Source of the DNA: a virus
Lineage: Duplodnaviria; Heunggongvirae; Uroviricota; Caudoviricetes
Virus record (IMG/VR): IMGVR_UViG_2568526635_000006
Span: 1-20,485 of that record
Strand: one strand, 5' to 3'
DNA length: 20,485 nucleotides
Part shown: piece by piece, positions 1 to 20,485 of the stretch
Layout: the number at the start of each line of letters is the position of its first letter
Numbering within the stretch: position 1 is the stretch's first letter
Made by a program: the position numbers and the translations under genes
Notes under the pieces: generated by a model
The model's input: only the letters and a program-made list of their open reading frames with translations
Databases searched by the model: none
Told to the model about the DNA's origin: nothing

Positions 1-8425: not shown

Positions 8426-11400
8426 CTATATTTTTCCGCCTACGCCTTTAAACTTCTCAATAAACGAGACGATTTTCTGGAAAACTGCCTGTTTTTTCGT
8501 TTTATATTGCGGATTTAACGGACTAAGTTTTGGTAATGTTTCGTTTAATTCTGTGCCATTTTCGGTGGCATATTCGCGTTTTAAAGACGTGCGAATATAG
8601 CGTTTTGCTGCATCTTCATTGAGATTTTCTTCTTTTATCAATGCTTCTGCTTCACGTTGCTGTTCGCGTTGAGCAAACGTAAAGAATGCGTCAATGATGC
8701 TGGCTTTGTCCGGTAAATCATCCAGGTTCGTTTGCTGAATAAAATCGACCACCAGGCCCTCTTTAGCACGGTTCCCTAGGCTTGAACGAATTAAGCGTTT
8801 GACCTCTTCGATCATTTCGCCCTTGCCTTTATTTTGTCTGTTGTGTTCGAAAATCAGTCCAAGGATATAATCCAGGTTTATTTCCTGAGACTTCAGCAAA
8901 TCGACCTCAAAAACTACGTCATCCCAGTCAGTGGTTGATTTCTCTTTTTTCTCAGCTTCTTTCTCACGGCGCCGCCAGTCGCGAATATCGTTATAGGCAG
9001 AACGATAATCCTGAATCTTGCGATCAGCAGGGAGACGAATTGTTTGCAATTCAGCGAACTTTTCATTATCCACATAATGTTCTGCTTTGAATTTTTCTAC
9101 CGCAACAGGATCGCTAAGATCGATTTGTTGCAGGGCTTTTAGCGTGGCAAATTCATCATAGTTTTGCAGGATGTTCTCGGCACGCAGGTATTCGCCAAAC
9201 AGTTTAACGAAGTCTTTCTTCTCTTTTTCACTTTCAATACTGGTAGGGTCAGGGAACCGTTGTTCCAGTTCTGAAACTACTGTCATGAAGCCGCGTTTAG
9301 CTTCACCAGTAGCAGCATCAGTAAAGCCTTCCATATACTCTGTATAACTCTTTTCTAATACCACATTTTTGGTGTTTTTGTCACCAAACAGCGTTATGGC
9401 ATCAATAGTTGAGCGTTCCAGATCCCGGAACGTGACGATATTACCGAAGGTTTTAGTCGAGTCATAAATGCGGTTGGTGCGGGAGAATGCCTGCATCAGG
9501 CCGTGAAAACGCAAGTTTTTATCGACGAATAGCGTGTTTAATGTTGGAGCATCGAAGCCGGTTAAAAACATTCCCACGACAATTAACAGATCGATATCCT
9601 GATTTTTAACCCGTTGGGCTAAATCACGATAGTAGTTCTGAAAACCGTTACTGTCGGTGCTAAAGTTAGTTTTAAAATGGCTGTTATATTCACGAATTGC
9701 AGCGTCCAGAAACTCTTTAGCACTGCTGTCCATTGCGCTGGTATCAAAAGTTTCATCGGAAATTTCACCAATGGCATTTTGTTCTTCATTGGCGGCAAAG
9801 GAGAAGATTGTCGCAATACGCAGCGGTTTATAGGTAGCCGATTTATTAGCGGCTTCTTCTTGTAACCGTTTAAACGTCGCATAATAGGCTTTCGCGGCAT
9901 CCACGCTGCTCACTGCCAACATAGCATTAAAACCTTTTGAGCCAGGGAAGGTACGGTGGGTTTTCTGGCGGAAATTATTCAGGATATATTGCGTGATTTC
10001 CTGAATACGCATGGGATGAAGAAACGCCTGCTGATTTTCAGCCGCACTCAGTTTTTTCTCGTCAGTTTCTGTCTCTAAAGACTTAAACTGTGGCCGCACA
10101 TCGTTGTAGTCCACCTTGAATTTGAGCACTTTTTCGTCACGAATCGCATCGGTAATTACATACGAATGCAATTCACGACCAAATACGCTGGCGGTCGTTT
10201 CTGAGCCTAAGGCATTTTCCGGGAAAATAGGGGTGCCGGTAAAACCAAACTGATAATAGCGTTTGAATTTCTTCTTCAGGTTTTTCTGCGCTTCTCCAAA
10301 CTGGCTGCGGTGGCATTCATCAAATATAAACACCACTTGCTGATTGTATACAGGCAGGTCGCTTTCTGCTTTCATCAGGTTATTAAGTTTCTGAATAGTG
10401 GTGACGATAATTTTGTTATCGTCCTTATCCAGATTTCGTTTAAGACCTGCGGTATTTTCCGAGCCGTTGACGCTGTCTGGCGAAAAACGCTGATATTCCT
10501 TCATGGTCTGGTAATCGAGGTCTTTCCTGTCGACCACGAAGAAGACTTTATCAATAAAGTCCAGTTCAGTTGCCAGACGCGCGGCTTTAAAGCTGGTCAG
10601 TGTTTTACCGGAACCAGTGGTGTGCCAGATAAAGCCACCGCTTTCGGGGTTAGACCAGTTTTTCGCTTTATAGGAGCTGTTGATTTTCCATAAGATCCGT
10701 TCGGTAGCTGCAATCTGGTACGGTCGCATCACCAGTAGCGTCTGACTACTGTCAAACACGCTGTAGTTCACCAGAACATTAAGCAGGGTATGTTTCTGGA
10801 AAAAGGTAGCGGTAAAGTCTTTGAGGTCTTTAATCAGCGTGTTGTCTGATTTCGCCCAGTTCATGGTGAAGTCAAAACTGTTTTTATCGCGCTTTGTCGT
10901 GTTGGCAAAGTAACGGGTATCGGTGCCGTTGGAAATGACAAACAGTTGCAGATACTTAAACAGAGAATTTTCGCTGTTAAAACTCTCTTTGCTGTAACGA
11001 TGTATCTGGTTAAAGGCCTCACGAATCGCCACGCCGCGCTTTTTCAGTTCGATTTGTACCAGCGGTAAGCCATTAACCAGGATCGTGACGTCATAACGGT
11101 TAGCATGAGAACCCGTCTGTTCAAACTGCTGGATAATCTGCACCTTGTTGCGCATGAGATTCTTTTTATCTATCAAATAGATGTTCTCAAGACGCTCGTC
11201 ATCAAAAATAAAGTCGCAAATATAGTCGATATGGATTTTACGGGTCTTATCCAGGATGCCATCGCTCGGGTTATCCAGATACTGCTCCGTGAAACGCCGC
11301 CATTCGCTGTCATTAAACACCACACCATTGAGGTTCTGAAGCTGTTCCCGAACGTTGGCCAGCATCGCCGACTGAGATTTTACGGAAATAAATTCATAGC

Positions 11401-11542
11401 CCTGATTCCGCAGATCCTGAATCAGTTCACGTTCCAGGTCCGATTCGCTCTGGTAGCTGTCGCCTGTTTGCTCGGCTTTGATGTACTTATCAAGAACGAT
11501 AAAGTTATTGGATTCAGCAATGGTGTGTGTTTGATGAGTCAT
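8426..11542 (-). CDS. hsdR: Type I restriction enzyme R subunit (HsdR), 1038 aa
   Basis: SF2 helicase motif [14 protein letters not shown] and motif [12 protein letters not shown]; N-terminal PD-(D/E)xK-like nuclease region ([18 protein letters not shown]). ATG preceded by AAAGGA. Confidence 0.92.
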
Positions 11543-11663
11543 AGCGCATCCTTTGTGCCGTCTGGCAAGGGCCGGAAGGGCTTTAAGGGCGACTTCCGGC
11601 GTGTAAAAAATAGTCTCTATATAGACCGGATGTTAAGGTGATCCGGTCGGTAGCAATGGTCAA
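11543..11663 (-). promoter_or_regulatory. hsdS-hsdR intergenic region with two stem-loops; probable separate hsdR promoter and partial terminator
   Basis: Inverted repeats GACCGGAT-n9-ATCCGGTC (11624..11648) and GCCGGAAG-n14-CTTCCGGC (11571..11600), with a T-run on the minus strand between them. Confidence 0.35.
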
Positions 11664-12932
11664 TTAGTTACTGATAGTTTCAGGTTTGGGAAAACTGAAC
11701 AGTAAATCACGATAGTACTCGTATTGTTTCTGGCGCAACTCGATTTCACGCGGAAGACCTTCGGTGATGGAATTGGTCAAAGCATCAAATTTATCCAGTA
11801 ATTTCACTATTTTTTGTTGTTCAACTAGCGATCTTTCAGGAGAATCAGGAAATGGTACTGGTATCATAAGTTTTCTTAAGTTATCATTATAAAGTCTTTT
11901 AATAGTTCCACCTTCAGATATTCCCCATTTTGCTATTTTATAGAAATAGAATAAATATTTATTTAAAACTATTTTTTCATTATTTTCAATCCAGACAATA
12001 TTGCTATCCTGGAAATATGATTCCCTACCATCAAATATAACAGTCCTGCCGATGGTCCCACTGGCAGAAATCAATACTTCGCCAACTTTAGGATAACTAT
12101 ATTTTTCTTTAAATTCATTAAATAGTTTTCTAGATATATAGGAATCGGGTTCCTTACCAAATGTCCCAATTTTATAAAATGGAATCTCTCCCTCAGAAGA
12201 TGTTTGTGATTTTAGGATTCGTTTACACATACGAACTTCACCAATTTCCCCCAAAGCTTTCCACTCAACCTCACCCTCTTTAAAACTCAACAACTGGTCG
12301 CGATAGTAGTTGTATTGTTTTTTACGCATGCTAAGCTCAGCGGTAAGCTCAGCGGTAAGTGCAGTAAATTTGTCCAGAATCCGAACGATTTCAGACTGGA
12401 TGGCTAGGGACTTTTCCGGGTTGTCCGGGCAGGGTAATGGGATTTTGAATCTTCCCATTACGGCTGAGTTCAAGTTGTTAATGGTTGAGCTATTCAACAT
12501 TTCATCAAGATATTTTTGGAAAATATCACTTGTTAAAACGTGAAATAAATAACGTGGATTTAATTTTTCATCGCATCTGACGACCCCCATAAATCCGCCA
12601 AAGTAGTAGTCAATATCAGATTCTATGTAAGCAACTTTACCGACATGTTCACGGCTACCACTTGCTGCGCTAATTAGAATGTCGTTCTTATATAGCTTTT
12701 GCGAACTCTTTACTTTGGTGTCGAACCTCACCACCTTGACATCATTTAAATTTAAACAATTATTAGACAGCGTGATATTGTTAGCGCGAAGCACTTTATA
12801 GCCTTGACCATCCGCGCTTTCACTCGATTTGCTATAAATTAAACCACGTACATATTTTGCGACTTCTCCGAGAGTCTTCCACTCAACCTCAACCCCATCC
12901 AGCAATTTTTCCAGATAACTCATCTCGCTCAT
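11664..12932 (-). CDS. hsdS: Type I restriction-modification specificity subunit (HsdS), 422 aa, EcoR124 (type IC)-like
   Basis: Two AT-rich variable target-recognition domains separated by a conserved central region ending [26 protein letters not shown], with a C-terminal repeat [16 protein letters not shown]. Start overlaps the hsdM stop (ATGA). Confidence 0.9.
12333..12368 (-). repeat. Tandem 12-bp codon repeat encoding TAEL-TAEL, with a degenerate third unit TAL, in the HsdS central conserved region
   Basis: Plus strand AAGCTCAGCGGT x2 (12333..12356) followed by AAGTGCAGTAAA. Minus-strand codons ACC GCT GAG CTT x2. Confidence 0.8.
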
Positions 12933-14491
12933 TTCTGCACCTCGCAGCCTTCAATTTCAGCCACAATCGCATCAATATCTTTACGCAACTGGTCGATTTT
13001 GCTGACCGTGGTTTTCAGCTCAGCATTCAGCTCAGCGATATCGATAATTTCGCGAGTATCTTTCGCTTCCACATAGCTGCTCACCGACAGGTTATAGTCA
13101 TTCGCGACAACAGTCTCAAACGCAACAGATTTCGCCAGATGAGCAACATCTTCCTTGCTGGCAAATACCTGCATAATCTGTTCGATATGAGCATCGGTCA
13201 GAATGTTGTTGTTAGTCTCTTTTTTGAACAGTTCGCTGGCATCAATAAACTGAACTTTGGTATCCGTTTTATGTTTAGACAGCACCAGAATATTGACGGC
13301 AATAGTGGTGCCAAAGAACAGATTCGGTGCCAGTGAAATCACGGTTTCGACATAGTTATTGTCGACCAGATACTGACGGATTTTCTGCTCCGCGCCGCCA
13401 CGGTAAAAAATGCCTGGGAAGCAGACAATCGCAGCGCGACCTTTGGCCGAAAGATAGTTCAGCGCATGTAATACAAACGCAAAGTCAGCTTTGGATTTGG
13501 GGGCCAGAACGCCAGCCGGGGCAAAACGTTCATCGTTAATCAGCGTCGGGTCATCGCTGCCAATCCATTTCACCGAATACGGCGGGTTAGAAACGATGGC
13601 GTCAAACGGTTTTTCATCTCTGAAGTGCGGCTCAGTCAGTGTATTACCCAGCTTGATATCAAACTTGTCGTAGTTGATATTGTGCAAAAACATGTTCATA
13701 CGCGCCAGGTTATAGGTCGTATGGTTGATTTCCTGACCGAAAAAGCCTTCTTCGATGATGTGGTTATCAAACTGTTTTTTCGCCTGCAACAACAGTGAGC
13801 CGGAACCCGCTGCCGGGTCGTAGATTTTGTTAACGCTGGTCTGCCCGTGCATAGCCAGTTGTGCAATCAGCTTGGAGACGTGCTGCGGTGTAAAGAACTC
13901 ACCGCCTGACTTACCGGCATTTGCCGCATAGTTAGAAATCAGGAACTCATAGGCATCACCGAACAGGTCAATCTGATGTTCGTTGAAGTCACCAAGTTTT
14001 AACCCTTCAACCCCTTTCAGAACCGCAGCCAGGCGGGCATTTTTATCTTTAACGGTGTTACCCAGGCGGTTACTGGTGGTATCGAAATCAGCAAACAAAC
14101 CTTTGATGTCAGCTTCTGAAGGATAACCGTAAGCAGAACTTTCGATAGCAACGAAGATGCTGTTTAAATCTGCATTCAGTCTGTCATTAGTATTTGCTTT
14201 CGCAGCTACGTTGCAGAAAAGCTGACTGGGGTAGATGAAGTAGCCTTTAGTTTTGATGGCATCGTCTTTAATGTCATCAGTAATTACGCTGTCATCCAGT
14301 TTCGCATAACAGATACTGTCATCACCGGCTTCAATATAACTGGAAAAATTTTCGCTGATAAAACGGTAGAAAAGTGCGCCCAGAACGTATTGCTTAAAAT
14401 CCCATCCATCGACCGAACCCCTGACATCGTTAGCAATTTGCCAGATTTGACGATGAAGCTCTGCACGTTGTTGAATACTTGTCATTTTCAT
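12929..14491 (-). CDS. hsdM: Type I restriction-modification N6-adenine DNA methyltransferase (HsdM), 520 aa
   Basis: AdoMet-binding motif [11 protein letters not shown] and catalytic motif IV NPPYS; typical HsdM N-terminus. First gene of the minus-strand hsdMSR operon. Confidence 0.92.
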
Positions 14492-14630
14492 CCACTTATT
14501 TCAGGCTTATGTAATTGGCGGTGATTCTACAGCAACTTGGATGCTTTAGCAGTTCGGACATTAGGTAACGAATGACCTGCCTAGAGGTTTGTTAAGACGC
14601 AAAGTGCTGGTGCTTTATGCCTGTGAAGTT

Positions 14631-14660
14631 TATAATTGTGTACACATAACGAGTACACGA
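14631..14660 (+). promoter_or_regulatory. phd-doc promoter -10 (TATAAT) with palindromic autoregulatory operator half-sites
   Basis: TATAAT at 14631..14636, then TGTGTACACA and GAGTACAC palindromes immediately upstream of the RBS GAGGTG. Consistent with Phd/Doc autoregulation at palindromic operators. Confidence 0.5.
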
Positions 14661-14667
14661 GGTGTTT

Positions 14668-14889
14668 ATGCAATCCATTAACTTCCGTACCGCGCGCGGC
14701 AACCTTTCTGAAGTGCTCAACAATGTTGAAGCCGGGGAAGAGGTTGAAATCACCCGCAGAGGCCGTGAGCCAGCAGTAATTGTCAGCAAGGCTACTTTTG
14801 AAGCCTACAAAAAAGCGGCGCTGGATGCTGAATTTGCATCCCTGTTTGACACCCTGGACTCCACCAACAAGGAACTGGTTAACCGATAA
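14668..14889 (+). CDS. phd: Phd antitoxin (Phd/YefM family), 73 aa
   Basis: Product [49 protein letters not shown]... matches my recollection of phage P1 Phd essentially residue for residue. The track ORF begins 6 nt upstream at a GTG. Stop overlaps the doc start (TAATG). Confidence 0.9.
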
Positions 14890-15269
14890 TGAGGCATATA
14901 TCACCGGAAGAACTTATTGCGCTTCATGATGCGAATATAAACCGCTACGGCGGCCTGCCGGGAATGTCAGATCCGGGTAGGGCAGAGGCCATTATCGGGA
15001 GAGTTCAGGCCAGAGTTGCCTACGAAGATATCACCGACCTTTTCGAAGTCTCCGCCACCTACCTGGTGGCTACTGCGAGAGGGCATATATTCAATGATGC
15101 CAATAAGCGTACCGCGCTAAACAGTGCGCTGCTATTTCTACGCCGTAACGGGGTGCAGGTATTTGATTCACCAGAACTGGCAGACCTTACCGTAGGGGCT
15201 GCGACCGGAGAGATATCTGTATCTTCTGTCGCCGACACGTTACGTAGATTGTATGGTTCTGCGGAGTAG
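14889..15269 (+). CDS. doc: Doc toxin (Fic-fold kinase, death on curing), 126 aa
   Basis: Fic/Doc motif [12 protein letters not shown]; length and sequence match recalled P1 Doc. Confidence 0.9.
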
Positions 15270-15273
15270 ATTA

Positions 15274-15453
15274 ATGGCACGTAAATACAACAAATTGTCC
15301 CGTGAAGCGTTAAAGATGCTTCTTGATGGCGTGAGTCGCCGCGAGGTAAAGCAATACCTGGTTGGTAAGCAAATTGGTGCCAGGACAGCTATTGCTGTGT
15401 TATGCCGTCAGGAAATGGTTGTGCTTAAACAGAGAATGCCGGGCAGCAGATAA
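15274..15453 (+). CDS. Small hypothetical protein (59 aa from ATG 15274; the track ORF starts at 15253)
   Basis: ATG 7 nt after GGAG, just after the doc stop; basic product. By position it may correspond to one of the P1 post-doc (pdc) genes. Confidence 0.4.
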   Translation: MARKYNKLSREALKMLLDGVSRREVKQYLVGKQIGARTAIAVLCRQEMVVLKQRMPGSR

Positions 15454-15480
15454 AGCCCAATCAGTGATTAAAGGTGTGAT

Positions 15481-16524
15481 GTGAAAGCCGTAATTACTCC
15501 CTTTGTACAGAAAGAGCTTGGCCTCGCCACGTTCAAAGTGGATCAGGAGGTCAGAAAGCTGGTGGAGGCTGGCCGTAAATTTATTATGGAGCCGGTGCCG
15601 CGTGAGTTAATCGAGCACATGGACGACGGCCTCGTTGTTTCCGAGCAAACTATGGCAACAAATGAGGCGTTGCAGCCGTTTTTTAACAGCGATGAACTGT
15701 TTCGCCGTATTGGTGGAATTGACGCGCTGGTGGCGTGGTTGCGTAGGAAAGAGGGTCAATGCCAGGCCGCAGATCGTAGTTGGTGTGACAACCATATTGT
15801 CCACGCTGAACGAGACAATAGCGCGGTGTTGTTGTGCTGGCATCACGATAACCATTATCGGATGCGTGGTTTTAATGAGCTGAAAGAAACGCTGCACAAT
15901 AATCGCGTTAACTGGATACTGGATGTCGCCCGTCAGGAAATGGGCCTTTCAAATAGCCATGATTTAAGTATTCAGGAGCTGTGCTGGTGGGCTTTCATGC
16001 GCAACATGATGCACCTGATGCCGGAAGAAGTCTGCCGCATATCAATAAATAAGATGAAGGCTACTCCGCAGGATAGCGGACCTCTGAAAGAGGCGGATAT
16101 TCGCCCGTATGACGATCGCGCTACAGCATATGTTCAGATGATGGAAGAACGCGCCGCGCCGATGCGTGCAAAAGTATGCCCTGTGGATGTTGACTCCGAC
16201 CCAGGTATGGCGCATTTCAAGATACCAAAACTTCAATCGCTAAAATTGCCCGAGTACATGGACTTTGTGGCTTCCCGTCCATGCTGTGGCTGTGGAGCTG
16301 CGGGAGCTGGCGCTCACATTACGCCTTATATCGTTCGTCATAGTCGATTATGCGCGCATGACATTTATGCTATTCCTCTGTGCCAGTCATGCCAGCGTGA
16401 TATTGAGCGTGACCGCGATAATTGGGAGAAGACGCACGGTAGGCTGGCGATGCATCAACGATTGTTCTTTGATTACGCGCTTGGAGTCGGCGCTATCACA
16501 AGTCATTCGTCGAGTGTTAGATAA
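15481..16524 (+). CDS. Hypothetical 347-aa protein with two Cys/His-rich clusters (putative zinc-binding, possibly nuclease-like)
   Basis: GTG start after AAGGTG. Clusters [15 protein letters not shown]...CWHHDNH and [13 protein letters not shown]...RHSRLCAH...CQSCQ. May correspond to a P1 pdc gene by position. Confidence 0.55.
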
Positions 16525-16525
16525 A

Positions 16526-16567
16526 ATTGCTCTAATGTATTGCTATTTCTTTAATCTAGGGTATTAT
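16526..16567 (+). promoter_or_regulatory. C1-operator-like site overlapping a sigma70-type promoter upstream of the lpa-like gene
   Basis: ATTGCTCTAATGTATTG (14 of 17 to consensus) at 16526..16542 overlaps the -35 TTGCTA (16540..16545); 16-bp spacer; -10 TATTAT (16562..16567). In P1, gene 10 (lpa) is known to be C1-controlled. Confidence 0.5.
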
Positions 16568-16612
16568 ATTCGACGTTGATTAGTTGACATGGGCTAATCA
16601 GTAGGTGACAGG

Positions 16613-17065
16613 ATGTTACTTAACTGGCAGGGACGCCACTTCATGGAAATAAATCACTCACGAATAACATCGTACGAGATTGCGGATTACATGATCCGCA
16701 CTAAATCTCTTCTATCAGCGAAAGAACTCGCAGCAATTCTTGAAAAGGAATACCCGCATCTGGATGTCGATAAGCGCGATGTTTATCTGCGCTTAAAGGC
16801 TATCGCTGTGTCTAAGTATTCGTCTGTTTTGATTGATGACAGTACACGCCCACGTAGATTTCAGATCCACTCTCTGAATCCTGAATTCTTTCGCCGCAGT
16901 CGCGCTCCGCGCCGGTTTGATGAAAAACTCCAGAACGAACTCTATATGACGCAGGACGAAAAGGAACGCCGGGAGCACCAGCCTTGGGTAATGGCGCGTC
17001 AACTTTTCAATAAGGTGGTCCGTCAGCACCGTCATTACGGTAATGCCACATCCGCACGTATCTGA
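16613..17065 (+). CDS. lpa: Putative late-promoter activator (Lpa / gp10-like), about 140 to 150 aa
   Basis: Assigned by synteny (directly upstream of pacA, downstream of phd-doc) and by the C1-operator-controlled promoter, not by recognised sequence. Alternative start ATG 16643. Confidence 0.5.
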   Translation: MLLNWQGRHFMEINHSRITSYEIADYMIRTKSLLSAKELAAILEKEYPHLDVDKRDVYLRLKAIAVSKYSSVLIDDSTRPRRFQIHSLNPEFFRRSRAPRRFDEKLQNELYMTQDEKERREHQPWVMARQLFNKVVRQHRHYGNATSARI

Positions 17066-17151
17066 TTGATTGCTTGCCCGTTCCGGGCCTTTTGACATGT
17101 GACTTTCGTTACCCTCGCGTCAAAAAGAGTTTTATACGAAAGGAAGCATAA

Positions 17152-18345
17152 GTGACCTGGGACGATCACAAGAAGAATTTTGCTCGCCTGGCGCGAGATG
17201 GTGGTTACACCATCGCACAATATGCCGCCGAGTTTAATCTCAACCCAAACACCGCACGTCGTTATCTCCGTGCATTCAAAGAAGACACCGGAACAGCGGA
17301 CAGCCGTAAGCCAAATAAGCCTGTCAGGAAACCACTAAAAAGCATGATCATTGATCACGCTAATGATCAACGTGCAGGTGATCACGTTGTGGCTGAAATG
17401 GCTGAAAAACAAAGAGTTAATGCTGTTGTCAGTGCCGCAGTCGAGAACGCTAAGCGCCAAAATAAGCGCATAAATGATCGTTCTGATGATCATGACGTGA
17501 TCACCCGCGCCCACCGTACCTTACGTGATCGCCTGGAACGCGACACCCTGGATGATGATGGTGAACGCTTTGAATTCGAAGCTGGCGATTACCTGATAGA
17601 TAACGTTGAAGCGCGGAAGGCCGCGCGCGCTATGTTGCGTCGGTCCGGGGCCGATGTTCTGGAAACCACACTTCTGGAAAAGTCTCTTTCTCATCTCCTT
17701 ATGCTGGAGAACGCCAGGGATACGTGTATTCGCCTGGTGCAGGAAATGCGCGATCAGCAAAAAGACGATGATGAAGGTACTCCGCCTGAATACCGTATCG
17801 CGAGCATGCTAAACAGCTGTTCCGCGCAGATAAGCAGCCTGATCAACACCATTTACAGCATCCGGAATAACTATCGAAAAGAAAGCCGGGAGGCGGAAAA
17901 GCACGCTTTGTCTATGGGGCAAGCTGGCATTGTTAAGCTGGCATACGAACGAAAGCGTGAAAATAACTGGTCAGTGCTGGAAGCAGCTGAATTCATCGAG
18001 GCGCATGGCGGGAAAGTGCCGCCCCTGATGCTGGAGCAAATCAAAGCCGATCTGCGTGCTCCTAAGACAAATACCGATGATGAGGAAAGGCAAACTGCCG
18101 TCGGTGGCCCTTCTCTTGAAGATCTGGACAAAGTTGCGCGAGAACGGGCCGCCAACCGCCGCGCCGATGCTGCATTGTGGATTGAGCAACGTAGGGAAGA
18201 AATCGCCGATATCGTTGATACAGGCGGTTATGGAGATGTTGATACTGAAGGTGTATCAAACGAACCATGGCTGGAACAAGACCTGGACGAAGACGAGGAG
18301 GAAGACGAAGAAGTTACCCGCAAGCTATACGGGGATGATGATTAA
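17152..18345 (+). CDS. pacA: Terminase small (pac-recognition) subunit PacA, 397 aa
   Basis: GTG start 5 nt after AGGAAG. The P1-type pac site lies inside the gene, the length matches recalled P1 PacA, the C-terminus is acidic, and the stop overlaps the pacB start (TAATG). Confidence 0.85.
17344..17503. other. P1-type pac (packaging initiation) site inside pacA
   Basis: About 160 bp holding seven GATC-containing hexamers in a 4+3 arrangement: TGATCA x4 at 17345..17384 and TGATCG/TGATCA/TGATCA at 17475..17503, separated by about 90 bp. Each hexamer contains a Dam site. Confidence 0.85.
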
Positions 18346-19829
18346 TGGCCAGAAGTTGCGTAACGGATCCACGTTGGCGCGAGCTGGTGGCGCTATATCG
18401 TTATGACTGGATTGCTGCCGCTGATGTTTTGTTCGGCAAAACACCTACCTGGCAGCAGGATCTGATTATTGAGTCTGTGCAGGAACAGGGTAGCAAGACA
18501 TCTGTTTCGTCTGGTCACGGTACCGGGAAATCAGACATGACTTCTATCATGATCATGTTGTTCATAATCATGTATCCCGGTGCCCGCGCCATTATCGTTG
18601 CGAACAAAATTCAGCAGGTAATGACCGGTATATTCAAGTACATCAAGATAAACTGGGCTACTGCCACCAGCCGTTTTCCATGGCTTGCTGATTATTTTGT
18701 TCTGACAGAAACCGCTTTCTATGAGGTTACTGGTAAAGGTGTATGGACTGTAGTACCGAAGGGCTTTCGTCTGGGAAGTGAAGAAGCTCTCGCCGGTGAA
18801 CACGCAGATCATCTTCTGTATATTATCGATGAAGCCTCCGGTGTCAGTGATAGAGCTTTCGGTATCATCACCGGTGCTCTTACCGGACAGGATAACCGCA
18901 TCTTATTACTGTCACAGCCTACACGCCCAAGCGGCTATTTCTACGATACTCACCATAAACTGGCCAAGCGTCCTGGTAACCCTGATGGCGTTTATACGGC
19001 GATCACGCTTAACAGTGAGGAATCACCGCTGGTAACGCCAGCATTTATCAAAATGAAGCTGGCGGAGTACGGCGGGCGTGATAACCCTATGTACATGATT
19101 AAGGTACGCGGACTATTCCCTAAATCACAGGATGGCTTCCTTCTTGGACGTGATGAGGTTGAACGTGCGACGCGGCGGAAAGTCAAGATTGCCAAAGGAT
19201 GGGGCTGGCTTGCATGTGTGGACGTTGCTGGTGGTACGGGACGGGATAAGTCCGTTATCAATATCATGATGGTGTCCGGCCAGAGAAATAAACGCCGTGT
19301 AATCAACTATCGAATGCTGGAATACACAGACGTTACAGAAACGCAGCTTGCCGCCAAAATTTTCGCAGAATGTAATCCTGAGCGATTCCCAAATATCACC
19401 ATAGCGATAGACGGCGATGGGCTGGGTAAAGCAACAGCGGATCTGATGTACGAGTATTATGGTATTACCGTACAGCGTATACGCTGGGGTAAAAAGATGC
19501 ATAGCCGTGAAGATAAGAGCCTGTACTTTGATAAACGTGCTTATGCCAATGTTCAAGCCGCAGAGGCCGTAAAATCTGGTCGTATGAGACTGGATAAGGG
19601 TAATGAAACTATTGAGGAAGCGTCGAAAATCCCTGTAGGGATTAACTCCGCAGGTCAATGGAAGGTGATGAGTAAGGAGGATATGAAGAAAAAACTCAAC
19701 CTGCACTCACCAGACCATTGGGATACATATTGTTTCGCTATGCTGGCGGATTATGTTCCCCAGGATGAAGTGCTTAGCGTCGAAGACGAAGCGCAGGTTG
19801 ATGAAGCTCTGGCATGGCTTAATGAATGA
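18345..19829 (+). CDS. pacB: Terminase large subunit PacB, 494 aa
   Basis: Walker A-like [13 protein letters not shown] and Walker B-like [11 protein letters not shown]; length and position after pacA match P1 PacB. Confidence 0.88.
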
Positions 19830-19832
19830 ACA

Positions 19833-19849
19833 TTTGCTCTAATGAATTG
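19833..19849 (+). promoter_or_regulatory. C1-operator-like 17-mer immediately downstream of pacB
   Basis: TTTGCTCTAATGAATTG matches the consensus at 14 of 17 positions, 4 nt after the pacB stop. Confidence 0.35.
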
Positions 19850-19975
19850 TGTTTTTTAACTACCGATGTTACATTGAACCTGACCTCTTGCGCCTTGAGG
19901 CATTTTCGGTTTATGCTTATCAGGCACCTCATTAAAACGGGTGCCGGGATTGAGACCCCGGATAATGCAAAAGGC

Positions 19976-20008
19976 GACACAGACGCCAAAAGCGTCTTTT
20001 TTTGTGTC
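19976..20008 (+). terminator. Rho-independent terminator after pacB
   Basis: GACGC-caaaa-GCGTC followed by TTTTTTT, nested inside an outer GACACA...TGTGTC stem. Confidence 0.55.
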
Positions 20009-20188
20009 ATGCCATCGCACAGCCATACGTAGCGTTTAGCTCAGAGATCAATGGTAGTGCTGGCTGGGCTGCCGAAAGGCAGGCCGGTTCCCTTTTGCGC
20101 CGGTAGTCTCAACCCAGTCAGTGCTACCGCCATTGAGATTGAGACCTCACGCGGTAGCTCCTTAAATTAGCAAAAGGAGGCTGCCATT

Positions 20189-20410
20189 GTGGCTACTATC
20201 CCTACCCCTGCTCATCCTGAATTTATCTGGCGCTTTTACTCCTGCCAAAAACGTCACTATCACTTCGTTATTGCACCGACAGAAGATGAGGCACGTTCTC
20301 AGCTTCCTGACGCCCCATGTATTTTCTCTGCCCGTTTTTCCACTGATTCACGCAATTCTCTCAGTTACTGGTGCCTCCCTGTTAACGCTTCTGCTCAGGA
20401 GGGACTATGA
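20189..20410 (+). CDS. Hypothetical 73-aa protein
   Basis: GTG start 8 nt after AAGGAGG; stop overlaps the next ATG (ATGA). An alternative 81-aa hydrophobic reading frame (20187..20432) shares the same RBS, so the frame choice is uncertain. Confidence 0.35.
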   Translation: MATIPTPAHPEFIWRFYSCQKRHYHFVIAPTEDEARSQLPDAPCIFSARFSTDSRNSLSYWCLPVNASAQEGL

Positions 20411-20485
20411 GAACATCGTTAGTTACCCGTGAAGAGATGATCGAGGCAATTGAACAGCACACTGCCTGTATCAGTACCAGGGATA
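20407..20485 (+). CDS. Hypothetical protein, 5' fragment only (continues beyond the window)
   Basis: ATG after AGGAGGGA; 26 codons (MRTSLVTREEMIEAIEQHTACISTRD) open to the window end. Confidence 0.4.
   Translation, partial: MRTSLVTREEMIEAIEQHTACISTRD

Follow-up and report, generated by a model that had tools for sequence, protein, structure and literature searches.

A TAEL repeat array in the type IC hsdS gene of a P1-like phage-plasmid occurs in nature with one, two or three 12-bp units

Introduction

Does the tandem TAEL repeat in the specificity subunit (HsdS) of a type I restriction-modification system carried by a tailed phage act as a ruler for the DNA target, and does its length change in nature? 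This question is raised by a stretch of 20,485 nucleotides (IMG/VR record IMGVR_UViG_2568526635_000006, positions 1 to 20,485; hereafter the window), in which a gene for such a subunit is found together with the genes for the modification (HsdM) and restriction (HsdR) subunits. Tandem tetra-amino-acid repeats such as TAEL, LEAT, SEAL and TSEL in the central region of HsdS characterise the type IC family (PMC10030836). EcoR124I has two TAEL units and recognizes GAA N6 RTCG, in which the methylated adenines are 7 nt apart, whereas EcoR124II, EcoDXXI and EcoprrI have three units and N7 targets with adenines 8 nt apart; in engineered hybrids the specificity shifted exactly as this rule predicts (PMC3874165). 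Deleting one TAEL from EcoR124II also led to the restriction of different T5-like phages (PMC10644984). A structural review describes the way in which the register shift is accommodated as “not clear”, and effects near the TAEL tract are only hypothesised by Atack et al.

Results

The window comes from a P1-like phage-plasmid. Alignment to the P1 genome (NC_005856) using blastn revealed that positions 61-8350 correspond to P1 76193-84482 at 98.0% identity and positions 14592-19831 to P1 87970-93207 at 92.6% identity, and that the hsd cassette located between these two segments stands in place of the 3.5-kb pmgT-humD segment of P1 (84483-87969), a recognised hypervariable region in P1-like phage-plasmids (Table 1). 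The P1 reference annotation records, at these very junctions, homology with DNA bordering the EcoDXXI and R124/3 hsd loci, and a link between type IC loci and P1 DNA is already known (Tyndall et al. 1997, as cited in the passages of PMC12707154 that concern it). Identical hsdS genes are found on IncY plasmids of ~93-133 kb, where the hsd genes lie between pap/pmgS and phd-doc-pdcB-lpa-pacA-pacB-c1, and 13 complete E. coli genome records contain an hsdS that is 100% identical to ours. The P1/P7-like mcr-1 plasmids pMCR_SCKP-LL83 and pMCR-1-P3 (KX880944; hsdS 100% identical to that of the window) have this cassette in the identical place. In the portions of the mcr-1 plasmid papers that describe this region, the genes are annotated only, as M, S and ‘EcoR124II R protein’ adjoining pap/pmgS and doc, and family, specificity and TAEL repeat go unmentioned.

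Table 1. Location of the hsd genes, HsdS domains, repeat units and neighbouring features in the window
Feature	Position	Strand	Description
Type IC hsd cassette	8351-14591		6,241 bp; delimited by blastn against P1 NC_005856; absent from P1
hsdR	8426-11542	-	1038 aa; motor/nuclease subunit; Pfam HSDR_N, SWI2_SNF2, T1R_D3-like, EcoR124_C
hsdS	11664-12932	-	422 aa, intact; Pfam type I specificity subunit, two Methylase_S stretches
HsdS C-terminal conserved region and stop codon	11664-11837	-	D2 helix, residues 366-422; near-identical to EcoR124 HsdS C-terminus
TRD2 (C-terminal)	11838-12239	-	~residues 232-365; weak alignment to EcoR124I TRD2
HsdS central conserved region	12240-12455	-	~residues 160-231; near-identical to 7bst_A residues 139-210
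TAEL unit 2	12333-12344	-	ACC GCT GAG CTT, residues 197-200; DNA identical to unit 1
TAEL unit 1	12345-12356	-	ACC GCT GAG CTT, residues 193-196
Degenerate unit TAL	12357-12365	-	ACT GCA CTT, residues 190-192
F codon before TAL unit	12366-12368	-	TTT
TRD1 (N-terminal)	12456-12869	-	~residues 22-159; unrelated to EcoR124I TRD1
hsdM	12929-14491	-	520 aa; N6-adenine methyltransferase subunit; Pfam N6_Mtase, HsdM_N
phd-doc	14668-15269	+	Addiction module of the P1-like backbone; divergent from hsdM

The system is type IC on every sequence criterion that we applied. HsdM is identical to the HsdM of EcoR124 (7bst_D) at 517 of 520 residues (99.4%), and HsdR aligns to that of EcoR124I (2w00_A) over its full length, residues 1-1038, with a score of 2285.6 bits. 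By comparison, the type IA HsdM of EcoKI scores only 65 bits. The literature places type I systems in the same family above about 70% identity and in different families below about 30%. The genes are arranged in the order hsdM-hsdS-hsdR; hsdM and hsdS are coupled and share 4 nt, hsdS starting before hsdM ends, hsdR is separated from hsdS by a gap of 121 bp, and the operon resides on a mobile element, flanked by P1-homologous DNA. HsdS itself has the expected architecture, including the central tetra-amino-acid repeat: a phmmer alignment to the EcoR124 HsdS chain 7bst_A showed near-identity at residues 1-21, 160-231 and 371-422 and divergence in both target recognition domains (TRDs). The assignment to the type IC family made in the sequence-only reading is thus upheld by all three subunits, and the alignment of HsdS to EcoR124 places it within this family and not outside it. 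[quoted passage not shown]

The two TRDs have partners of their own elsewhere. TRD1 is paired with other TRDs in 15 of the best 120 homologues listed and is also found in the C-terminal slot of some HsdS proteins, while among the matches listed TRD2 is at least 90% identical in 75 other HsdS that have a different TRD1. Judging from these sequences, such recurrence with varied partners is ordinary modular shuffling within the type IC family. TRD1 resembles the N-terminal TRD of EcoKI (30% identity over 150 aa, E = 5e-12). We considered assigning it an AAC half-site on that basis, but this was rejected since 30% identity is too weak despite the significant E value.

Read on the minus strand from 12368 to 12333, in frame with hsdS, the array consists of TTT ACT GCA CTT and two copies of ACC GCT GAG CTT, and is followed by the codons AGC ATG CGT (S-M-R). 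Codon reading and Tandem Repeats Finder therefore agree exactly, in coordinates and in content, with the tandem TAEL-TAEL and degenerate TAL unit that had been noticed from the sequence alone. Tandem Repeats Finder reported positions 12332-12359 with a period of 12, 2.3 copies, 100% matches and a score of 56, which is the highest in the window; the periodic stretch extends to 28 bp, since the last codon of the degenerate TAL unit, CTT, and the A just after the array both stay in register. The corresponding lag-12 self-match run is 16 long, no lag between 4 and 60 gives a longer run anywhere in the 20.5 kb of the window, and in 200 first-order Markov simulations the maximum lag-12 run was 12 and the maximum over in-frame lags from 3 to 24 was 13. 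The array is not a chance repeat, since it is homologous residue for residue to the matching segment of 7bst_A; the residue immediately after it is S here and N in EcoR124.

The central conserved region that contains the array forms D1, one helix of the antiparallel coiled coil by which the two TRDs are held at a distance. In the window, the D1 segment LDKF...LLSF is 32 aa long and its D2 partner segment LDKF...LFSF is 36 aa long. With one, two and three TAEL units D1 measures 28, 32 and 36 aa against the 36 aa of D2, and the coiled coil is therefore symmetric in the three-copy form only; in the one-copy form D1 is 8 aa shorter than D2. Equal lengths at three units agree with the published three-repeat optimum (PMC3874165).

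What target would a two-copy enzyme of this kind recognize? The correspondence between two versus three TAEL units and N6 versus N7 spacers in EcoR124I and EcoR124II, on which the sequence-only reading relied, agrees with PMC3874165 and PMC10644984. Its prediction of an N6 target holds in part: N6 is the likeliest spacer, but repeat number fixes the distance between the adenines, 7 nt for two units, and not the count of N, for which N5 would also fit. Enzymes with a 7-nt interval indeed include GAC N5 RTAAY as well as GCA N6 CTGA and CAAA N6 RTCA (Table 1 of PMC3874165). As neither TRD is that of EcoR124I, the absolute number of N is not set by the repeats alone, and the spacer would be N5 if, in the TRD1 half-site, the methylated adenine were followed on its 3′ side by another base. 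We keep N5 as a possibility because TRD1 weakly resembles the AAC-recognising TRD of EcoKI. The predicted target thus has adenines 7 nt apart with N6 most likely and N5 possible. Adding repeats was reportedly found by Gubler and Bickle, in 1991, to relax spacer specificity. We looked in the literature for methylome data or target sequences covering this HsdS or P1-like plasmids and found annotation-level mentions only; PMC12255300, considered as a source of P1-like plasmid methylomes, was set aside because it concerns Aeromonas veronii.

We next analyzed the number of TAEL units across type IC hsdS genes. A 241-bp central-region probe was compared to 5,426 complete E. coli genomes, 1,259 of which matched, and copy number was determined in 60 rows evenly spaced down the ranking from the alignment spans, nine loci being verified by reading. 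This DNA sample was used instead of the protein-search listing, which is biased toward the copy number of the query (105 of the 120 best matches have two copies). Approximately 31 of the 60 rows have two copies (~53%) and approximately 25 have three (~43%), one has five (L006) and one has six (L007); no one-copy gene was found in this E. coli sample. As a rough estimate from these sequences, two and three copies would each be frequent in the type IC genes of E. coli. Among 185,579 species-representative genomes, at least 3 units occur in 11 species, including members of Erwinia, Pantoea, Serratia, Comamonas, Simplicispira and Giesbergeria, and no array of at least 4 perfect units was found. 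The sample also contains an allelic pair on IncF plasmids, with three copies in pMB2855_1 (ST131) and two copies in pEC276_1 and 0 other mismatches in hsdS; many complete genomes carry each state (6 and 9 rows of the 60). A perfect 12-bp tandem within hsdM (13014-13036, encoding AELNAELK) provided an internal control. It was considered as a second length switch and rejected, as its length is constant in 10 loci whose hsdS arrays range from 1 to 6 units.

Such variation would mean little if the plasmid system were silent, either unexpressed or inactive, and the repeat changes were neutral drift without effect on specificity. Decay of type IC loci is common, as indicated by the truncated neighbours of several hsdS alleles: the five- and six-copy alleles both adjoin hsdM pseudogenes, which shows that part of the copy-number variation is due to relaxed selection, and a truncated hsdR lies beside the two-copy IncF allele L012. 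In the window, however, hsdM, hsdS and hsdR are all full length, the close matches of HsdM (517/520) and HsdR (2285.6 bits) are to EcoR124 subunits that have been characterised both biochemically and structurally, and the operon is found with 100% nucleotide identity on many plasmids from varied hosts and countries. The invariance of the hsdM tandem further argues that the variation in hsdS is specifically tolerated or selected. We consider silence improbable and infer that the system is active.

Alleles of the very hsdS of the window provide the most direct view of how the array changes. A three-copy allele (L001) is present on plasmid unnamed3 of E. coli C-SRM-3 (NZ_CP123199.1); its hsdS (1281 bp, 426 aa) is the hsdS of the window with one extra ACCGCTGAGCTT unit, and blastn detected 0 mismatches besides this indel in hsdM, hsdS and the fetched 253 bp of hsdR. 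One-copy alleles were recovered by protein search as two proteins of 418 aa, P0018, encoded by three NCBI assemblies, GCA_018194215.1, GCA_038075655.1 and GCA_035823715.1, that all have a P1-like context, and P0019, a further near-identical one-copy protein from another source. Compared to the window, the one-copy loci L003 and L004 have 0 mismatches in hsdM, hsdS and hsdR besides the 12-bp indel, and L005 has 2 mismatches in hsdR. TAEL unit 1 or its twin is the unit that is missing in L003-L005 and duplicated in L001. The backbones of the one-copy alleles differ from each other, as the neighbouring 809 bp of the phd-doc flank contain either 0 or 10 mismatches, suggesting more than one deletion event or recombination of the backbone. 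Exact look-up in a collection of 15 billion protein sequences revealed no 0-, 4- or 5-copy version of this protein. The comparison across isolates that the sequence-only reading had proposed therefore uncovered one-, two- and three-copy states, and the gain and loss of a 12-bp unit that it had predicted for this locus is borne out, at the sequence level, by hsd genes that are otherwise identical. Alleles identical save for the number of 12-bp units are thus found both here, with 1, 2 and 3 units, and independently in the IncF pair.

These states are far from equally frequent. The two-copy protein, whose carriers include E. coli QEC11-421, is encoded on 235 contigs, compared to 3-4 contigs for the one-copy form and a single record for the three-copy form. 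Given the dominance of the two-copy state, the variants could be rare mutants, possibly deleterious or transient, rather than the positions of a switch in use. As regards features of phase variation, the array comprises only 2.3 units of 12 bp and the two-copy form occupies 235 contigs versus about 5 others; moreover, all changes in TAEL copy number are in frame and ON/OFF switching is therefore impossible.

A possible alternative source of the copy-number differences is a second type IC hsdS resident in the cell, such as a three-copy gene of the chromosome or of an IncF plasmid, acting through homologous recombination or gene conversion in place of slippage or unequal crossing-over within the gene. 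Donors would not be scarce, since type IC hsdS sequence is found in about a quarter of complete E. coli genomes, in some of them several times and at up to 6 places per genome, and recombination within the conserved regions has clearly exchanged TRDs among alleles. Yet the array of L001 is flanked by codons that are private to this allele, GAC AAA before and AGC and CAA after, whereas GAT AAA/AAG, AAC or ACC, and CAG stand at these places in the other three-copy genes that we examined. As these private synonymous and non-synonymous markers are kept on both sides of the array, a conversion tract would have to lie wholly inside the repeat, and there is no other mismatch in hsdM or hsdS of L001. 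The extra unit therefore appears to have arisen in situ and not to have been imported, and we regard conversion from another hsdS as improbable. Even less credible is the view that the array is a fixed part of the coiled coil and that errors of sequencing or assembly produced the 1- and 3-copy versions, with no real polymorphism behind them: the three-copy allele of this HsdS is known from a single record and is absent from the 15-billion-protein collection, and the one-copy alleles come from draft assemblies, but the one-copy allele occurs in three separate assemblies with differing flanks and P0019 has another source, the differences are exactly 12 bp, in frame and confined to 36 bp, a length that any short read covers, both states of the IncF pair are represented by many complete genomes, and EcoR124I/II is an experimentally proven precedent (PMC3874165).

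Discussion

Our results are best explained by a complete type IC cassette that has replaced pmgT-humD in a P1-like phage-plasmid, and whose TAEL array serves as a spacer ruler in which 12-bp units are gained and lost, changing the specificity of the enzyme; we give this reading a probability of about 80%. D1 would pair in antiparallel orientation with D2 and thereby set the distance and the twist between the TRDs. During replication or recombination, the 28-bp stretch that stays in register may misalign by one unit, and slipped mispairing or unequal crossing-over would then add or remove 12 bp while keeping the reading frame. For so short a stretch of homology, slippage independent of RecA would be no less plausible than the unequal crossing-over proposed in the original literature. 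With every gain or loss of a unit the spacer would grow or shrink by 1 bp, and the same TRDs would acquire a new specificity. A sudden change of specificity need not be lethal: according to a review in EcoSal Plus, type IC systems enter naive cells efficiently by virtue of assembly-limited restriction, and the EcoR124I methylase has no preference for hemimethylated DNA, two properties that would explain the survival of the cell.

What had been noticed in this sequence is real and its interpretation was essentially right, and the mechanism itself is already known. What is new, as far as sequences can tell, is the occurrence in nature of this operon with 1, 2 and 3 repeats and its uncharacterised combination of TRDs. 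The closest relative is the type IC archetype, EcoR124I/EcoR124II of plasmids R124 and R124/3, which has the same gene order and the same 12-bp unit ACCGCTGAGCTT, as confirmed by matching primer sequences in PMC10644984, and whose two forms differ by one unit as do the natural alleles described here. Our system differs from EcoR124I/II in both TRDs, so that its half-sites would not be GAA and RTCG, in its replicon, a P1-like IncY phage-plasmid, and in the existence of a natural one-copy allele as well. EcoDXXI and EcoprrI belong to the same family and share the repeat, but have three TAEL units, N7 targets and different TRDs. P1-homologous DNA borders the EcoDXXI locus too and joins it at the same two points, behind pap and ahead of phd-doc (Tyndall et al. 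1997, in the passages of PMC12707154 that cite it), and EcoprrI contains an embedded anticodon nuclease gene, prrC, that the cassette of the window lacks.

The best documented parallel to the 1/2/3 series in a natural population is NgoAV of Neisseria gonorrhoeae, in which natural variation of a LEAT repeat changes the target from GAC N6 TGC to GAC N7 TGC, as determined by PacBio sequencing (PMC6789123). There too, isolates differ in the number of tetra-amino-acid repeats in the central region of HsdS, and each repeat adds 1 bp to the spacer. NgoAV differs from our system by the LEAT repeat and its register (one repeat corresponds to N6), by a poly-G frameshift switch and by its chromosomal location in a distant organism.

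Determination of the number of repeats has a practical consequence. Since the two- and three-copy states are both common, transferring a recognition motif from one system to another on the identity of the TRDs alone mis-assigns the spacer unless the repeats are counted. The 1/2/3 series in an otherwise identical operon, whose carriers are P1-like phage-plasmids that act as vehicles of mcr-1 and blaCTX-M as well, also offers a direct test of how helix length translates into DNA spacer, including the asymmetric one-copy form.

A bolder proposal, which we consider possible yet rather doubtful, is that the array moves naturally among one, two and three copies, that all three forms are active with spacers of N-1, N and N+1, and that the element thereby re-keys its identity against competitors without any exchange of TRDs. 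If all three states were active, the range of the EcoR124-type ruler would extend below two repeats. The switch would then operate on a temperate phage whose competitors are phages and plasmids.

Variation of the TAEL array

Two hsdS genes carried by IncF plasmids (L010 and L012) differ solely in the number of TAEL units, three versus two, and constitute a second natural allelic pair. Both states of the IncF hsdS are common among the sampled complete genomes; hsdR is truncated in L012. The PDB chain 7bst_A is named "EcoR124II specificity protein" yet its sequence contains two TAEL units, which is the EcoR124I state; database names do not track repeat number. Longer arrays were found in two chromosomal type IC loci (L006 and L007). 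In both cases the neighbouring hsdM is annotated as a pseudogene and lacks its N-terminus, which suggests that expansion of the TAEL array follows loss of selection on the system.

Location of hsd features in the window and in related loci
Feature	Location	Strand	Details
hsd cassette	window 8351-14591		junctions 8350/8351 and 14591/14592
hsdM start	window 14486-14491	minus	first ATG versus RefSeq start
Second perfect 12-bp tandem	window 13014-13036	minus	inside hsdM; GCT GAG CTG AAT / GCT GAG CTG AAA
L010 hsdS	NZ_CP103743.1		three TAEL units; IncF plasmid pMB2855_1, ST131
L012 hsdS	NZ_CP018952.1		two TAEL units; IncF plasmid pEC276_1
L006 hsdS	NZ_CP075469.1 4077173-4079221		five TAEL units; chromosomal, type IC
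L007 hsdS	NZ_CM129869.1 4108953-4110963		six TAEL units; chromosomal, type IC

Translated, the 12-bp tandem of hsdM reads AELNAELK and lies in the C-terminal helix of the protein. We looked for length changes of this tandem in ten related loci and found none, the differences between them being point substitutions only. The hsdS TAEL array varies in length, whereas the hsdM tandem is constant among these ten loci.

Organization and mobility of the hsd genes

The complete hsd cassette stands in place of the P1 segment pmgT-pmgU-pmgV-upfM/N/O-hot-lxr-humD, and the element is therefore devoid of two P1 functions, those of humD (UmuD-like) and of hot (Pol III theta). The junctions of the cassette coincide with stretches of P1 that were recognised long ago as flanking the hsd loci of EcoDXXI and R124/3. 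RefSeq records give a 518-aa HsdM, the first ATG lying 6 nt upstream of the annotated start. Read from that ATG, the open reading frame is 520 aa long, begins with MKMTSIQQ and matches, residue by residue and starting at position 1, the HsdM of EcoR124 that was crystallised.

TRD1, the N-terminal target recognition domain of the window HsdS, was found at 100% identity over 142 aa in four homologues retrieved by protein search (P0078, P0117, P0118 and P0119), where it occupies the C-terminal slot. The central region of these proteins ends in ...LLSFDEEQEKPIYLEKL, an N-terminus-like junction. TRDs therefore move between both positions of the HsdS subunit. The exact 36-nt string of three TAEL units, with identical codons, is common to betaproteobacterial loci (L018, L019, L021 and L022, from Comamonas, Simplicispira and Giesbergeria) and to several Enterobacterales, a distribution suggesting that the type IC conserved region has recently spread between orders by horizontal transfer.

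Follow-up and report, generated by a model that had tools for sequence, protein, structure and literature searches.

PdcB, encoded downstream of phd-doc in a P1-like phage-plasmid, is a YdfU-type DUF968 protein that has probably lost HNH nuclease activity

The window analyzed here is a stretch of 20,485 nucleotides from a tailed virus (Caudoviricetes; IMG/VR record IMGVR_UViG_2568526635_000006). On its plus strand lie, in this order, the antitoxin gene phd, the toxin gene doc, a small open reading frame (ORF) and an ORF of 347 codons. The two ORFs directly 3′ of doc raise two questions, namely what kind of proteins they encode and whether these proteins work with the phd-doc addiction module. 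An earlier sequence-only reading had described the pair as uncharacterized, had seen in the Cys/His clusters of the larger product a sign of zinc binding and possibly of an HNH-like nuclease fold, and had asked whether both genes act together with phd-doc. The two ORFs are real, share the strand of doc, and encode a basic protein of 59 residues and a Cys/His-rich protein of 347 residues.

Positions 14500–17200 of the window are 97–98.7% identical at the nucleotide level to P1, P7, SJ46, RCS47 and other Punavirus genomes, and positions 14640–16524 are 100% identical to the E. coli plasmid RCS54_p. The window is therefore a P1-like phage-plasmid, and the two ORFs are its pdcA and pdcB genes. These genes are already known and named. 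The P1 GenBank record (AF234172) contains both (AAQ14076 and AAQ14077) in the order phd-doc-pdcA-pdcB-lpa-pacA, with 98.5% nucleotide identity to the window over the region, and lists Olpa, Plpa, lpa, pacA and pacB 3′ of pdcB. It tags each of the two as “unknown protein function”, which agrees with their earlier description as uncharacterized. In RefSeq, the product of pdcB is named “HNH endonuclease”, and the P7 counterparts of pdcA and pdcB are fdc and upf95.7. Homology to P1 begins at position 14592 of the window; before phd, the window has a type I hsdRSM system where P1 has humD. The features of the locus are as follows.

14608–14636, plus strand: Pphd, sigma-70 promoter of the phd-doc operon (transferred from the P1 GenBank annotation, L001 1517–1545; sequence identical in the window)
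14668–14889, plus strand: phd antitoxin gene (Pfam PhdYeFM_antitox and P1 annotation)
14889–15269, plus strand: doc toxin gene (Pfam Fic/DOC and P1 annotation)
15274–15453, plus strand: pdcA, 59 residues, basic (pI 11.0), predicted three-helix bundle, PHROG 3345
15481–16524, plus strand: pdcB, 347 residues, GTG start, YdfU/DUF968 family
15649–15960, plus strand: N-terminal zinc module of PdcB, residues about 57–160, ligands putative
15961–16491, plus strand: Pfam DUF968 match of PdcB, residues 161–337
16276–16485, plus strand: degenerate His-Me (HNH) finger of PdcB, residues 266–335
16526–16542, plus strand: Olpa, C1 operator (P1 annotation and operator search)
16540–16567, plus strand: Plpa promoter (P1 annotation and promoter scan)
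16613–17065, plus strand: lpa, late promoter activator (Pfam BPP1_LPA), the conserved downstream neighbor of pdcB

Pphd is the sole annotated P1 promoter upstream of pdcA and pdcB before Plpa. A scan from Pphd to Olpa (16526) found no sigma-70-like promoter, intrinsic-terminator-like hairpin, P1 late-promoter box or C1 operator, and the spacers are short, with 4 nt between the doc stop codon and pdcA and 27 nt between pdcA and pdcB. This lack of signals, the short spacers and the position of the phd-doc-pdcA block upstream of pdcB make co-transcription likely, and in P1 proper transcription from Pphd probably runs on into pdcA and pdcB as the last genes of the phd-doc operon. Olpa and Plpa, located right after the pdcB stop codon, mark the start of a separate lpa transcription unit. 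The sequence-only reading had named an independent promoter and terminator, together with a housekeeping homologue, as evidence that would speak against a link to doc; no such combination was seen, and no promoter or terminator pattern separates pdcA from doc. Transcripts of pdcB during lytic growth have been reported in a recent preprint, and in infections of hfq mutants both pdcB and lpa showed a transient increase at 10 min.

It has been established by published knock-outs and knock-downs that pdcB is dispensable. When pdcB is knocked down by CRISPRi, the efficiency of plating is 0.68; both pdcA and pdcB are listed as non-essential by deletion (PMC10695390). Moreover, P1 carrying pdcB::kan is viable and forms stable lysogens (PMC10067587, PMC10999674). 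Nonetheless, pdcB is among the 21 genes that every P1-like phage-plasmid in one survey has in common (PMC9603915), and it serves as a PCR marker for these elements.

PdcB contains 12 cysteines (3.5%) and 16 histidines (4.6%), and the motifs quoted in the sequence-only reading are all found in it: a 12-residue motif at residue 94, CWHH at 119, PCCGCG at 267, CAH at 291 and CQSC at 301. Residues 161–337 match the Pfam family DUF968 (PF06147) with an E-value of 4.7e-50 and 170.4 bits, covering the full 171-position profile; the gathering cut-off of this family is 27.8 bits. In addition, PdcB matches PHROG 96 (“HNH endonuclease”) over its full length, and PHROG 11007 spans residues 2–134. DUF968, DUF1364 (YbcO, PDB 3G27) and YdfU together form group 7 of the His-Me (HNH) finger superfamily, a group whose gene neighbors include RusA, Q and antirepressors and for which a NinG-like role has been proposed (PMC5714182). 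Earlier work had already noted an HNH motif of the zinc-finger type toward the C-terminus of DUF968 (PMC4118853). Because DUF968 is a published His-Me finger family, the earlier suggestion of zinc and an HNH-like fold was right with regard to fold and family. A working nuclease is not supported, since no P1-type PdcB retains the catalytic His that ends strand 1 or the two His of the helix.

When 1.84 billion representative proteins were searched exhaustively with a profile, only 203 relatives came out at E ≤ 0.001, and about 45 of these are full-length and aligned from end to end. The full-length two-domain architecture is common to PdcB and its prophage homologues. YdfU of the E. coli Qin prophage and the other full-length DUF968 prophage proteins, of about 320–350 residues, share with PdcB an N-terminal C..C/H..CWxH/C module, the DUF968 domain, and a slot directly upstream of a late regulator. 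PdcB has 25% identity to P76162 according to the P1 record. PdcB is thus a phage-plasmid member of the two-domain YdfU-type DUF968 family, with an N-terminal Cys/His zinc module and a C-terminal zinc-stabilized His-Me (HNH) finger. Apparent fusions of the N-terminal domain to tail-fiber, portal and other modules also occur among the matches; these share one E. coli YdfU-like N-terminal part with arbitrary junctions, and were taken as chimeras of prophage decay or assembly rather than as meaningful domain combinations.

A word-indexed homologue search reached 22 proteins only, so the AlphaFold2 model of PdcB was built on a shallow alignment of 16 sequences. The model is mediocre overall (mean pLDDT 63.6, with residues 287–293 below 50), and its best part is residues 61–150, with block pLDDT values of 80–91 that drop to 73–81 by residue 180. 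It features two beta-beta-alpha units, one for each Cys/His cluster, at residues 106–129 and 281–310; the C-terminal unit is made of strands 281–286 and 295–300 and helix 302–310. Profile searches and structure prediction on the Cys-rich parts, the check proposed in the sequence-only reading, return a DUF968 match that contains the C-terminal cluster and a beta-beta-alpha unit at each of the two clusters. The best two structural matches of PdcB in BFVD are small DUF968 proteins (E 0.01, probability 1.0). A Foldseek search of the whole model against the PDB gave no significant match, with HNH proteins among the top matches at E > 1, and a search of PDB sequences with the P1-clade PdcB profile found nothing. 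NCBIfam and PADLOC scans of both PdcA and PdcB gave nothing meaningful and therefore no support for a known defense system.

The N-terminal Cys/His module is conserved throughout the family. Its putative ligands are C94 (15760–15762), C102 (15784–15786), C119 (15835–15837) and H122 (15844–15846), and in the model they are associated with a beta hairpin (106–119) followed by a helix (120–129). In an alignment of 50 family sequences, C94 and C119 never vary, position 102 holds Cys or His in all but one sequence (N), position 122 is always H or C, and D123 is nearly invariant. Such interchange of Cys and His is typical of a structural zinc site. The clusters that had been read as zinc-binding thus contain real motifs of the metal-ligand type, with the exception of H105 and H121, which were part of the quoted motif but are not conserved, position 121 being variable. 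No conserved His is present at the end of the first strand, so the N-terminal module does not look catalytic. A profile of this domain had no significant match in the PDB; the best was the zinc-binding N-domain of DnaI at E 0.43, which is a lead and not evidence.

The C-terminal finger differs between prophage and phage-plasmid proteins at the positions expected to carry catalysis. Sixty-one homologues were aligned, and residues were counted in 34 prophage representatives and in 16 phage-plasmid PdcBs, the latter representing three lineages only (P1 type; P0020/L058 type, 37–38% identity; D6-like type, 38%). The prophage proteins have the motif C-x2-C...D-P-H-H-(I/L)-I-G-H-G...G-G-M-G-T-K-A-H-D...I-P-L-C-R-x-C-H-x-x-L-H, while the P1-type motif is C-C-G-C-G...(T/S)-P-(Y/F)-(I/L/M)-V...L-C-A-H-D...P-L-C-x-x-C-Q-x-x-I-x. 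In other words, DPHH...CH..LH with a longer GxG..GGMGTK loop in YdfU-type proteins corresponds to Y-I...CQ..IE with a shorter loop in PdcB, the inter-strand loop being shorter by 5 residues according to hhalign and by 7 according to MAFFT. The zinc cysteines C268, C271, C301 and C304 and the pair H293-D294 are present in 16/16 phage-plasmid sequences, and with the modeled beta-beta-alpha core these cysteines give PdcB the zinc knuckle and core fold of His-Me fingers. The histidines fare differently. The His at position 284 is found in 34/34 prophage and 0/16 phage-plasmid sequences (there I/L/M and one R), that at position 305 in 33/34 and 0/16 (there Q in 14, otherwise Y or A), and that at position 309 in 33/34 and 0/16 (there A/E/S/R/V). 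PdcB itself has Y283/I284, Q305 and E309 in place of HH, H and H.

The assignment of these positions to the active site comes from profile comparisons. Searched against PDB sequences, the C-terminal profile of the prophage proteins gave YbcO of the DLP12 prophage (DUF1364, 3G27) as its top match, with a marginal E-value of 0.056, followed by the HNH domains of IscB (E 1.5–2). YbcO belongs to the same group 7 but is a single domain of 96 residues, and the match came from the canonical homologues and not from PdcB itself. In this alignment, DPHH falls on the His responsible for HNH catalysis, D294 corresponds to the Asn of HNH, and CH..LH matches the histidines of the helix. Aligned by hhalign with 99.7% probability, the P1-clade profile places Y283/I284, Q305 and E309 on the active-site histidines of the prophage profile. 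Two defining catalytic features of His-Me fingers are consequently missing from the phage-plasmid PdcBs: the catalytic His at the C-terminal end of strand 1 is absent in 16/16, and the metal-binding His/Asn in the first helix turn with a polar ligand at +4 is not seen. These substitutions suggest that PdcB, a DUF968 member by sequence, is probably not a working HNH nuclease. An unusual catalytic arrangement might operate through the invariant H293, or Gln305 might hold a metal.

Among 41 alleles from P1-like contigs, pdcB has a pN/pS of 0.11 and a clear excess of variation at third codon positions, and the values for phd, doc, lpa and pacA are similar (0.07–0.08). This pattern indicates that purifying selection maintains pdcB, despite its dispensability under laboratory conditions. 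As judged from the alignment, the P1-type clade has kept both zinc sites and replaced all three active-site histidines.

The gene neighborhoods bear on the question of the addiction module. All close relatives of P1 have phd-doc-pdcA-pdcB-lpa-pacA. Elements with PdcB of 67–68% identity (Klebsiella-type; L003–L005 and L052) or of 37–38% identity (L008 and L058) have pdcB-lpa, with pacA next on those contigs that are long enough, and contain no phd, doc or pdcA within 4–5 kb upstream. The ORFs that precede pdcB in these divergent elements were considered as PdcA homologues and rejected, as they are unrelated to PdcA. PdcB homologues of 28–33% identity are found in lambdoid prophages, where the downstream gene is a Q antiterminator in 20/22 cases, drawn from three Pfam Q families, and where the upstream neighbors are antirepressors, KilA-N proteins or RusA (RusA in 3/27 upstream ORFs scanned). 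The family thus occupies a slot directly upstream of Q in lambda-type prophages and directly upstream of lpa in three P1-like lineages. In the D6-like phage-plasmid, the PdcB homologue lies upstream of hot-humD-phd-doc, pdcA is absent, and the adjacency of pdcB and lpa is broken; the ORF that follows its DUF968 gene was tried as an Lpa homologue and rejected.

The phd-doc genes, in turn, are found without pdcB. Phage D6 has exactly phd-doc-pdcA in common with the window (14631–15455, 97.5%) and nothing further, and in several hundred IncF plasmids the shared segment consists of hsdRSM-phd-doc-pdcA and the initial 92 codons of pdcB. Copies of phd-doc with 91–93% identity have neither pdcA nor pdcB alongside, and pdcA is found beside phd-doc only among copies that are at least 97% identical. 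As pdcB occurs without phd-doc and phd-doc without pdcB, pdcB is probably not a phd-doc partner, and its conserved neighbor is the late regulator; the proposed cooperation with the module finds no support as regards pdcB, and may at most apply to pdcA. In the original work on P1, phd and doc alone reportedly suffice for addiction.

Taken together, these observations are best explained, with a probability of roughly 55%, by a PdcB that, on its zinc scaffold, binds nucleic acid or a partner protein without catalysis and is neither an HNH endonuclease nor a component of phd-doc, with pdcA and pdcB forming the tail of the Pphd operon. The retention of both zinc sites, the purifying selection and the replaced active-site histidines make such a binder the most likely reading. 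PdcB would then have an accessory role, either in the metabolism of DNA or in the timing of the life cycle. Smad MH1 and the nuclease-like domains of Enpp are likewise His-Me fingers that have lost catalysis and kept binding; they are eukaryotic and unrelated in sequence, and serve as an analogy only. A more far-reaching proposal, which can be put forward only tentatively, is that the PdcBs of P1, D6-like and related phage-plasmids constitute a pseudo-nuclease branch of YdfU/DUF968 under purifying selection, re-used as a zinc-scaffolded DNA or protein binder tied to the plasmid-prophage lifestyle. Members of such a branch could, for example, tune the switch from lysogeny to late expression at lpa or act as a decoy against a nuclease-based system of the host or of a rival. 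No description of a pseudo-nuclease branch was found among the papers that a literature search on pdcB, DUF968 and YdfU gave.

Three other explanations deserve consideration. The name given to PdcB in RefSeq and PHROG 96 implies an active HNH endonuclease, perhaps a structure-specific recombination or repair nuclease like lambda Rap/NinG or RusA. The DUF968 match, the intact zinc scaffold and H293-D294 pair, the presence of RusA among the family's neighbors, and a position that mirrors the nin region all agree with this idea. Rap/NinG and RusA are likewise encoded between the replication genes and Q; the likeness to PdcB seen here is one of gene position, and the nuclease active site is absent from PdcB. 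The three family-wide histidines have given way to Y/F, I/L/M, Q and a variable residue, the inter-strand loop is shortened, and no conserved Tyr offers a PacI-type substitute, since Y283 is F in 2/16 sequences and Y296 is F or W in others. An active nuclease is therefore unlikely. The position next to lpa and Q invites a different thought, that PdcB-type proteins help control the late-gene switch by affecting the expression or the activity of the adjacent regulator, which is Lpa in P1-like elements and Q in the lambdoid prophages. This location is kept whatever the family of the regulator, pdcB and lpa rise together in the hfq-mutant infections, and Smad provides a precedent for an inactive His-Me finger as a DNA-binding transcriptional activator. 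However, lpa is essential whereas knock-down of pdcB barely alters plating, lpa is driven from a promoter of its own, under C1 control, that follows the pdcB stop codon, and direct interaction with four unrelated regulators is hard to envisage. Modular gene order could also account for the adjacency, which the D6-like lineage no longer shows. Such a role is rather improbable.

Least probable of all is that pdcA, pdcB or both are accessories of the addiction module, such as a third-component regulator or an effector helper. The compact arrangement on one strand, with the ribosome-binding site of pdcA inside doc and no intervening promoter or terminator pattern, would fit this view, as would the attachment of pdcA to phd-doc in D6 and the IncF plasmids. 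Against it stand the divergent P1-like elements and prophages that keep pdcB without phd-doc, the more distant phd-doc copies that lack both genes, the mere remnant of pdcB in IncF plasmids, the stability of pdcB::kan lysogens and the weak constraint on pdcA described below. With its catalytic His replaced, P1-type PdcB is doubtful as a nuclease, and the label “HNH endonuclease” is probably misleading for it.

P1 is a phage in wide laboratory use, resistance genes are disseminated by P1-like phage-plasmids, and pdcB is one of the most conserved genes of these elements. What is modestly new here is the degenerate active site of the phage-plasmid clade, the conserved second zinc module, and the split of the locus into phd-doc-pdcA and pdcB-lpa. 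This split clarifies which genes belong to the addiction cassette, which IncF plasmids have acquired as well. No major concept is changed, and the main gain is a sharper annotation of the pdcA/pdcB locus.

PdcA, by comparison, is a small protein with 14 K+R and 4 D+E residues in its 59-residue version. Its start codon is most plausibly the ATG at 15274, which is used in RefSeq and most database entries and is preceded by a Shine-Dalgarno sequence, GGAG (15263–15266), within the end of doc and 7 nt upstream. An alternative ATG at 15253, used in the original P1 GenBank record, gives 66 residues, of which residues 8–66 align with the 59 positions of PHROG 3345. No Pfam match was found, and all homologues seen have at least about 75% identity and come from Escherichia and Salmonella. 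With a pN/pS of 0.31, a flat distribution of segregating sites over the three codon positions (7/11/8) without third-position excess, and some frameshifted alleles, pdcA is weakly constrained and restricted to close P1 relatives. Its presence in IncF plasmids could reflect linkage within the cassette or simple hitch-hiking, the latter because only the 92-codon remnant of pdcB is kept there. The model of PdcA is a confident three-helix bundle (pLDDT 83.8). Its structural neighbors in the PDB by Foldseek are nucleic-acid binders, namely eL36, the I-beta subdomain of Mu transposase and a small terminase (query-normalized TM 0.6–0.67, with non-significant E-values above 1). PdcA would thus be a lineage-restricted basic three-helix protein that moves with phd-doc, and may be a small DNA- or RNA-binding passenger.

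The region upstream of phd contains a complete restriction-modification system, which is oriented away from phd:

8426-14491, - strand, complete type I restriction-modification system (hsdR, hsdS, hsdM)

The encoded proteins are 1038 aa (HsdR), 422 aa (HsdS), and 520 aa (HsdM) in length. P1, in contrast, carries humD at the place of hsdM, and P1 homology in the window begins at 14592. Positions 10643-15758 are collinear with IncF conjugative plasmids at 93-98% identity (compared with locus L090, NZ_CP020496.1), a block that comprises hsdR-hsdS-hsdM, phd, doc, pdcA, and codons 1-92 of pdcB. The window's hsdS departs from its IncF counterpart in the target-recognition regions, where gaps in homology fall between 11874 and 12871. 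In about one third of 1246 plasmid matches, the match ends at ~15755-15758, just 5′ of the pdcB Cys94 codon. This recurrent end, together with the collinearity, suggests that IncF plasmids captured the hsdRSM-phd-doc-pdcA-partial-pdcB block from a P1-like phage-plasmid of the window's type.

Alongside pdcA (15274-15453) lies an overlapping ORF in the +1 frame (15362-15484). Several rare pdcA alleles in the databases shift into this frame after approximately residue 40 or are truncated, which is consistent with PdcA being weakly constrained in its C-terminal third. In the D6-like phage-plasmid pHX138.33gt_1 (NZ_CP091837.1; loci L093/L094), the gene order is metallophosphoesterase, DUF968, a 134-aa ORF, hot, humD, phd, and doc, and pdcA is absent from it. 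The DUF968 protein (332 aa, 38% identity to PdcB) has a likewise degenerate active site, and its gene does not adjoin lpa.

The PdcB N-terminal-domain profile (residues 50-104, window ~15628-15792) has its best PDB sequence match, which is non-significant (E 0.43), in 2K7R, the domain through which the helicase loader DnaI binds zinc and interacts with the helicase. In one prophage (L006), a PdcB homologue is found directly 3′ of helicase and primase genes. Six database proteins (P0050, P0088, P0090, P0035, P0057, and P0150) appear to fuse a YdfU-like N-terminal domain to tail-fibre, tail-tip, portal, or glycine-rich segments, with junctions at differing positions. They probably arose in E. 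coli cryptic prophages as prophage-deletion or assembly chimeras.

Two Rfam matches lie directly 3′ of pacB:

19924-20002, + strand, isrK (59 bits)
20047-20134, + strand, C4 antisense RNA (75 bits)

The next genes after this region in RCS54_p, the identical plasmid, are icd and ant. Judged from the C4 RNA 3′ of pacB and this gene order, an immI-type c4-icd-ant module is located at the site where P1 carries c1.

Follow-up and report, generated by a model that had tools for sequence, protein, structure and literature searches.

A predicted P1-type packaging site of seven GATC hexamers inside the pacA gene of a P1-like phage-plasmid

The seven GATC-bearing hexamers found in the 20,485-nucleotide stretch of viral DNA analysed here, referred to as the window, very probably form the pac (packaging initiation) site of a P1-like phage-plasmid of the Punavirus group, and this site takes up codons 65-118 of pacA, a pacase gene; the probability of this assignment was put at about 0.93, and the sequence has no feature that argues against it. 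A site of this kind is already known and is ordinary for the P1 family, and the element carrying it is a new but ordinary P1-like phage-plasmid. In P1, pac comprises 161 bp inside pacA and contains seven TGATCA or TGATCG repeats, arranged as HEX4 and HEX3, together with an IHF site, a central cleavage region and control by Dam methylation (PMC10028697; PMC5557969). The positions of the corresponding elements in the window, and of the features that surround them, are collected in Table 1.

Table 1. Features of the pac site, the pacase genes and their surroundings, in window coordinates.
Feature	Position	Strand	Remarks
hsdR	8426-11542	-	
hsdS	11664-12932	-	
hsdM	12929-14491	-	
C1 repressor operator Olpa	16526-16542	+	From P1 annotation; ATTGCTCTAATGTATTG, identical
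lpa, late-promoter activator required for LPpac	16613-17065	+	Pfam BPP1_LPA, E = 2.3e-57
Late promoter LPpac (-22 box and -10 TACCCT), drives pacA and pacB	17097-17115	+	From P1 annotation; ATGTGACTTTCGTTACCCT, identical
pacA, DNA-recognition subunit of pacase (small-terminase role)	17152-18345	+	397 aa, GTG start; pac in codons 65-118
Complete pac site (HEX4, spacer with IHF site and cut positions, HEX3)	17345-17503		159 bp from first to last hexamer base
HEX4	17345-17384		40 bp; TGATCA at 17345-17350, 17352-17357, 17364-17369 and 17379-17384; spacings 7, 12, 15
IHF binding site (predicted)	17407-17419	+	AAACAAAGAGTTA; transferred from protein_bind feature of P1 record AF234172, identical sequence
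pac cleavage zone (predicted)	17427-17436		TGTTGTCAGTGCC; transferred from P1 annotation 90804/5 to 90812/13, P1-identical sequence
HEX3	17475-17503		29 bp; TGATCG at 17475-17480, TGATCA at 17487-17492 and 17498-17503; spacings 12, 11
Eighth TGATCG	17526-17531		23 bp beyond HEX3; also in P1
pacB, large terminase (ATPase/nuclease) subunit	18345-19829	+	494 aa; PHROG 2 'terminase large subunit', E = 3e-40
C1-operator-like site	19833-19849		immI-type module
isrK-family sRNA	19924-20002		immI-type module
C4 antisense RNA	20047-20134		immI-type module
icd-like ORF, followed by start of ant gene	20189-20410 (icd-like ORF)		immI-type module

All hexamers lie within the open reading frame of pacA, those of pac at gene positions 194-352. 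HEX4 and HEX3 are separated by 90 bp (17385-17474), and a pattern scan combined with a comparison to P1 showed that the distances between successive hexamer starts, including the step of 96 from the last hexamer of HEX4 to the first of HEX3, are those of P1. Each hexamer of HEX4 contains a Dam GATC site, and pac as a whole holds seven of them. The initial annotation had reported seven GATC hexamers in a 4+3 arrangement inside pacA, a description that the sequence read and the pattern scan reproduce to the base; its interval of 17344-17503 encloses the hexamers correctly, but begins one base ahead of the first T at 17345. The eighth TGATCG, which lies just beyond that interval and was not named in the initial annotation, probably does not belong to the functional site. 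It falls outside the seven-repeat site described for P1 (PMC10028697), is not conserved in Cronobacter phage JK004, where the position reads AGCTCG, and is variable in P1-like genes, column 17526 differing among their pacA sequences.

The window as a whole is not enriched in GATC, with 76 occurrences observed versus 82.75 expected. To judge the density of the hexamers, the window was simulated 2000 times with a first-order Markov model, and TGATCR on the plus strand was counted per 160 bp. The highest simulated count was four, obtained in 4 of the 2000 runs, and the observed count of seven was reached in none. Seven GATC per 160 bp were reached in nine of the 2000 runs. The local clustering greatly exceeds what chance would produce.

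For the comparison with P1, coordinates were transferred through an ungapped alignment from the pacA start codon, in which the window coordinate equals the P1 locus coordinate plus 15401. Within pacA, the P1 record AF234172 annotates the IHF site as well as the four positions of primary pac cleavage, two per strand. The initial annotation had proposed that the P1 packaging-site architecture is reproduced, and the comparison supports this: the seven hexamers are identical to those of P1 in sequence and register, and the 10 positions of 159 that differ from P1 pac (AF234172/NC_005856, approximately 90722-90880) leave the hexamers, IHF site and cut positions untouched. These ten non-hexamer substitutions (93.7% identity) change PacA at residues 70, 74, 79, 80 and 83. 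The predicted IHF site AAACAAAGAGTTA has one mismatch to WATCAANNNNTTR. After transfer to the window, the lower-strand cuts would lie at 17427/28 and 17433/34 and those of the upper strand at 17429/30 and 17435/36, giving two cuts with a 2-nt stagger, 6 bp apart, that sit 45 bp past HEX4 and 39 bp ahead of HEX3. Around the four annotated cut positions the window is identical to P1 from 17425 to 17440, the nearest substitution being at 17424. In addition, pac occupies the same location within pacA in both elements and is surrounded by the same order of lpa, LPpac, pacA and pacB.

Lack of similarity between the surrounding gene and P1 pacA had been named beforehand as an argument against a P1-type site; the two genes were found to be 95.5% identical at the DNA level. 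With 1.5 kb around the site, 20 phage records were matched at 95-99% DNA identity, all belonging to the P1 family and each with the reading frame annotated as pacA. Among these records are vB_EcoM-813R1 (99.1%), SJ46 (98.5%), RCS47 (98.0%) and P1 and P7 (95.3-95.5%). The pacA gene alone is 100% identical to that of plasmid CP063732.1 and matches 578 plasmid records, chiefly from Escherichia and Salmonella; in Punavirus phage-plasmids, including about 570 plasmids of PLSDB, it is 94-100% identical. Two P1-like plasmids of E. coli, RCS54_p (NZ_LT985263.1, 140 kb) and NZ_CP129281.1 (132.6 kb), match positions 61-20485 of the window with 100% identity, and 66% of the window aligns to P1 at approximately 96% identity, in the P1-syntenic order gene 7, 25, 26, pmg genes, phd/doc, pdcA/B, lpa, pacA and pacB. 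The remainder, which has no alignment to P1, consists of a type I restriction-modification insert and an immI-like module common to RCS47-type relatives. The hexamer motif had been presented as the strongest evidence for membership in the P1 family, a rank that it loses to the 96-100% nucleotide identity of the P1-family backbone of the window.

The proteins of the pacase and the elements controlling their expression were compared in the same way. PacA is 95.5-95.7% identical to the PacA proteins of P1 and P7 and matches PHROG 1711 ('terminase', E = 5e-204), and its N-terminus gives a weak, sub-threshold Pfam HTH match. Pfam and NCBIfam hold no model naming PacA or PacB, whereas PHROGs names both. 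PacB is the more divergent allele with respect to P1, at 89% protein identity in a gap-free alignment. Its substitutions are concentrated in residues 40-240, approximately, around the ATPase motifs, and such catalytic motifs as the alignment shows are retained; from this pattern, pacB looks like a recombinant (mosaic) allele. All five components, pacA, pacB, lpa, LPpac and Olpa, are intact in the window. In the lysogen, the C1 repressor acting at Olpa would silence lpa and, with it, the pacase. The pacA leader carries an extra A compared with P1 at about 17135, between LPpac and the pacA ribosome-binding region, and this is the sole indel relative to P1 in the stretch from lpa to pacA. In two deposited relatives pacA is annotated as two split reading frames, namely PacA and a hypothetical protein in vB_EcoM-813R1, and Pac1 and Pac2 in vB_EcoM-673R5. 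These splits suggest frameshifts or sequencing errors, whereas pacA of the window is uninterrupted.

The question whether such a site is productive arises from the nature of the closest matches. The only sequences 100% identical to positions 61-20485 are multidrug-resistance plasmids, whose 132.6 and 140 kb are above the P1 headful of about 100-110 kb, and some database relatives have a frameshifted pacA, 813R1 and 673R5 being annotated as split. Hence pac could be genuine by descent but unproductive, with the hexamers as a recent relic, if a resistance plasmid derived from P1 has decayed or become too large and no longer makes infective particles. We consider this unlikely. Both pacA and pacB are full length in the window, where lpa, LPpac and Olpa also show no or hardly any difference from their P1 counterparts. 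Genes for tail, head and lysis functions as well as c1, ant and dmt are still present in RCS54_p itself, and conservation of the hexamers extends over 68 distinct pacA sequences. In addition, the first 60 bases of the window do not match those of the two plasmids, so that the window comes from a different source. Because RCS54_p and NZ_CP129281.1, at 140 and 132.6 kb, are larger than the P1 headful, the site may, in an element of that size, start the packaging of an incomplete genome.

For a pac site in working order, cleavage, methylation dependence, headful packaging, the direction of packaging and the production of virions would be as in P1, from which they are transferred by orthology. As described for P1 (PMC10028697), the repeats are bound by PacA together with PacB, the site is bent by IHF and HU, and cleavage by the pacase takes place in the centre; a hemimethylated pac is also bound, but its cleavage waits until methylation is complete. 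The need for GATC adenine methylation in P1 pac cleavage goes back to Sternberg and Coulby 1990, as cited in PMC11260489, and is also given in PMC10028697. Virion sequencing of P1 placed two main termini 6 nt apart at the classical sites and gave approximately four genomes per concatemer (PMC5557969).

Applied to the window, this scheme would start in late lytic growth, when Lpa would switch on LPpac and PacA and PacB would be made. The pacase would bind HEX4 and HEX3 when the GATC adenines are methylated on both strands, whereas freshly replicated hemimethylated sites would be bound and remain uncut, and unmethylated sites would go unrecognised. IHF with HU would bend the spacer of about 90 bp at 17407-17419 and thereby bring HEX4 and HEX3 together, and the pacase would then cut both strands in a staggered manner around 17427-17436. 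The end bearing HEX3, the remaining part of pacA and pacB would enter the prohead, and processive headful packaging would proceed rightwards along the concatemer. P1 is packaged towards pacB, c1 and lox, which corresponds to the rightward direction on the plus strand of the window.

The methyl groups could be supplied either by host Dam or by a Dam-type methylase (Dmt) of the element itself. RCS54_p, which is identical to window positions 61-20485, carries an annotated 2265-bp Dam-family methyltransferase gene; within the 20.5-kb window the dmt gene is absent. Since P1-family elements carry their own Dam-type methylase, packaging would follow GATC methylation and the timing of replication, and not strictly host Dam. 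The initial annotation had tied packaging to the methylation state of the host. That coupling holds for the methylation status of the GATC sites, but not for host Dam alone.

Other headful-packaging phages offer a partial parallel. The pac sites of P22, SPP1 and Sf6 likewise lie in or next to the small-terminase gene, and their packaging is likewise unidirectional and processive by the headful and starts from an imprecise series of cuts (PMC5557969; PMC11260489). Searches with Pfam and PHROGs detected no relation of PacA to the small terminases of P22, SPP1 and Sf6 beyond the weak N-terminal HTH match. The pac sites of these three phages are not known to be built of Dam-methylatable hexamer repeats or to be gated by adenine methylation.

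Methylation sensitivity also underlies a different reading, according to which the GATC cluster is mainly a regulatory or sequestration element, blocked by SeqA or serving a Dam-dependent control of pacA, in the manner of GATC repeats at origins. The GATC spacings of 11-12 are close to one helical turn, and SeqA prefers closely spaced GATC sites at about that distance. Furthermore, the P1 model includes a factor that keeps hemimethylated pac uncut (PMC10028697). However, the site is internal to a gene, some 250 bp downstream of the promoter, and the P1 cuts have been mapped between the two clusters both biochemically (AF234172 annotation) and by virion sequencing (PMC5557969). A purely regulatory cluster leaves these mapped cuts unexplained, and we regard it as very improbable; at most, sequestration would add to the function as pac.

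The pac assignment was further examined through the variation of the hexamers among relatives. The sample consisted of 80 IMG/VR loci with close PacA relatives together with the window, P1, P7, SJ46 and RCS47, amounting to 85 pacA genes, 68 of them distinct. Over the whole of pacA, 193 of 1194 columns vary among the distinct sequences. Inside pac, only three of the 42 hexamer columns are variable compared with 40 of the 118 non-hexamer columns (Fisher p = 5e-4), and all three belong to hexamer 4; the non-hexamer part of pac is a hot spot of variation within pacA. Of third codon positions, none of the 14 within the hexamers varies, compared with 124 of the 384 outside them (p = 0.007). Among Punavirus relatives (P7, SJ46, RCS47, JL22, vB_EcoM-813R1 and PLSDB plasmids), 64 of the 68 distinct sequences have the seven hexamers unchanged, whereas a few have an alteration confined to hexamer 4, which is TGATCG, TAATCA or TGATTA instead. 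Some deposited genomes of this group differ from the window in having a frameshifted pacA.

Five hexamers are framed as xxT-GAT-CAx or xxT-GAT-CGx, encoding Asp-His, Asp-Gln or Asp-Arg, and two are framed as xTG-ATC-Axx and encode Ile. With two reading frames in use, the repeated unit is a DNA word and not a peptide. As judged from these alignments, the hexamers are conserved as DNA rather than as protein, which demonstrates purifying selection on the DNA words. A reading in which Asp-His and Asp-Gln repeats of the PacA linker produce the hexamers incidentally, and the DNA has no role of its own, has next to no probability: in five of the seven the encoded Asp does precede His, Gln or Arg, and D-H and D-Q repeats recur in the linker of distant relatives, but the two Ile-encoding hexamers and the invariant third positions do not fit, the enclosing protein segment is the least conserved of PacA and yet the hexamers keep their register, and synonymous mutation of the P1 hexamers lowers the phage titre approximately 9-fold (PMC10028697), which effectively refutes this reading.

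The hexamers of a pac site can also be followed in PacA relatives outside Punavirus. PacA of Cronobacter phage JK004 is 70% identical, with residues 60-110 as its least conserved part, and the few invariant residues in this segment are mostly those encoded by hexamers. Hexamers 2-7 are found in JK004 at the exact gene positions of P1 (201, 213, 228, 324, 336 and 347), whereas neither hexamer 1 nor the eighth TGATCG has been kept. All three hexamers of HEX3 are in register in JK004, in the S. arizonae plasmid CP053320 and in a further locus (L088).

More distant PacA relatives, approximately 30% identical, were examined in plasmids of Serratia, Pantoea, Xenorhabdus, Enterobacter kobei, Leclercia, Citrobacter and Acinetobacter. 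In most of them 3-7 GATC hexamers are clustered on the left, around gene positions 145-260, and another 1-3 on the right, around 310-380; the enrichment of GATC in this zone of pacA was nominally significant in eight of the ten relatives tested. The non-Punavirus phage-plasmids with PacA (JK004, related S. enterica plasmids, Serratia, Pantoea, Xenorhabdus and Enterobacter) thus resemble the window in having two GATC-hexamer clusters after the N-terminal HTH, at a distance of about 50-160 bp from each other, and the JK004 clade has six hexamers in the register of P1. They differ in hexamer number, with 3+3, 5+3, 7+2, 3+2 and other combinations, and the JK004 clade lacks P1 hexamer 1. A one-genome-per-species scan yielded no confirmed PacA relatives, and IMG/VR viral contigs and the plasmid collection were used instead. 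The Pantoea plasmid has seven TGATCA or TGATCR hexamers with a strict 12-bp period and two more 126 bp downstream. In the Acinetobacter plasmid, the pacA homologue is apparently frameshifted.

The two-cluster GATC layout thus appears to persist throughout the PacA family and to constrain the protein linker that it encodes, which is the one modest extension of what is known of pac. A stronger form of this proposal, to which we give even odds, is that bipartite Dam-methylatable hexamers are an ancestral, family-wide feature of PacA-type terminases of Enterobacterales down to approximately 30% identity, with counts that vary by lineage from 3+1 to 7+2, and that the DNA dictates the sole conserved residues of the linker, Asp-His/Gln. 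If this is true, pac sites and methylation-gated packaging would be predictable from sequence for hundreds of uncharacterised phage-plasmids, and the number of hexamers might tune the stringency of packaging and the frequency of transduction.

For the element in the window itself, pac matters as annotation only. It marks the element as belonging to the P1 family and as a predicted headful packager that starts at pac; no open question of P1 biology arises. A genome terminus would be expected at approximately 17427-17436, with packaging towards pacB, c1 and lox, which is useful for interpreting virion sequencing. Knowledge of the site is also useful for the construction of packaging-deficient helper phages or phagemids. 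In addition, the position of pac shows which adjoining DNA would be packaged first, and in RCS54_p this is a 45-kb multidrug-resistance region. That region, of approximately 45 kb and bounded by IS26/IS3000, lies just past c1 and a cre-like integrase and contains tet(A), blaTEM, aph genes, sul1, sul2, dfrA16, aadA2 and blaCTX-M-9.

An immI-type immunity module directly follows the pacB stop codon and occupies window positions 19830-20485. P1 and P7 have no such module after pacB; their alignment to the window ends at 19831, and c1 comes directly after pacB. In contrast, RCS47, JL22, 673R5 and RCS54_p have an immI-type module at this place, and in RCS54_p icd/ant occurs a second time at another place. 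On the minus strand, between the pmgS region and phd/doc at 8426-14491, lies a complete type I restriction-modification system. It is missing in P1 and P7, but common to many P1-like plasmids and phage 673R5. At the other end of the window, positions 1-60 are identical to RCS54_p at only 11 of 60 bases and have no match in P1, whereas phage phi456 matches from base 3. On these alignments, the start of the window is a mosaic joint just beyond the 3' end of gene 7.

Follow-up and report, generated by a model that had tools for sequence, protein, structure and literature searches.

Organization of the region downstream of pacB

The window, by which we mean the whole analyzed stretch of 20,485 nucleotides, contains a non-coding stretch at positions 19830-20188, located between the stop codon of pacB (19827-29) and a GTG-started ORF of 73 codons (20189-20410). 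In a sequence-only reading this stretch had been singled out as highly structured, and the folding calculation bears this out: the RNA folding energy is -133.2 kcal/mol compared to -108.7 +/- 5.9 kcal/mol in dinucleotide shuffles (z = -4.15), with none of the 100 shuffles folding as well. The strings and hairpins on which that reading was built are all present where it placed them. The covariance-model search that it proposed yielded exactly two Rfam matches above the gathering score in the entire window, to the isrK and C4 families, both on the plus strand and both inside 19830-20188. The features of the locus are as follows.

18345-19829, plus strand: pacB (terminase large subunit), an ORF; left neighbor, outside the module
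19833-19849, plus strand: C1-operator-like 17-mer TTTGCTCTAATGAATTG, identical to the consensus ATTGCTCTAATAAATTT at 14 of 17 positions
19847-19875, plus strand: putative promoter resembling P2c4 (P51a) of P1, TTGTGT (19847-52), 17 nt, TACATT (19870-75); by positional homology to the P1 record
19888-19917, plus strand: putative promoter resembling P1c4 (P51b) of P1, TTGCGC (19888-93), 18 nt, TATGCT (19912-17); by alignment
19924-20002, plus strand: isrK/seqA-type leader RNA of three hairpins, the last being an intrinsic terminator (Rfam RF01394)
19924-44, plus strand: leader hairpin 1 (from the fold)
19944-61, plus strand: leader hairpin 2, CCGGG-ATTGAGAC-CCCGG, with a1 in the loop (from the fold)
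19950-56, plus strand: decoy site a1, TTGAGAC, exact complement of a'
19967-74, plus strand: decoy site b1, GCAAAAGG, exact complement of b'
19981-20003, plus strand: intrinsic terminator (terminator scan)
20047-20134, plus strand: C4 antisense RNA gene (Rfam RF01695)
20091-98, plus strand: recognition element b', CCTTTTGC, in a C4 hairpin loop
20106-12, plus strand: recognition element a', GTCTCAA, in the C4 single-stranded junction
20139-20145, plus strand: target a2, TTGAGAC, exact complement of a'
20170-77, plus strand: target b2, GCAAAAGG, exact complement of b'
20189-20410, plus strand: icd-like gene encoding 73 aa from a GTG codon (49.8 bits with NCBIfam NF033153 phage_ICD_like, cut-off 25)
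20407-20485, plus strand: start of ant (antirepressor), truncated by the end of the window; complete gene (370 aa) taken from an identical plasmid

Genomic context

The window is 100% identical to the Escherichia coli P1-like phage-plasmids NZ_LT985263.1 and pGZM7b. These plasmids align solely from window position 61 on, and positions 1-60 may either represent a junction or have been masked by the BLAST low-complexity filter. Homology to P1 and P7, which includes pacB, stops at the pacB stop codon (window 19831-19836). In P1, c1 ends 24 bp after pacB, whereas the gene order on the window-type plasmids is pacB, the RNA region, icd, ant and then c1, coi, lox and cre, such that a c4-icd-ant module of approximately 2 kb occupies the place of the 24-bp spacer. 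The suspicion, raised from the sequence, that this junction differs from that of P1 was therefore correct. An empty, P1-type pacB-c1 junction is present in pC21-4 (NZ_CP052881.1, 57300-60500), the backbone of which is 98.2% identical over window positions 61-19831; given this near-identical backbone, the ~2-kb module is a presence/absence polymorphism. Comparison of the insertion boundaries revealed neither a target-site duplication nor direct repeats. Among the plasmids in PLSDB, the pacB-to-module junction was found in 291 records compared to 558 records with a near-full pacB, that is, in about half. Because the operator and promoter are P1 immI-like, the RNA core is 96% identical to that of D6 and ant is unlike that of D6, the module is a mosaic.

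The plasmids CP063732.1 and pGZM7b also retain the canonical immI beside kilA-repL, with a C4 of its own (69.6 and 70.8 bits, respectively), so that CP063732.1 carries two C4 genes.

Operator and promoters

The operator-like site that had been noticed after the pacB stop codon aligns with the annotated Oc4 (Op51) of P1, of which it is the positional equivalent. Altogether six C1-operator-like 17-mers were observed in the window compared to 0.15 expected by chance, and we infer that C1 would bind the one at 19833-49, which has three mismatches to the consensus. The five others, with at most three mismatches each, are at 2396-2412, 6020-6036, 6069-6085, 8161-8177 and 16526-16542, the last of these being located directly upstream of an lpa-like gene (start 16613).

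Both promoters of the module are putative. The -35 element of the P2c4-like promoter overlaps the operator-like site; the P1c4-like promoter aligns with TTGACC...TATAGT of P1 and ends 7 nt 5' of the start of the isrK model match, and it is from this promoter onward that the sequence is held in common with D6. The operator-like site sits at the homologous place and the promoter-like pairs beside it are weak by consensus, neither of them (19847-75 and 19888-19917) being picked up by the promoter scan.

The C4 RNA and the isrK-type leader

The C4 match scores 75 bits, where 45 are required, and runs over the entire model (positions 1-87 of 87); judging by its homology with the annotated P1 c4 of 77 nt, the mature RNA would span approximately 20053-20131. 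The folding energy of the 88-nt core is -46.4 kcal/mol (z = -5.6), and its minimum-free-energy fold is the family structure, with a long closing stem around two hairpins, CTGCC-GAAA-GGCAG (20069-20082) and CCGG-n12-CCGG (20084-20103), and a single-stranded stretch. The conservation of the stems, which the sequence-only reading had suggested examining by comparative alignment, is pronounced: in 12 homologues 98.1% of the cells are paired and 13 of the 27 pairs have changed on both sides, whereas none of 500 shuffles was as good and slid controls were 30-51% paired. The 3' strand of the closing stem (20123-30) can instead pair with 20151-58 (GCTACCGC/GCGGTAGC), placing a2 in a hairpin loop; this alternative helix is also compensatory in phiP27, the Stx phages, P4 and 673R5, and may be a switch between the precursor and the processed RNA.

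The leader matches the isrK family with 59 bits against a gathering cut-off of 50. In the alignment of 11 homologues, 89.7% of the cells are paired, with double changes in six pairs, and an isrK-type element was detected 5' of C4 in nine of the ten other loci searched. The identification of the leader with the c4-a1b1 family (Rfam RF03163) was considered and rejected: this model gives only 22.3 bits at 19911-19964, below its cut-off of 46.7, and the isrK model fits the same element better. Conversely, the P1 leader gives 51 bits with c4-a1b1 and only a sub-threshold match to isrK, and the canonical immI copies on the same plasmids as the window module pass the c4-a1b1 model as well (54.6 and 56.2 bits). 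Thus, the leader in the window is of the isrK type rather than of the P1 type; the a1/b1 function is, to judge by complementarity, still present in it.

The only convincing intrinsic terminator of the region is that at 19981-20003, which lies within the run of hairpins, 3' of the CCGGG hairpin, and not between the operator and the hairpins as had been surmised. Between the operator and the first hairpin there is only a 4-bp CCUC/GAGG stem, for which the scan gives no call.

Recognition elements and their targets

GTCTCAA (20106-12) and TTGAGAC (20139-45), which are separated by 26 nt and had been taken for the arms of a local hairpin, are the antisense element a' and its target a2. Exact complements of the 7-nt a' and of the 8-nt b' lie both upstream (a1 and b1) and downstream (a2 and b2) of C4, and not one of 100,000 shuffled a'/b' pairs gave complements in both flanks of the window. 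Target b2 overlaps the Shine-Dalgarno sequence of icd, AAGGAGG (20174-80). A truncated repeat of a2 stands in tandem before it (TTGAGA-TTGAGAC, 20134-20145), and in the P7-type and P1 modules another incomplete a2-like copy lies a few bases 3' of a2.

We compared 12 modules, namely those of the window, the P7-type immI, P1, D6, phiP27, two Stx2 phages, PA8, APSE-1, P4, an Stx1 phage and the P1-like phage 673R5. These modules hold nine different a' heptamers and nine different b' sequences, and each a' and b' is matched by its own a2, b2 and a1 at conserved positions; b1 usually matches b' too, in several modules solely through G-U wobble pairs, and in 673R5 the pairings with a2 and b2 include one G-U each. 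The offset of a2 from the 3' end of C4 is 5-11 nt in 11 of the 12 modules and two bases further (7-13 nt) in APSE-1. In the other modules, as in the window, a1 is located in the loop of leader hairpin 2, and b2 overlaps the site at which ribosomes would bind for the gene that follows. The a' and b' elements reassort between modules independently of each other. Such covariation between molecules argues strongly that it is the pairing that has been selected for.

The module of phage 673R5 (vB_EcoM-673R5) occupies the same slot next to pacB and has the same operator, promoter and first hairpin (locus positions 525-760). From a1 on its code differs, with a' AGGCCAA and b' CCTTGGAC matched by the respective a1, a2, b1 and b2, and it is followed by a different downstream gene, 'Roi'. 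It appears that the part of the module conferring specificity can be exchanged.

The canonical immI modules on the plasmids that also carry the window module have the codes a' CTGCTAA and b' CACAATC on CP063732.1 and a' CTGCTAA and b' CGTAAGT on pGZM7b, each of which matches its own targets exactly. Between these canonical codes and the targets of the window module, there is no common complement of at least 7 nt. A 6-nt complement of the canonical a' at window positions 20167-72 was discarded, about 0.4 such matches being expected by chance. In RNAduplex calculations on long segments, the own target is usually the best one but the energies are noisy, the window C4 scoring about as well on the P4 target (-28.7) as on its own (-28.5); because RNAduplex discriminates poorly, cross-talk was assessed from the table of exact complements. 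P1 and P7 are heteroimmune through just two base differences per element, and by the same yardstick the canonical and window C4 circuits should be orthogonal. Given the presence of a canonical immI with different a' and b' on the same plasmid, the window module most likely represents an additional switch for an antirepressor, with a specificity of its own. The canonical C4 of pGZM7b (12981-13066 of the locus) combines a P7-type a' with a b' that is neither that of P1 nor that of P7; since the canonical b1 and b2 match this b', it represents a further immI specificity.

The icd and ant genes

A strong ribosome-binding site and two coupled genes had been predicted at the end of the structured stretch, and both are there: the Shine-Dalgarno sequence precedes the GTG codon at 20189, and the start of ant overlaps the stop codon of icd (ATGA, 20407-10). 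The Icd-like protein is 76% identical to Icd of the canonical immI on CP063732.1. The full-length Ant, encoded on the identical plasmid pGZM7b (8708-9820 of the locus), contains the Pfam ORF6N and ANT/KilAC domains and is 56% identical to the canonical Ant.

Relationship to known antisense-controlled systems

The reference for P1, in which C4 and Ant have been described (PMC8198154), was the GenBank annotation NC_005856, where the order of elements is Oc4, P2c4, P1c4, a1, b1, c4 (77 nt), a2, b2, icd and ant1/2, with the legend 'repression of icd ant translation' and with b2 annotated as a translational repression site. The window module, which can be aligned to this record element by element, shares with immI of P1/P7 the order of all parts, the fold of C4, the position of the operator-like site, the two recognition elements with two pairs of targets, the placement of b2 on the ribosome-binding site of icd, and the succession of c4 by icd and ant coupled through an ATGA overlap. 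It differs in its location (between pacB and c1 as opposed to between sim and kilA-repL), in its code (GTCTCAA/CCTTTTGC, unrelated to CTGTCAA/CACTAAC of P1), in its leader, which fits the isrK model and not c4-a1b1, in the middle domain of Ant (ORF6N), and in being an additional copy next to a retained canonical immI. What keeps it from being 'the' P1 immI is just its position and its sub-threshold score with the c4-a1b1 model.

A close relative of the RNA core is found in the immI-like region of the D6 plasmid prophage, with 96% identity over window positions 19923-20200 and identical a', b', a1, b1, a2 and b2. The D6 module, however, is without the P1-type operator and the upstream ~60 bp and has another ant gene, the nucleotide homology ending inside icd at window position 20250.

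In the IsrK locus of Gifsy-1 (isrK-orf45-anrP), a leader with three hairpins and a terminator likewise precedes a stable RNA that arises by processing (STnc1160) and a translationally coupled antirepressor gene; the target of the short IsrK leader RNA, which works in trans, is the long transcript, and the processed RNA lies downstream (Hershko-Shalev et al., 2016; PMC4825925). In contrast to the window module, Gifsy-1 has no icd; its antirepressor is instead coupled to orf45, an ORF overlapping with the C4-like region, and the system was not framed as C4 antisense control (Hershko-Shalev et al., 2016). Hfq binding and trans-activation of the antirepressor are known solely for IsrK of Salmonella (PMC4825925).

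The Rfam C4 and isrK models also pick up the relatives of CI and seqA (PMC10111431), and P4, with its CI RNA and seqA/seqC, has a homologous RNA gene and upstream site (74.9 bits for C4 and 60.8 bits for isrK); CI is processed from the leader of the operon it controls, as the C4 RNA of the window would be. The difference is in the output, which in P4 is premature transcription termination of replication genes, whereas in the window the target lies over the ribosome-binding site 5' of icd-ant.

All immI-type sequence parts are present and intact in the window and the RNA folds fit their families. In all probability, the region thus forms the regulatory 5' part of a full operon of the P1/P7 immI type that comprises the operator, promoter(s), a1-b1 leader, c4, a2-b2, icd and ant. 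Since neither the RNA families nor their occurrence in tandem nor the logic of immI is new, the module belongs to an already known kind of element: it is a well-known C4 antisense-RNA/leader cassette that would keep an antirepressor gene off, real but ordinary, and some GenBank phage records already annotate both RNAs (isrK-type leader and C4). A conspicuous structured intergenic region is hereby explained as a textbook antisense-RNA immunity cassette.

Proposed mechanism and alternative interpretations

By homology to the P1/P7, P4 and Gifsy-1 systems, the following functional steps can be proposed for the module. Transcription would start near 19924 and would in part stop at the terminator (19981-20003), producing a short IsrK-like RNA with a1 and b1, whereas read-through transcripts would be processed to a C4 RNA of ~79 nt, the 5' cut being made by RNase P at about G20053. 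Through a' and b', C4 would pair with a2 and b2 on the operon mRNA and cover the ribosome-binding site of icd; in the absence of icd translation, the coupled ant would not be expressed, in P1 via translational coupling and Rho-dependent polarity. With the antirepressor, which would inactivate C1, kept off, the C1 repressor would maintain the prophage. The a1/b1 copy would sequester the C4 loops, either in cis in the precursor or in trans as the short RNA, and thereby tune or relieve repression, as has been demonstrated for IsrK, and one of the promoters would in addition come under repressor control via the C1-type operator. The P1/P7 work behind the C4 steps is said to be that of Citron and Schuster in 1990, Biere et al. 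in 1992 and Hartmann et al. in 1995.

The exact output step could differ from this scheme because the homologous CI RNA of P4 acts by transcription termination and not by a block of translation. The same parts would then work differently: pairing of the RNA with a1/b1 (seqA-like) and a2/b2 (seqC-like) would cause premature transcription termination, at the leader terminator (19981-20003) or downstream, rather than mainly block icd translation. The P4 CI region is a detectable homologue of the module (72.6% identity over 155 nt), the isrK/seqA-type leader in the window contains a strong intrinsic terminator, and the possibility has been discussed by Hershko-Shalev et al. Nevertheless, this output appears improbable, considering that the location of b2 over the Shine-Dalgarno sequence of icd, which is seen in other modules too, is the hallmark of the translational mechanism annotated in P1, and that icd and ant follow downstream, as they do in P1, in place of the replication genes of P4.

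With regard to whether the proposed C4-icd-ant switch operates at all, the module could be an inactive relic, that is, a duplicated immI fragment that is carried along by recombination and is neither expressed nor regulatory. It is an accessory insertion absent from near-identical backbones, its promoters look weak and a canonical immI is retained elsewhere on the plasmid. Such a relic, however, would hardly be expected to have six perfectly complementary recognition sites and intact icd and ant frames, or to be joined to pacB in 291 plasmid records; moreover, in the 673R5 module in the same slot, all six sites (a1, a', a2, b1, b' and b2) have changed in concert, which implies selection on pairing. 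We therefore regard this possibility as very unlikely.

The core of the region is treated as protein-coding in RefSeq, where a 39-aa ORF on the plus strand (20051-20170), directly over the C4 RNA gene, is annotated as 'ash family protein' (WP_071527722.1). This ORF does match the Pfam family Phage_ASH (PF10554) with 29.1 bits against a cut-off of 26, and orf45 of Salmonella Gifsy-1, to which a functional product would be analogous, has been reported to be translated (PMC4825925). Yet there is hardly any room for this interpretation: an NCBIfam search with the ORF gave no match, the homologous ORFs in the 12 modules extend from an invariant AUG over 14, 15, 31, 37, 39 or more than 53 codons and have no Shine-Dalgarno sequence, so that a conserved translatable ORF, as expected of an Ash family, was not found, and the substitutions are compensatory for the RNA stems. 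The ash ORF call, and perhaps part of the Pfam family too, looks like a translated RNA gene. With the C4 reading, the database annotation can be corrected, in that the 'ash family protein' ORF and other hypothetical ORFs in this region overlie RNA genes.

Of the three identities that had been offered for the structured stretch, namely an sRNA, a structured leader and a degraded tRNA-like recombination site, the first two both apply, the C4 RNA (75 bits) being located in the structured leader of the icd-ant operon, 3' of the isrK-type element (59 bits). The third, a degraded tRNA or tRNA-like attachment site, can be dismissed: the only grounds for it are the short strings TAGCTCAG (20037-44), TGGTAG (20052-57) and GGTTCCC (20086-92), which belong to the C4 leader, to the start of the C4 closing stem and to the b' loop, respectively, whereas ARAGORN reports 0 tRNA genes, Rfam RF00005 has no match at E <= 1 in 19700-20485, and the insertion boundary, which is the breakpoint with respect to P1, P7 and the 98%-identical empty plasmid (19831-36), is at the pacB stop codon, 200 nt away. 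The resemblance to a tRNA has at most an indirect basis, in that the C4 precursor of P1/P7 is reportedly a substrate of RNase P (Hartmann et al., 1995).

Two modules on one phage-plasmid

A broader interpretation, to which we give slightly less than even credence, is that the pacB-c1 gap of P1-like phage-plasmids is a swap site for a second antisense-controlled antirepressor switch, with about half of these elements carrying two orthogonal C4/Ant circuits. The two circuits may be the canonical immI plus one of the D6 type or, in 673R5, of yet another type. If so, a prophage with two circuits would silence the antirepressors of two immunity groups, and an incoming two-module phage would keep one antirepressor that a single-module resident cannot silence, an asymmetric advantage in the competition among P1-, P7- and D6-like elements. 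Many of the P1-like phage-plasmids that carry antibiotic resistance hold two C4/antirepressor modules with different recognition codes, and this could shape which phage-plasmids coexist with or displace each other. The unexplored part of this picture, a modest point, is that the pacB-c1 slot so commonly holds an additional C4/antirepressor switch with a different code, together with the bearing of this on competition between phage-plasmids.

In the literature on a 'second immI' in P1-like plasmids, we found just a remark by Venturini et al. (2019) and the report of a D6-like second c4/icd region. Venturini et al. (2019) described an insertion of ant and of 'two short hypothetical' ORFs in the pacB-c1 gap, with RCS47 as a further example, the RNAs being unrecognised. 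In D6, a second C4-like match lies ~470 nt upstream of the main C4 (locus positions 2116-2195; 40.2 bits compared to the cut-off of 45), and this sub-threshold match is in line with a published comment on another c4- and icd-homologous region in D6-like plasmids.
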